64,000 bases of DNA from Thecamonas trahens ATCC 50062 (lineage: Eukaryota > Protista > Apusomonadida): assembly GCF_000142905.1 (NCBI RefSeq), contig NW_013657605.1, positions 1 to 64,000 on the forward strand. Reading direction: 5' to 3'. Below, piece after piece: positions 1 through 64,000 of the stretch (position 1 is the first letter of the stretch; each line of letters opens with the position of its first letter). A program made the position numbers and the translations under genes. The notes under the pieces are model-generated. The model made no database searches, was not told where the DNA came from, and worked only from the letters and a program-made list of their open reading frames with translations.

Positions 1-427
1 ATCATGATCAAAGGGGTTGTGATCAGGTTGTGATCAGGTTGTGATCACTGTTGGGATCGTGGGGGGAAGGGGGGGGGGGGTATGGCTGGGGTCTTGGCTA
101 GGATCATAGGCATGCTCGCTCAGTCCTCCCCTGTCCACCGTCACCCACAGAGAGTGATGGGCTCGAGGGATGGTGTTGGTGATGGTGATCGGGGTAGATA
201 GCAAAGGCAGAGGGGGAGGGGGCTGGCTGGTGACGTTTGGTGGAGGCCAGGGACCAATTCGGCACGCGCGGGTGACTGTGGTCTGGAGGGGGGCGAAGGG
301 GAAGGGGAAGGGGGAGAAGTGGAGGGAGTAGGAGCACCTCTCTCGTGGCGTTGCGGCGACGAATACAAGGCAGGCAAAGGCGGAGCAGCAGCAGACTTGA
401 CGTGAGGAGAGACGAAGCAAGCAGGTG

Positions 428-3070
428 ATGGCGGTGAACCCGACGATGCACACGCAGCGGTTCACGTCGTCGACGTCCAAGACCAAGCACACGTACGTGC
501 GTGTGGTGCCCAAGCCGGTGCTTGTCACACTCTCGTTTGCCGAGCCTGGGGAGGATACGTGGGTGGAGCATTGCACGGGCTCGGCGTCGGCCAAGTACGT
601 GCCGGGGCTCCGCATGTATGGCGTGTGCATGAAGCCGGTGGACGCTGAGCTGGCGCCGGTTCGCCTCGCCGTCTCGCCACATGTGGTGTTCTCCGTCGCC
701 GAGGGCAGCCACGACTTGCAGTGGCTGGACGTGGCGTCGTCGCGCAAGATGAAGCTCTCCTTCCCCAACAAGGCTGCGCTCGAGCACGTGCACTCGATTG
801 TGAAGCGGGCGCAGAACGTGGGCCAGCGGCTCGACGATCCGTCGGCGATGGCTATGTGGTACTCCTGCTTTGGTACCGACTCGTCGGTCACCTGGCCGCG
901 GTTCTTCAAGCTCTACTCGTCGTCGGTCCCGCCCGAGAGCGTGCCGACCCACTCGGGCTTTGAGGACCAGCTCAAGGCCTTTCTCATCAACGACAAGGGC
1001 TCGGTGACGCTTGACACCTTTGCCGGCTTTCTGCTCTGGTTTGGCCCGTACGAGGCCTCTTTGGGCCGTTGGGCGGCCATCACGTCGATGCCGGCGTTCA
1101 ACGGGGGCATTTCACGTGAGCAAGCCGAGGAGCTGTTGCGCGGCAAGCCGCCGCTCGCATACCTCATCCGACTCTCGGACCCGGGCTTTTTCTCGGTCTC
1201 GTACAACTACCAGGCACCCGAGACCGGGACCGTCGAGCCGCAGCACTTTCGCATCGAGAATGTGGGTGAGGAGGGCTTCACCATCGAGACCGTGGAGGAG
1301 GAGCTGGTGACGCAAGTCTCGATTGCGGCAGTTGTCCAGTCGCAGAGCCACATCCTGGGCGAGCCGGTCTCGCAAATGCCGTTTTCCATGCCGTCGGAGG
1401 ACGACTCGCTTGACTCGGCCTCATCAGACGTGCTTGGCTCGTCGCGGAGTTCGGCGAGCCGGCCAGCGTCGGGCGCAGGAGCCGGTGGAAGCGCTGGCGG
1501 AGCCGGCGACGACCGCGGCGACGATGGGCGCGCAGGCAAGGGCAAGGAGGTGAGTGAGGGCGAGGAGGCGCGTGAGCCGGTTGTTTTCACCTCGGTCGAG
1601 TTTGGCGAGGACGGCTGGGTCGACAAAATGGGCGTTATGGTCGGAGCGACCGACTCGGAGGAGGTCCGGATCCACGCCGGCAACCTGATGGTGTCGTGGG
1701 TGGAGGATCCGGGCAACAAGGCGGCTTTTGTGACCGGCGGCGGGTTGGCGCTGCTGCGGCAGCTTGCCGAGACGGCGCAGGGCAATGTGGAGATCGAGCG
1801 GCTGGCGGTGCGGGCGCTGTGCGCGCTGGCCGGCGAGAACGCCAACAAGGTGGCGATTGTGGAGCAGATGCTGCCGACGCTCTACCAGCACGCTGTCTCA
1901 CCCGACGAGCAGGTCCAGCAGTACTCGGCGTTCATTTTTGCCAACCTTGTGCTCAACGACCCGCAGATCCAGCAGGTGCTCGTGGAGCAGGGCTGCTTGC
2001 CTGCGCTGGCGGCACTGACGGCGTCGGACTCGAGCTATGTGCAGGCTAACGTGGCGTGGGTGTTCGGCAACCTGGCACAGCACGAGGCGAACAAGAAGAT
2101 CATCCTGCTCGGCGGACTGCAGGCCCTGTTCAAGCTCGCGCAGTCGGACAATGCCAAGGTCAAAAAGTACGCCTTTGACGCGCTCGGTTGCCTCGGGATC
2201 GTCGACGGCGACGACGTCGGCAAGCTCATTGCGCAGGTCAAGCAGTCGCTAGACCCCAAGCCGGTGTGGGAGATCAACTACTCGGACATCAAGGACATGG
2301 TGCTCGTCGACTCGGGCGGATACGGCAACGTCTACCTCGGCAAGTACCTGCACATGAAGGTGGCGGTGAAGCGGCTCAAAAAGTCGCAGCTCCGCGACCT
2401 CGAGGCGTTCAAGCTCGAGATCTCTATGATGTCCAAGCTCCGCCACCCCAACATTGTGCTGTTCCTTGGCGCCACCACCTCGCCCCTCACCATTGTCACC
2501 GAGTACATGGCGCGGAAGAGCATGTTCGATGTCATCCACGATCCGCACTGCTCGCTCGAGCCGCGGCGGGTCCTGCGGATGATCAAGGACTCTGCGCTAG
2601 GCATGAACTACCTGCACTCGCTCAACATCATTCACCGCGACTTCAAGTCGCTCAACCTCCTTGTCGACGAAGGCTACAACGTCAAGATCACCGACTTTGG
2701 CCTCTCGCGGGTTCTCTCCAAGGACTCGACCGCCACCCCGCACGGGACCTACGCCTGGCGCCCGCCGGAGATGTTCCGCTCGGAAAAGTACGACCACAAG
2801 GTCGACGTCTATTCGTTTGGCATTGTCCTCTGGGAGCTCATCACCCGCCGCATTCCCTTTGACTCGATGAGCTACGAAGCCATCAAGCGGGCGGTGCTCG
2901 AGGGCGTGCGGCCCGAGGTGCCGTCGACCAACGACCCCATCATCCACGAGATCATCGAGCTGATGAAGGCGTGCTGGCAAGCCGACCCGGTCATCCGCCC
3001 GGGCTTTGATGTCATCTGCGAAGGCCTGAACGAGCTCTCCAAGCTTGTCCGTGCCGCCCGTCGCGGGTGA
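428..3070 (+). CDS. Multidomain TKL protein kinase: Cbl/SHK-like EF-hand+SH2 module, armadillo repeats, C-terminal TKL kinase
   Basis: Uninterrupted ~880-aa ORF, first ATG at 428. SH2 core YLIRLSDPGFFSVSY is preceded by WYSCFG..VTWPRF...FAGFLLWFGP. ARM repeats (GGLALLRQLA, GCLPALAAL, GGLQALFKLAQS). Kinase motifs DSGGYGNVY, VAVK, HRDFKSLN, DFG, GTYAWRPPE, DVYSFGIVLWE. Confidence 0.9.
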   Translation: MAVNPTMHTQRFTSSTSKTKHTYVRVVPKPVLVTLSFAEPGEDTWVEHCTGSASAKYVPGLRMYGVCMKPVDAELAPVRLAVSPHVVFSVAEGSHDLQWLDVASSRKMKLSFPNKAALEHVHSIVKRAQNVGQRLDDPSAMAMWYSCFGTDSSVTWPRFFKLYSSSVPPESVPTHSGFEDQLKAFLINDKGSVTLDTFAGFLLWFGPYEASLGRWAAITSMPAFNGGISREQAEELLRGKPPLAYLIRLSDPGFFSVSYNYQAPETGTVEPQHFRIENVGEEGFTIETVEEELVTQVSIAAVVQSQSHILGEPVSQMPFSMPSEDDSLDSASSDVLGSSRSSASRPASGAGAGGSAGGAGDDRGDDGRAGKGKEVSEGEEAREPVVFTSVEFGEDGWVDKMGVMVGATDSEEVRIHAGNLMVSWVEDPGNKAAFVTGGGLALLRQLAETAQGNVEIERLAVRALCALAGENANKVAIVEQMLPTLYQHAVSPDEQVQQYSAFIFANLVLNDPQIQQVLVEQGCLPALAALTASDSSYVQANVAWVFGNLAQHEANKKIILLGGLQALFKLAQSDNAKVKKYAFDALGCLGIVDGDDVGKLIAQVKQSLDPKPVWEINYSDIKDMVLVDSGGYGNVYLGKYLHMKVAVKRLKKSQLRDLEAFKLEISMMSKLRHPNIVLFLGATTSPLTIVTEYMARKSMFDVIHDPHCSLEPRRVLRMIKDSALGMNYLHSLNIIHRDFKSLNLLVDEGYNVKITDFGLSRVLSKDSTATPHGTYAWRPPEMFRSEKYDHKVDVYSFGIVLWELITRRIPFDSMSYEAIKRAVLEGVRPEVPSTNDPIIHEIIELMKACWQADPVIRPGFDVICEGLNELSKLVRAARRG

Positions 3071-4166
3071 GCTTGTTCGCCTCGAGCCGCCTCGAGCTGA
3101 CTCTGAATGAACTGTCTGCCGAGAGCCAGGGGGGGGGGAGGTAGACTCGTCCCGTTTGCAGCAGCAGCACAGGCCGCAATGGATAGTCTGGAGACAGTAC
3201 GTAGTGTGGGTAGGAGAGAGAGAGAGAGTGTGTGTGTGGGGTGTGGGGAGGAGGAGGTGGTGGTAGGGGAGGTAGAGAGGGAGAGGGAGCAGGCGAGGGA
3301 GGGGAAGGGAGGTGACGGATATCAGAGGGGAAGGGGAGGGGGCTGGGCAAGGGCAGGCGCTGGAGAGCAGGCGGTGCCTCCTCCCCCCCCCNNNNNNNNN
3401 NNNNNNNNNNNNNNNNNNNNNNNNNNNNNNNNNNNNNNNNNNNNNNNNNNNNNNNNNNNNNNNNNNNNNNNNNNNNNNNNNNNNNNNNNNNNNNNNNNNN
3501 NNNNNNNNNNNNNNNNNNNNNNNNNNNNNNNNNNNNNNNNNNNNNNNNNNNNNNNNNNNNNNNNNNNNNNNNNNNNNNNNNNNNNNNNNNNNNNNNNNNN
3601 NNNNNNNNNNNNNNNNNNNNNNNNNNNNNNNNNNNNNNNNNNNNNNNNNNNNNNNNNNNNNNNNNNNNNNNNNNNNNNNNNNNNNNNNNNNNNNNNNNNN
3701 NNNNNNNNNNNNNNNNNNNNNNNNNNNNNNNNNNNNNNNNNNNNNNNNNNNNNNNNNNNNNNNNNNNNNNNNNNNNNNNNNNNNNNNNNNNNNNNNNNNN
3801 NNNNNNNNNNNNNNNNNNNNNNNNNNNNNNNNNNNNNNNNNNNNNNNNNNNNNNNNNNNNNNNNNNNNNNNNNNNNNNNNNNNNNNNNNNNNNNNNNNNN
3901 NNNNNNNNNNNNNNNNNNNNNNNNNNNNNNNNNNNNNNNNNNNNNNNNNNNNNNNNNNNNNNNNNNNNNNNNNNNNNNNNNNNNNNNNNNNNNNNNNNNN
4001 NNNNNNNNNNNNNNNNNNNNNNNNNNNNNNNNNNNNNNNNNNNNNNNNNNNNNNNNNNNNNNNNNNNNNNNNNTGCCGCCACGGACCGGTCGTCGCGGCG
4101 GCGGCGGCGGCCCACCGCGGCCGTATTTGAGAAGATAGTGTGAATGAAGGCACCCAGCGCTTTTCT

Positions 4167-6209
4167 TTACGATGGCACTGTGAGATAATATGCGCCTGCC
4201 GAGGTTGTTGGTGAGTCTGCGAGGGAGTCGCTCCCTACCGCCGAGGAGTAAAGCGCCACGATTCTGGCAATTGTGTCGCACGCATCGTCGTAGTCACGGC
4301 TGATGGCGTACCCGTGGCAAGCCATCTCGAGCAAGGCCCGTGTCGGAGAGTGGAGCTTGGCCAACGTGGTCAAATCCGATGATGCGGATTTCGGCACGAG
4401 TTTGGCCCCGAGCAAGAGCGAGACAAAGTGATGGCTGGGGAGCTCACTGAGCGGAAGTTCACAAGCGGGGTTGACTCGCAAGGTAGGTAGCGCCTGGTAG
4501 CTCGCGTATGCAGTGCGCGGCGGATCAAGCGCAAGTAGATCCTCGAGAACGGTAGCTTTGTCTCCACAAGCCGGTTTGTCATCGAGCGCCGCCGCCACGG
4601 TGGTCCAGGCAATCGGGCGGCACGCAGCGTTGGCGTAACAAGCGTAATAGTGCGCGCGCAGCTCCTCCAACGACACCGCCCGGTCGCGGTACGGTTCCTG
4701 GGCAACGATGCAGTGGATGACAACGCTGGTATCACGTGAGGAGTCCTTGACACGTGTTGGACGAAAGGGAAAGTTTTGGACGCCGCGATCGGCAGCGCGT
4801 GCAGAGGTAGGCAGCGCCGCGCCGGATGTCGAGCTGCTGCGGAGCGACGGGAGCGGCGCAAGTCCAAAGAGCTTGGCCGGATCGAGGTCCAAATCTGGGA
4901 AGCGAAGTCCAAGCTCGACGCCAATGACTCCATCCTTAAGACGGACGGCATGTATCGAGTTGGGCGTGATGGGCGTGTCCCCAGTGATGATAGACCACGC
5001 GTCGCGGTCGTCGATAGGCGTTCCGTTGATGCGGACCAAGTCACGAGCCTGCTCGACAAGATAGTATATGGCGTGGGCCTCGACAAACGCTGGGTCAAGG
5101 TCAATGTGCTGGAGCAAGTGGCACGAGTCAGCAATGGCAAAGATGCCGTCTGTCGGCACATGGCACCGCGAGAGAGTGATTGAGGTGAGGGCCGGGAGCC
5201 TCACCACGAGTGAGCTGAACAGCGCTGGATTAAGCGAGCAGAACTGAACGTTGAGCAGGCGGAGTTTGGGATTAGCATCGGCGATATGAGTGAAGCCAAC
5301 ATCGGTCACGCTTGTAAACGAGAGCGCGAGGCTGGTGAGCGAGCTGCAAGTTGCAGCGAGGTGTTGCGCGAACTGGTCGCCAACTGAGAGGTTATCGGCG
5401 ACCAACTTGTTGATGTTTGGATTCTGCGCGAGCACGTCTGCAATGGCCGTCCCCGAAAAGCTGCTGCAGCGGCGAACAGAAAGCGTCTTCAGTGCGGTGA
5501 CGTGGGTGAGGGCTTGAGTGATCCGCCTGCTGTTGAAGCCGCGGCTCTCGTCGAGACACAGCTCGGTGAGCGAGGGCGAGAGCATTTGATCAGGACTAAA
5601 GTCAGGCAGAGCGGCATGCCAGCTCAGCCCCGTGCTGGTGCAGGCACGCATGATCAGCGACGAGAGGTTGGTCAGATGGGCGAGCGGAAGGTAGCCGAAC
5701 AGCAGCGAGGTGCGCGAGAGATCAAGAGCGGTGAGCGAAGTCGGCAGGCTTCGCAGCAGCGACAGCGTCTCGTTGCCCATGTTAAGCTTGGAAATCGACG
5801 AGATGTTGAGCGAGGTGAGGCTGGGAAAGTGCGACGACGGCGGAGCGAGGAGGGCGAGCGAGGACGGACCGAGAGCGGTGCAGCCCTCGAGGACGAGGCT
5901 GGTCGTCCGCGGCATGAGCGAAGCGAGCTTGGCCAGCATGTGGCCATCAAAGGCGACACAGAACGAAAAGTCGACAGTGGTGACGGCCGACAGGTACGGG
6001 GCCTCGGCAAAGGTGCTCAGCCAGGCGTGATCGACGGCCGGGAAGGGGATGAGCATGTCGGCGACGGCGACGGTCTTCCACAGGTACGGGTCCGACACGG
6101 CGGCGTGCCAAGTCTTGCACACGCTGCGGGCGCGGATGCGGGTGAGGGTAGAGCAGTGCGAGAAGATGAGCAGCAGAATCTCGCGCGGAAGGTGCTGTGC
6201 GCTCGCCAT
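4167..6209 (-). CDS. F-box/LRR-repeat protein (FBXL-like) with a C-terminal GLEBS-like motif
   Basis: ATG at 6209 begins MASAQHLPREILLLIFSHC...RARSVCKTWHAAVSDPYLW (F-box). Cysteine-containing LRRs follow (LTSLNISS, LTALDLSRT, LTSLALSFTSVTDVGF, LQHIDLD). Confidence 0.9.
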   Translation of the reverse strand: MASAQHLPREILLLIFSHCSTLTRIRARSVCKTWHAAVSDPYLWKTVAVADMLIPFPAVDHAWLSTFAEAPYLSAVTTVDFSFCVAFDGHMLAKLASLMPRTTSLVLEGCTALGPSSLALLAPPSSHFPSLTSLNISSISKLNMGNETLSLLRSLPTSLTALDLSRTSLLFGYLPLAHLTNLSSLIMRACTSTGLSWHAALPDFSPDQMLSPSLTELCLDESRGFNSRRITQALTHVTALKTLSVRRCSSFSGTAIADVLAQNPNINKLVADNLSVGDQFAQHLAATCSSLTSLALSFTSVTDVGFTHIADANPKLRLLNVQFCSLNPALFSSLVVRLPALTSITLSRCHVPTDGIFAIADSCHLLQHIDLDPAFVEAHAIYYLVEQARDLVRINGTPIDDRDAWSIITGDTPITPNSIHAVRLKDGVIGVELGLRFPDLDLDPAKLFGLAPLPSLRSSSTSGAALPTSARAADRGVQNFPFRPTRVKDSSRDTSVVIHCIVAQEPYRDRAVSLEELRAHYYACYANAACRPIAWTTVAAALDDKPACGDKATVLEDLLALDPPRTAYASYQALPTLRVNPACELPLSELPSHHFVSLLLGAKLVPKSASSDLTTLAKLHSPTRALLEMACHGYAISRDYDDACDTIARIVALYSSAVGSDSLADSPTTSAGAYYLTVPS

Positions 6210-6422
6210 AGGCGCGGTGGGTGGTAGGTGTGGGCGTGTGGTGTGAGGTGGGTGCGGCGGTGGTTCGGCCAGGCTCTCTCGCACGGGCAGTGGCACAAGC
6301 GGGCAGGGGCAGGTGTGAGGGACGCGAGGCGTAGGGCGGTACACTCCACTTGCGGCGACAGGAGTGCAGCGGCGGCAGGTGCGGAGACACGCGACAGACG
6401 GAAGGCGTTCCGGACAGACAAG

Positions 6423-7508
6423 ATGGTGGAGAAGCATGTTATTGCGTTCATTGTCGCCGGAGTGTGCACGGTGGTGGCGACGGTGCTCTCGGCCGGGCAC
6501 ATCTTCCTGCACCTCACCAACTTTAACCAGCCCGAGACGCAGCGGTACATCATGCGCATCCTGCTGCTAGTGCCGATCTACGCCATTGATTCGTGGCTCT
6601 CGCTCTACTTTCACCACTGGTCGCTGTACCTCGACACGGTGCGCGACGTGTACGAGGCGTATGTCATCTACAACTTCTTCTCGCTCCTCATCACCTACCT
6701 TGGCGGCGTGAGCTCGGCGTCCGCGGTCCTGGCCCGCAAGCCGCCACTCAAGCATCCGCTCCCGCTGCGGTGGATTCTTCAGCCAATGGATGTGGCCAGC
6801 CCAGGCTTTCTGCACAAGTGCAAGCTTGGTGCGCTGCAGTTTGTGCTCATCAAGCCGGCCATGGCTGTTGTCGCCGTCGTCTGCGAAGCGACGGGCAACT
6901 ACCACGAGGGCGAGATCCTCGACTACAAGGCGGGATATCTATATGTCACGTTCATCAACAACGTGGCGGTGACAACAGCCATGTACGCACTCGTTGTCTT
7001 CTATCTCTCGACCAAGGCCGAGCTTGCGCCGCAGCAACCGATGCTCAAGTTCCTCTGCATCAAGGCTGTCGTCTTCTTTGCCTTTTGGCAGTCGATCGTC
7101 ATTGCACTCCTCGTCAAAATCGACGTCATCCACGACGCTGGCTCATGGACATCCGAAGACGTCGCCACTGGCTTGCAGGACTTTCTCATCTGCGTCGAAA
7201 TGCTCGTTGCCGCCATCTTCCATCGCTTTGCCTTTACCCATGCCCCGTATGTTATCGTCTCGGGCGCCGCCACCCACAAGACCCCGCTCTTGGCCTCGGC
7301 GCGGTCGGCCATGTCTGTCGCTGACGTCCTCACTGACACGCATCAGACCATTGTCTCGCCGCTCACCGCCGCCTCGGTCTCGGCCATCAACAAGATCCCA
7401 ATCCCCGGCCGGCGCCGGCGTGGCGCCGACGGTCTGGGCGATCAGGACGATGGTGGGGATGTAGGCAGTGGGTATGTTAACGACGAAGAGGGAAGCATAA
7501 ACGCGTAG
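6423..7508 (+). CDS. TMEM184 / organic solute transporter alpha family membrane protein
   Basis: QRYIMRILLLVPIYAIDSWLSL, DTVRDVYEAYVIYNFFSLL, KFLCIKAVVFFAFWQ and LQDFLICVEM are hallmark TMEM184/OSTalpha motifs. First ATG at 6423. Confidence 0.93.
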   Translation: MVEKHVIAFIVAGVCTVVATVLSAGHIFLHLTNFNQPETQRYIMRILLLVPIYAIDSWLSLYFHHWSLYLDTVRDVYEAYVIYNFFSLLITYLGGVSSASAVLARKPPLKHPLPLRWILQPMDVASPGFLHKCKLGALQFVLIKPAMAVVAVVCEATGNYHEGEILDYKAGYLYVTFINNVAVTTAMYALVVFYLSTKAELAPQQPMLKFLCIKAVVFFAFWQSIVIALLVKIDVIHDAGSWTSEDVATGLQDFLICVEMLVAAIFHRFAFTHAPYVIVSGAATHKTPLLASARSAMSVADVLTDTHQTIVSPLTAASVSAINKIPIPGRRRRGADGLGDQDDGGDVGSGYVNDEEGSINA

Positions 7509-8363
7509 TTTGGCTCGCCCTCCAAGGCCGCATTGTCTCGGCTCTGTAGTCGGGACGCTTGCTCTCTGCCGCTGTCAAAGCCGCTTGTAGACCACGATCT
7601 GGTAAGTGTGAAGAGTTTTAGTTGAGAGAGTGCAAGTTGACAGGCCACTCGAAGAGGAGCATTTGTCGTTTTTGTGCTTGCGGCGGCGATGCTCGAGAGG
7701 AGAAGCCGGCGTTGCGCCGTGTGTCACAGCGAGTCGACTACGACGGCAATCGAGTTGCTGTCGTTGGCATCATCGTAGTTAAATGTACTGACCGAGGTTG
7801 CCATCCGGGGCCCCGGGGGGGGGGGGGGGGCTTTTCTCAAGATCTTTACCTATTTGGAGCCAATCAGACATATCAACAGGTATTCTATGTAGTGCACCAG
7901 ACAAGGACGATATCCTCTAAGCTGTACCCTTGCGCACCAAGGCCGTGGCCGCTGTCAAAGGCGACACCCCCTCCAAAACACGTGCAAATCAACAATAAAA
8001 TCTCATCTATAATACTATATAAATATAGTTCTACAAATACATTAAATTATATATCACACACAGTCATTCAAATAAACTGTAAAAATTGCAGTCAAGATTT
8101 ATTCAAACTATTATATTTGGTATTATGGGTGTGATTTGTTGCTTGTTTTTACTTTTCCTTGCTCCGCCTCGACAAGACCGCTCGCTCGCCGTCTGCTCCT
8201 TCCCTACACTCTACGCACATCTGCTGCAACCCAAACACCAGCCTGGAACTACTAGGCGCAAACACTAAGCTATCTGTACATGTGTTTAAAGTCTCTCTAG
8301 CCCTCCAGATGCTCCACAGCGCGAGAATGATCGAAAAAACACATCCAAAACCCCTCGCCTCAC

Positions 8364-8798
8364 TCAGGCAGCAGCCTGGCGGTCTTCCAGCAGCTGCCGG
8401 AGAGCCGGATCGGCATCGGCATGGAGCTTCATCAGCGGTGTCGAGTCATCGTGGCTCGTGCGGGCCCGCACGTTGGCGCCGGCGGCCACAAGATAGCGCA
8501 CAACGTCGGGCCTGTTCTTGAAGCACGCGCGGTGCAGCGGCGTCGCCCCAAAAGACGACGTGCACTCGAGCGATGCGCCGTGCACTTCGACCAGCGCCTG
8601 CACCGTGGCCAGATTCCCAGCTGCCGCCGCCTCGGACAGCAGCGTGTCGGCCCACTCGGTCACCGGCACCTCGATGCCCCACCCGGTCTCGGCCAGTACC
8701 TCGGCCAGCACCTCGGCCGAGCCTGTCCGCGCCACCTCGGCCACCCTCAGCTTGTCGCCACTCTCTGTACCAGCACCACCAGCACTGCCGTCGCTCAT
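8364..8798 (-). CDS. Ankyrin-repeat protein (5' end may lie in the gap)
   Basis: TLLSEAAAAGNLATVQALVEVHGA, GATPLHRACFKNRPDVVRYLVAAGANV and STPL are ankyrin consensus segments. ATG at 8798 is tentative. Confidence 0.8.
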   Translation of the reverse strand: MSDGSAGGAGTESGDKLRVAEVARTGSAEVLAEVLAETGWGIEVPVTEWADTLLSEAAAAGNLATVQALVEVHGASLECTSSFGATPLHRACFKNRPDVVRYLVAAGANVRARTSHDDSTPLMKLHADADPALRQLLEDRQAAA

Positions 8799-9603
8799 CC
8801 GCAGTCCTTCTCCCGACCACTCGGCAAAGTCAGGTGCTCCTCCTCCTCGTCCCAATCACCAGGCGGTGCGGTGGGTTGGGCGGGGGTTGCACCTGNNNNN
8901 NNNNNNNNNNNNNNNNNNNNNNNNNNNNNNNNNNNNNNNNNNNNNNNNNNNNNNNNNNNNNNNNNNNNNNNNNNNNNNNNNNNNNNNNNNNNNNNNNNNN
9001 NNNNNNNNNNNNNNNNNNNNNNNNNNNNNNNNNNNNNNNNNNNNNNNNNNNNNNNNNNNNNNNNNNNNNNNNNNNNNNNNNNNNNNNNNNNNNNNNNNNN
9101 NNNNNNNNNNNNNNNNNNNNNNNNNNNNNNNNNNNNNNNNNNNNNNNNNNNNNNNNNNNNNNNNNNNNNNNNNNNNNNNNNNNNNNNNNNNNNNNNNNNN
9201 NNNNNNNNNNNNNNNNNNNNNNNNNNNNNNNNNNNNNNNNNNNNNNNNNNNNNNNNNNNNNNNNNNNNNNNNNNNNNNNNNNNNNNNNNNNNNNNNNNNN
9301 NNNNNNNNNNNNNNNNNNNNNNNNNNNNNNNNNNNNNNNNNNNNNNNNNNNNNNNNNNNNNNNNNNNNNNNNNNNNNNNNNNNNNNNNNNNNNNNNNNNN
9401 NNNNNNNNNNNNNNNNNNNNNNNNNNNNNNNNNNNNNNNNNNNNNNNNNNNNNNNNNNNNNNNNNNNNNNNNNNNNNNNNNNNNNNNNNNNNNNNNNNNN
9501 NNNNNNNNNNNNNNNNNNNNNNNNNNNNNNNNNNNNNNNNNNNNNNNNNNNNNNNNNNNNNNNNNNNNNNNNNNNNNNNNNNNNNNNNNNNNNNNNNNNN
9601 NGC

Positions 9604-12600
9604 CAGCCGCAGCTGGCCGCCATCCTCTCCCGTCTAGAGGCTGCTGTCGTCGCCGGGCCCATTCGCGAGCTCGACACTGCCGCCCTCGCCCTCAAGGCCC
9701 TGGTGGAGAACATTGTGGCGGCGCTCGACGCCGAGCATGCTGCAGCAGCAGCTGCCGCCGTCGCCGCCGCGGCGTCGGCGTCGGCGTCGGCCACCTCGGG
9801 CTCTGATGCTCAGGCCGGCGTCTCGGACGCCATGCTCGGTCGTGCCCACTTTACCGCCGCCCACGTCCTCGAGCCGCTCACCAGCGGCCTGGAAAAGGCC
9901 GCGGCCCTGTCGGACAACCACCTGCTGCGTTGCCTCGAGGTTCTCTCGGTTTTTACGGGTTCAGCCTGGTTCTCGTCGATTGTCCTCGACTCACAGAACG
10001 CCATCGTCGACACTGTCCGCGCGCTCTTCTCTCACTCGCGCGCCACCGCCCGCAAGCTTGCCATTGGCTGCTACGTCGCCGTCGCCCACTTTGCCCGCTC
10101 CGAGGGCGAGGACGAGCTTGTGGCAGAGCTTGTGGCAGACATTGTCTCGTGGCTCGAGACCCACGCCGCCGAGTGGCGCCAGGACGCCGCAAGCCCGGCC
10201 GCCAACGCCACCCTTCGCACCTACGTCCTCGCCCTCTCTAGCCTCGTCGCCGCCGTCCCATCGGCCTTTACCCCGCACCTGGCCACCGTCCTCGACACCC
10301 TTACGCTTGTCATTGCAGACCCGGCCGACCGTGAGCACGTCTCCGACTCGGTTGTTGAGCTCTCCGAGGCCGTCCTCCTTGCCCTTCGCGCCGTTGTCCT
10401 CGCCCTCTCCACCTCGCTCCCGCCGCGACTGCTGGACGCCATCAAGGGCCTGGCCACTTCTGCCGTCACCTTTGATCCCAATTTTCAAGGCTCCAGCCCG
10501 GCCACCGATGCCGCCGGCCCGGCCGACGAGTCGATGGCCGTTTCTGAGGGCAGCGACAACGACGATGACGACGACCTGCTCTTCGACTCGGAGTTTGAGG
10601 ACTCGGACGAGGGATTCACCGACGATGACGAGGACATTTCCTGGAAAGTCCGTCGTGCCGGTTGGCAGCTCCTCACCGCCATCATCTCGTCGACGCCCGG
10701 CGTTGTTGCTACGCTCTTCGAGACCTCGCTTTCGCTCTTTGTGGCTCGCTTTGACGAGCGCGAGCCGACGGTCCAGACTCATGCCTTTGAGACCTTTGTG
10801 GCGCTGCTGGAGCAGACCTACGCCTTTGCCGACGTCAACGACCACGCACTGGCGATTCTCCGCGATTCTCTGCCGTCAGTCGTTGCCTCTCTCGCCCGCG
10901 TCGCCGACGCCCGCGTTGAGTCGTCGCGGGTCGGCGCCATCAACGTCTTCCTCGCTCTCCTCAAGCTTGTTGGCGTCGCCGGTCTTGCCCCGGACTACCC
11001 ACAGTGGCACCGAGTCTTCCGCGCTGGTCTCGCCGCCTCACGCAAGTACACGGACGACGTCCGCATCGCTACGCTCGCTGGCATTCGCGCCTTCTTCACC
11101 GCGCTCCCATCGTCGCTTGCCCAGCTCGGCTCGCTGCCCGCTGTTCAGGTTGTCACTGAGCTTGTGCCCGACGTCGTCGCCCTTGCCACGCTCGACTGCG
11201 ACTACCGCCTCACCGTCGCCGCCCTTCATGGCCTCGCTTCGCTCTTCCCGCACCTGGAGGGCTGCATGACCCGCGACGAGATTGCGGGCGAGGCCTTTAC
11301 CACCCTGGTGAGCCCAGTCTTTGCCGCCCTCGATGCCCTACTCTCGGCCGCCAACGTCTACACCGACGTCCGCAAGGTTGTCCTCTCTGCCTTTGCTGAG
11401 CTGGTGGTGAGCGCGTGTGCTGTGGCGGTTCCACCCCGTCTCGTCACCGCTATGGACCCGCTCTTTGTCGCCTTTGCCGCCAAGCTCGACTCGGACGTCA
11501 TCCGCTCGGCCTCGGTTGCCGCGCTCTGCCGCATGTGTGAGGCTGCTGTCCCCCCGCCGTCGCTTGTTGCCCACCTTCCAACTGTCCTCGCCAAGCTCTG
11601 CGACTTCCTCGTCCTCGCCTCGCGCCCGCTCAAGCAGCATGCACTCCTCGCCATCCGCCTTGTGGTCACGTCGTACGCGTCGGCGCTCGAGACCGCCGCC
11701 CTCTCGGCAGACACCCAGACCCTTGTCGCCACCATTCTCAAACGCATTGGTGCCTCGCTCCTTTCGCCGCGGGATGTGCTCCTCGCCACAACCGCCATCG
11801 AGACCGCGCTTGCGCTTGCGCCATTTGTGGGCCCGGCCAGCTTTCGGCGCACCACCGAGGCCGACGTCCTCAAGCTGGCCACAGCGCCGACCACTACTGG
11901 CGCTGTCGACGAGTGCGGCGATGCCATCCTTGCCTACTACTCGTTTCTAGTCTCGTCCGGCGCCATGAGCCTCGACGACCTCACAGCCGCCCTCATTGGC
12001 CTCGCCACAACGCTCACTTGCCTTGATGATCTCCCGCGATCGGCCTTTGTCATTTTTGGGCGCATCCTCGGCCGCGCCGCATCTTCCAACCCAGACGTTA
12101 GCGCCACCGCCGCTGCCACCGCCCACCTCGCGGTTGTCCGCCAGTACGGGCTCTGCATCCAGGCGGCCACCGCCGCCAAGGCCAAGCTCGCTGCCAAGCG
12201 TGCCAAGCTCGCCGCCAAGGTTGAGGCATCAGAGGGCGCCGTGGCGGCAGAGGCCGAGGCTTCGTCATCGTCGCGTTCCGGCAGTGGCGCAAGCGCTTCG
12301 GCATCGGCCAACGCCGCCGCCCACCGGGCGACGCTCAAGAAGACGGAGGACCAGCTGGCAGCAGTGCTGGCCGAGATCGACGCACTGCGCGAGGCCGAGC
12401 CGGCTGACATTGGCGGTGCCCTCGTTGCCACCTATGCGCTGGGCGAGCTCGCTGCCCGAGATGACTTGACTTCTGTCGAGGGCCTCTTTGACGCGGTTGT
12501 CGTCCTCCTCAGCTCGCTCGACGACCAGATCCGGTCGGCCGGCGCGTTTGCGCTCGGCCGCGCCCTGCTCGGCGCGCCGTCAACGTTCCTCCCGCAGGTG

Positions 12601-13659
12601 CTCGACGTTCTGGCCTCGGCCAACGCGTCGTCACTGTACTTTATTGTGCAGGCATTTGACCACATGTTCACCGCAGCGCAGGCGTCGGGCGTGGCGCTCG
12701 TCAGCATGTCCGACCTGCAGCCTGCACTCGAAACAATGCAGACCGGACTCTTTGCTGCTGCTGCCGAGCTACCTGCAGGCGACGGGACCCGCAACCTCAT
12801 CGCGCGCGTCCTTGGTCTCCTTGCTCGCGGAGCGCTTGATTGCCAGCTGGGGATCCTTGCCGGCAAGCTGCAGCACGTCGATGAGGCACCAAGCGAGGCC
12901 GAGACCGCGCTGGTGGCGCTGCGGACCGCGCTTGCGCCACCGCTGGTGGTGGCCACTGCGCTCGCCTGCGTCGACCGCATCCTTCCGCTCCTTCTTCCGC
13001 TCCTCGGCCACACGGAGCTCGACGTCCGAGCCGCAGCAGTCGGAACTGTCGCCTTTGTGGCAAAGTTCTACGCCCGCGCGCTCGCGGCGCCCGCCGCACC
13101 CGACGCCGGCCTCGACCACGCCCTCCCGCTCCTCTACGCTCTGGTCGAGCCGAACCCAGATCTTGTGGAGACCGTTAACCGCGGGCCGTTCAAGCAGAAA
13201 ATCGACCACGGCGCAAGCGTCCGCGCCGCCGCCCTCGACTGCATGGCCATCATCCTCTCCAAGCTCCCTGACCGGCTCGACATGGCCGAGTTTGTGCGGA
13301 CCGTGGTGAGCGTCGGCATGGCCGACACCCAGCACCCGGTCAAGCTCCTTGCCCACCGCACACTCGTCCACATGGTCGCGCTTCTTCCCATCCCGCTCGC
13401 GCAGTGGACCGAGGCCATCATCGACGCGCTCCGCAAGTCGCTCGACGCCCGGCCGAAAGTCACCCACCAGCTTGCCATCCAGCAGCACACCGAGCTTGTC
13501 GAGAGCGCGCTCAAGGTGGTCGCCGCCATCTCGGCCTCGCCGCACCTTGCATCGCCGCGGTGGAACGCGTGGGTCGCCTCCGAAGTCACCACCGGCCAAC
13601 ATGCAGACACGTATGCCCGGTTGGTTGCTGCGTCGGCCAAGGACGCCGCTCGCTCATGA
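9604..13659 (+). CDS. CAND1: Divergent cullin-associated NEDD8-dissociated protein 1 (CAND1/TIP120)-like HEAT protein, 5' truncated by gap
   Basis: FDPNF, an acidic loop, DDDEDISWKVRRA, RFDEREPTV, RSAGAFALG and the C-terminal LVETVNRGPFKQKIDHGASVRAAALDCM, which matches the CAND1 TIP120 segment ([22 protein letters not shown]). Confidence 0.88.
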   Translation, partial: QPQLAAILSRLEAAVVAGPIRELDTAALALKALVENIVAALDAEHAAAAAAAVAAAASASASATSGSDAQAGVSDAMLGRAHFTAAHVLEPLTSGLEKAAALSDNHLLRCLEVLSVFTGSAWFSSIVLDSQNAIVDTVRALFSHSRATARKLAIGCYVAVAHFARSEGEDELVAELVADIVSWLETHAAEWRQDAASPAANATLRTYVLALSSLVAAVPSAFTPHLATVLDTLTLVIADPADREHVSDSVVELSEAVLLALRAVVLALSTSLPPRLLDAIKGLATSAVTFDPNFQGSSPATDAAGPADESMAVSEGSDNDDDDDLLFDSEFEDSDEGFTDDDEDISWKVRRAGWQLLTAIISSTPGVVATLFETSLSLFVARFDEREPTVQTHAFETFVALLEQTYAFADVNDHALAILRDSLPSVVASLARVADARVESSRVGAINVFLALLKLVGVAGLAPDYPQWHRVFRAGLAASRKYTDDVRIATLAGIRAFFTALPSSLAQLGSLPAVQVVTELVPDVVALATLDCDYRLTVAALHGLASLFPHLEGCMTRDEIAGEAFTTLVSPVFAALDALLSAANVYTDVRKVVLSAFAELVVSACAVAVPPRLVTAMDPLFVAFAAKLDSDVIRSASVAALCRMCEAAVPPPSLVAHLPTVLAKLCDFLVLASRPLKQHALLAIRLVVTSYASALETAALSADTQTLVATILKRIGASLLSPRDVLLATTAIETALALAPFVGPASFRRTTEADVLKLATAPTTTGAVDECGDAILAYYSFLVSSGAMSLDDLTAALIGLATTLTCLDDLPRSAFVIFGRILGRAASSNPDVSATAAATAHLAVVRQYGLCIQAATAAKAKLAAKRAKLAAKVEASEGAVAAEAEASSSSRSGSGASASASANAAAHRATLKKTEDQLAAVLAEIDALREAEPADIGGALVATYALGELAARDDLTSVEGLFDAVVVLLSSLDDQIRSAGAFALGRALLGAPSTFLPQVLDVLASANASSLYFIVQAFDHMFTAAQASGVALVSMSDLQPALETMQTGLFAAAAELPAGDGTRNLIARVLGLLARGALDCQLGILAGKLQHVDEAPSEAETALVALRTALAPPLVVATALACVDRILPLLLPLLGHTELDVRAAAVGTVAFVAKFYARALAAPAAPDAGLDHALPLLYALVEPNPDLVETVNRGPFKQKIDHGASVRAAALDCMAIILSKLPDRLDMAEFVRTVVSVGMADTQHPVKLLAHRTLVHMVALLPIPLAQWTEAIIDALRKSLDARPKVTHQLAIQQHTELVESALKVVAAISASPHLASPRWNAWVASEVTTGQHADTYARLVAASAKDAARS

Positions 13660-14544
13660 TGAACCTGCCGCCGCTCTGCACAGCAGCTGCAGCTCGCGCG
13701 CTAGAGCTGCGCGCACACTCTCTGCCTCGCACACCAGTCGCACACAGGCCGTCATCCGCTCCGCATCGGATCCGTCCGTAACATAAACAGACGCAGCCAG
13801 CTCATCAGCGCCTTCCCACTCGGCTCGATAGCTTCCGGCCAGGCCGTCCAGCGGTGCGATCCGCAGCAGCGTCCGCAGCGGAGCAGCTGCCACAACGCCG
13901 ACTTCCACGGCTGTATTCGGCACAGTGGCAGCACCCGCAACAATGGTGGCAGCCTGCGACCACAGGTACATGCCGACGCAGATGGCCTTGGACTGCGGCT
14001 TGCCCGTTCCTGGCGACCGCCACGAGACGACCACTTCGACGTTGCACTGGCCCGGCCCGCCGACGATGTTGAGCGGGCGGGCAATGACCACATCTTTGCC
14101 CGGCGCCAGCACCACGCCATCATCTAGCATCACTGGCACCGACTCCACGTCGGGATCGGTTGCGGGGGCAAGGATGATCTCGACGGAGCCGTCGTCTGCA
14201 GCGGTCGTGACCAGCGGGGCTCGACCGGCCGCCGACGGGGCGCGGCCGACGACGGTCACGGCGAGTGGGGGAAGCGGCAGGGCCGAGCCGGTGTGGGCGA
14301 GGCGGACAGCAAGAACGGGCAGGGAGGTCGGGGAGAGCGGCGGGCGCAGATCGGCACGGACCGCGAGAGCATCGGCGAGCATAGAGTCCATGGCCGCCGA
14401 CATGCCTGCCATGGCCTCCACCGACGACGCCAGCGACGCCGCCAGCCGGGCCGACGACGAGCCGAGCTCGCCAGCCACCGCTGCCACTGCCGCCTCCACC
14501 TGGGCCAGACTGGCTCCTGTCGACGGGGGCGGGGGTGACGACAT
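13654..14544 (-). CDS. Hypothetical protein (N-terminal short coiled coil, beta-rich core)
   Basis: 296-aa ATG-initiated ORF with coding-like composition; no recognised motif. Confidence 0.6.
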   Translation of the reverse strand: MSSPPPPSTGASLAQVEAAVAAVAGELGSSSARLAASLASSVEAMAGMSAAMDSMLADALAVRADLRPPLSPTSLPVLAVRLAHTGSALPLPPLAVTVVGRAPSAAGRAPLVTTAADDGSVEIILAPATDPDVESVPVMLDDGVVLAPGKDVVIARPLNIVGGPGQCNVEVVVSWRSPGTGKPQSKAICVGMYLWSQAATIVAGAATVPNTAVEVGVVAAAPLRTLLRIAPLDGLAGSYRAEWEGADELAASVYVTDGSDAERMTACVRLVCEAESVRAALARELQLLCRAAAGSS

Positions 14545-14733
14545 ATAGAGGGGTGGGATGGGCGGGGAGTGGTGGTGGGTGGGTGGGTGGGTGGGGCGGG
14601 TGGGGACTGGGCGAATAAGCCGGCCCAGGACGGCTGGACTGGGCGATGATGGCCATGCGATGGCGAGTGTATGCGCTATGTTGGCGGGTGTGGCTGCGGC
14701 TGCGGTTGCAATAGTGGCTGCACTTATACCTGC

Positions 14734-15837
14734 TCACGTCAGAACGGTCTGAGGGTGGTCTGGTTTGGGCCGATCTGCGCCGAGCATGACGTCGGGCGAC
14801 GGCAGGGCGATGGAGGTCGGTGAGGGGACAAACGAGCCCGGACCATAAGTCGCGCGCTGGATGATGGTCCGGGCGAGGCGTGGGATGAGCATGTCGAGCC
14901 AAATGACTGGCTGGATCTGGGCCCAGGGAAAGGTGACCGACTCGGTCCCGGATGCGGCGGCGGCAATGATGGCAGCAGCGGCGTCGTGGGGCGAAGCATA
15001 TGGTAGATGCGCCACCTCGCCAGCGGTGTTGGTGCGATTGGCTGCGGTGTCGATGTTACCCAGCATGGCCATGGTTATGCCCAGCGGCGCGCCGGTCATG
15101 TCCAGCTCGTGCCGCAGCGATTCGAAAAAGCCGTGCAGCGCGTGCTTGGCCGCCGCGTACGGCGGAACCTTGGGCAGGCCGATCTTGCCGGCAACCGACG
15201 AGACAACAACCAGCTGCGCTCTCGAGCCCGCGTCCCCCGCGGCGAGGAGCAGGCCCATGGCGTGGGTCGCGATGGCCACGTACGAGTCAAAGTTGACTGC
15301 AAACAAGGCCCGCAGCGTGGGCGTGACCCGCACACCGTCCACGCCCGCGCCCTGGGCGGCTGCCAGTCTGGCGACATGGCTGCCATCAGGGCCCGCAAGC
15401 CAGTGCTGCCACCAGCCGGCGACATGGTTTAGAATGAGCATCCGCACGCCCGCCGGACCGACGATGGGCGGCAGCTCGACTGCCATCAGCCGCGCCACGG
15501 CGTCCTCGTCGGCCAGATCGGCCACCACGGTGACGATGGAGGCCAAGGGCGGCGGGCCAGGAGCCACCCGCCGCGCCTCTGCTGCCACATCGGCCAGCGC
15601 GGGAGCCGATCGTGCCACAGCCACTACGTTGGCGCCAGAAGCGGCCAGAGCCAGGACCAGGGCTCGGCCGATGCCCTTGCTCGCCCCGCACACCACCACC
15701 CACTGGCCGGCAAGGCCCGCCACCGCCGCACGACTCGCCGCCGCCCGCCACGCCCGCCACGCCGCTCCGCATGCGCATAACACCGCAGCCACCCCAAGCA
15801 GCACCCACATTCCGCCCATGGTCATCGCCGTCCACAT
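14734..15837 (-). CDS. Membrane-anchored short-chain dehydrogenase/reductase (11beta-HSD1/DHRS7-like)
   Basis: N-terminal hydrophobic anchor, VCGASKGIG, ILNHV, SSVAGK, catalytic YAAAK followed by HALHGFFESLRHEL. Confidence 0.9.
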   Translation of the reverse strand: MWTAMTMGGMWVLLGVAAVLCACGAAWRAWRAAASRAAVAGLAGQWVVVCGASKGIGRALVLALAASGANVVAVARSAPALADVAAEARRVAPGPPPLASIVTVVADLADEDAVARLMAVELPPIVGPAGVRMLILNHVAGWWQHWLAGPDGSHVARLAAAQGAGVDGVRVTPTLRALFAVNFDSYVAIATHAMGLLLAAGDAGSRAQLVVVSSVAGKIGLPKVPPYAAAKHALHGFFESLRHELDMTGAPLGITMAMLGNIDTAANRTNTAGEVAHLPYASPHDAAAAIIAAAASGTESVTFPWAQIQPVIWLDMLIPRLARTIIQRATYGPGSFVPSPTSIALPSPDVMLGADRPKPDHPQTVLT

Positions 15838-15997
15838 CCAGCTCGCTACCGGCGCTAACGTCAGTCAGGTGCGCTTTCGCCCGCCGCCCGCCGGCTCGGC
15901 GAGACGGGTCGGCAGCCGCCGGCAGAGGGATTGGTTTACGACCGCCGGCGGCGGTGGGAAAGGAAGACAAGCTGGGGTGTGCCTCACATGGACGGGC

Positions 15998-17335
15998 TCA
16001 GACATCCGAGGCGGCGGCGGGGGAATCGGAAGATTGGACGGCGTCGTTGTCTTCGTCGTCGAGGAGGACATGCGACTTGAGGATAAAGCCAAAGTCGCCG
16101 TCGACTTGCATGCCGTACCACCAATCGGGCCCGCAGTCCTCTGCAATAATGTAGCGGGCGTTGGGCATGACAGGAAGTTGGTCGGCACGGCGCGGGGTGT
16201 ACGACTTGCCCTCGACAGCCGAGGCCATGACCCGGGTCGGCCCGTTGAGCCGCCGAGACTCGCGGTGCGAGCGCTCGGTCGTCGGCTTGTTCCACAGCTC
16301 CTCCCACGGATCGTCGAGGAACTCAGCCTTGGGCCACGGCCCGGCATGCTGGACAACATCGGCGTCGGCCACGCGCGCGAGCGCTTCCGCACCCTCGATG
16401 ACGTCAAAGCCAGAGCCGAGGTACAGGCCACCAGTCGAGTCGCGGGTGTCAAACGCAATCATGGCCATGCATGAGCAGTCGACCCGGATCCGCGAGGTGC
16501 CGAACGCGTTGAGCGCAAACTCGTGGACAAGGCCGCACTCGTCCGCGCCCATCCCGCCTGCGGTGCACAGGACCCGGAAGGTGTTGTCGAACGAGTTGGG
16601 CGGCGCGCCGGTTACCGCGTTGGAGACCGGCCCGACCGGCTCCGCTGCGGCGGCGGGCGCAGCAGCAGCAGGTGCATCTCCTGCTCCGCCTACGGATCCA
16701 CCCGGCGTCGGCGGAAGCTTGCGGCCGCTGGCAGCGGCGGAAGGAGTGCTGCTGTCGGTGGCTGCAAGATCGTCGTCCTTGTTAGCGGCAAACTCGCAAA
16801 CGCCATCGTCAAGACCAATGACGTCCGGGACGCGACTGATGACCTCGGCGCGCTCGTAGGCAAGCTGGATGCACTCTTGGTGATAGGCAAGCGTGGCATC
16901 GTTGAAGGCGGCGGCGGCCCGGCGGACAACCTGGTGCTCAAAGCGCTTGACCACCATGCGCATGTGGCCCACAGCATCCTCCAGCTCTGATGCCGACTTG
17001 CTTGCAGCGGCAATGTCCGCCTCGAGGCCGCCCTTCTTGGCGTCGTACTTCTTCTGGCCCTGGGCCTTGGCATTCTTCTTCTCGGCCTTGGCCAGCGCGC
17101 CCTGAGCGTCTTTCAGCTGCTTGAGCAACGCGTCGAGATCGCGATGCTTGTCGCGGATGTCACGCAGCGCGTTCATGTACACATCGTGCTGCTTGATGTA
17201 CTCAGTCTCGGCCTCGGCCTGCTCGCCCTGGATCCGCCGAAGGTCTGCGGCATACTCGCTTAGTGCCGAAGACTCGTCATCGGCCCACGCTGCAAAGTAG
17301 TTTGCCGCTGCCTCCCCCGAGTTCTCATGCAGCAT
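15998..17335 (-). CDS. BAR-domain (Pil1/Lsp1- or FAM92-like) protein with C-terminal SH3 domain; main exon
   Basis: Helical region AAANYFAAWADDE...YIKQHDVYMNALRDIRD... and SH3 signature YTPRRADQL...DWWYG...GDFGFILKSHV. The upstream part of the listed ORF looks intronic; exact 5' boundary uncertain. Confidence 0.7.
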   Translation of the reverse strand: MLHENSGEAAANYFAAWADDESSALSEYAADLRRIQGEQAEAETEYIKQHDVYMNALRDIRDKHRDLDALLKQLKDAQGALAKAEKKNAKAQGQKKYDAKKGGLEADIAAASKSASELEDAVGHMRMVVKRFEHQVVRRAAAAFNDATLAYHQECIQLAYERAEVISRVPDVIGLDDGVCEFAANKDDDLAATDSSTPSAAASGRKLPPTPGGSVGGAGDAPAAAAPAAAAEPVGPVSNAVTGAPPNSFDNTFRVLCTAGGMGADECGLVHEFALNAFGTSRIRVDCSCMAMIAFDTRDSTGGLYLGSGFDVIEGAEALARVADADVVQHAGPWPKAEFLDDPWEELWNKPTTERSHRESRRLNGPTRVMASAVEGKSYTPRRADQLPVMPNARYIIAEDCGPDWWYGMQVDGDFGFILKSHVLLDDEDNDAVQSSDSPAAASDV

Positions 17336-18771
17336 GAGTTGCTCGTGCCCATCACCCACCCATCCACACCCCACCACCCACCCACCGATCATCAGGTGCA
17401 GGATGGTCTCTCCCTTGATCGCCACCTGGTGTGCGCTGATTAGGCACACAACCATCCCCCCTCCCTCCCTGCACCCTTCACCCATACACTCGGCGCCAGA
17501 ACATGCCCACGTTGACGCCAACACCCTCCACGGCCACGGCCACGGCCACTCCGCGGCCACGACCACCACATGGCCACGGCCACCAACCAAAAGGCCACGA
17601 CCACCACACGGCCATGGCCACCACACGGGCACCTGGCAGACATACCCTCCACCTGATTGGTCTTGTATACCCTCAGCGACTTGGCCACGTCCTACACACC
17701 CACCCATCAACACCATGAGTACGGGTATCCTCCTCCCTCTCCCTCCCCCCCCCCCCCNNNNNNNNNNNNNNNNNNNNNNNNNNNNNNNNNNNNNNNNNNN
17801 NNNNNNNNNNNNNNNNNNNNNNNNNNNNNNNNNNNNNNNNNNNNNNNNNNNNNNNNNNNNNNNNNNNNNNNNNNNNNNNNNNNNNNNNNNNNNNNNNNNN
17901 NNNNNNNNNNNNNNNNNNNNNNNNNNNNNNNNNNNNNNNNNNNNNNNNNNNNNNNNNNNNNNNNNNNNNNNNNNNNNNNNNNNNNNNNNNNNNNNNNNNN
18001 NNNNNNNNNNNNNNNNNNNNNNNNNNNNNNNNNNNNNNNNNNNNNNNNNNNNNNNNNNNNNNNNNNNNNNNNNNNNNNNNNNNNNNNNNNNNNNNNNNNN
18101 NNNNNNNNNNNNNNNNNNNNNNNNNNNNNNNNNNNNNNNNNNNNNNNNNNNNNNNNNNNNNNNNNNNNNNNNNNNNNNNNNNNNNNNNNNNNNNNNNNNN
18201 NNNNNNNNNNNNNNNNNNNNNNNNNNNNNNNNNNNNNNNNNNNNNNNNNNNNNNNNNNNNNNNNNNNNNNNNNNNNNNNNNNNNNNNNNNNNNNNNNNNN
18301 NNNNNNNNNNNNNNNNNNNNNNNNNNNNNNNNNNNNNNNNNNNNNNNNNNNNNNNNNNNNNNNNNNNNNNNNNNNNNNNNNNNNNNNNNNNNNNNNNNNN
18401 NNNNNNNNNNNNNNNNNNNNNNNNNNNNNNNNNNNNNNNNNNNNNNNNNNNNNNNNNNNNNNNNNNNNNNNNNNNNNNNNNNNNNNNNNNNNNNNNNNNN
18501 NNNNNNNNNNNNNNNNNNNNNNNNNNNNNNNNNNNNNNNNNNNNNNNNNNNNNNNNNNNNNNNNNNNNNNNNNNNNNNNNNNNNNNNNNNNNNNNNNNNC
18601 GCAGGTACGTCCTCCCTCCCTCTCCCCCACCCCCCCCCGCCCCCCCCCCCCCTCGACATGCGCCTGAGTCTGGTGGTCAATTCCCACGAATTTGGTCCGC
18701 ACAGGGCGGAACCTCACTTGTGCGTGGGGATAGACAAGGCGGTGACGTGGGATGCTGAGCTTAGTACATAC

Positions 18772-18867
18772 TGCTACCTCGGAAATAGCAACTTCTAGTG
18801 CTGCGTAGGATTTGAGCTGGTTCCGTGCGCGCTGAAGCTTCTTCTTGGCCTGGTTCAATGCCTCCAT
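18772..18867 (-). CDS. Probable first exon of the BAR-SH3 gene
   Basis: ATG at 18867 encodes amphipathic MEALNQAKKKLQRARNQLKSYAALEVAISEVA, followed by a GTATGT donor-like site. Same strand, directly upstream across the gap. Confidence 0.4.
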
Positions 18868-19100
18868 GTCTTTCCCGCCGTCCACGCCTGCACGAGTCGA
18901 ATGGTCGCCAACCACGCTGCGGCACGCCGCTCACGGCGCTTGCCTGCTGCTCACAGTCATGCTTGGCAGTGCCAACTGAAGTGTGCATTGGTTGTGCAGT
19001 GGCTGGTGCAAGTGGCTCATTCATCGCCACTGGCCGCATCGCCCGAATCGCGATCATGTCCACGCAGCAAAGGGGGGGGGGGGCAGACGTGCTTCTTTAC

Positions 19101-20600
19101 CTACCACACCGGCGAGTTGAGGATGAAGAGCGTGCCCTCCTGCGACTTGATCCAGCGGAGGAGCTTGTTGCACGAGGCAATGGCGAGCTTCTTGGGAACA
19201 AGCGGACCAAAGACGACGTAGAGTTCGAACGAGGAGGTGACCCAGGCAAGGAGTGTCTCCGACTGCGAGACCTGGTAGTAGATCTTGACGTCGTTGGCGA
19301 CGGTGTGGACCTTCTCGATGACGTCCTGGTAGACACGGAGAAGGCGCCGCTGCTCGCCGCCGGTGATGTACGGGGCAGACCATGCCGGGGCGGTGTACTG
19401 CCGGGACGATACCGACTTGTAGAGAAAGTGGAGGAGACCCGGAATGCCGAGTTCGTCGACCGAGTAGGCCTGCGATGCCATGGCGTCGGTGATGGCCGCC
19501 AGATGCCCACCGGCGGTGATTTCTGTTGCCACACGGTCTTTGCACGCCTGCATGTCGTGGAAGCTCTCGGCCTCGGTTGAGATGAGGAGGAGGCAGACGC
19601 CCGACGCCAGGAACGACGAGTACACATGCAAGTGTCCGGTGTCGTTAAAGTGCGGGAGGCAGAACGGCGTCCACGAGTCCGCCGCCTCGTTGCGCAACGT
19701 CGGCGAGGCCTTGACAAAGTTCATGATCAGCAGCAGATCGATTGGGTGCAGGCCGCGCGACTTGGGCCGCACCAGGGTGACAAGGTGCGAGTCGGCGATG
19801 ACCAGCGCGTACAGCAGGCCGGAGATCTTGACCTCTTGCAGCGCAGAGCCAACCGCAGCGCGGACTGACGCTGCCAGCCGCAGACACTCGGCTGCGCCCA
19901 GCAGGTACGATGGGTCCGAGTCCATGAGCTCAATGAGCGAGTCGATGAGCGGCTCGGTCCCGCCGAGCATCCGCCGCAGATCAAAGTGCGGCCGCTGCTC
20001 AAACAGCCGCACAATGTACGGCGCTGTGAGGACAGAGACCACTAGGTTGTGTACATACTGCAGTAGCATCCGCAGATGCGAGGCAGGCTCGCGCGTCCGC
20101 GCCACGCACACGTAGTACAGCGGGCCGTTGGAGTAGAACACGTACGTCACATCGCCCGCCACAAGATGCTGCAGCTCGTCGTCGTTGTCGTCCACAAACG
20201 AGATCATGGCCTGAAGCACACCGAAAAAGCCCGACAGCCGCGACTCATCACCGTACCGTGCATAGATCGGCTTGCCTGCCGACGACAGAATGAACACATG
20301 CTTGTCATGCTGCGTCCAGCCCGGCGATGTCGCCTCCTCGTGCGCGTGCTTCCGTCTCCTCGCCGCAATGGCCTCGTTCGACACATCGTACACATCGTAC
20401 TCGATCTCCATGCCTGTCTCTTCCTCCGCCTCCTCATTGCCACCCGCAGCCACGCCTCCGCCATCACCACCGTCTCGCACGTCCTCGTCCTCGCCGTCGC
20501 CCTCGTTCTCACTCTCGCCACCACTCGCGCCCGCCACGTCCTCCACAGTTTGCACAAGCGCATCCATGTCTTGCGTATCCCCTCCCAGCGGCGGAGACAT
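19101..20600 (-). CDS. MON1: Vacuolar fusion protein Mon1/SAND (Rab7 GEF subunit)
   Basis: KHVFILSSAGKPIYARYGDE, LQAMISF, FDLRRMLGGTE, LHPIDLLL, WTPFCLPHFNDTGHLHVY, LLHFLYKS, FELYVVF. Confidence 0.95.
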   Translation of the reverse strand: MSPPLGGDTQDMDALVQTVEDVAGASGGESENEGDGEDEDVRDGGDGGGVAAGGNEEAEEETGMEIEYDVYDVSNEAIAARRRKHAHEEATSPGWTQHDKHVFILSSAGKPIYARYGDESRLSGFFGVLQAMISFVDDNDDELQHLVAGDVTYVFYSNGPLYYVCVARTREPASHLRMLLQYVHNLVVSVLTAPYIVRLFEQRPHFDLRRMLGGTEPLIDSLIELMDSDPSYLLGAAECLRLAASVRAAVGSALQEVKISGLLYALVIADSHLVTLVRPKSRGLHPIDLLLIMNFVKASPTLRNEAADSWTPFCLPHFNDTGHLHVYSSFLASGVCLLLISTEAESFHDMQACKDRVATEITAGGHLAAITDAMASQAYSVDELGIPGLLHFLYKSVSSRQYTAPAWSAPYITGGEQRRLLRVYQDVIEKVHTVANDVKIYYQVSQSETLLAWVTSSFELYVVFGPLVPKKLAIASCNKLLRWIKSQEGTLFILNSPVW

Positions 20601-21303
20601 GCCTGTAGTCGTCCTGTCCCCCGTCTCACACCCACACGATGTGTGAGCTGTGTGGCCTCGCCCCTGCCCCCCCCCCCCNNNNNNNNNNNNNNNNNNNNNN
20701 NNNNNNNNNNNNNNNNNNNNNNNNNNNNNNNNNNNNNNNNNNNNNNNNNNNNNNNNNNNNNNNNNNNNNNNNNNNNNNGCATCTTGGCCAACGATTAGTT
20801 GAACAACAAATGGTGTTGATTCCGCGCATCGATGACTTTAACAACAAAGGCGTCGATTATCGATTATCCCCTTCAATTATTCCTTGGGCAATGGTTCGAT
20901 GGGTGACCAAGCCAGGCAGAGTGGCGAGCAGAGACAGCCTACGGTAGTGGGGGAGGTATGCCGCAAAACACACAACGACACCACTCAGCTCTGTCCACTG
21001 CAGCCAACCACTTTGCAGAGTGGTAGAGAGGCAGACAACCCACCTGTCCACCTCCCTTCTGTCCCCCTCTCCCCTTCCCTCCCTCCTCCCCCCCCCCCCC
21101 CCCTCCCGTCCGTAGCTGGACAACCACCGCACACGCGTGCAACCGCATCTCCCTCGACCACCCGAACAGGCCCATTTCCTCTCCTGGCTCACTACCACCA
21201 GTTGCCCGAGGAAGAGATCTGTTCAAAGGTCGACCATCACGTCACCATCATCCGCAAGGTCATCATCGTATAGCGCGGGTGAGAGCAAGAGCACGCGGAC
21301 AAG

Positions 21304-22092
21304 ATGAACATCTTCGGGCTCGGGTCTGGAAAGACCAAGACGTTCCGCCCCAAGCGCGGGAAGAAGAAGCGGCCGGGCTTGGCATCGGGCGCGCCAGACA
21401 TGGGCGAGTTCTCCTTTGCCAACCTCCGGGCCGATCTCCGCAAGTTTGTCGTCCTGCCCGAGTCGCAGTGCGAAGAAGAGTGGCTTGCCGTCCACACGCA
21501 GGACTTCTTCAACCTGACAAACATCCTGTACGGCACGCTTTCGCAGTACTGCACGGATGACGCCTGTCCGGTCATGTCTGCTGGCCCGCTGTACGAGTAC
21601 TGGTGGCGCGACGAGGTGAAGAAGAAGGCGCAGCAGGTCTCTGCCCCGGTCTACGTCGACTCACTGATGCAGTGGATCGAGGACCAGATGGGAGACGAGG
21701 CCATCTTTCCGTCGCCGGCCACTGTCGCCGACGTCGCCGCAGGCGGCTCCGCCGCGTCGTCGACGGGCGGCGATGCCCAGTCGCCCGATCAGGAGCTGGC
21801 TGCGGTCGCCCTCGCATCCAATGCCTTCCCGCCCAACTTCAAGTCGGTCGTCAAGAAGATCTTCTCGCGCCTCTTCCGTGTCTATGGCCACATCTACCAC
21901 ACCCACCTCCAGCACATCATCGCCCTCGACCAGGAACTGCACCTCAACTCAGTCTTCCTCCACCTTATTTTCTTCATCCAGGAGTTCAAGCTGGTCGAAA
22001 AGAAGGAGCTCGAGCCTCTCAACGAGGTCATTGACCGCCTCGTCTCTGCTGCTGACGCCGAGACCACCGAAGAGTCATCCACCACCGGCTGA
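21304..22092 (+). CDS. MOB1: MOB kinase activator (MOB1 family)
   Basis: KTFRPK, VVLP...EEWLAVHTQDFFN, CPVMSAGPLYEYWW, SAPVYVDSLMQW, VKKIFSRLFRVYGHIYHTH, HLNSVF, FKLVEKKELEPL. Confidence 0.92.
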   Translation: MNIFGLGSGKTKTFRPKRGKKKRPGLASGAPDMGEFSFANLRADLRKFVVLPESQCEEEWLAVHTQDFFNLTNILYGTLSQYCTDDACPVMSAGPLYEYWWRDEVKKKAQQVSAPVYVDSLMQWIEDQMGDEAIFPSPATVADVAAGGSAASSTGGDAQSPDQELAAVALASNAFPPNFKSVVKKIFSRLFRVYGHIYHTHLQHIIALDQELHLNSVFLHLIFFIQEFKLVEKKELEPLNEVIDRLVSAADAETTEESSTTG

Positions 22093-22445
22093 TCGTTATC
22101 GCAGGCAATATCCATACATGCCGTCATACCCACCGAACTGTTGCCAACACGTATGAACACATTGTTGATCTACAAGTAGTTGATCCCCTCCCCTCCCCCT
22201 CCCCGCACCCGGCGCACATGCGACTCGGTCCGTCGGTCTTGAGCACCACTCGTTCGACAACCCCAAGCACTCGACCCGGCGAGCTGGCGAGAGAGACAGG
22301 AGAGCCACCGCCTGCCCCGACCAGCTTACTCACGACAGAAGCAAGACAGACACCTACAGTCTCGACAAAGCCCTTGCCTTCGCCGTGGTCATACCCTCTC
22401 CCTGCTCTCCTCTGTCCTCCCTCCCATCTCCTCCATCACATACAC

Positions 22446-25400
22446 ATGTCCGACTCTGCCTCGGACGACACTCCGACCACGCCCGCGGGCCCACCACCCA
22501 TGCCGCACCGCTCACTTGGTACGCGGCCTCCCTCTCCCCCTCCCCATCCATGTCCCCATGCTCGGCTATGCAACATTGTGGTCTTGCTGCTGTACCCTCT
22601 GTCGTTAGGGTGCAGTAGCACAGGTCGCCGTGTAGGCGACTCCGACTGTGGGAGCGTGGCAAGTGTGACTTCAGCTCTGTGGCCTGTATGCCATCTGTGG
22701 GTGGGTGGCGGCGGCTTGTGTGATGTGTGACTAACTCTTGCTGGATCTTATGTGGTGTATCGCCGGATGGTGATGACGGTGGTGGCGGTGATGGCGATCG
22801 CGATGGTGTGGCGGCGATCGCCCGGGCGGCTGATGGCCCGCCGACAACCTGGGTATACAATCTCGGCAATGTGTGACGCACTCTTGCTGAATGCTCTGTG
22901 CTGCATCGCCGGATGGTGGTGGTGTTGATGGCGGTGTGGCGGTGATGGTCATGGCCTGCCTCTGCTCGCACGGATACCACTGACACAGCTGTCGAAGTCG
23001 TTGAACCGGATGAGACACCAATCCGCATCGTCCGGACGCTGCAAGAGCTGGCCGAGGTCGAGGTCTCGTATCTGTCCAAGCTGTATGCGCTGAAGCATCT
23101 GCGCGAGGTTTGTCGCGGCAAAGAGCCGACAGCCGAGCGTGAGGTCATGAATGCGCTCGTCCCTCACGACCTCATCATGTCTCTTTACGTCATCCACACA
23201 CAAGACAAGGTGCTGTTGCCGTCTCCGCTTGATTTGGCGTCGGCGTCGTCGTACTTTGACAATCCAGGCGTGACGGCCAACTTGTCGTTCTACGTCCACT
23301 ATGTGGCCCAGTGGGAGACGATCACCGGCGCCATGCAGGCCGCCAACGCTCGTCCGGCCTTCCGAACCTTCTGCGCGTCGGTCCTCGACGAGCTTCCTGG
23401 CCTCGACTTTGGGCGAACGCTGTACAACTTGCTCTACGCCCCGATTGCACACATCTTCCACGTCAAGAACATCATCGAGACGCTGGTGAAGGAAGTGTGT
23501 GGCAAGGGTGCGGCCCAGTCGCCGTCGCCGGACCACATTGCAAGCTGTGAGCTGTGTTCGGGCTACGCCAAGATGCGTGCGCTGGTTGCCAAGCTCAACT
23601 CCAAGATGGCCCACGTTAAGGACAAGGCCACCACCGTCGTTCTTCATTCGAGCTTCTCGTCGGCGACCCAGGCCGTGCTCGCGCCTGATCTTGCCTCACG
23701 CATCGCCGTCCGCCAGGGCGACGTCTTCCCGCGGCAAGTCTCCATGATCACCGGCTCGGCGTCGTATGCCACTTCGACCTCGACGCTCATTCTCTTCAAC
23801 GACGTGGCTGTCCTCGTCAACGGCCCCGGCAAGGAGCAGGTACTCGGCTGCAACCGGTTCTTCTCGGTCGCCATTGCCGACCACGACCCGACCGCCTTTG
23901 TTCTCTTCATTCCTTCGCCGCCGCACTCGCCGACACTTACCACCGAGCTGACGTTCCGGACGCCGTCGACGGTCGAGGCCAACAAGTGGGTCGAGGCGTT
24001 CCAGTCCGAGATCGAAAAGGCGCTCTCACTGCATCTCTCGACGCTGGCGCCACCAGAGCCGGACCTGCTAGTCCTCGAGGATGCTGCACCATCGACGCCT
24101 GTTGCCAACCACGGCTCGCCGCTCGACCGTGTCGGCGTCATGGCCAAGGCCGCCAAGCGGCGCTCGACCGCCATCCGGTCGATGGACCACGAAGCCCGGC
24201 AAGAGGCCAGGTTTTACCTCGAGCTCAGGCAGTGGATCGAGCAGGAACTGGTGGCCGAGTACACCGGTAAGATCGAGAACCTGGAGAACCAGCTCGCTGA
24301 CCGGGACGCGGTCATTGCTGCCAACACCGAGATCAACGCGGTGCTCGAGGCTGAGATCACCAAGGTTGTGTCCGAGAAGGAGGCCGAGGAGCAGGCCAAG
24401 GCCATGGCTGCTGAAGCCTCGGCCCAGTCGCAGGACGCGTTTGCTTACCTCGAGCAGCAGTATGCCGCGCAGGTCTCGTACGCCCAAAAGCTCTCGGAGG
24501 AGCTGTTCAAGACCAAGTCCGAGCTAGCCCGCGAGCACGACCGGTTGCTGGCGTCGGAGAAGAAGTTCCGCAAGGTTGACTTTGTGCTTGGCCGGAAGAA
24601 CGCCGAGCTCGACAAGGTCCGCTCAGAGTCACAGACGCTCCACGAGTCGACCATCTCTATGTTCCAGGAAGAGATCCAAGCACTCAAGCGCTTACTGGCA
24701 ACCAAGGACGAGGAGCTCGAGCACTACCGCAAGCGCATTGCCGAGCTCCGCGACGCCTCGGCGCGCCGGCCGCGGACAGCGTCGGCGACCGACGGCACCG
24801 AAGGCAATGACGGGTTCATGATGGTCACCTCGGCACAGGGCTTTACTGAAGAGGAGCACTTTGCCGCCATCGACCAGCTCACCCGCGATCTCCGCACCGC
24901 CTTTGATGACGAGATGAATGCGATGCGCAACGAGCTGGAGACTCATCAGGAGCTTGCCAAGACGCTGGCGTACGAGAAGCGCGCGGTCGAGATGCAGTAC
25001 CACGCGCTGGCAACCGAGATGGCCCAGCTCATGCAGAAGAGCGAGCAGGAAGCAGAGCCCTCCGGCGCAACAGCGCAGCTGGCGGTCAGCGAGCAGCCAG
25101 CCCCGACTGACAACCGTTCGCCTGCCCGGCCGCAGATCCGGCCAGACGAGCTCCGTGCCCAGTCCAAGCTGCTGGCGCTCGAGGCCGAAATTCGCAAGCT
25201 CAAGGGATCGCTGGCAAGCAAGGACGATGTCATCGCCGAGCTTCGGCACGAGATAGAGATCGCGTCACACAAGTTTGACATGCAGCTGCGGGTGACGTCG
25301 CGCGAGGTCGACGCACTCAATTTTGAGATTCAGTCGTTGCGCGAGTCGACGGCCAACGAAAAGGCTGGCCTCCTCGCGCGAATCAAGGCGTACGAGATGC

Positions 25401-25711
25401 GGCTGGCCGAGACGCGGCGGGCGCGGACGGCGTCCGACTCGGCGGTTGTGACGATGGGTGACGGGCACATGCACCGCGCGACGCGATCAGCCGTCGACAT
25501 GGTCCGTGGTGACGGCATCCCGGGCTCGGCTAGCGAGACCGAGTCTGACAGCGAGTCTGGGCCTGGAAATGACGTGTTTGACGGGCTCTCGGCCATGCGG
25601 CGGCAGTGCACGCAGTGCAGACAGTTTAGAGACCAGACGGCGTTCGAGTCGGCGCAGTGGCTGCAACCGGTAGCTGGCGTCCGCATCTGTCGCAGCTGTG
25701 GTGGCAACTAA
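22446..25711 (+). CDS. DH-PH (RhoGEF-like) protein with long coiled coil and C-terminal C4 zinc finger; predicted intron 22519-22988
   Basis: Exon 1 MSDSASDD...HRSL ends at a G|GTACGC donor; the ACTGACACAG acceptor at 22988 is phase-compatible. Next come LQELAEVEVSYLSKL (DH helix 1), LLYAPIAHI, LILFNDVAV...FRTPSTVEANKWVEAF (PH), a coiled coil and CTQC...CRSC. Confidence 0.72.
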
Positions 25712-26544
25712 AGCTTCGAACGGATTTTCTTGGGCACCACCGGGTGCGACGACGAGAGGCCGCCATCGACAGCCAGCGCCTGCCCGTTGATGTATGACGC
25801 GGCGTCCGAGGCGAGGAAAACAATCGCGTTTGCGATGTCGACCGGCAAGCCCGGGCGGCGGCACGGGTTGAGCTGGCCGATCTTCCCGCTGGTACCCCGT
25901 GCGCGGGCGAGGTCGAAGAGCGGCTTGGTCATGCCTGTCTCCACCAAGCCCGGGCAAACGGCGTTGACCCGGATGACGGCCCCGCCCATGACATCGGGGG
26001 CGAGGTCGTTGGCGGCAGCCTTAACAAGGCCGATGACGGCAGCTTTGGAGGCTGAGTAGTCTGCCGGCCCAGCACCCGAGCGCAGGCCCGCCACCGAGGC
26101 GGTAGCCACAATGGATCCACCTGTTCCAGCATCCTTCATGGCCCGCGCCGCGTCGCGGATGCCGAGAAAAGTGCCCAGGACGTTGACGCGGAGCGTCCGC
26201 TCCACATCAGCGGCATCGGCGTGAAGCAGAGACCCGGGCGTGCCGAGGACGCCTGCGTTTGCGATGTAGACGTCCAGCCGACCAAAGGACTTGATGGCTG
26301 TCTCGACAATCCTGGCTGAGTCCACCTCGTCGGCCACATCGGCCGTAATGGCCACGACCCGCCCCCGGCCCGCCGCCGCCTGACAGGCGTCGACGGTGGC
26401 ATCGAGGCCCGCCTCGTTGAGGTCGGCCAGCACCAGGCGAGCACCGAGGCCCGCCAGCAGCACAGCAGTCACCCGTCCCAGACCAGACCCTCCGCCCGTC
26501 ACCACGCACACCCGGTCGCCCCACTCGTTGTCCATGGTGGCCAT
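25708..26544 (-). CDS. Classical short-chain dehydrogenase/reductase
   Basis: TGGGSGLG, FGRLDVYIANAG, ASVAG, YSASK, IRVNAVCPG, INGQALAVDGG. Confidence 0.95.
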   Translation of the reverse strand: MATMDNEWGDRVCVVTGGGSGLGRVTAVLLAGLGARLVLADLNEAGLDATVDACQAAAGRGRVVAITADVADEVDSARIVETAIKSFGRLDVYIANAGVLGTPGSLLHADAADVERTLRVNVLGTFLGIRDAARAMKDAGTGGSIVATASVAGLRSGAGPADYSASKAAVIGLVKAAANDLAPDVMGGAVIRVNAVCPGLVETGMTKPLFDLARARGTSGKIGQLNPCRRPGLPVDIANAIVFLASDAASYINGQALAVDGGLSSSHPVVPKKIRSKL

Positions 26545-26860
26545 CGCTGGGGTCGGGTGTTAGCGGGTGCTGTAGGCCGGTGGCCGCGGTCGGGGACGAC
26601 TTGGCCCATAGCGGCGACTTGACCGATGAGATGGGTGATGATGGGTGGCGGGGATGGTGGGGATGGCGATGGCGATGGGGAGATGGAGACGATGGCCATC
26701 AACTAGCGACTGGGCGTGTAAAGGCACACGACTGTGGGGCGAGTGGAGCACGATGGCTTGCACTCCTGCCCCCCCCCCCCCCCCCCCCCCCCCGTCCTCC
26801 GCTGTCAGGCAGTCACAAGCAGGCACTCACCTGACTCTGCCACAGGTTGCGGCGGCGACC

Positions 26861-28528
26861 ATGTCCAAGCGGCCGACAGTGGTCATTCCCCAGGGCCCGT
26901 CTCAAGCAGATGGACCTTTGACCAACGAGGTCGAGACGGCAGTGACAGCTGGCTCTGCCCGTGCCCGCCGCTCTGCAACGCTCCGTACTCCTTCGTCCAC
27001 CGCACTCCGCTCGCCTGCGGCAGATTGGTCTGTCCGCGGAGGCGACACGCCGCCGCCCGGCGATACCGATGCAGCTCATGATCATGATCATGATCATGGT
27101 GGGCCTCACGAGGCACCTGCTGACACGCCGAGCATCAATGTCGGCATCTCGGCCTTTGTCTCGCTGCTCCGACGGAATCGTGCCTATCGGTGGTTGTGGA
27201 TTGGTGGCTTCATCTCGGGCTTGGGCACCTGGTTCAACGAGATCGCGACCGTGGTCATCTTGCAGCGCTACACAAGCTCGGCCTTTATGATGTCGCTGTA
27301 CTTTATACTCCGCCTGGTCTCTGCAGCCGCCTTTTCGCCCGTTGGTGGCGTCATCACCGATGCCCTGCCCAAGATCTACGTTCTTATCGCCTGCGACCTT
27401 GTGGCCACCGTAGCTGTCTGCGCCTACCTCTTGGTCCAGTCGGCAGAGACGCTGTGGATCGTCTATGTTAACGTGGTGGCCATCGGCTGTATTTCAGCGG
27501 TGATGCAGCCGTGCAAGTCGGCGTTGGTGGCCGAGGTGGTCGGCGGCGGCGACGACCTCGAGCTGGCCAACGCCCTTTCGTCCATGTCGTCGTCGTCGAC
27601 GTTCGCGGTCGGATCAGCGCTCTCTGGCCTTGCCACCGGTGTGCTGGGCACGTCGCCGGCGTACATCATTGACGCGTTGACGTTTGCGCTGTCGGCTGTG
27701 TGTATGGTGGTCGCCGCGCGAGTCATGAGCGGTCGCCCGGCGGCGTACGCGGTTCTCGACGAGCATGCACCGCCACCGGACACTCCCATTGCTGGCGAAT
27801 CGGACGAGGACGAGCCGTTTGCGGAAACAGAACCATTGTCGTCAGGGCCCCTCGGATGGATCCGGGCGTACGGTCACGGCGTGGCATTCATGGTCGTACG
27901 CGAGCCGACGCTGCTGCTATGTGCCCTTCTCAGCGCAGCGTTCAAGTTTGCGGACGCCTCGGGCGATCTGATTGTGACCCGGCTCGCTGAGCACGAGTAC
28001 TCGCTCGGCCTGTCGAACTCGGGCATGGCGCTGGGACTCACATTTCTCTCTCTCTCTCTGGGCATTGTGGCCGGTCCGTTTGCCATGCGGCGATTCCAGG
28101 CTGCACGCTATGGCGTTGACGTGCCGATTTCTGGCCGGTTGCTGTTTGCCGAGTTTGGCTTTGGTCTCGCTAGCCTTGCGTTTGCCATCATCGGCCTGCA
28201 GCTCTCGATGGCGGCATACTTTGCCGCCCTCTCCATGCTCGGCGCTGGGCTTATCTTCATCTACCTGCCGATGAGCGTGGTGCTACAGAAGATGTCACCA
28301 GCTTACGTCCGCGGACGTGTTCTCGCCACATCGTCGTCGATGCGGCTCTTTGCCGGCGCGCTCGGCTTCTATCTCTCCTCGATGCTTCTGGACAAGGCAA
28401 AGTGGACCGAAAAGACCGTCGAGCTTGTGCTTTCGACAGCGCCATGTGTGGTGGCCTGTCTCGCCTGCGCAATCGCCCGCCGCCGTGCGCTTGCCCGCGA
28501 GGCTCGTGCTTCTGTCCACAGCCAGTAG
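26861..28528 (+). CDS. Major facilitator superfamily transporter (MFS_3/macrolide-efflux-like)
   Basis: About 12 hydrophobic segments; LLRRNRAYRWLWIGGFISGLGTWF, GGVITDALPK (motif A), LQKMSPAYVRGRV. ATG at 26861 chosen. Confidence 0.88.
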   Translation: MSKRPTVVIPQGPSQADGPLTNEVETAVTAGSARARRSATLRTPSSTALRSPAADWSVRGGDTPPPGDTDAAHDHDHDHGGPHEAPADTPSINVGISAFVSLLRRNRAYRWLWIGGFISGLGTWFNEIATVVILQRYTSSAFMMSLYFILRLVSAAAFSPVGGVITDALPKIYVLIACDLVATVAVCAYLLVQSAETLWIVYVNVVAIGCISAVMQPCKSALVAEVVGGGDDLELANALSSMSSSSTFAVGSALSGLATGVLGTSPAYIIDALTFALSAVCMVVAARVMSGRPAAYAVLDEHAPPPDTPIAGESDEDEPFAETEPLSSGPLGWIRAYGHGVAFMVVREPTLLLCALLSAAFKFADASGDLIVTRLAEHEYSLGLSNSGMALGLTFLSLSLGIVAGPFAMRRFQAARYGVDVPISGRLLFAEFGFGLASLAFAIIGLQLSMAAYFAALSMLGAGLIFIYLPMSVVLQKMSPAYVRGRVLATSSSMRLFAGALGFYLSSMLLDKAKWTEKTVELVLSTAPCVVACLACAIARRRALAREARASVHSQ

Positions 28529-28969
28529 CCCCCCCCCCCNNNNNNNNNNNNNNNNNNNNNNNNNNNNNNNNNNNNNNNNNNNNNNNNNNNNNNNNNNNNN
28601 NNNNNNNNNNNNNNNNNNNNNNNNNNNNNNNNNNNNNNNNNNNNNNNNNNNNNNNNNNNNNNNNNNNNNNNNNNNNNNNNNNNNNNNNNNNNNNNNNNNN
28701 NNNNNNNNNNNNNNNNNNNNNNNNNNNNNNNNNNNNNNNNNNNNNNNNNNNNNNNNNNNNNNNNNNNNNNNNNNNNNTACTCCTGTGTCTCGGGGGAGCC
28801 ACGCCAAGTGGGGGAAAAAAAAGAGGATTTTTCCCCCATACAAAGAGAGAGGGTGGAGAGCCTCGTATATAGACCCCCCCAGCTCCCGCAACGACACATT
28901 ATTGAGGGATATGTTGTATGAGAAGATTTTCCTCCCATTCCGGATAATGAGTGGTGTTTCTTTTGGCCA

Positions 28970-29007
<38 letters not shown>

Positions 29008-29233
29008 ATGACCAGGGGGTTGGGGTTGTGGCCATGGCCGTGGCGTGGCGGTCGTGCCCTGGTCGCATCGGTGAGATCGTGTGGGTGCAGGCTGCGGTCG
29101 CATCGCTCGGAGTGGGCATAGCCAATCCGTCGTTGGACCGCGCTGTGTGGGGATGGCCTTCACTCGCGGGCACGGCCTGCCTGCTGCTCATTGTCCTCAC
29201 TCATCCAACATCCAACATCACATACATGCACAG

Positions 29234-31256
29234 TGACGAACACCACGTCGTCGCAGCTCACTGTCACAGCTCTCCGCATCTCGGACGTCTCATCGCCGCT
29301 TGGCGCCTCGCTGGCTAGAACTGGTGCTGGCTCGCTGCTTGGCGCCTCGCTGGCCTCGGCCTCCTCGCTGGCCTCGGTAAGTTCGACTGGCGACGCGTCG
29401 CCGTTCTTTGTTCTCGTCGCTGCGCCGGGCTTGCCGCACATCCTGGCGCCCGGCGAGGCTGTCGATGTGGCGGTGGCATTTACCCCGCATCTGCCTGGCC
29501 CGTATCATGCCCTGTTGACGGTCCAGCCTACTGCTGGCTCGCCGGTCATGCGCATCGCCCTGGTTGGCTCGTGCCACATCACAACCTCGCCCTCGGCGGG
29601 CCGCACGGCCTCGACTTCGCCCGCGGCAATGCCGTCCGGCGTTCACTCGTCGTCGTTTGAGGCTCTGTGGCACGTCCACCGGTCGTCGATCGCAAGCCGC
29701 CCCCGCGCTCCGTCGAGCTCTGTCTCACCGTCGGGCAGGTATCCGCGCCCGCTCCACCCGGCGTCGCTCGTCGGCTCCACGGCCTACAACTCGACCACCG
29801 CCTCGGGTTTGCCGCCGCGCACCACAGCCCGGGCCTCGCCGCACTCGCCTAGCACCCGCCGTGTCAACACCAGCATTGCGTCGACGACGTCGTCGTTCGG
29901 CAACCGCTCGTCCACCCGCGAGCTCGAGAACCGCATCGCTCACCTGGAGAACGTCATGGAGTCGCTCTTTGCCTCGTCCGCTGTGTGGAACACCACTGCG
30001 CCAAGCATCTCCCGCTCGTCCATCGCGTACCCGAGCCTTCCACCAGCTCCGCCACCGGCTGTTGGGAGCATTCACTACGCGCCGCCACCGGCAGCATCTA
30101 TGTCGCCGCTGTGCGTGTCGCCGCCACTCTCGCCCACTCGGTCTCTTTCGCGGTCGCGGTCGCACTCTCACTCGCGCTCGCCGATGCGCTCACCGCCCAA
30201 GCCGACGTTCCACTCGCCAGCGCGCGCATCACCCCCGCCGCACGCGGTTGCCACTCCGCTCTCGACTGGCAAGAGGTCGGTCCGCTGGGCTGAGCCGCTG
30301 GAGCAAAAGCCGGAGCCGTCACCACACCTTGTGGCGCCGCCGTCGCCGATGCGGTTCTCGCAGTTTGCCCCACGCAACTCGCCGCTCAACCTCGAGTCCG
30401 GCTATCTTCGCCCGGCCTCGCCGTCGCCGTTCTACTCGGTGACGCCGTCTGCGAGCCCGGGCTCACCAGCACGCGCTCCGCATGCCTCATTTGCCCACAC
30501 TTCCAACGGCTCGTCAGCTGCGTCCTTCATCGCCGCGCCGCCTGCGCCGAGCTCAACTCACGCCGCCGCGCTCCTCGAGCCGCTGACGTCGACCGCTCGC
30601 ATCGAAGCCGACCTCACCGCGCCTGGCCTGCCGCTCGCGCCGCCGACGCCCGCCACCCCTATGGTCTCGCCTCACCGGGTCAAGTCGATCTCTATCGAGG
30701 ATCTTGAGTTCTCGGAGCGGAAACGAAAGCAGCTGCTCGAGGCCGAGTCGAACGCCGCTGCCATGTGGGAGTCGCTCGCCGCTGCGCCCAACACCGGCTT
30801 TGGTCTCTCCCCCTTCCCCTCGCCCTACCTCGGCGGCGGCGGCGGCTTGGGCATGCCCATGACACCACTCTCGCCGGCAGGTCGGGCCTGGCATGCTCAA
30901 ACCCCGCTCTCGGCCCGCAAGCCTTCGATCCAACTCCATACCCGAACTCCCTCGCCCGACTCGCGGCGCTCACTGCTGAGCTCGCGCTCGTCCCCGAGCT
31001 CACCGTCCCGGCCCACCCCGGAGCCGCCGGCCATCACCATCACGCCAGGTTCTATCGCCAACCCGCCGCCTAGCTTTTCGCCCTCCACGTCGCCCGACCG
31101 GCCGCCCACCCCCCGCGCAACGCTCTCACAGACTCGATCGACCACCAGGCCAAGATCGAGCGCATCAAGCGCAAGCGCGCCTCGGTCCTGCAAGCCAAGG
31201 CCCGCCCGATGTCGTCGTCTTCGTCATTGTCATCGCAGGCTAATCGCCACCACTAA
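29234..31256 (+). CDS. ASH/MSP-type Ig-fold domain protein with long Ser/Pro-rich disordered region (5' exon unresolved; possible intron 31049-31131)
   Basis: VTNTTSSQLTV...LAPGEAVDVAVAFTPHLPGPYHALLTV...IALVG fits the ASH (ASPM/SPD-2/Hydin) fold consensus. Short coiled coil TRELENRIAHLENVMESL. A phase-compatible splice gives the C-terminus DSIDHQAKIERIKRKR...RHH*. Confidence 0.6.
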
Positions 31257-31549
31257 CTGATCTCTGTCGTTGTATTCTGTGCTCAGCTCATCAAACCATG
31301 CCAGCCGATGCAGGTAGCCCCCCCCCCCCCCCTCCCCCCCCCCCTGGGAGGGGAGGGGGTGACGAGCAAAGTTACAACGAAGCGAATGCGCGCCAAAATG
31401 TTGTTGTTTCCAGCCACATGCTCGTTTGTTTACATATATGTTTGTTCGTTCGTTCGTTCAACGGTGGTGCAAGACCAGCGACAACGCCGCCGCCCGCCGC
31501 CACCCTTGTCGACAAGCACTGCACGACTCTGGGTGAGAGGAAGAAGACG

Positions 31550-32458
31550 ATGATGTTTGCTGCGCGTAGTGTGTGGCACGAGAGCGAGCATGTGGGCAAC
31601 AACGAGAACATCGAGCCGGCTGACCATCGTCACATGGTGATGAAGATGATGGCCAAGTCGCCGCACGCGGCCAACAACATGCCGACAACGACAAAGCCGT
31701 CAAAGTCATCAAAGTCACCCACTCGCTCAGGCCTACCCCCTGCTGCTGCTACCGCTACTACTACTACTACTACTACTACTGCTGCTGCTGCTGTTGCTGC
31801 TGCTGGGCCTCGTCGCCTGGCTGCCCATGGCTCTGCGCCTCATCGCTCGACGCCTGTTTTGGCGCCAAAGTCGCAGACGTTCAAGCGCTCACCGTCGGCA
31901 GGTACTGCTACTGGCGCACGCCGTACGGGGCCTTTTGGTCGGCTCAACAACTACAGCGGCGGAAGCAATAGCCCGCCGACGGTTTACGATGACGCGATGG
32001 GAGGACGCCATGGCGATGATGATGCTCTGCGCCAGATCTCAGCTGGTGACGATCCTCCACGCGCTAATGAGGCTGAGCTCCCCCTGGAGCTCCTGTTTCA
32101 GCTGGCCGACAAGGAGAACGTCGATCCAGAGACAGGCGTGCTGCAGGTGCCGAATCCTGCCGTGCTTGGAAGCTATGCCCTGCGCCGGCCGTTGCGGGAG
32201 CTGCCCATCGAGGCGAGCAAGGCGAGCAGGAGCGAGGGTGAGGCGGAAGCCGAGGTCGGCGTCGAGAACAGGTCTGTGCCGGCAGGTGCTGCCCGGCGCG
32301 CTGGAAAGGAGAGCAAGCGGAAGAGTAAGCGGAGGCACAAGCTGGGCTACAACCGGGTCCGCGGCGGTGAGCCGGTGGCGCATCGCGGGCCGTCAGCCTT
32401 TGCTCGCTTGGATCGCAACGAGGGCATGCACGCCCAGCGGGCCATCAAGCTCCGGTAG
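31550..32458 (+). CDS. Disordered protein with KEN-box, D-box-like and C-terminal LR motifs
   Basis: ATG at 31550; GNNENIEP, DKENVDP, LRRPLRELP and C-terminal AIKLR*. Confidence 0.7.
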   Translation: MMFAARSVWHESEHVGNNENIEPADHRHMVMKMMAKSPHAANNMPTTTKPSKSSKSPTRSGLPPAAATATTTTTTTTAAAAVAAAGPRRLAAHGSAPHRSTPVLAPKSQTFKRSPSAGTATGARRTGPFGRLNNYSGGSNSPPTVYDDAMGGRHGDDDALRQISAGDDPPRANEAELPLELLFQLADKENVDPETGVLQVPNPAVLGSYALRRPLRELPIEASKASRSEGEAEAEVGVENRSVPAGAARRAGKESKRKSKRRHKLGYNRVRGGEPVAHRGPSAFARLDRNEGMHAQRAIKLR

Positions 32459-32600
32459 GCCAGGCGCAGCGCGGACGCGACTGCGCGGCGCTGATGCCGG
32501 GCCGCGAACGATAACTGATGTAAACATGTAGCCATGACGGAGGGGCTCGTGCGTGCGCGGGTGTGTCTCACGTGGTCGAAACAGGACAGCTCAGCAGAGC

Positions 32601-33581
32601 TCACGACTCTTCATTGGACTCGTCCTGGATCATGAGCTTGAGGGCAAGCTCGTAGATGAAGAACGTGACGGCGTTGGCCGGAAAGGCGCGAATGATGCAG
32701 GCCGACATGCCGCGGAAGAAGACGGCGTGGCCTTCGGCAGCGTACAGTGAGCGGGCGGTGGCGAGCATCGACGGCGGGTTGACCATACCCGGGTCGCGGG
32801 CCTGGACCTTGGTCTTGATCACATCGATCGGGTAGGTCGAGACCCAAGCCAGCGTGCCGCCAATGCCACCGGAAAGCAAGGTCGCCGTGGCCACGGCGGT
32901 GGCCGACAGCTCGTCGGCGGAGAGCTCGTCGGGCAACAGTAGCCGCTTCACGAGCTCGTACGACGAAAAGTAGAGGGCATACGACGGGATTTCGCGGACA
33001 AACGACGGGACCAGGCCCTGCATGATTGCCAGCGGGCCGCCAACACGCACAATGTGCCGGATGGTCGCAATGTTGCCACGGTACTCGGCGGTCTTGCGCT
33101 TGGCGCTCTGGTTCTGCAGCTGGATCTTGATGAGGTCGATGGGCGAGGTGATCATCGAGCACGCTAGCCCGGCACCGGCGCCGGCCAGCGCCACCGCCCC
33201 GATTGTCAGCTGCTGGTCTGCGTTGGCATCACCGCGCTCTGCAACGTCCGCAGCCTCGGTCCCACCTCCCGGCAGGAGTGCCGCCAGCGCGCCGTCGGGC
33301 TCCATGATGGCTCTTGTCAGATAGCCGTACGTCACAAACAGCACGGCATTGACCGGCGCACACCCGAGCGCCGGCGAGAGCATGCCTTTGTACAGTGCGG
33401 CCACGCCCTCTTTGCGCATCGTTGCTTGGAACGCATCCAGCAACCCAGTGTACGTCCCGGCCGGCCGCGCCTGCATCCGCACCTTGACCGTGTCCAGCGG
33501 CTGGCCTGCGACCACGCCCGATACTCCACCCAGCACTCCGGCCAGAAAGTCCTTGATCGGATCGGACTCGACGGCAGCCAT
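32601..33581 (-). CDS. Mitochondrial carrier (SLC25; carnitine/acylcarnitine or basic amino acid carrier-like)
   Basis: Three PxDxxK signatures (PLDTVKVRMQ, PIDLIKIQLQ, PIDVIKTKVQ), plus LYKGM, REIPSY and RAFPANA. Confidence 0.96.
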   Translation of the reverse strand: MAAVESDPIKDFLAGVLGGVSGVVAGQPLDTVKVRMQARPAGTYTGLLDAFQATMRKEGVAALYKGMLSPALGCAPVNAVLFVTYGYLTRAIMEPDGALAALLPGGGTEAADVAERGDANADQQLTIGAVALAGAGAGLACSMITSPIDLIKIQLQNQSAKRKTAEYRGNIATIRHIVRVGGPLAIMQGLVPSFVREIPSYALYFSSYELVKRLLLPDELSADELSATAVATATLLSGGIGGTLAWVSTYPIDVIKTKVQARDPGMVNPPSMLATARSLYAAEGHAVFFRGMSACIIRAFPANAVTFFIYELALKLMIQDESNEES

Positions 33582-34803
33582 CTTGCTCTACTTGGCGAAC
33601 CGTGACGGGGGGAATATCAGATCAGATAGCCTGTCCAGTTGTCGGTACAGCGATGACGCAATCTCCGCGTGGCAGCAGCGGTCACTACAAGCAGAGGACG
33701 ACGACGACAAAGAGCGAGTCAAGTACTTTGATCAAAGCGCTGGTGGCGTAGCCAAAGTTCTTAGCTACACGACAGTACCTCGCACGCGAAGCAGCGACCA
33801 ATGTGCTCGGCTGTGCAGACTGTTTCTTCCTCTGCACGTTTTGCTCGCAAAATGCCGGTCGTGTTGCTCGTTCGAGTCGGCGGTCGGTCGAGTCAGCCAA
33901 GAGGCGCGCAAGCGACGAGAGCCAGTGAGAGCGACTCAGGTGAGCAATGCGGAGAAGGTAAGCAAGCACACCCAAGTTTGATGTGCTTCGTCTGTAGAAG
34001 AGGTCCTACTTGAGCCGCAAGCAAGTTCTGGTCAGAGTGCGTCAAGTGGACGTCTCAGACGACGTCGCCAACTACCTCTCCCTCTCGCCACCTAGGCCAG
34101 CTCAACGCGTGGCAGGGCGCGACCCGACGGCGAATTTGGCTCATGCGATAATTTTTTTTTGTCAAGCAGTTATTTTTTGGGGGCAGCCCCCCCCCCGCAC
34201 CCGGCGCCAACCGCGCCTCCCGTCCCTCGAGCAGTATTCCTCACCATACACATGAGCTCGCGAACAGGGTGGTCCCCTGGTGCAGGTTGCGGCGGGGAGG
34301 AGGGGTCCCGTTGAATGCCACGGCGACGTTTTTGAGCATAGGTCGTTCGGCTTGATATCGCGTATGCGGGCCGAAATAGACAAGGCAAAGGGCTCGAGTC
34401 GATCACAGGAGGTAGCCAGTGTGTGTATGCTTAGCCCTCGGGTTCACGGTGATATTGCAAGACGTTCGCCTGGGCCAGCTCTTGCCGTGGCGCCGGCTTC
34501 CATTTGTGAGTCGATGGCTGCCACGCAAGCTTCCATTCTTCCCCTCAGCGCCCCGGGTGCACTTTCTAACCTCTATCTCGGCCGCATCCATCCCCTCTCC
34601 CCGACAACGTGTGCCCCCCCCTTGCTTCCGTACCACGGCCTCAACTCCCACGGCGTTGTCTGCCTCTGACTGATGTAGATCGAGCGCATGCCGTCGATTT
34701 GAAGCGGCGAAAAGGGGCTCTCTGCAGGCAGGCCAGAGGGCATTCCTTCTTTTCCTTCATGGCAGCAACAAAACCATGACGATTTCTCTGCGGCGTCCAT
34801 ACG

Positions 34804-36333
34804 ATGAACAAAGGCCACAATCAACCATTCCAAGGGCAAGAATTGATGACCATGAAAGCGCGTGCCAACTATCAACGCAACCGATCGCACGGACAGTATG
34901 TATCGAACCCGGTTCTGCAGCAGCAGGACATCCTCCAGGTCCAGGAGAACATCTTTGCGCAACCGCCAGTTGCGCCGCATGCGTTTGCGCCGCCTGGAGC
35001 TGTTGCGCCGCCAACGGCGACGTATGGACGTGGCGGCGACTCGGTGACGCCTATGGATCCGCAAAACTCGCTGCCGGCGACGTGGGGCCGGGAAGATGTG
35101 TGGTGCTCTCATCGGACTATCGAGGACGGCTCACGGGTGCTTGCGCGGTCAAACCGGACTGGTGAGGCGCGGTTCGTGGACGGGCCTGCGCGGCCGTTCC
35201 TCTACCGATCGACGATTGTGTACGTGCGGCAGTACACGGCGTCGACGACGACGTATCTTGTGGTTTCGTACCGGTCCGGCGAGATCAAGCACATCATGGG
35301 CCCAACGCAGCTGTGGTTTGATCCACTGACCATGTCGTCGGTCAAGGTTATGCCGGTCGTCCGGCTCAACTCGAACGAGGCGCTGGTCATGTTCTCGTCG
35401 CCCGACGGCGAGGACGGCGCGGGTGAGGACGTGCAGCGGCGGATTATCTACGGACCAACGGCAATGATGCCAGCACACAACGAGTGGATCGAGACGTTCT
35501 CGTGGGGCGGCGAGGGCGGAGCAACGTTCTCGCGCCTCCGGCTGGTTCCTGAAGAGTTCTCAGTGGAGATCGAGAACGCGCGGACTACCGATGATGCGAC
35601 GCTCAAGCTCAACTTTGCGCTTGTCTTCCGGCTTGTTGACATCGAACGGATGTGCGACGAGACGGCGGATCCAGTTGCGGACGTGACATCGGCCATTGCG
35701 GCCGACGTCCTTGCCTTTGTCTCCAAGATGAGCTTTGAGGAGTTCAAGGCCTTTACTGAGAACCTCAACAACACTGACTCGTTCCCGAACCTTGTGCGGC
35801 GGGCCGAGGCCTCGGGCTTCCAGATCATGAACATTGCGTTCCGCGGGTACTCGGGAACCTCGACCATGCAGGGTCTGCAGGAGCGCGGCTTTGAACGGCG
35901 GAAGCAGCTTGAGCTCGAGACCGAGACCGAGTCGCAGAAGCAGGAACTGCTGGCCTTCAAGCAGCGGGCCGAGCTCGAGCGGTCCAACGAGCGCCGCGAG
36001 ATGGAGCTTGCTGAGAAAAACCATGTGATGGAGCTCGCGATCCTGGAGCAGGAGAAGCAGGCCAAGATCAAGGCTACTGCGGCGCGCATCGAGCTCGAGG
36101 CGCGCCAGGCGGAAATGGCGGCCGAGGAGGAGCACGCCCGCAACATGCTTGCGCTTCGGACCGACTACCTCCGGACGCTTGCCTCGGATCTCAGCGTCGA
36201 TCTCACAAAGGTTCTTGTGGCACAGGCTGCCATCTCGCCGGACTCATTCATCAAGGTCGACCTCGGCGACAACCCCGAGGGCACCGTCCACTTGCACGCA
36301 TCGCCGACGCCATCGTCACAAACGCGGCGGTGA
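34804..36333 (+). CDS. SPFH/band-7 protein with major-vault-like N-terminal beta repeats and C-terminal coiled coil
   Basis: Repeats ARFVDGP, IKHIMGP and RRIIYGP; SPFH-like ARTTDDATLKLNF...DPVADVTSAIAADV...GFQIMNIAFRGY; then an E/R/K/A-rich helix. Start codon uncertain. Confidence 0.7.
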   Translation: MNKGHNQPFQGQELMTMKARANYQRNRSHGQYVSNPVLQQQDILQVQENIFAQPPVAPHAFAPPGAVAPPTATYGRGGDSVTPMDPQNSLPATWGREDVWCSHRTIEDGSRVLARSNRTGEARFVDGPARPFLYRSTIVYVRQYTASTTTYLVVSYRSGEIKHIMGPTQLWFDPLTMSSVKVMPVVRLNSNEALVMFSSPDGEDGAGEDVQRRIIYGPTAMMPAHNEWIETFSWGGEGGATFSRLRLVPEEFSVEIENARTTDDATLKLNFALVFRLVDIERMCDETADPVADVTSAIAADVLAFVSKMSFEEFKAFTENLNNTDSFPNLVRRAEASGFQIMNIAFRGYSGTSTMQGLQERGFERRKQLELETETESQKQELLAFKQRAELERSNERREMELAEKNHVMELAILEQEKQAKIKATAARIELEARQAEMAAEEEHARNMLALRTDYLRTLASDLSVDLTKVLVAQAAISPDSFIKVDLGDNPEGTVHLHASPTPSSQTRR

Positions 36334-38358
36334 CTAGTGCTTGGGCAGCGGGAGGAGGCTTGCTGGCTTGGCAAAGATCGGCGGCGCGGACGCTGAGCTT
36401 GTGGCCGCCAGTCCTCCGCCCGAGTACATGCCACCGAGCACGTCGGTCGGAGCCGGTGTGGCCAGCTTGGCCAGCTCGGCCAACTCGGGCGGTGCGGTCC
36501 TTGGGAGGCCGACGAGCAGGCTGAACCGGTCGCGGTCCGGCAGGACCTTGATGGAGAGCGTGCCGAGAAGCGCGCCACCGCAGGCCAGGATCTTGGTCGA
36601 GAGCGCAATGTCGAGCGGGCGAGTGGTGGCGACGTGAGTAAACGGCTCATCGAGCGCAATGGCTGTGTCACCTGTAGCGACGCCACCACGGCGGACGTCG
36701 ACCAGCGCAGGGTTGACTACAGCCGAAACAAACCAGTCGTGTTCCTTGATGACAGAGTCAAGCTCGACGAACTTGTCCTTGCACTCAATGCGGGTGATGA
36801 ACAACGCCGTGGCCAGCTCGGACGGCTTGAGGACGGTGCCCGGTGGGCAGTCGGGTAGGACCAAGGCGAGGGTAATGTCGGCGTCGGTGCCAACGACCGC
36901 AGCGCTGAGGGCGCCGGCGGAAGCTGAGGCTGTGAGAAGCGCCGAGATCGTCGCGGTTGTGTTGATGTTGTCAAACAAGTCACCCTCCGCCCGCGGGTCG
37001 TCGACAACCAGCGCGGAACAGCTGTTGTTGTCGCTCCCGACCCACGCACTGGCGGCCGCTGGACCGAGGGCAGTGACAAAGGCGTCCGCGATCTGGTCCG
37101 GGAGAGCCGGCGAGCGGATAAGGGCGTCGTCTTTGGCGACAGCAAGAACAATCCTGCCTTGCGGGCCGTGGACGGCCGGGCAGTGCGGCTGGACAATGAG
37201 CATGTCTCTAAAGTGGCCGATAAGGGAGAGGCCCTTGGCGTAGAGCGCGTTGGCGACGGCCTCCATGTACTGGAGGCGAATGTCGTCCATGTCAAAGTCG
37301 ATGCCCTTGGCCTTGGCGTGGAAGAGTCCGTCCTTATGGACTTCGAGACCGTCGGTCTTGAGCTGCAGGCCGGTGAGGCCGGTGAGGATGGCGGCGCGGA
37401 CGGCCGGACGGTGCGAGCCGAGCGAGGTCGAGACAATGACCTCGGCGTTCGCAAAGCGGATGGCAACCGGCGTAGCGAGCTCGCTCGCAGAGTCGTGGGT
37501 GGCAAACTTAAGCAGGCTGGTCTTGGCGCGAGGATCGTACTGGGTGTGAACAAGGCGGCCGCCGGCGGCCTGCGCGGCGTCGATGAGGCCGACGACAGCG
37601 TTGACCGAGCACTTGCTGGCGAGTTTGGAGTCGTTCGGATAGCGGAGGAGGGCATGCGGGCCGTCCATCTCGTCGATGACGAGGTTGGTGTCGGGGCTGG
37701 CATTGTACGACGACCAGGTCGGAGCCATGCGCGCCACAAAGTGGACGTAGCTCATTGGGGCCGGGTGCGGGACGACGAGAGACTCGTTGTCGGCGATGCC
37801 TGCGAGCCAGACAGTGCCGGCCGGCAGAGCGCCGCCCTGCAGCGAGACCATGGGTGTCTGATCAGTCCAGAGCATCTTGATGGCGAGCTGACCGGCAGCG
37901 GCCCCTGGCTGCGACGGGTGGGCAACCGGGAACCAGAACTCGTCTGACGTCGACGTGCCGGTGGCGAGCGAGTCAGCGGTGGCGGCCTTGGTAAGGATGT
38001 CCTCAGCCGAGACAAAGACGGTGCCCATGGCGTCAGCCGGGCCGAGACGGTCCCAATCGAGGATCTGGAGGGAGAAGCCCGGTGCGGCCATGAGGGGCAG
38101 CAAAAAGGTATTCTTTGCGCCGGAGGAAGCACCGAGACCCGAGCCGCCACCGCTCGATGACTCACCATCGTCGGCCCAGACCGGAGCAAGCGACTTGGTC
38201 ACGACGGGGGTGCGGAAGGAGACGGCGCCAGCTTGGACGACAACAAACGGGTCGGAGCTCTTCTTGTCACACACCAGTAGCTCGCGTCCGCGGCAAACGG
38301 TGACTTGGACAACTCCGGTCAGAATTGTGGTGATGGTGCTGGTGCTGGTGCTGGCCAT
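36334..38358 (-). CDS. C2-domain protein
   Basis: GVVQVTVCRGRELLVCDKKSSDPFVVV...FRTPVVTKSLAPVW...LQILDWDRLGPADAMG is a C2 domain with Ca-binding Asp residues. The rest is unrecognised. Confidence 0.8.
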   Translation of the reverse strand: MASTSTSTITTILTGVVQVTVCRGRELLVCDKKSSDPFVVVQAGAVSFRTPVVTKSLAPVWADDGESSSGGGSGLGASSGAKNTFLLPLMAAPGFSLQILDWDRLGPADAMGTVFVSAEDILTKAATADSLATGTSTSDEFWFPVAHPSQPGAAAGQLAIKMLWTDQTPMVSLQGGALPAGTVWLAGIADNESLVVPHPAPMSYVHFVARMAPTWSSYNASPDTNLVIDEMDGPHALLRYPNDSKLASKCSVNAVVGLIDAAQAAGGRLVHTQYDPRAKTSLLKFATHDSASELATPVAIRFANAEVIVSTSLGSHRPAVRAAILTGLTGLQLKTDGLEVHKDGLFHAKAKGIDFDMDDIRLQYMEAVANALYAKGLSLIGHFRDMLIVQPHCPAVHGPQGRIVLAVAKDDALIRSPALPDQIADAFVTALGPAAASAWVGSDNNSCSALVVDDPRAEGDLFDNINTTATISALLTASASAGALSAAVVGTDADITLALVLPDCPPGTVLKPSELATALFITRIECKDKFVELDSVIKEHDWFVSAVVNPALVDVRRGGVATGDTAIALDEPFTHVATTRPLDIALSTKILACGGALLGTLSIKVLPDRDRFSLLVGLPRTAPPELAELAKLATPAPTDVLGGMYSGGGLAATSSASAPPIFAKPASLLPLPKH

Positions 38359-38420
38359 GGCGTGAATTGACGGAAGTGAGGTGGTCGACAACAGGTTTGG
38401 CCCGACCCGACAACGCCGCT

Positions 38421-40349
38421 TTACTCGGTGGTGATACCATCGACAATGCGCTGGATCTGGTCGAGCGGGAGGTCAAGGCCGCCGTAGAGGCCGACTCCCG
38501 AGGCAGCGGACGAAGTGAGGCGCGAGGCGATAAAGGCGTCGGCGACGTCGCCGTCGGCACGTTGCATCATGAGCATGGCCTGGAGGGCGAGGGCGAGTGA
38601 GTGGACGGCGGCACGGCCCTGGACAAGATCCATGCTGCCGGTCTTGAGAGCGTTGACGGCCGGCGAAGCGGCAAGGAAGGAGGCAGCGCGCGAGTCGGCG
38701 GCGAGCTCGGTCTCGAGCTTGCCGAGGAAAGCGGCCATGGCTGCCGGCTCCTTGGCCGCCGCCCTCATGATGTCAAGGACCATGACCGAGCCCGAGCCCT
38801 CCCAGATGGCGTTGAGTGGCGACTGGCGGAAGAGGCGCGGCATGCCGTTGGCGGCATCGTCAACGTATCCATTGCCGCCAAACACCTCCATGGCCTCTGC
38901 GGCAAAGCCCGGCAGGCGTTTGCAGACAAAGAACTTGGACATGGCGGTGGCGACGCGGGCGTAGGCAGCAGCCTCGGCATCACCCTCGGCTGCGCCCTCA
39001 AAGGCGGCCATCAGCTCAAAGGCCATGAGGGTGGCGGCGTGCGACTCGAGCGCAAGGTCTGCAAGCACGTTGGCGCCGAGCGGCGAGTCGGAAATGGTGG
39101 TGCCAAAGACCGAGCGGTGTGCGGCGTGATGCGCGGCACGGGCGAGGCCCATCCGCATCGAGCCGGCCGAGCCGGTGACGCAGTCGAGTCGGGTGTGGTG
39201 GACCATCTCGAGGAGGGTGGCGATGCCGCGCCCGGGTGCGCCCATGAGGAAGCCGACCGCGTCGCGATACTCGACCTCGGACGAGGCGTTGGACCGGTCG
39301 CCGAGCTTGTTCTTGAGCCGCATGACTTGGAAGCCGGCGTTGCGTTCGCCGCTCTCGAGCCACCGCGGGACAAGAAAGGCCGACATACCCTCGTCAGTGT
39401 AGGCGAGGGTGATGAACGCATCTGACATGGGCGCTGAGGTGAACCACTTGTGCCCAACAAGGGTATGCGGGGCGGCGGCAGCCTCTTCCGCAGTCAGGCC
39501 CATCCGCGCAGCGGCCGAGCCCGAGACCGGCGTGGCGAGCGTGGTGTTTGCCCGCACGTCAGATCCGCCCTGCTTTTCGGTCATCGACATGCCAAGCGTC
39601 ACGCCGGGCTTCTGGTTTGCCGGAACGTCGCGGCCGTCGTACACGCCGCCGCGGATGCGGTTCGCCCACGTGAGTGCCAGCGCACGGCACCCGTTCGACA
39701 CCCGCTCGTCGCTCGTCGTCGCCACAGACTTGAGCAGAGGAAAAGCTGCGTTGGTCATGACCAGCGGGCATGTCGATCCGTGCTCCCACTGCGAGTGCAT
39801 GTACAGCATGGCGCCGCGCGCCGTGTACCGCCCGCGCACGCTCTCATCGGCCCACACGCCATGGCCTACGCCATGGACCGTTCCGGCCTCCATCACATCG
39901 TGCCACGCCGGATGAAAGTCGACCGCGTTGATGCGATTGCCGACAGCGTCATATGCAGCGAGGACGGGCCCGTTCTCGTTGGCCATAGCCGCCAGCGCGT
40001 AGTTGGCCTCGTGTCCGTAGTAGTGACCCGCCTCGATGAGGGCGTCTTTGGAGACGACCGAGGTGCCACCGGCAATGTGGTCATCACCAGCTTCTTTTCC
40101 ATCCCCAGCCCCCATCGCCCGCTCCGTCGCCGCCACCACCAGCGGATCGGTCGTGTACACATTGGCTGAATATGCCGGCGCCTGGTTGGTCACCTCGTGC
40201 GTCGCCGCTGCCCGAGCACCCTCACTGCTGCTCGCCCTCTGTGTCCCGACCAGTCCGCCAGCTCCACCTGCATGCGCACCCGCTCCTCTCCATCCCATCC
40301 TGCCGCCTGCTGCTGCCACCCGGGCTGCAAGTCCTGCTGTGCGTAGCAT
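38421..40349 (-). CDS. AidB-type acyl-CoA dehydrogenase with putative mitochondrial presequence
   Basis: HEVTNQ, VDFHPAWH, CPLVMT, GMSMTEKQGGSDV, GHKWFTSAPMSDAF, RLKNKLGDRSNASSEVEY, EAMEVFGGNGYV, RQSPLNAIWEGSG. Arg/Ala-rich N-terminus MLRTAGLAARV. Confidence 0.93.
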   Translation of the reverse strand: MLRTAGLAARVAAAGGRMGWRGAGAHAGGAGGLVGTQRASSSEGARAAATHEVTNQAPAYSANVYTTDPLVVAATERAMGAGDGKEAGDDHIAGGTSVVSKDALIEAGHYYGHEANYALAAMANENGPVLAAYDAVGNRINAVDFHPAWHDVMEAGTVHGVGHGVWADESVRGRYTARGAMLYMHSQWEHGSTCPLVMTNAAFPLLKSVATTSDERVSNGCRALALTWANRIRGGVYDGRDVPANQKPGVTLGMSMTEKQGGSDVRANTTLATPVSGSAAARMGLTAEEAAAAPHTLVGHKWFTSAPMSDAFITLAYTDEGMSAFLVPRWLESGERNAGFQVMRLKNKLGDRSNASSEVEYRDAVGFLMGAPGRGIATLLEMVHHTRLDCVTGSAGSMRMGLARAAHHAAHRSVFGTTISDSPLGANVLADLALESHAATLMAFELMAAFEGAAEGDAEAAAYARVATAMSKFFVCKRLPGFAAEAMEVFGGNGYVDDAANGMPRLFRQSPLNAIWEGSGSVMVLDIMRAAAKEPAAMAAFLGKLETELAADSRAASFLAASPAVNALKTGSMDLVQGRAAVHSLALALQAMLMMQRADGDVADAFIASRLTSSAASGVGLYGGLDLPLDQIQRIVDGITTE

Positions 40350-40450
40350 GTATGTCGAGGTAAGAGCTAAGTGACGTGTGTCGGGCCACGAGCGATTTCT
40401 CTCAATTTCCTCTCGTTCCGACAATGATTAGCCAACCCCCATACTCTGTC

Positions 40451-40729
40451 CATTGTTCGATACCCGATTATTCCTTGTGCCATTAATCGACACCCAATCA
40501 TTTCTCGTTCCATTAATCGACACCCAATCATTTCTCGTTCCATTAATCGACACCCAATCATTTCTCGTTCCATTAATCGACACCCAATCATTTCTCGTTC
40601 CATTAATCGACACCCAATCATTTCTCGTTCCATTAATCGACACCCAATCATTTCTCGTTCCATTAATCGACACCCAATCATTTCTCGTTCCATTAATCGA
40701 TACCCAATCATTTCTCGTTCCATTAACCG
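40451..40729. repeat. 30-bp minisatellite (CATTAATCGACACCCAATCATTTCTCGTTC) x~9
   Basis: Eight near-perfect units starting at 40481, with degenerate flanking units; lies between divergent genes. Confidence 0.97.
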
Positions 40730-40866
40730 TCAACGACACGTTCACCCGCCGTTCACCAGCCTCCTAACCCAGCCCCCGACGCCCTCAACGTGAGCCAGTG
40801 CCACCTCCCTCCCCCCCCCCCCCTTCACCCACTACCCCCCCTCCCCCTCCCCTCCCTCGTGGAAGT

Positions 40867-42192
40867 ATGGGCAAGGGCATTCTTCGGAACAAGCTGACCA
40901 AGGAAGAGGCCAAGCTAAAGAGCAAGTACGCGAGAGCCAAGAAGCGCAAGGCAGCAGCCGAGGCCAAGGCGAGGAAGGCAGGCAAGAACAAGAGAGTGCG
41001 GGCAAGGAGGCGGAGTCGGGCATGGGCCAAGGTATTCAAGTCGTTGAAAAAGGACTCGACCGGACATCGGCACATTGCTCTCTTGCCAAACAACGAGGAC
41101 CTTCGAGAGGCTCATGAAATTGCTCATTTGAGACGGAAGCGGAGGTCTCATCCTCATGCCTCGGACATCTCCTCAGCTACTTCGCTCGGCTCTCTCTCGG
41201 ATCGCTACCCGGATTATGATCATCCGGATCGCATCGTTCACGAGGTCGTCGTCAAGCACTCGTACCCGCATCCTCCCCGCCGCGAGCGCTCCTTCTCACG
41301 AAGCTCGGCCCGTTCTTGGTCTCGCCCTCGCCGCCGCGGACGCCGCCACCGCCATCGCCACACACACACCGCCTCGATCATTGTCTCGTACTCATCATCC
41401 TCATCATCATCCTCATCTTCCGGCTCCTCCTCGTCTTCCTCACCAGCATCTGGCATCCTTGTCGGCCGCGCGCCTGTCGTCCGCGGCAAGCACAACACCG
41501 AGTACATCGTGGTTCCGCGGTCCAAGCTGAACCGTGGGCGCCGCAAACGGCACAAGCCCCCGCCAAAAGCCCGCAAGCGTAAGGTCGTCCTCGTCAAGCA
41601 GGGCTCCGACGGCGAAGAGGCCGAGCGGTTCGAGGCCTCGCTCGACGGCTCCCTCGTTCTCTCCACCCGCCGCCGGCCCAAGGGCAAACGCAAGGGTAAG
41701 CGATCTCGCCTTGCTCGCGGTTCCTCCCGTCGCCGCAAGGCCGGCTCTTCGTCCGACGACTACGAGTACGGCGGCGAGTACGAGGAGATGTACAATTCGG
41801 ATCAGGAGGCTGCCGTCGCACGTCTCGAGCGCGAAGCTCTCAAGGCCGAGTTGAAGATGGGCGACCTCGTCCGCAAGTCGGCCGCCCACAACCACGACCT
41901 CATCCGAGACATCGATGACGTCGACCGCAAGCTCGTCCGAACTGCCGCGCACGCAGAAGTCGAGCTCGGCTCTTCCTCCTCCACCTCTGCATCATCCTCG
42001 GTCGCCGCCTCGGACCGCACCTCCGAGTCGTCGTCGTCCGCCCCACCCAAGCGCAAGACCAAGGCCAAGGGAAAGGCTAAGACCAAGGGAAAGACCAAGG
42101 GAAAGACCAAGGGAAAGACCAAGACCAAGGGTAAGACCAAGGCCAAGGGCAAGTCCAAGGGCAAGAAGTCCAAGACAAGAAGCCGACGATAA
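40867..42192 (+). CDS. Basic Lys/Arg/Ser-rich low-complexity protein
   Basis: ATG at 40867 opens ~440 codons with a KGKT repeat tail. May splice into the next ORF. Confidence 0.65.
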   Translation: MGKGILRNKLTKEEAKLKSKYARAKKRKAAAEAKARKAGKNKRVRARRRSRAWAKVFKSLKKDSTGHRHIALLPNNEDLREAHEIAHLRRKRRSHPHASDISSATSLGSLSDRYPDYDHPDRIVHEVVVKHSYPHPPRRERSFSRSSARSWSRPRRRGRRHRHRHTHTASIIVSYSSSSSSSSSSGSSSSSSPASGILVGRAPVVRGKHNTEYIVVPRSKLNRGRRKRHKPPPKARKRKVVLVKQGSDGEEAERFEASLDGSLVLSTRRRPKGKRKGKRSRLARGSSRRRKAGSSSDDYEYGGEYEEMYNSDQEAAVARLEREALKAELKMGDLVRKSAAHNHDLIRDIDDVDRKLVRTAAHAEVELGSSSSTSASSSVAASDRTSESSSSAPPKRKTKAKGKAKTKGKTKGKTKGKTKTKGKTKAKGKSKGKKSKTRSRR

Positions 42193-42237
42193 ACACTCTG
42201 ACACCGCCACGTCTCGCCAACAGCTACCTCTCTCCAT

Positions 42238-43377
42238 ATGCCGTCTTTGAGCCGATCGCGATCGCGATCTCGGTCATCGTCCCACCGCACCCGTCGCTCG
42301 CGCATCAGCTCATACCGATCGTCCTCGCATCGCTCGCGACACAGCTCGCGGCGGAGACATAGCCACCGATCCCGTGACACCGGCTCCTCTTCGCGCCGCC
42401 ACCGTTGCCATGGCACCGACCACAACTCGAGGCGGCGGCGACGACATCATCACCGTCATCGCCATCGTCGCCGCCATTGCTCGTCTGGACATGGCTCGAG
42501 GTCACGAAGCCGATCATGCACACACTCGTCATCGTCAAGCTCATCATCTTCGTTCTCGCCACCATCTCACCCGCGGCGACTTGCACAGGGCTCACAACGG
42601 CCGCCATCGCCATCGCCATCGCCGTCGTCATCGCCGGAAGAGGCGCGGCGCCGAGCAAGAGTGGCTGCGATTGCGGCCATGGAGGCCGAGCTCCAAGCGC
42701 TGCAACGGGAAGAAGCCGAGGAAGAGGCTACTGAAGCCTATGCCTCGAGCTGGCAAGGCAAACTAGCTGCTGCCCATGACGACGACCTTCGTGCGGCTCG
42801 TGTGCTCAACCCGCTTGCGGCAGCGGATGAGCTCGTGGTCGATGACCGCGACCTGCCCGACCTCCGCATGACCTCCGACGAGTGGGATGCCTTCTACGCC
42901 CGCTACGAGGCACGCAAGCGGAACATAGACGCTGCCGCCAAGGCCCATGCTGCCGCATTTCATGCTGCTAATGCAGAGCGTGAGGCGGCGGCGGCGGCGG
43001 CAAAGACCGTCGCAACATGGGCTCGCCTCTCGGCTCCAGACGCCACCGAGCCCATCGCCTTTGCTGACATTGCCTTTCCCGATCTGGACGGTCTTGGCCT
43101 GGATGCCCTCCTTGCCGCCGATGCTGCCGCTGCCGACAGCGGTCAGGCCTCTAGCTCTGTGCCTGGTGGTACTGCTGCTGCTCCTGCTGGTCGATCGCGT
43201 CCGGCCTCACACAAGGCTGCCCTCCGTGCTGCCTTTCTTGCCTGGCACCCGGACAAGTTTGTTCAGCGGTACGGTGCCCGGCTTGTGCCCGATGATGCCG
43301 ATCGCATCATGGCGGCGGTGACCGCCACCGCCCAGAAGATCTCCGCCCTCAAGGCCGAGCTGATGGCTGGCCGCTGA
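42238..43377 (+). CDS. RS/His-rich protein with NFKBIL1-like C-terminal domain
   Basis: IAFADIAFP...LRAAFLAWHPDKFVQRYG...DRIMAAVTATAQKIS resembles the NFKBIL1 C-terminus (WHPDRFLQRF...RVMGAVTALSQAL). Confidence 0.75.
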   Translation: MPSLSRSRSRSRSSSHRTRRSRISSYRSSSHRSRHSSRRRHSHRSRDTGSSSRRHRCHGTDHNSRRRRRHHHRHRHRRRHCSSGHGSRSRSRSCTHSSSSSSSSSFSPPSHPRRLAQGSQRPPSPSPSPSSSPEEARRRARVAAIAAMEAELQALQREEAEEEATEAYASSWQGKLAAAHDDDLRAARVLNPLAAADELVVDDRDLPDLRMTSDEWDAFYARYEARKRNIDAAAKAHAAAFHAANAEREAAAAAAKTVATWARLSAPDATEPIAFADIAFPDLDGLGLDALLAADAAAADSGQASSSVPGGTAAAPAGRSRPASHKAALRAAFLAWHPDKFVQRYGARLVPDDADRIMAAVTATAQKISALKAELMAGR

Positions 43378-43416
43378 CCCCACACCGATAAAAGCTGCAG
43401 CACCCGCTTTACTTTG

Positions 43417-46400
43417 TCAAAACGCAAACTCGTCACTGGTCTCGATGCGCCGGCTTGAGTCCCCGGCCCGCAGCCGCATCCGCTCGGCCATGGCGTCGAT
43501 CTCCTGGGTCGAGGCCTCGATCTCGGCGTCCAGCGCGGCGAGCGTGCCGTCGTCATCCGAGTCGTCGACCGCGGAGAGCGGTGCGGCTTGTCGCGGCCGC
43601 CGCCGCTGCGGCGTCGCAGCACTGTCCTCGCTGGCCTGCGCGGCGGCGAGCTGCCGCTCGAGCGTGACAACACGGGTCTTGAGCGCGCGCACCTCGTCGG
43701 TATCGTGCTCGAGCGCGATGAGCGACTCGGTCTGGAACGCCATCAGGGTGTCCTTGTCCTTCTTGAGCGAGCTCAGCTGGTGCTCGAGCTCGTGGATCCG
43801 GTTGGTGTCAACCTTGCGCTGCTTGCGGAGCTTGGCGGCCTCGGCCTTGGCGACCTCGGTCGTCCGCGAGAGGTCCTCGTTCTGTGCCATCATCATCATG
43901 ATCACCTCGCCCTCCTTGAGGCGTGCGATCTCCTCCTTGTGCGCGACCTTGAGCTTCTCGCGGTCCTTGGACGCCGCCTGCAGCTGCCGCGACAGCTTGG
44001 AGACCTTGACCTTGAGCTCGCGGATCTGCATTTCGGCCTCGTCGCGCTCGGTCCGCACCGCCCGCAGCTCAGCCTTGTACTTGGCCGCATTCCGCGACGC
44101 CTCTGAGCCTGATGACTCGCCGCCAGCCGGCGCGCTTCCGCTGCCACCGTCGGTGCTCTCCAGCCGACGCTGCAGCTGCACAATCCGCTTCTTGAGCGAC
44201 CGGATGGTCTCCGCGTCACTCGACGACCGCTCGCCCTTGAGCGAGCCCATCGAGCCCGAGCGGTTGAGCATCTTGCGCTCGAGCGCCTTGACCTGCGCTT
44301 CGGCCTTGTCTGCCCGCGCCTGCTCGCGCGCAACCTGTGCCCGCAGCGTCGCCGACTCGTCCTTCACCACGCTAGCCCGCGACTTGGTGTCGAGCAGCGT
44401 CGCCCGGAGGCCGTGCAGCTCGGCCTCGGCCGCTGTCGCCCGCGCGTGAAGCTCCTTCAGCTCCGACGTCATCATATCGTCGTGCGCAGCCTGCTCGGCG
44501 GCAGCCACAGGCCCGGCTGCACGAAGCGTGTTGTTGGCCACAGAAAGCTCGCGGTTCTTGCTCCGCAGCTGCTGCACGTGCTCGCGCAGCGAGGTCACCT
44601 CGCCGGCCAGCCGCGCGTTCTCGGCCACCAGCGCGTCGACCTTGGCCTCGACCCCGGTCCCGGCTCCGGCCGCGGCGCCCGGCGCCGTCGCCTCGATTGC
44701 CACGTTGACTGCGTTGACCGCAGCCTGAAGCGCGTCCTCGGTCTCGCGGAGCTTGGCCTTCATGGCCAGCACCTCGTCGGCGTCGGTCGTCGACGCGGCA
44801 CGCAACGCGTTGGCCTCGGCCTCGGCAGCGCGCAGCGCGTCCTTAGTCGCCGCAAACCGGTCCTTAAGCGTCCCGTGCGCGAGCGTCACCTCCTCCAGCT
44901 CGCTCTGCACCGCCCGGAGCTTCGCATCTGCACCCTCGAGTGCAATAATCTTCGACTGCAGATCGCGCTCAAGCTTGGCCTCCTTCTCCAGCGTCTGCTG
45001 GAGCGAGGCCACCTGCGACTCGGAGGAGCCAACCGAGGTGTGGAGCGACTCAATCTTGGACCACAGCTGGTTCTGCGTCATCTCGGCCATCTTGGCCGCC
45101 TCGGCCGCCTTGTCCTCCAGCGCCGCATACTCGGCGTCCTTCTCTTCCATCGCGCGCTGCGCCTCGAGCAGCTTGGCCTGAAGCTCCTGGACCTGCGCCG
45201 CAAGATCGCCGGCCTCGGCCTCGGCCACCGTTGATGCCTCGGCCGACGTCTCGTGCACGTTGTCTACCTCGTCCTTGAGTGCCTCGCACTCGGCCTCCAG
45301 AAGCTCGATCTTGGCCTGGGCCTCGCGCCGTGCCTTATTGGCCTCGTTGAGCTTGGTCGCCAGCTCGTTCATGTTCTCACGCGCCGCCGCGAGCGCGCCC
45401 TGGTGCACGCTAGTCGACGACTGAAGCGCCGCGTTGCTCGCGCTCGACGCCTCAGCCAGCTCCTCCTCCAGCAGTTGCGACCGTGCCGCGAGCGTCGCCG
45501 CCTCCTGCCGGGACGCATCCAGGGCCGCCTTGGTAGTGGCAATCTCACGCTGCGCGGCCTCCACACTGTGGGTCGCGTCGGAGAGCATGCCCTCCAACTG
45601 CGAGATCTGCGCAAACGACGCGTCCTTGATCGTCTCCTGCACCTGCTGCGCAGCTTCGAGGTCCGCCTGCAGCGACTCGACCTCGTCCGACGCGTCCTCC
45701 AACTGCCGCGTCAGCGACTTGATCTGCGCCTCGGCGGCCACGGCCTTCTCACGCTCAGCCACCAGCGCCTCGTTGAGCTCTGCTCGCTGCTCGCGCTCCG
45801 AGTCGAGCAGCGCCGAGAGCGACTCGATCTGCGCGTTGAGCCCAGACTCGCGCTCCGATGCTGCCTGGCTCTCCGATGTGCGTGCCAGCTTCTCCGACGC
45901 AAGCGCCCGCTCTGCGTCGGCCGCCGCTAGGCCAGCCTCGCGGATCCGCCGGTTGAGGTTGGCCGTCGAAGTTGAGCTCCGCGCCCCGGCCTCCTCGGCA
46001 GCCTTGGTAAGCTCGAGGACCTGGACCTCGGCCGCGGTCCGCCGCGCGATCTCGCGCTCCAGCGCCGTCGCACTCTCGGCCGCCTGCTTCTCGGCACGAC
46101 TCTTGCCCAGTTCGCACGCCTGCAGCTCGTTGCGTGCGGCACGGACCGCGGCGTCGAGCTCGGCCACCTCGGCGTCAAGCTCGGCCACACGCGCCTCGGC
46201 AGCCACAGCCCGCTGCGTCTCGGCGTTAAACGCCGCAACCTTGTCGGCCTCGGCAGAGATCTGGCTCTCCAGCTCGGCAATCTTGGCCGCCGCACGCTGC
46301 TTCGCCGCATCCTCGTCCGCCCGCGCGCTCACCGTCGCCCGCTTCTCAGACTCAACTGCGGCTTGGAGCTCGGCAATCTGCGACTGCGCAAACTTGAGCT

Positions 46401-49400
46401 CGCGGGCTGTCTGGTTGTGCTCCAGTTGCAAGTAGCGCTTCTCCTCACGCACCTTTTCCAGCTCAGCCCGCGCCTCGGCCCGCGCCTCACGCGCAGCCTC
46501 GAGCTTGGCCTCCACCCGTGACGTCTTCTCGTTGGCGTCCATCACGTCCTGCTGCGCCAGCGCCGCCTCGCGCCGGACATCGCCCATTGCCCGCTCCATC
46601 TCCAGGATCTTGCTCGACAGCTCCGAGTGCCGCACCCGCGCCTCGCCAAGTTCGGTCTGCAGCCGCATGTTGGCATCCTTGGTCCGATCTGCCCGTCCAT
46701 CACCGCCCGCCCACAATCAATCAATCACCCAGGTGAGTCAATCGCCCAAACTTGTCCCACCAACACACAGGTACAAAAAAAGAGGCAGGACAAGCCAAGC
46801 CCTTCGTTTATGAGCGACGGCGCGCACATAGTCGAAGGGATGGACGCCTCTGCACACTGCCACCGATAAGCTCTCGGTCACTCCGTTGGTCCCTTGGGGG
46901 GAGGGAGGGGGAGGAGGGGGAGGGGGGGCACACGCACACGCAGATCAGCTCCGCGAATAGTCGCGGCGCGACCGAAGCGGCTCGGAGCGGTCCATGCCGC
47001 GGCCTGCGGCCAAATACGCACCTAGTCTCTGCTTGAGGTCTGAGGCGTCTGCGGCCGAGGTCTCGACGCGGGCCTCGGTGGCACGGGACGAGTCCAGGAG
47101 CGCGCTGTGGGCCGAGGAGACCTGCGCAAGCTGGTCCTTGAGGGCGTCGCGCTCGACAGTCAGGTCCGAGATGGACTGGAGTAGATCCTTGCACTTGTCC
47201 TTGTAGCCGTCGACCTCTGCGAGGGCAGCGTCAGCAGCAAGCTTGAGCGAGTCCTTCTCCTTGGCGAGGGTAGCACTGGTAGCGCGGGCGTCGGCAAGGG
47301 ACGCGGCAGCCTGCTCGGCGGCGTACTTGTCGGACTCGAGCTTGGCCGAGAGGCGGGCGATCTCGAGGGCGGCGGTCTTGGCGTCGTTCTCGAGCTGAGC
47401 AACCTCCTCCTTGGAGACCCGCAGCGTTCGCTTCTTCTCGAGCAGCTCAGCCTCAACAGCCTCGACCCGCTCGCGGAGCGCGGCCTCGGAGAGAACGAGC
47501 GCGTCATGGGCCGAGGTGAGGGCGTTGTTGGAGCGGGTGAGCTCGCGGAGATCGTCCTCGAGATTGGCGACGCGGGAGAGCGCGTTGTCACGAGAGGTGA
47601 CGGCCTTGGTCAGCTTGAGCTGGGTGTGGCGCAGCTCCTCGTCGGCCTTGTCCTGGCGGGCAGCGGCGGCGGCGGCGTCGCCAGTGGCGGAGTCGGCTGT
47701 CTGCTTGAGCGCAGCAGACTCGGCCACGAGCGACTCCTCGCGGACCAGGGCGGCGTGGAGCTGCTTCTTGTAGTGGTTGATCTCATCCTCAAGGTCCGAG
47801 TACTTGAGCTGGGTCTGCGACGTCATCGACTCCATCTGGTCGTAAGCGGCGTCGAGAGACTTTTGCAGGTTGGCCAGAGCCTGCGACTGCTTGGCCTCGA
47901 GGTCGACGATGCGGGCCTCGTAGCGGTCCTTCTCGGCGCGCCAGGCCGCGAGGGTCTCGTCGAGCTCTGCGGCCTTGAGCTCGAGGCGCTTGTTGGCGTC
48001 TGCCAGCTGCTGGGCAACCGACATCTTCTCGAGCTCAAAGGTGGCTTTGTCGCGGCCCGAGGCCGAGATCGAGGCGTTGGCCTTTGCCAGCTCCTGCTCG
48101 ACGGCATACTTTTGGGCGGTGAGATCCTCGACGTCTGCGCGGTAGCGGGCGATTTCGGCGTCCTTGGTCTCGCAGGCACGGGCGAGCGCGTCCTTCTCGG
48201 CGACGTCGGTCTGAAGCTTGCGGCGGAGGAGCGAGAGCTCATCCTCGAGGCCGCGGGCCTCGGAGACAAGGTCCTGGTTCTCGCGCAGGACCGAGTCAAA
48301 GTTGACCTTGACCTCGTCGTAGGCCTTGGTCTTGAGCTTGAGCGACTCTGCGGTCGAGTCGAGCTCCTGTTGAAGCTTGAAGGTCTTCTTCTCCTCGGCA
48401 TCAAGGTAAGCCTTAGTCTCTGCGAGGTCCTCCTGAAGCTTGGCAATGTTGCGCTCGAGGGTGACCGAGTGGACGGTGGCCTGCGACTTTTCGGCGGCCT
48501 CGACCTCAAGCTTGTTGCGGGTGTGGGCGATCTGGGCCTCGAGGGCGGCCTTGGAGGCGCGGACCTGCTCGAGACGCTGGTTGGCGCCATTGGCCTCACG
48601 CTTGGCGTCCTCGAGCTTCTTGGTCAGCTCTGCGGTCTGGTAGTGGGCGAGGCCGAGGTCGCGCTTGGCGTCGTTGAGCGCCGACTCGAGAGAGACGCGG
48701 ATGGCGGCAAGCTCGTCGTACTGGGCCTGGTGGGCGGCGAGCTCGGTGAGGACGTCCTCGCGGGCGGCGAGGAGCGAGTCGCGCTCGCGAGTCATCGACT
48801 CGAGCTGGCGCTTGTAGTCGTCCGAGGTGTGGGCGACTGACGACTGGGCGACCGAGAGCTCGGAGACGAGCTTATCGGTCTCGGACTTGTCGGCGAGGGC
48901 GGCGTCGCGGGCGCGGAGGGCGTCGAGCAGGAGGGTGTGCTCGTGGGCGTGTTTGGCGATCCAGTCGTCACGCTCGCGCTCCATCTTGGCCAGCTCCTCA
49001 CGCTTGCAGGCGTGGGCGTGGATCTCCTTCTCAAGATCCTGCTCAAACTCGGTGAGCTCGGTGCGGAGCACGTCTTTTTCGGCCTCCATGACAGCGTTGA
49101 TCTTCTTGAGATCCTCGATCTGCGACCGCTGGTGGTCGATGGTCCCGTTGAGCTGGACGCGCTTCTTGTTCTCCATGTGGAGGGCGTTCTTAAGCTCGTC
49201 GATGGTTTCCTTGAGCGCCGAGACTTCGGACGCCGTCGACTTGGCTTGCGAGACGGCCGAGGCCGACGAAGATTTGGCGAGAGCGAGCTCCGACTCGTGG
49301 GCGAGCTTGGTGTCGGCGAGCGCGTCCTCAGCGGCTGCGAGTTCGGTGCGAAGCGAGACGACGAGGCCGTCCATGTCCTTCTTGGCGGAAAGCGCCTCGG

Positions 49401-51008
49401 CGAGCATGCGGCGAAGCTCGGCGATTGTCATGTCGGTCTCCTCGCGATTCTGTAGCTCGTCGAGCTCGGCAAAGAGCATGTCGACCTGGTCGGCGAGCGA
49501 GCTGTTCTCGGCGGTGAGCGAGTCGATCTTGGCGTTGGCGGCAGAGAGCTCGGCGGCGTGGGTCCGGCGCACGGCCTCGACGTTCTCGGCAAGGAGCAGC
49601 TTTTGCGAGTCGAGGAAGTCCTTCTGGGCCTCGTCCTCGATGAGGCGCGACTCGAGCTCAGAGTTGAGGGCAAGCAGCTCGTCGACCTTGAGACGGAGCT
49701 CGGTGACCTCGATGAGCTTGTCGTTGAGCTTCTCGGCCGAGACGTCCGACTCTGCGGTTTGCGAGCGGATCGTGGCCTTGGCGTCGGCAAGTTCGGACTT
49801 GAGGTCGGACACGGTGTTACGCTCGAGCTCGGCCGACTCGAGGGCGCGGGTGAGCTCAATCTGCAGGTCTGCGGCCTGGCGGGCGACCTTGTCGCGGAGC
49901 TGCTTCTCCGACGCGAGCTGCTTGGTGAGGCGGTCGAGCGAGAGCGAGACGTCGCGGGTCTCGTCGCGGGCGGCGGTGAGCTCGGACGAGAGCGCGGCGC
50001 TGGATTTCTTTTCGGCGTGGAGAGAAGCCTCGATGTCCGAGAGCTTGTTCTTGAGAGCCAGGGTGTTGTTCTTGGCAGCCGAAAGCTCGTCGGAGAGGAG
50101 CGAGACCTGCTGCTCGAGCTGAAGGCGGGTGGCGCTCTCCTTCTCGCCCGAGTTCTCCAGTACCAGGGTCTTGTTCTGCTCGTCGCCGAGGCGCTGGGCA
50201 AGGTCGGAGGCCTGGTGGGTGAGCTGGGCGCGGGCGTCCATCTCATTCCGGAGGCGCTCGCCAAACTCAGTCAGCTGCGCCGACATCTCCTCGAGCTGGG
50301 CGGCCATCGACGCGTGCTCGCCCCAGATGTCTGCTGTGGAGACGACGTCGTGGAGGGTGGCGTCGGTCCGCTTGAGGAACGACGAGTTGAGAGCGTTGAG
50401 CTTGAGGGCGACCGACTCCTTGAACGCGGTCGAGTTGGCGTTGACCGGGTTCGCGCGGGCGCGGTCGGTTGAGGCCTGCAGCCGCGAGAGGTCGCTCTGC
50501 CAGCGGGAGCGCGACGAGGTGAGGCCCTGGACAAGCTGGTCGAGGGCGTCAATGACTGAGAGCCGCTTGTTGAGCTCGAGCACATCCTCATACGGAAGGG
50601 CAGCGCCGGACGACTTGGAGGCGTCGGCGCCGAGGTCGAGCGGGGCGGGCCCGACAGCGTTGGAGCTCGCCGAGCCGCCGGCCGACTCGGAGTCAGAGGC
50701 AGCGTCAGCGTCATCGCCACCAAACCACGCGCCGACAGCCTTGCCGATATTGAGCCGCATGTCCCAGGCCGACCACAGCTGGCGATCATCGTCGCCGTTC
50801 TCGCCAGCGTTCATCGACACATCATGCTGCGGCTGAAGCATAGACGAGGACATACCCGACGTATCCGGGTTGTTTGCCAAGTGAGAGACAGTCTTGCTCA
50901 GCTCCGAGTTATACCGCTCGGCAGCTGCACCAGGTACATGAGAAGCAGCAAGAATCTCCAGCTGCGACTCGAGGTGCTTGACATGGTTCCACATTTTGCG
51001 TTCGTCGT
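43417..51008 (-). CDS. Giant (~2,400 aa) coiled-coil protein; two long exons joined by predicted intron 46689-47021; 5' exon unresolved
   Basis: Heptad-rich E/A/K/L sequence in both ORFs. G|GTGCGT donor at 47021 and CAG acceptor at 46689 are both phase 1, giving ...KQRL-D-RTKDANMRLQ... A CAG acceptor at 51009 marks the upstream exon boundary. Confidence 0.75.
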
Positions 51009-52550
51009 CTGGGTAGAGGGGATGTTGTGAGGGTTTGGGGGGGAGAGGGGGGGAGGGGGGGGGGGTATGGGTAGGTTGGGAGGGGGGGGGGGTTNNNNNN
51101 NNNNNNNNNNNNNNNNNNNNNNNNNNNNNNNNNNNNNNNNNNNNNNNNNNNNNNNNNNNNNNNNNNNNNNNNNNNNNNNNNNNNNNNNNNNNNNTCACTG
51201 GCTGAGCTGCGGAAGAATGCGACACCGGGCTACATGCTCCTCGCGTACCCGGACAGACCCATCCGCTCGCAGCGTCTCGGGGTAGTGCAATCGCACTATG
51301 GATCGTGAGACGGACGCCTCGCAGCGAAAGAAGGCGAGCGTCAGGTTCTCCTACAGCGTACACAAAGATTCCGCTCAGCCGAGCCTTTAGAAGGGCAAGA
51401 CACATCCCGTCGAGAATGATCTGGCCGCGCGGGACAGCTTCTCTGATCTCATCGGCGAGGGGGGAGAGATGGGGTGAGTGTATATGTAAAAAGAGGGGGA
51501 AGGGGGGAGGAAGATACAGTATATATTGCGTATGTGTGGTTGGGGAAGGAGTGCGGATAAAGGGCGTGGTGGTAGGCGAGGTGATAAAGTGGCGGTTGGG
51601 AGAGAGGGAGAGGGGGGGGGCCGTGGGGGTATGGGGCTTTTGCCACGTAAAAACATTGATTAATTGTGGTGGTGGACAGCGGCAGACGGTAGCCGATCAA
51701 GCTGCGGAGCAAGACAAGGTGGGCTGTGGGGGGGAGGGAGGAGGGGGGGAAGGGGAAGGAATGAGCGGTCTCACCACGTACGACTACCAGTGAGACTGAT
51801 GGTATGGGAGGGGTGGAGGGCTGTGCGAGACGGTGAAGGGCTCGACCGCACAATGTCCTCACTCTCACGCAGCGAGTCCATGGCTGGTGGGGTGGAGGGG
51901 GAGAGGTGTGGCTGAGGTGGTATGCCAACGGTTGGTGAGGCTGAAAATGGGGAGCGGTGGGACGGGCTGATGTGGAGGAGGAGCTGATCAGCACAGATGG
52001 TGAGATGGTTGGATTGAGAAGAGAGAGTAGTGGGAGAAGGGGGGGTTGGGGGGTTGGCGGGGAGTGAGGGGGATAGGGGGGATAGGTGTATATTCTCGTC
52101 GATCTTTGCCATTGTGATGGGTGTGCTGGGGATCTTGTAGAGTTTGTGGGGGGCGGTGTGGAGGAGGGTATGGCGGAGGAAGGCGGGGATGATGGGCATG
52201 GGATGCGGCAGCGGGTATGCTTACGTATGCTGTGAAAGATGGGTTGTGATCGGGCTCTGCCAGGGTGTGAGCAAGCCAGTTTGGGGCACGGTCGGGGTTG
52301 AGCCGGCTGGATTGCGGGCAGGGGTAGCCAGCACAAGCCATAGCTCAGCAAAGAGGAGATAACACGACTGCAACACGTCTCGAGCATCGAGTGGCTACGG
52401 TCCTCTACCCTCATCCAGAATCGCAACAGCATCGTACAACGGGGGAGTCGGCTTGCCGAGTCGATCTGTCGAGATTGAAGACTACGTGCGAGTGCGCGCC
52501 GAGTGAGCAAAGTGGTTTGCAGCGCTGGCACCTGACGCACTGCCACGATC

Positions 52551-53094
52551 ATGGCTGCAGGTACGTTGTCCATTGCCAGCCGTCCCCCCCTCTTGTTCCC
52601 GCTCCCTCTCACGCAAGCTCTTCCCCCATGTAGGACGGCCCTCACCTAAGAGTACTCTCTCTCCCTTCCTCTCCGTTATCTCCCTGCACTCTGTGGGGCT
52701 ATGGTATGGCCATGGGTAAGAGGTCAACCAGATGGTCTTGCTCTTTGTACGCGTGAGGAAGTGAAACTGGTCGTGGCAGCCTTTCTTGCGAATGATGGTG
52801 CCGCAGGCAAGTCGAATGGCTTTTTTTCGAGTTGGGCGATTTTGGTCATTTTGGCGACTTTTTTTTTTATGGGTTTTCTTGCGTTGGCAACACCGCCCAG
52901 CCTTTATGCGCTCTGCAAGCAACTGGGAGAACTTACTTACATAGGTGGTGTGTGTGTGGTATAGTTGACGAGTTTGTGTTTGAGGATCCTGTCGAGTACG
53001 AGTTTGAGGAGGAAGAGGAGGAGGACACTGATGAGGACGAGGACGATGATGATGAGTCGGATGACGAGGTTGTGATCGAGGAGGCGAAGGATGC

Positions 53095-53175
<81 letters not shown>

Positions 53176-54303
53176 TGATGAAGACGACGATGATGATGTC
53201 GATGATGATGTCGATGATGATGAGGATGATGATGATGATGATGATGACGTGGAGGAGGACGTGGAGGAGGATGCTGATGCTGATGCGGACGCGGACGCTG
53301 ATGAGGATGTCGATGAGGATGTCGATGAGGATGCTGATGCCGATGCTGATGACGATGCTGACGCCGAGGCCGAGGTTGATGCCGAGGTTGATGCCGAGGT
53401 TGATGCCGAGGCCGAGGTTGATGCCGCCGAGGCCGAGGTTGACGCCGAGGCCGGCACGTCGGCTGTGGCCGAGTTTGACGCCATTCCCGAGACCAGCCGC
53501 GACAAGATCGAGTCCGAGTTTGGCGGCGCGCTGCCGCTGGAGCGGACGTACGGCGCGGACGAGGTCGAGGTTATTCTGAAGGATGCGCGCAAGGCTGCGC
53601 AAACGTCAGACTCGTACCACATGTCGGAGCAGTACAAGAACGCCATGGAGGGCTACTTGCTGGCTGCACGGCTGCGCGAGCAGTATGTGCGCGCCAAGCG
53701 GGCGTCCATGCTCAAGTTTGAGCAGAACCTCTCGGGCGAACTCAAGGAGATTTCCAAGAAGCGCAAGGCGCGGGTGGCCGAGGCTCGCATCGCCGCCCAG
53801 GAGCGCCGCGACGCCCGCGAGGCCCGTTCGCGCCGAGCAGGCCCGTGCCAGCAAGCTTCGCGAGCGCGAGGCCGCCAACGAGCGTGCTGAGCGTCGCGAG
53901 CGTGAGGAGGCCGAAGCCGAGGCCCGCCGCCGCGAGCGCGAGGCCGAGATCGCCGCCGAAGACGCGGCGTACGCCGAGTCGCGCGCCGCGGCGCCGCCGT
54001 GGCGGCCGTTTCGGACGACGATGATATTGTTGACGACGACGACGTTGTCGACCACATTGATGCTGATGCTGATGAGGATGAGGATGCGGATGAGGATGCA
54101 GATGCTGATGAGGATGCGGATGCTGATGAGGATGCGGATGCTGATGAGGATGCTGATGAGGATGCTGATGCTGACGAGGATGCGGATGCTGACGAGGATG
54201 CGGATGCTGACGAGGATGCGGATGCTGACGAGGATGACGAGGATGACGACGACGACGATGACGCCGATGACGACGACGATGACGACGATGACGATGGCGA
54301 CGA

Positions 54304-54336
<33 letters not shown>

Positions 54337-54403
54337 TGATGATGCCGACGACGACGATGACGACGACGACGATGATGCCGATGACGACGATGACGATGAA
54401 TAA
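52551..54403 (+). CDS. Highly acidic (Asp/Glu) protein with central helical domain; two apparent compensating frameshifts (~53830, ~53993)
   Basis: Putative exon 1 ATGGCTGCAG|GTACGT is phase-compatible with the TAG acceptor at 52964. Poly-D tracts flank a helical segment whose sensible reading shifts frame and then returns. Confidence 0.55.
53097..53247. repeat. (GAC/GAT)n coding microsatellite (poly-Asp)
   Basis: Long GAC run followed by GAT runs; similar DADED/poly-D arrays at ~54060-54400. Confidence 0.9.
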
Positions 54404-54699
54404 GTCGCACGTCTCTCTAAACTGAACCACTTCTTCCCACACCGCCCTCACCCCCCGGCTCTTCATATGTGTGGCCGTGAACCATGCATTGGGGGGGGAG
54501 GGGGGAGGGGGGAGGGAGGGACAATTACCATATCAAGAGGTAACGATAAATTTGCCGGAACAGGAAACGTCAGCCAAAAAGCGAGGCATCGATCAGATCG
54601 GGTCGCCGGGCCACGAACGGTTGCGAGAGGTGGGAAGGGGGGGGGGGGGGGAAGAGGGAGGGAGGAAGAAGCAGACGCAACTCGGACCGTATTGCCAGC

Positions 54700-55341
54700 A
54701 TGTTCCGTACTGGCGTTCTTGCAGGACATGTTGTTGTAGGAGGAGGAGGAGGAGGATTTGGGAGGATGATGTCTGAAGTGGGAAGGGCAATGGTGGTGGG
54801 TATGGGCATGGGAAGGAGAACAGCTGCAACGAGCGTGTACGGAAGCGCGTCATCCTCAAAGGTGACGAATGACCCGTCGGCTGTGGGTATGGGCAAGGGA
54901 GGAGAAGGATCTGGAAAGAATGATGATGGGAATCTGAAAGATGATGTGGTGGCGGTGGCCTCGGAGAAGAAGACTCCGACAATGTCGTCAGGATCGGCCA
55001 GATTGAGGGCTCGTCGAGCAGCAATCTCGCTCACTCCGGCAGCCATGGAGAGAGTCAAGGAGCTGATGAAGGACAACGCAGAGGCTGTTGGTCTTCGTGT
55101 CGGTATCAGGTCGGGTGGTTGCTCTGGGTATGAGTATGACATTTCTATGGCCGAAGGTATGAAAGAGTACGACGAAATCGTAGAGGTCGACGATGTCAAG
55201 GTCTTCATCGATGGTCAGGCCCTGCTCTACGTTCTCGGATCAGAGCTCGACTACTTTACCGATCGCATCACGGCGGAGTTCCGCTTCTCGAACCCGAACG
55301 CCACCTCTACGTGTGGCTGTGGCATCTCGTTCATGGCCTGA
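54700..55341 (+). CDS. ISCA1: Iron-sulfur cluster assembly A-type carrier (IscA/ISCA1)
   Basis: AISLTPAA, GLRVGIRSGGCSGYEY, VFIDGQALLYVLGSELDY, FSNPNATSTCGCGISF; long N-terminal extension. Confidence 0.93.
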   Translation: MFRTGVLAGHVVVGGGGGGFGRMMSEVGRAMVVGMGMGRRTAATSVYGSASSSKVTNDPSAVGMGKGGEGSGKNDDGNLKDDVVAVASEKKTPTMSSGSARLRARRAAISLTPAAMERVKELMKDNAEAVGLRVGIRSGGCSGYEYDISMAEGMKEYDEIVEVDDVKVFIDGQALLYVLGSELDYFTDRITAEFRFSNPNATSTCGCGISFMA

Positions 55342-55504
55342 GCAAGTGGTAGGCACAACTAGGCTACTGCTGTCGTCGGACGCCGGGCCAAGTCGGCAGG
55401 TTTACAGTCTTGTAGCGCAAGGTGTGGGCCGAGTCCGGAGCTCAAGTCGTGATCGCCCTCACAATGGCGCGATGGCTCAAAGATCTGCACAGGCGGGTCG
55501 GTGT

Positions 55505-56014
55505 TCACTCGTACTCGTCGTGGACCAGGCCCGGGCCGACGTTGTTGTAGTACGAGCCGGACCACTCGCGGCCGGCAGCGTCGACAAACTTGCCCTCGCC
55601 GTGGATGGCGTTGGCCACAAACGAGCCTTGGTAAAACGAACCATCTGGCCACTGGTACGTGCCCTGGCCTGAGTACTTGCCGTCGGCCCAATCGCCCGAA
55701 TATGATGCGCCCGACGGGTACGTGTACGATCCCTTGCCGTGCATGACATCATTGCGGAACTCGCCCTCATACTTGGCCTCGCCGTCGATCCACTCGCCCT
55801 TGCCGTGCCGCACAGGCATGCCTGCGCTGTTCACAACGGTCTCACCCTTGTACACCGCGCCTGTCGCCCGATGCAGGAAGATGCCCGTCTCCGCCTCGTC
55901 CTGTCCCGCACCGTCTCCCGCCGCCACGCCGCGCTCCCCCCGTTCGGCACGATCGTCTCCGCGTCGCCCACCGCTCCGTCCCTTCCGCTGGCCACCACCT
56001 CCGCTCGACTGCAT
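55505..56014 (-). CDS. MORN-repeat protein (MORN2-like)
   Basis: Repeats YEGEFRNDVMHGKGSYTYPSG, YSGDWADGKYSGQGTYQWPDG and YQGSFVANAIHGEG. Confidence 0.92.
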   Translation of the reverse strand: MQSSGGGGQRKGRSGGRRGDDRAERGERGVAAGDGAGQDEAETGIFLHRATGAVYKGETVVNSAGMPVRHGKGEWIDGEAKYEGEFRNDVMHGKGSYTYPSGASYSGDWADGKYSGQGTYQWPDGSFYQGSFVANAIHGEGKFVDAAGREWSGSYYNNVGPGLVHDEYE

Positions 56015-56526
56015 GTGTGTGTGCTGCGTGAGTGAAAGCCGTTCCTAATCGATGCCACAACGACGACGACAACGACGACAGTCAGCGCTGTGATGTTGAC
56101 AATGACCACGACCTCGTTGACGACCGTCACCATCAGGATGACCACGACCACGACCCCCCGCCGATGCTGTACATTCATTCCCCCACCCCCCACCCGCGCC
56201 CAATCAAACAATTTTTCCCCCCTCCTCCCCCTCCCTCCCTTCCCCCCTTCCCTTCCCCCACATACCTTTGCGGCAGGTCGGGCACTCCGTGTGCTCCCCG
56301 TCGCCTTCTTCCTCTGCCGAGTACGACCAGACATGGTTCCACACACTCACTACCTGTGCACAAGACAACGTCCTCTCCAGTACCCTCTCTCTCTCTCCGT
56401 TGCTACACCTATGTGCAAGTAAGGTGTGGTGGCCCCTCGCCCCCCCTCCCCCTCCCCCCTCTCCCTCCCTTCCCCTCCTGAGTCGCCATGTGGCCGCGCG
56501 CCGTCGCCAAACGGTGGGCCGTTTTC

Positions 56527-56620
56527 ATCAATCATTTCAATCGTTACTCAATCGTTTCAATCGTTACTCAATCGTTTCAATCATTACTCAATCATTACCT
56601 CAATCGCTACCTCAATCGTC
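56527..56620. repeat. Imperfect 9-12-bp tandem array of TCAATC(G/A)T
   Basis: About 9 copies (tcaatcatt tcaatcgttac tcaatcgtt ...) upstream of the MORN gene. Confidence 0.88.
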
Positions 56621-58153
56621 TCGAGTGGTGGGATCTGCATGTGGAGATGATGGTGGGCGCAATGACGGTGGGGAATCAGTTGAGGACATGACCTAGATGG
56701 AGGGCAGCTGACTCATGGTGGGCTGGCGGATTGGCAGCGTGTGCATGGGAGATGGTAGGTGTCTCAGGGGCGATCAGGGCGTGAGTGTTCGTCCCAGAGG
56801 TGGTTCGGGTCCACAGCAGCGAGGGTGCTGTCAGTGCAGCACGATGCAGCAAAGTACATGGCTGTGGTGACACCGGAAGCAGGACACAAGCGAGATGGCG
56901 TCGATCGCCCTGACCATCGAGCCCAGTACTTTGCTCAGACTAAGCACGAGCCCATCAGCCACCAGAAGATGTTGCTACTACTCAGACGAGCCAGACTGCG
57001 AAGACTGTGGTGTCTGGCCACCGACAACGGCACTCGTCGACTGATCGAGCGGCGAGATGCGTGAGGAGACGAACGACGGCTGAGCAAGATGCGAGCGACC
57101 GGTGCGACGGGCAAGGACTGAGGCACCGACAGCGAGAGCAGTACCCGAGGTGAGGACAAGCATGGCAGCCCATGCAACGCGCGTGCCAAAGATGCCCATA
57201 CTCTGCCCAATGCCGTATGTCGTCGTCAAGTACCTCTCCTCCTCCCGCCGCTACTCCCTCTCACAACCACACTCGTCGTTGACGCGCCGCCTGCGATGCC
57301 GCTTCATGGCCGACTGTCTGTCACCTCCTCCAGCTCGATCCACGTATGTCAACACAAATCCAACCTCATTACCACCACAACCAAGTATTGTGTATATTCC
57401 ATCCCAACTCTCATCCCCATCAGCAAGGCAATGCTCTCGTTTGAGTGATTTCCGTCCTCCCCCTCCCCCCCCCCCCCTCCCACGACAGCTGCCGGTGGCC
57501 GACTCGCCCACTCATATACACCCTCCAGCTTGATCATCCCCTCCCACCCGACATCCAACCCCATCCCAACCACAACCAAACACTTCATACCTCTCATACT
57601 AACTCTCATCCCCATCCGCAACGGCGATGCTCCCATTTGACCCATTCCCGCCCCCCCCCCCTCTCCCCTTTGGGCCACGACCCGTTGATCAGTTGGCCGC
57701 CAACCGCCGGCTCGCCCCTCTCGCCCCCTCTCCCTGCACCCGCTCCCTCCCTCCTCCTCCCTCCACCTCACTCGGGCGAAACCATGCGGTCACGTCGAAG
57801 CGAGGGAGCACGAGCTCGCAACAACTACCGCCGACGTGCCACCTTGCTTCCTACACATGCTCTTCGCACGTATGTTGCTTCATGGGGGGAGGGGGGGGGG
57901 GGAGGGGGGGTGCACCTGGGGAGGGTGCGGGTGGAGGTGGGGATAGCCATGAGTCGGACAAGTAGTATGTGTTGAGGGAAATCGATGTGTGGTTTAGTGT
58001 GGTATAGGAAAATATGTAGTGGGGGACGCGGGTGGGGGTGCTTGGGGGAAAATGGTTGGAGTGTGAGGATGGCTGAGATGGACGTATCAGGTGATGAGGG
58101 GCATGGCCATGGCCACGGGGGATCAAAGTCGAAAACATGTGCCTGCCACCGAA

Positions 58154-58830
58154 CCAGACCTGGAGATGGTCCCCGACCTGGAGATGGGCCCNNNNNNNNN
58201 NNNNNNNNNNNNNNNNNNNNNNNNNNNNNNNNNNNNNNNNNNNNNNNNNNNNNNNNNNNNNNNNNNNNNNNNNNNNNNNNNNNNNNNNNNNNNNNNNNNN
58301 NNNNNNNNNNNNNNNNNNNNNNNNNNNNNNNNNNNNNNNNNNNNNNNNNNNNNNNNNNNNNNNNNNNNNNNNNNNNNNNNNNNNNNNNNNNNNNNNNNNN
58401 NNNNNNNNNNNNNNCAGACCTGGAGATGTCCCAGACCTGGAGATGGTCCAGATCTGGAGATGGTCCCAGACCTGGAGATGGTCCCAGATCTGGAGATGGT
58501 CCCAGACCTGGAGATGGTCCAGACCTGGAGATGGTCCCAGACCTGGAGATGGTCCCAGACCTGGAGATGGTCCCAGACCTGGAGATGGTCCCAGACCTGG
58601 AGATGGTCCCAGACCTGGAGATGGTCCCAGACCTGGAGATGGTCCCAGACCTGGAGATGGTCCCAGACCTGGAGATGGTCCCAGATCTGGAGATGGTCCC
58701 AGACCTGGAGACGGATCCAAACCTGGAGATGGTCCCAGATCTGGAGATGGTCCCAGATCTGGAGATGGTCCCAGACCTGGAGATGGTCCCAGACCTGGAG
58801 ATGGTCCCAGACCTGGAGACGGATCCAGAG
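58154..58830. repeat. 18-bp minisatellite (CCAGACCTGGAGATGGTC)n spanning a gap, probably intronic
   Basis: More than 20 visible copies on both sides of gap 58192-58414, with a few 17-bp and variant units. Confidence 0.96.
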
Positions 58831-58907
58831 CTAGCAACTGGTCGGCATCCGCTGCCTCTACATCTTTCACAATACCATCACTCTATACTCACCTCAGAAA
58901 CCGCTAG

Positions 58908-60747
58908 TGTCGACGACCGCGATCCATGGAGAGTCAAGGTGCGGAAGGAGATGACGAGAGACGCACCATTTGACGACGACCTTCTGCCGATCAAGCCGCG
59001 ATGTGTGGAGGCCAAAGAGCGTGTCAACGCGCTGACCACCGCCATCGAGGCTGTGCCGGACGAGCTGCGCTGCCTTGATCCCGAGGAGCAGCGGGAGGTC
59101 ATGGTGGCGCTCTTTGGCGATTCGGTGCCGCCGGTCCATCCGCTGACACTCTTTGAGGCTGAGGCCGCGCTCGACGGCGACAGTTACTTTACTTCGGGCG
59201 TTGTTGATGCCGGCGCGGCAAGCCACCGCTCGAGCGAGTATGACCACGATGATGGAACAGGCGATTGGAACGAGAGCGGGAGTGTATCGGCCTCGAGTAC
59301 CCGCGACCGCAACACCGACTTTGCCGCTGACCGTATGGCCATGTTTCTCGCAGCTGCCGTCGAGGCACCGACCGAGGGTGAGGCTCGCACCGCCGCTGAG
59401 GCGGGCACGCCTCCACCGCACGCGGCTGGCCTGCCTGCCCCGTCACCAGGCCTCACCGTCTTTCCGTCCAAGTCGCCGGCGCCGTCGTTCTCGCCGGCGC
59501 CACCCATGCACGCCGGCGAGCAGCTCGCACGTCGCCAGCCGGTCGAGCTCAGCGAAGTTGCCAAGCTCCAGCAGTCACACACAACCGCCGGCTCGTTTGC
59601 AAAGATGAAGGATCAGAAAAAGGTGCTGGCCGGTGCGCTCCAGGCGGCGGCATCAGCGCTTTCTGGTCTGCGGCTGGCGCGAAGCGGCGGCGCAGCTGAT
59701 AGCGCGGCCGGTGGCAACTCGCTGGCGTCGCTGCTGGCCGGCCGTGGCCAGCCCGTCACCGACTCGGAAGCGACGGCAGGCTCCGCCGGGCTGGCGCAGG
59801 CCGGAGCCGGCGACGACTCGCGGCGTTCAAGCGCCTCTTACACCGCCGAGGAGCGGATGCAGCTGAAGCAGAAGCTCGCTGAGGACGAGCTTGAGCGGTT
59901 CGAGCGGCTGACCTCGCAGGTGGTGGTCGACTTTACCGAGTTTCTCAAAAAGGTCGGCGAGGACGACCTCGACGCCGACGAGATTGACGCTTTTCTGCCG
60001 TCGCTCTCGGCGCAGGGCCCGTCGTCCAAGTCGACAGTGGTGCGGCTGGAGGCCAAGGACGTGCCGCGGGCACTTGCCCAGCGGATGCACGCCACCCGCA
60101 AGGCAACCAATATAGCACGCCGACGCAAGGCTGCCGAGCGGCAGTCAGCGCCCGCAACGGCGACTGTCAAGGAGGAGCGCCCGCTGCACCTCGTCCACAT
60201 CTCGCGGACTCCACCGCTGCCGACGTCATCATTTGGGCCAAAGCCTCGGCCGCACGTCCCGCGCAAGACCGAGTACGGCAAGTGGTACATCCCGCCGTCC
60301 GAGTGGGCCGCGCCGCGCAAGCCGCCGCCAGGCTCGGGCCCCGAGATCTCGGTTCCGGATGGGGTCGACGCCGCCGCCGCAGGTGCCGCCGCCGCCGCTG
60401 CCGCCGCCAACTCGTCCAAGGTTGCTGAGCTCGCCGAGGACGTGGCGCAGATGAAGTCTTCGCTGCTCTTCCTCGACTGGCTCACCGAGCGCGAGCAGAA
60501 GGACCCACGAGCCAACCCGCTGCCGCCGTCGATTAAGCAGTACGCCGGGATCACCCGCCAGGCCGAGCGCGAGCGCCGCGAGGCCGCCCGCATCCGCGCT
60601 ATGATCGAGCGTCAGCAGCAGCACCACCAAGAGCAGATTATGGCCCAACACCACTCGGCCCACCATCACCACCTCCCGCAGCATCACTCATCACCGCCGG
60701 CCCAGGTCCAGCCGCCGCAACGGTTCCGCAGGCCGCGGCACTCGTAG
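58908..60747 (+). CDS. Hypothetical protein, main exon (possible exon 1 at 57784-57869)
   Basis: About 610 open codons with coding-like usage and the motif RKTEYGKWYIPPSEW. Exon 1 MRSRR...LR ends at an AC|GTATGT donor, phase-compatible with the TAG acceptor at 58907. Confidence 0.65.
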
Positions 60748-60771
60748 CACGTACGGAACGGAGCAAAGAGC

Positions 60772-61621
60772 TCAAAACGGCGGCTGGGTAAAGGTCACTG
60801 TGTTGACGCCATCGCGCGAGTAGAAGATGGTCCGCGGACCGGTCAGCTTGGCAGCGTTCTTCTTGCGCTTCTTTCGCTTCCGCTCCGCCTCCTTGGCCTC
60901 CTCGTCTTCGATAATCTGCTGGAGCGAGGCCATGTTGGCGGCCTCGGTAAGCTTGGCCTCGGCCAGCAGCTCCTCCTGGGTCCACACCTTATCCGGCTTG
61001 CGCTTAGATCTCTTGCGCTTGGAGGCCCGTTGGCGCGCAGCCTCAGCCTTGACCTCCAGTTGCGTCCGCCGGCGGACCGCCGTTGCTCGCGACGACAGCC
61101 GCCGTGAGCCCGGCGACGCCGCAGCCTTGGGCTTGCGCTTACGGCGCTGGGTTTGAGTCGCCGTTCCGCGCGCTGCCGCTGCAGCAGCAGCCGCAGCCCG
61201 CCGCTTGGCCATCAGCGCAGGATCCTTGTATGTCGACCGTTTGCGCACAGTCTCGGGCTCGACCTCCTGCTCCTCACCTGATGACTCGGTGATGTCAAAG
61301 TCCGAGTCGTACTGGTCCTCCTCCGACGACTCGACCACGTAGTTCTCAGCGTCCTCTTTCCACGTCTCGTGGCCCCAGAAGGTCTTGTCAGCCTCGAGCT
61401 CGTCGCCGATGAGCGCGTTCATCCTCCGCCCACGTGTCGCTCGCGATGGCAGTCGAGTTGCCAGCGGCGTCGCTACAACCCTCCGCCGCCGCGCCTCCTC
61501 AGAGTCCTCCTCCGAGGAGCTTGTTCCCGACTCTGAATCCTCATCAGAGCCAAGCTTTGGCTTCTTGTTTGGTTTCTCTGCAGCCGACGACGACGACGAC
61601 GATGACGATGACGACGACGAC

Positions 61622-61663
<42 letters not shown>

Positions 61664-61989
61664 AACGATGTCCGCTTCTTGCGCCGCCGCCGTCGCCGCC
61701 GCTTCCGTCTCGGACCGTTTGCATTCCCACTCGTTGAATTATCTCCAATCTTCCCATTGCCCGACACCTTTTCCTCCTCACCACCGCCACTGCCACCACC
61801 ACCGCCACCGCCACCGCCAGCGACCTCTGCCACCTCAGCAGTGCCGAGCGACTCGTCGGTCAGTGGCGACTTGTTGTCCGCGAGCTCAGTGCCCGCACCA
61901 CCACCACCACCACCACCACCACCACCACCACCATCCCCACTGCCACCACCACCACCATAGTCTTCACCAGCAACCGCCTCGGTAGACAT
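60772..61989 (-). CDS. VPS72: Vps72/YL1 (SWR1/SRCAP H2A.Z chaperone subunit), N-terminal YL1 domain
   Basis: SRATRGRRMNALI...FW...E...Y...DQYDSDFDITE, YKDP and WTQEELLAEAKLTEAANMASL match the YL1 N-terminal family motifs. Confidence 0.85.
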
Positions 61990-62094
61990 CTCCCGCTCCT
62001 GCCTCCTTCCTTGTGTAGTCAGCTGTTACGCTGCGACTCGTGCTCGTGTCCGTCGGCTGTGCCTGTGAGTGGCGGCCGACTCGAATGTTGTACA

Positions 62095-62305
62095 AACATG
62101 GAATTAATCGTTGGGGAGTGTTATCGATTGGGGAACATGTAATTAATCGTTGGGGAGTGTTATCGATTGGGGAACATGGAATTAATCGTTGGGGAATGTT
62201 ATTGATTGGGGAACGTGGAATTAATCGTTGCGGCGGAGGTATCGATTGGGGAACGTGGAATTAATCGTTGCGGGGGGAGGTATCGATTGGGGAACGTGGA
62301 ATTAG
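62095..62305. repeat. 39-41-bp minisatellite (GAATTAATCGTTGGGGAGTGTTATCGATTGGGGAACATG) x5
   Basis: Five tandem units about 100 bp upstream of the VPS72 start. Confidence 0.95.
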
Positions 62306-62981
62306 TGTAGATCAACATGGCCAAGGCAGCAAACCTGGTGATATGCGCGACAATGGACTTGACACTACCGCAAACACCACAAACAGTGGAAGGTACAACC
62401 TAAACAGAAACTATCACTATCATCTTTTCCACAGATAGACACAATGCATGCGACGAATGATATGCAGAGAACGCTGCTCTTGTTGATCAACAATTTGTCG
62501 ACTGCCTCACAATCAATCCTCCCCCTTCAACTCTCCAAGGCACACAATCATCTCAGCATACATCGCACGTTATCATCGTCATTCTTATAATCCCCATCCC
62601 ATCCCGCCCTACGATGACCATCCGCCTGCCTTCCACACTGCCCAACTTGAAAATACTAGCAGAAGCCACCATCAATGAGTCACTCGACATGAGCGGGCAG
62701 AGCAGACGGAGAGAGAGAGAGAGAGAGCAAGTGGCAACCGAGCCACAGCCACAGCCACAGCCTCAGTTATGGCCACAGCTCTCTCTCTCTCTCGCTCGGT
62801 GGTGTGTGAGACTCTGCGGGATACTGAGGAGGAGGTGTTCCATCTCTTTCTCTTTCTCTCTCTCTGTGTGTGTGTGTGAGAGAGAGGACACACCCTCGTC
62901 TGTGAGAGTGTCGGTATGGTGGGCATGGCTGGACGAGTTGTTTGTGGTGTGAGTTGGGCAGTGGTGGACGGAGGTGAATTA

Positions 62982-63512
62982 ATGGCGTATATTGCTATGG
63001 CTGTGGCTGGAATACTCGGTGGGCACATTGGCGCAATGGGTTTATTTTGCTTGTTGACCGCACTCTCCATCGTAGCATCCACAGCTGTCTTTGCTGGCTT
63101 TCCTCCGTGTATGTGTCAGACAACAAAGACAAGGAATCCTCTGCTGGCCTCGTTGTGGTCGACTCGTCTGGCATCTGCTTCTGTCTCTAGTATGTACTCG
63201 GCGAGTGATGGCATCCATGCTGGTGCTCTCACCCTTCGATGTATCATCGCCTCCGTCTTGGCTCTACAGGACGTACCTTGGGCCTGGACTGCTTCGGGTA
63301 TGGCCATCCTTGCGCTGATCATGCAAGGTCGTCATCTCATGGTGCCCTCTGCCCACACTCCCATCGATGCTCCCCTTGTCCCGCTCCTCTCCTGGGACAT
63401 CCGCGATGCTGCCTTTGTCATCTACGCCTTTGTCGTCGCTCTTCTCTACTGTGGCATGTGCCTCGCCGCCAGCCCACCCATTCATCGCGTCACCACCGCC
63501 ACCACCCCCTAG
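62982..63512 (+). CDS. Possible small multi-pass membrane protein
   Basis: ATG-initiated ORF with several hydrophobic stretches; lower GC than neighbours and no recognised motif. Confidence 0.35.
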   Translation: MAYIAMAVAGILGGHIGAMGLFCLLTALSIVASTAVFAGFPPCMCQTTKTRNPLLASLWSTRLASASVSSMYSASDGIHAGALTLRCIIASVLALQDVPWAWTASGMAILALIMQGRHLMVPSAHTPIDAPLVPLLSWDIRDAAFVIYAFVVALLYCGMCLAASPPIHRVTTATTP

Positions 63513-64000
63513 CCTATCATCCCAACCCATGTACACTACTGCTACCTGGTGATCGCAACACGATGAACAATATCAGGATCCCCCCCCCCCCCCCGCTCCT
63601 AACGAACGAACGCCAGCCGTTTCGCGCCCGCCACCACCTGCACCACTTAGCCGACACCCTCCCAGCCCCAGCCACCCCAGCTCCACCTCACTCTCATTGT
63701 CCCCCCTCCCTACNNNNNNNNNNNNNNNNNNNNNNNNNNNNNNNNNNNNNNNNNNNNNNNNNNNNNNNNNNNNNNNNNNNNNNNNNNNNNNNNNNNNNNN
63801 NNNNNNNNNNNNNNNNNNNNNNNNNNNNNNNNNNNNNNNNNNNNNNNNNNNNNNNNNNNNNNNNNNNNNNNNNNNNNNNNNNCCGAACCAATACTCTACG
63901 GACCTACCCCCCCCCCCCCCCCGCCCCCACTAGTGCGACACAGACGACACCGAGGTCACCGACAAGTCCGAGGCGACCTGTGAGTGCGACAAGCGGGAAT

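What the first reader, a model, noticed from the sequence alone, without database searches (positions are those of the whole stretch)
4644..4773. F-box/LRR protein carrying a Nup98-type GLEBS motif
Seen: after the LRRs the protein reads FPFRPTRVKDSSRDTSVVIHCIVAQEPYRDRAVSLEELRAHYY. Known: the Nup98/Nup116 Gle2-binding sequence (roughly F.P....D......HQCITAMKEYESKSLEELRLEDY) docks on the Rae1/Gle2 beta-propeller, and related GLEBS motifs in Bub1/BubR1 bind Bub3. Inference: an SCF substrate receptor that recruits or mimics a Rae1/Bub3 partner, tying cullin-1 ubiquitination to mRNA export or the spindle checkpoint. I know of no described F-box+LRR+GLEBS architecture.
Basis: partly seen in the sequence, partly recalled or inferred. 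Interest (0 to 1): 0.8.

Follow-up and report, generated by a model that had tools for sequence, protein, structure and literature searches.

The report
F-box LRR protein with GLEBS-like tail
A ubiquitin-ligase adaptor (F-box plus leucine-rich repeats) of the protist Thecamonas trahens has a conserved tail motif that looks like the peptide nuclear-pore protein Nup98 uses to grip the mRNA-export factor Rae1, which hints at a direct, untested link between SCF ubiquitination and Rae1.

Summary
The quoted peptide is encoded on the minus strand at window 4644-4772, as residues 480-522 of an intronless 680-aa ORF (window 4170-6209, minus strand). This is Thecamonas trahens AMSG_11290, with a clear F-box and FBXL-type LRRs.

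Against it:
- Pfam Nup98_GLEBS scores only 12 bits (E 0.23, cut-off 27).
- The one ortholog scores nothing on that model.

For it:
- A Tara Oceans ortholog, 37% identical overall, keeps the motif core at 64%, the same level as the F-box. It keeps 9 of the 11 residues that match Nup98, including the Glu-Glu pair.
- A profile of the two orthologs' motifs has three human Nup98 GLEBS chains among its only four PDB hits (E about 0.25).
- In the whole genome, that profile's best non-self hit (E 0.017) is the GLEBS of a second LRR protein, AMSG_00469, which does pass the Pfam cut-off.
- Shuffle tests against both bona fide GLEBS motifs of this genome give p < 0.001.
- Co-folding with T. trahens Rae1 gave weak support: 0.45 against a best control of 0.02.

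Best reading (about 0.5): an SCF receptor whose disordered tail docks on a Rae1/Bub3-family propeller. No such architecture is described in the searched literature.

The parts
4167..6209 (-). Full CDS of the F-box/LRR protein (680 aa plus stop). It matches AMSG_11290 over its first 547 residues.
   Evidence: ORF list and translation. 100% identity to P0001 over residues 1-547. Ortholog P0123 aligns from the start Met to the C-terminus.
6069..6197 (-). F-box, residues 5-47
   Evidence: PF12937 E 4.7e-13 and PF00646 E 2.7e-11, both above their cut-offs. Aligns to the SKP2 F-box. 64% identical to the ortholog.
5088..6059 (-). FBXL-type leucine-rich repeat domain, residues about 51-374
   Evidence: LRR_6 23.6 bits against a cut-off of 23.4. 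PDB FBXL2 6.6e-08, SKP2 and FBXL17. The AF2 model shows an alternating strand/helix solenoid with pLDDT about 70-88.
4875..5087 (-). Conserved post-LRR region, residues 375-445; function unknown
   Evidence: 49% identity to the ortholog. No Pfam family.
4779..4874 (-). Variable linker, residues 446-477
   Evidence: The ortholog carries a 24-residue insert here, largely acidic. pLDDT below 50.
4641..4778 (-). GLEBS-like motif, residues 478-523. N-arm: PFRPTRVKDS. C-arm: HCIVAQEPY, then SLEELR, then Y.
   Evidence: co-fold.
4662..4667 (-). Glu515-Glu516, the counterparts of Nup98 E201/E202
   Evidence: HMMER alignment to 3mmy_B. Invariant in the ortholog. Salt-bridge role taken from PMC3783196.
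4170..4640 (-). C-terminal tail, residues 524-680, weakly conserved
   Evidence: 23% identity, but alignable to a shared C-terminal ending.
4178..4567 (-). Stretch annotated as an intron in AMSG_11290 (GT..AG, 390 nt, in frame, no stop); probably coding
   Evidence: Comparison of P0001 with the ORF and the DNA at the junctions. The ortholog aligns through it.

Best explanation
The gene encodes an SCF substrate receptor. An N-terminal F-box is expected to bind Skp1, and an FBXL-type LRR solenoid follows it. The C-terminal half is predicted with low confidence and is probably disordered. It carries a short two-armed motif of the Nup98/Nup116 GLEBS type. I propose that this motif folds onto the top face of a Rae1/Bub3-family WD40 propeller, most likely Rae1. 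Its Glu515-Glu516 pair would form salt bridges with the two conserved Rae1 arginines, R145 and R192 in T. trahens. Nup98-type GLEBS motifs use the same Rae1 surface, so the F-box protein would engage Rae1 that is not held at the pore. It would then either present Rae1, or something bound to Rae1, to Cul1-Rbx1 for ubiquitination, or use Rae1 as a co-adaptor or stabiliser. What is shown here: the F-box and LRR identity, conservation of the motif, its sequence link to bona fide GLEBS motifs, and the presence of Rae1, Skp1 and cullins in the genome. What is inferred: actual Rae1 binding, which propeller is bound, and any ubiquitination outcome.
For: - F-box and LRRs are above their Pfam cut-offs, with FBXL2, SKP2 and FBXL17 as the best solved relatives.
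- PF21240 Nup98_GLEBS is the only Pfam family of 24,736 reported for the 71-aa piece.
- Ortholog P0123 (Tara Oceans, E 5e-77) is 37% identical overall. The motif core 499-523 is 64% identical, equal to the F-box, while the downstream tail is 23% and the upstream linker 38% with a large indel. Of the 11 residues that match Nup98, 9 are invariant and 2 are conservative changes (Fisher p 0.018 within the motif, 4.5e-4 against the C-terminal half).
- A profile of the two motifs finds only 4 PDB sequences at E<=10. Three of them are Nup98 GLEBS chains (E 0.25).
- The same profile searched over the whole genome in six frames finds itself, then the GLEBS of AMSG_00469 (E 0.017). That motif passes Pfam's cut-off at 28.6-33.4 bits, and its top PDB hits are all Nup98. 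The local run gave 15.1 bits against a best of 8.4 among 19,929 shuffled decoys.
- Smith-Waterman shuffle tests: against the FG-nucleoporin GLEBS, score 40 with 0/5000 shuffles reaching it, in an alignment spanning both arms; against AMSG_00469, 52 with 2/5000; ortholog against AMSG_00469, 63 with 0/5000.
- T. trahens has a clear Rae1 (E 2.6e-81 to human RAE1). It keeps both arginines that PMC3783196 reports as bridging Nup98 E201/E202.
- Co-fold of Rae1 with the 71-aa piece scored 0.45 (runs 0.45, 0.54, 0.43); the best of 3 controls scored 0.02. The verdict was 'weak support'. The mark was reached by 51 of 78 solved complexes and 2 of 108 mismatched pairs. However, scores of 0.60 or under were seen in only 5 of those 78, and in all 4 mismatches that passed (of 180). 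The runs agree in at least 63% of contacts, and the partner's pLDDT is at least 39.
- AF2 leaves residues 407-680 below pLDDT 50, which fits a docking motif in a disordered tail.
- Skp1 and at least four cullins are present in the genome.
Against: - The curated GLEBS HMM is far below threshold (12 against 27 bits), and the ortholog's piece gets no hit at all.
- The T. trahens piece searched alone against PDB found nothing.
- The motif has two extra residues between the Tyr and the SLEELR block compared with Nup98 and AMSG_00469.
- The co-fold pass is in the weak band. A like complex is solved (3MMY), so the score may reflect remembered likeness rather than binding.
- Only two lineages carry the gene, so conservation rests on a single comparison.
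- The AF2 model used a 4-sequence alignment, so its low confidence is not proof of disorder.
- No experiment was done.
Confidence: 0.5

Rival explanations
1. The block is a conserved lineage-specific motif with a different job, for example binding another partner, packing against the protein's own LRR surface, or acting as a degron. On this reading its likeness to GLEBS is coincidence or loose convergence, and it does not bind a Rae1/Bub3 propeller.
For: Pfam GLEBS scores 12 bits against a cut-off of 27, and there is no hit in the ortholog. The PDB profile hits have E about 0.25 and tie with an unrelated eIF2B-epsilon hit. Ortholog-conserved residues that GLEBS lacks, such as RAV before SLEE and RAH after it, suggest extra or different constraints. 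The co-fold passed only in the weak band, where passes are 'more often wrong than right unless the guess was likely beforehand'.
Against: The residues that match Nup98 are the ones preferentially conserved. The best genome-wide non-self hit of the motif profile is a bona fide GLEBS (E 0.017; decoys reach at most 8.4 bits). Both arms align to the organism's own FG-nucleoporin GLEBS (0/5000 shuffles). All three co-fold controls scored 0.02 or less.
Confidence: 0.3
2. The motif is a working GLEBS, but its partner is not Rae1. The partner would be the Bub3-like propeller (G000:C7) or the third, divergent Rae1-like propeller (G000:C24), which would tie the SCF receptor to the spindle checkpoint or to a lineage-specific complex.
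For: T. trahens encodes three Rae1/Bub3-family propellers. The co-fold test states that a pass does not tell which family member binds. GLEBS motifs of Bub1, BubR1 and BuGZ bind Bub3 (literature).
Against: The sequence likeness is to Nup98-type GLEBS; no Bub1 or Mad3 GLEBS chain appears among the PDB hits at E<=10. Only Rae1 was co-folded, so there is no data on the other propellers.
Confidence: 0.15
3. The motif is a decaying relic with no present function.
For: The HMM score is below threshold.
Against: The core is 64% identical between orthologs that are 23-38% identical in the flanking tail and linker.
Confidence: 0.05

Closest known systems
Nup98/Nup116 GLEBS (Pfam PF21240), the Rae1/Gle2-binding hairpin of GLFG nucleoporins (PDB 3MMY)
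   Same: It has the C-arm pattern C-[IL]-x-A-x3-Y, then S-L-E-E-[LI]-R, then Y, including the Glu-Glu pair. It has an N-arm PF[KR]xT..[IV][RK]DS like that of T. trahens' own FG-nucleoporin GLEBS. It sits in a region modelled with low confidence. It gets a weak co-fold pass with Rae1.
   Different: It is below the family threshold (12 against 27 bits). It has two extra residues between the Tyr and SLEELR. The host protein is an F-box/LRR protein, not an FG nucleoporin, and the motif lies C-terminal to a folded domain.
AMSG_00469 of the same genome (G000:C2): FBXL-type LRR protein with a Pfam-significant GLEBS
   Same: It is an LRR protein of the FBXL type that carries a Nup98-type motif. It is the best genome-wide match of the F-box protein's motif profile.
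   Different: Its GLEBS lies N-terminal to the LRRs. No F-box was detected. Outside the LRRs and the motif the two proteins are not alignable.
Bub1 / BubR1(Mad3) / BuGZ GLEBS motifs that bind Bub3
   Same: They belong to the same motif class and use paired glutamates on the top face of a Rae1/Bub3-family propeller.
   Different: No sequence match to the solved Bub1 or Mad3 GLEBS chains. The host protein is not a checkpoint protein.
FBXL proteins (SKP2, FBXL2, FBXL17)
   Same: F-box followed by a CC-type LRR solenoid; these are the best solved relatives.
   Different: None is described with a GLEBS motif. This protein adds a tail of about 300 residues beyond the LRRs.
PHR ligases (RPM-1/Highwire/MYCBP2) with FSN-1/FBXO45 and Skp1, which bind Rae1
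   Same: They set a precedent for an F-box-containing E3 assembly that binds Rae1 through a small conserved motif (PMC4806438).
   Different: There the Rae1-binding motif sits on the giant PHR scaffold, not on the F-box protein. No homology to that motif was tested here.

Membership tests
F-box proteins (PF00646 / PF12937) | F-box domain scoring above the curated cut-off | tested here: met
   PF12937 49.1 bits (cut-off 24.3) and PF00646 43.3 bits (cut-off 20.5) at residues 5-47. The ortholog matches too.
F-box proteins (PF00646 / PF12937) | Binds Skp1 and assembles with Cul1 | not testable with these tools
   Only the presence of Skp1 and cullin genes in the genome was checked.
FBXL subfamily (F-box + CC-type LRR) | LRR solenoid after the F-box, related to SKP2 and FBXL2 | tested here: met
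   LRR_6 23.6 bits against 23.4. PDB FBXL2 6.6e-08, SKP2 1.6e-06, FBXL17 1.3e-05. AF2 models a solenoid.
Nup98_GLEBS (PF21240) | HMM score at or above the gathering cut-off of 27 bits | tested here: not met
   12 bits, E 0.23 on the 71-aa piece. No hit for the ortholog's piece. The whole-genome scan with the family did not list it.
Nup98_GLEBS (PF21240) | Adjacent Glu-Glu pair (Nup98 E201/E202) that bridges two conserved Rae1 arginines | tested here: met
   E515-E516 align to the Nup98 EE pair and are invariant in the ortholog. Rae1 R145 and R192 correspond to human R172 and R216.
Nup98_GLEBS (PF21240) | Two-armed hairpin layout with an N-arm and a C-arm | tested here: inconclusive
   Both arms align to the T. 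trahens FG-nucleoporin GLEBS. AF2 draws a hairpin at 482-503 and a helix at 514-526, but at pLDDT below 50.
Nup98_GLEBS (PF21240) | Binds the top face of Rae1/Gle2 | tested here: inconclusive
   Co-fold score 0.45 against a best control of 0.02, verdict 'weak support', no interface reported.
Nup98_GLEBS (PF21240) | Embedded in an FG/GLFG nucleoporin | tested here: not met
   The host is an F-box/LRR protein without FG repeats.
Bub1/BubR1-type GLEBS | Sequence likeness to the solved Bub1 or Mad3 GLEBS peptides | tested here: not met
   No such chain among the PDB hits at E<=10. Binding to Bub3 was not tested.

The most novel reading that the evidence does not exclude
Apusomonads have moved the Rae1-docking GLEBS hairpin off the nuclear pore and onto FBXL-type LRR proteins, at least AMSG_11290 and AMSG_00469. 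This would create cullin-ligase receptors that compete with Nup98 for Rae1 and either ubiquitinate pore-free Rae1 or use it as a co-receptor. That would be a direct, motif-encoded SCF link to mRNA export that is not described in any organism.
Probability: 0.3. Interest if true: 0.75.

Novelty: new variant of a known kind. Interest (0 to 1): 0.6.

Why it matters
GLEBS motifs are known only in nucleoporins (Nup98/Nup116) and in checkpoint proteins (Bub1, BubR1/Mad3, BuGZ). A GLEBS-type motif on an SCF substrate receptor would be a new way to couple ubiquitination to Rae1 or Bub3. It occurs in a lineage close to the root of opisthokonts, and it is easy to test with a peptide pull-down and a two-residue charge swap. 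The same genome holds a second LRR protein whose GLEBS does pass the curated threshold, so the theme may not be a one-off. If the motif does not bind a propeller, the gene is an ordinary lineage-specific F-box/LRR protein.

Tried and rejected
- phmmer of the 71-aa piece against PDB found nothing.
- The ESM Atlas feature search of the piece gave no usable hit.
- The word search of the C-terminal region found only the protein itself.
- Two metagenome scans found no further ortholog. The single 'relative', L012, is an out-of-frame match over a bacterial fpg-like gene and was discarded.
- A reverse search of the genome with the AMSG_00469 GLEBS piece found only itself; the first-look filter passed one candidate.
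- The third genome hit of the motif profile (C16, E 4.9) has no GLEBS features.
- AMSG_00469 was checked for a cryptic F-box near 'LDDELLESFF'. Pfam found none on the 100-aa piece, and hhalign against the F-box protein alignment aligned only the LRRs.
- There is no synteny between the metagenome contig of the ortholog and the window.
- The Rae1 alignment (A1) was built for the co-fold, but the tool did not use it.
- The Bub3-like gene is split by an intron. I searched only its large exon by reference and did not join exons, so Bub3 could not be offered as a full chain.
Full report
**Observation.** On the minus strand, window 4644-4772 encodes exactly the quoted 43 residues. They are residues 480-522 of a 680-aa intronless ORF, with the ATG at 6209 and the stop at 4167-4169. 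The longer mechanical ORF from 6512 begins at a GTG upstream. The ortholog described below starts at the same Met, so 6209 is taken as the start. The word search identifies the protein as Thecamonas trahens ATCC 50062 AMSG_11290.

**Gene model.** The public model is 550 aa. It equals the ORF for 547 residues, then splices out window 4178-4567 (GT..AG, 390 nt, in frame, no stop) and ends three codons later. The ortholog aligns through this stretch to a shared C-terminal ending. I therefore take the 680-aa ORF as the better model. The motif lies upstream of the disputed stretch and is present in both models.

**Domains.** Pfam gives F-box-like (49.1 bits) and F-box (43.3 bits) at residues 5-47, and LRR_6 just above its cut-off. 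The best solved relatives are FBXL2, SKP2 and FBXL17. AlphaFold2 on a four-sequence alignment models an LRR solenoid up to about residue 400 (pLDDT about 70-88). Residues 407-680 stay below pLDDT 50. Within that low-confidence part it draws a hairpin at 482-503 and a helix at 514-526. The genome encodes one Skp1 and at least four cullins, so SCF complexes can form.

**Is the tail motif a GLEBS? The curated test fails.** PF21240 Nup98_GLEBS is the only Pfam family reported for the 71-aa piece, but at 12 bits (E 0.23) against a cut-off of 27. The piece alone finds nothing in PDB.

**Other GLEBS motifs in the genome.** The same family searched across the whole genome finds two motifs above the cut-off.
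- One lies in a Gly/Asn/FG-rich nucleoporin-like ORF on contig C54 (30.3 bits).
- The other, unexpectedly, lies in AMSG_00469 on contig C2. This is a 906-aa protein whose C-terminal half is an FBXL-type LRR domain (FBXL17 5.6e-11, FBXL2 2.1e-10). Its GLEBS scores 28.6-33.4 bits, and its top PDB hits are all Nup98 GLEBS chains.

So this organism already has a bona fide Nup98-type GLEBS on an LRR protein that is not a nucleoporin.

**Ortholog.** An exhaustive HMMER search of 1.84 billion representatives with the whole protein gave one clear ortholog, P0123. It is 774 aa, with E 5e-77, and comes from a Tara Oceans marine metagenome contig of 60.5% GC. All other hits match the LRRs or the F-box only. 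The closest Rae1 homologue of T. trahens Rae1 (60% identity) comes from the same assembly, so the ortholog probably belongs to an uncultured relative.

**Conservation of the motif.** Overall identity to the ortholog is 37%. By region:

| Region | Identity to ortholog |
|---|---|
| F-box | 64% |
| LRRs | 35% |
| Post-LRR block | 49% |
| Linker (with a 24-residue, largely acidic indel) | 38% |
| Motif core, residues 499-523 | 64% |
| Remaining tail | 23% |

Eleven T. trahens residues coincide with human Nup98 GLEBS in the HMMER alignment. Nine are invariant in the ortholog, and the other two are Ile/Leu swaps. Elsewhere in the motif 14 of 35 positions are invariant (Fisher p 0.018), and in the rest of the C-terminal half 62 of 224 (p 4.5e-4). 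This rests on one comparison.

**Sequence links to real GLEBS motifs.**
- A profile of the two orthologous motifs (A2) finds only four PDB sequences at E<=10. Three are Nup98 GLEBS chains (E 0.25, 14.8 bits). The fourth is an eIF2B-epsilon hit at the same level.
- Over the whole T. trahens genome in six frames, the profile finds itself, then the AMSG_00469 GLEBS (E 0.017, 20.3 bits), then noise (E 4.9).
- Run locally, the profile scores 15.1 bits on AMSG_00469 (E 0.0055 at Z = 11,000). The best of 19,929 shuffled decoy proteins (12.2 million residues) scores 8.4 bits.
- Smith-Waterman comparisons of 71-aa pieces, each with 5,000 shuffles:

| Pair | Score | Shuffles reaching it |
|---|---|---|
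| F-box motif vs FG-nucleoporin GLEBS (both arms; shared N-arm PF[KR]xT..[IV][RK]DS) | 40 | 0 |
| F-box motif vs AMSG_00469 | 52 | 2 |
| Ortholog vs AMSG_00469 | 63 | 0 |
| Ortholog vs FG-nucleoporin | 26 | 153 |

Taken together, I judge the block to be a divergent Nup98-type GLEBS by sequence (about 0.75). It carries a two-residue insertion between the Tyr and the SLEELR block, which explains much of the HMM penalty.

**Partner.** A pattern search for the Rae1/Bub3 hallmark FKCHR found three family members.
- A single-exon 334-aa Rae1 on C10, with E 2.6e-81 to human RAE1 over its full length.
- A third, divergent Rae1-like ORF on C24.

PMC3783196 reports that Nup98 E201/E202 form salt bridges with Rae1 R172 and R216, and that the yeast equivalents are required for Nup116 binding. 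The alignment to 3MMY_A places T. trahens R145 and R192 at those positions. Both are nearly invariant among 113 Rae1 homologues.

**Co-fold.** Rae1 was co-folded with the 71-aa piece using ESMFold2. My alignment was not used. The scores were 0.45, 0.54 and 0.43 (median 0.45), and the best of three controls was 0.02. The verdict was 'weak support'. The mark was reached by 51 of 78 solved complexes and 2 of 108 mismatched pairs. However, scores of 0.60 or under were seen in only 5 of those 78, and in all 4 mismatches that passed (of 180). The runs agree in at least 63% of contacts, and the partner's pLDDT is at least 39. No interface was reported. The human Rae1-Nup98 complex is solved, so the pass may reflect recognised likeness rather than binding. 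It also cannot say which propeller of the family is bound.

**Mechanism proposed.**
- Shown: an F-box/LRR protein with a conserved GLEBS-like block in a low-confidence tail, and an organism that has Rae1 with an intact GLEBS-binding surface, plus Skp1 and cullins.
- Inferred: the block docks on the top face of Rae1, or of a paralogue, through the Glu-Glu/Arg bridges. This would exclude Nup98-type binding and bring Rae1 or its cargo to Cul1-Rbx1. Alternatively, Rae1 would serve as a co-receptor or stabiliser.
- Precedent: an F-box-containing E3 assembly that binds Rae1 through a small motif exists in animals (PHR/FSN-1/Skp1). There the motif is on the PHR scaffold (PMC4806438). In yeast, the GLEBS region of Mad3 is needed for its association with SCF-Cdc4 (PMC6095599).

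**Novelty.** Full-text searches for GLEBS together with F-box, and for GLEBS motifs in general, returned only nucleoporin, Bub1/BubR1/Mad3 and BuGZ contexts. The architecture is restricted, as far as the databases show, to T. trahens and one marine relative. I class it as a new variant of a known kind. It is not filed as a member of PF21240, because the family's threshold was tested and not met. It is proposed to work like one.

**Limits.** Only one co-fold job was available, so there is no positive control and no test against the Bub3-like or third propeller. There is only one ortholog, and the AF2 alignment was shallow. None of this is experimental.

Noticed in passing
G000:C2:340844-343681 (L003:3848-6682, minus strand): AMSG_00469 is an FBXL-type LRR protein (FBXL17 5.6e-11) with a Nup98_GLEBS motif above Pfam's cut-off (28.6-33.4 bits). 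It has no detectable F-box and no homologue in the word search. This is a non-nucleoporin host for a bona fide GLEBS, and may be as interesting as the finding itself.
   Followed up: partly
window 4178-4567 (minus strand): The intron annotated in AMSG_11290 is 390 nt, in frame and free of stops. The ortholog aligns through it to a shared C-terminal ending. The public 550-aa model is probably truncated, and the 680-aa ORF fits better.
   Followed up: partly
L007 (G000:C24:218271-221284): A third, divergent Rae1/Bub3-family WD40 ORF, with FKCHR and a GYDWHKG tail, exists besides the clear Rae1 (L005, C10) and the Bub3-like gene (L004, C7). It is a possible dedicated partner for the non-nucleoporin GLEBS proteins.
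   Followed up: no
L002:880-1953 (G000:C54, minus strand): A Gly/Asn/FG-rich nucleoporin-like ORF carries a GLEBS that scores 30.3 bits as a 71-aa piece and 26.9 bits as a whole ORF, just under the 27-bit cut-off. Its acidic pair reads SALELR, with one Glu rather than two. It resembles human Nup98 less than AMSG_00469 does.
   Followed up: partly
L008 and L013 (ENA ERZ908037, Tara Oceans): The only ortholog of the F-box protein and the closest Rae1 homologue (60% identity) come from the same marine metagenome assembly. This suggests an uncultured relative of Thecamonas with intronless, 60% GC genes.
   Followed up: partly
The adjacency may be coincidental and I did not test it.
   Followed up: no
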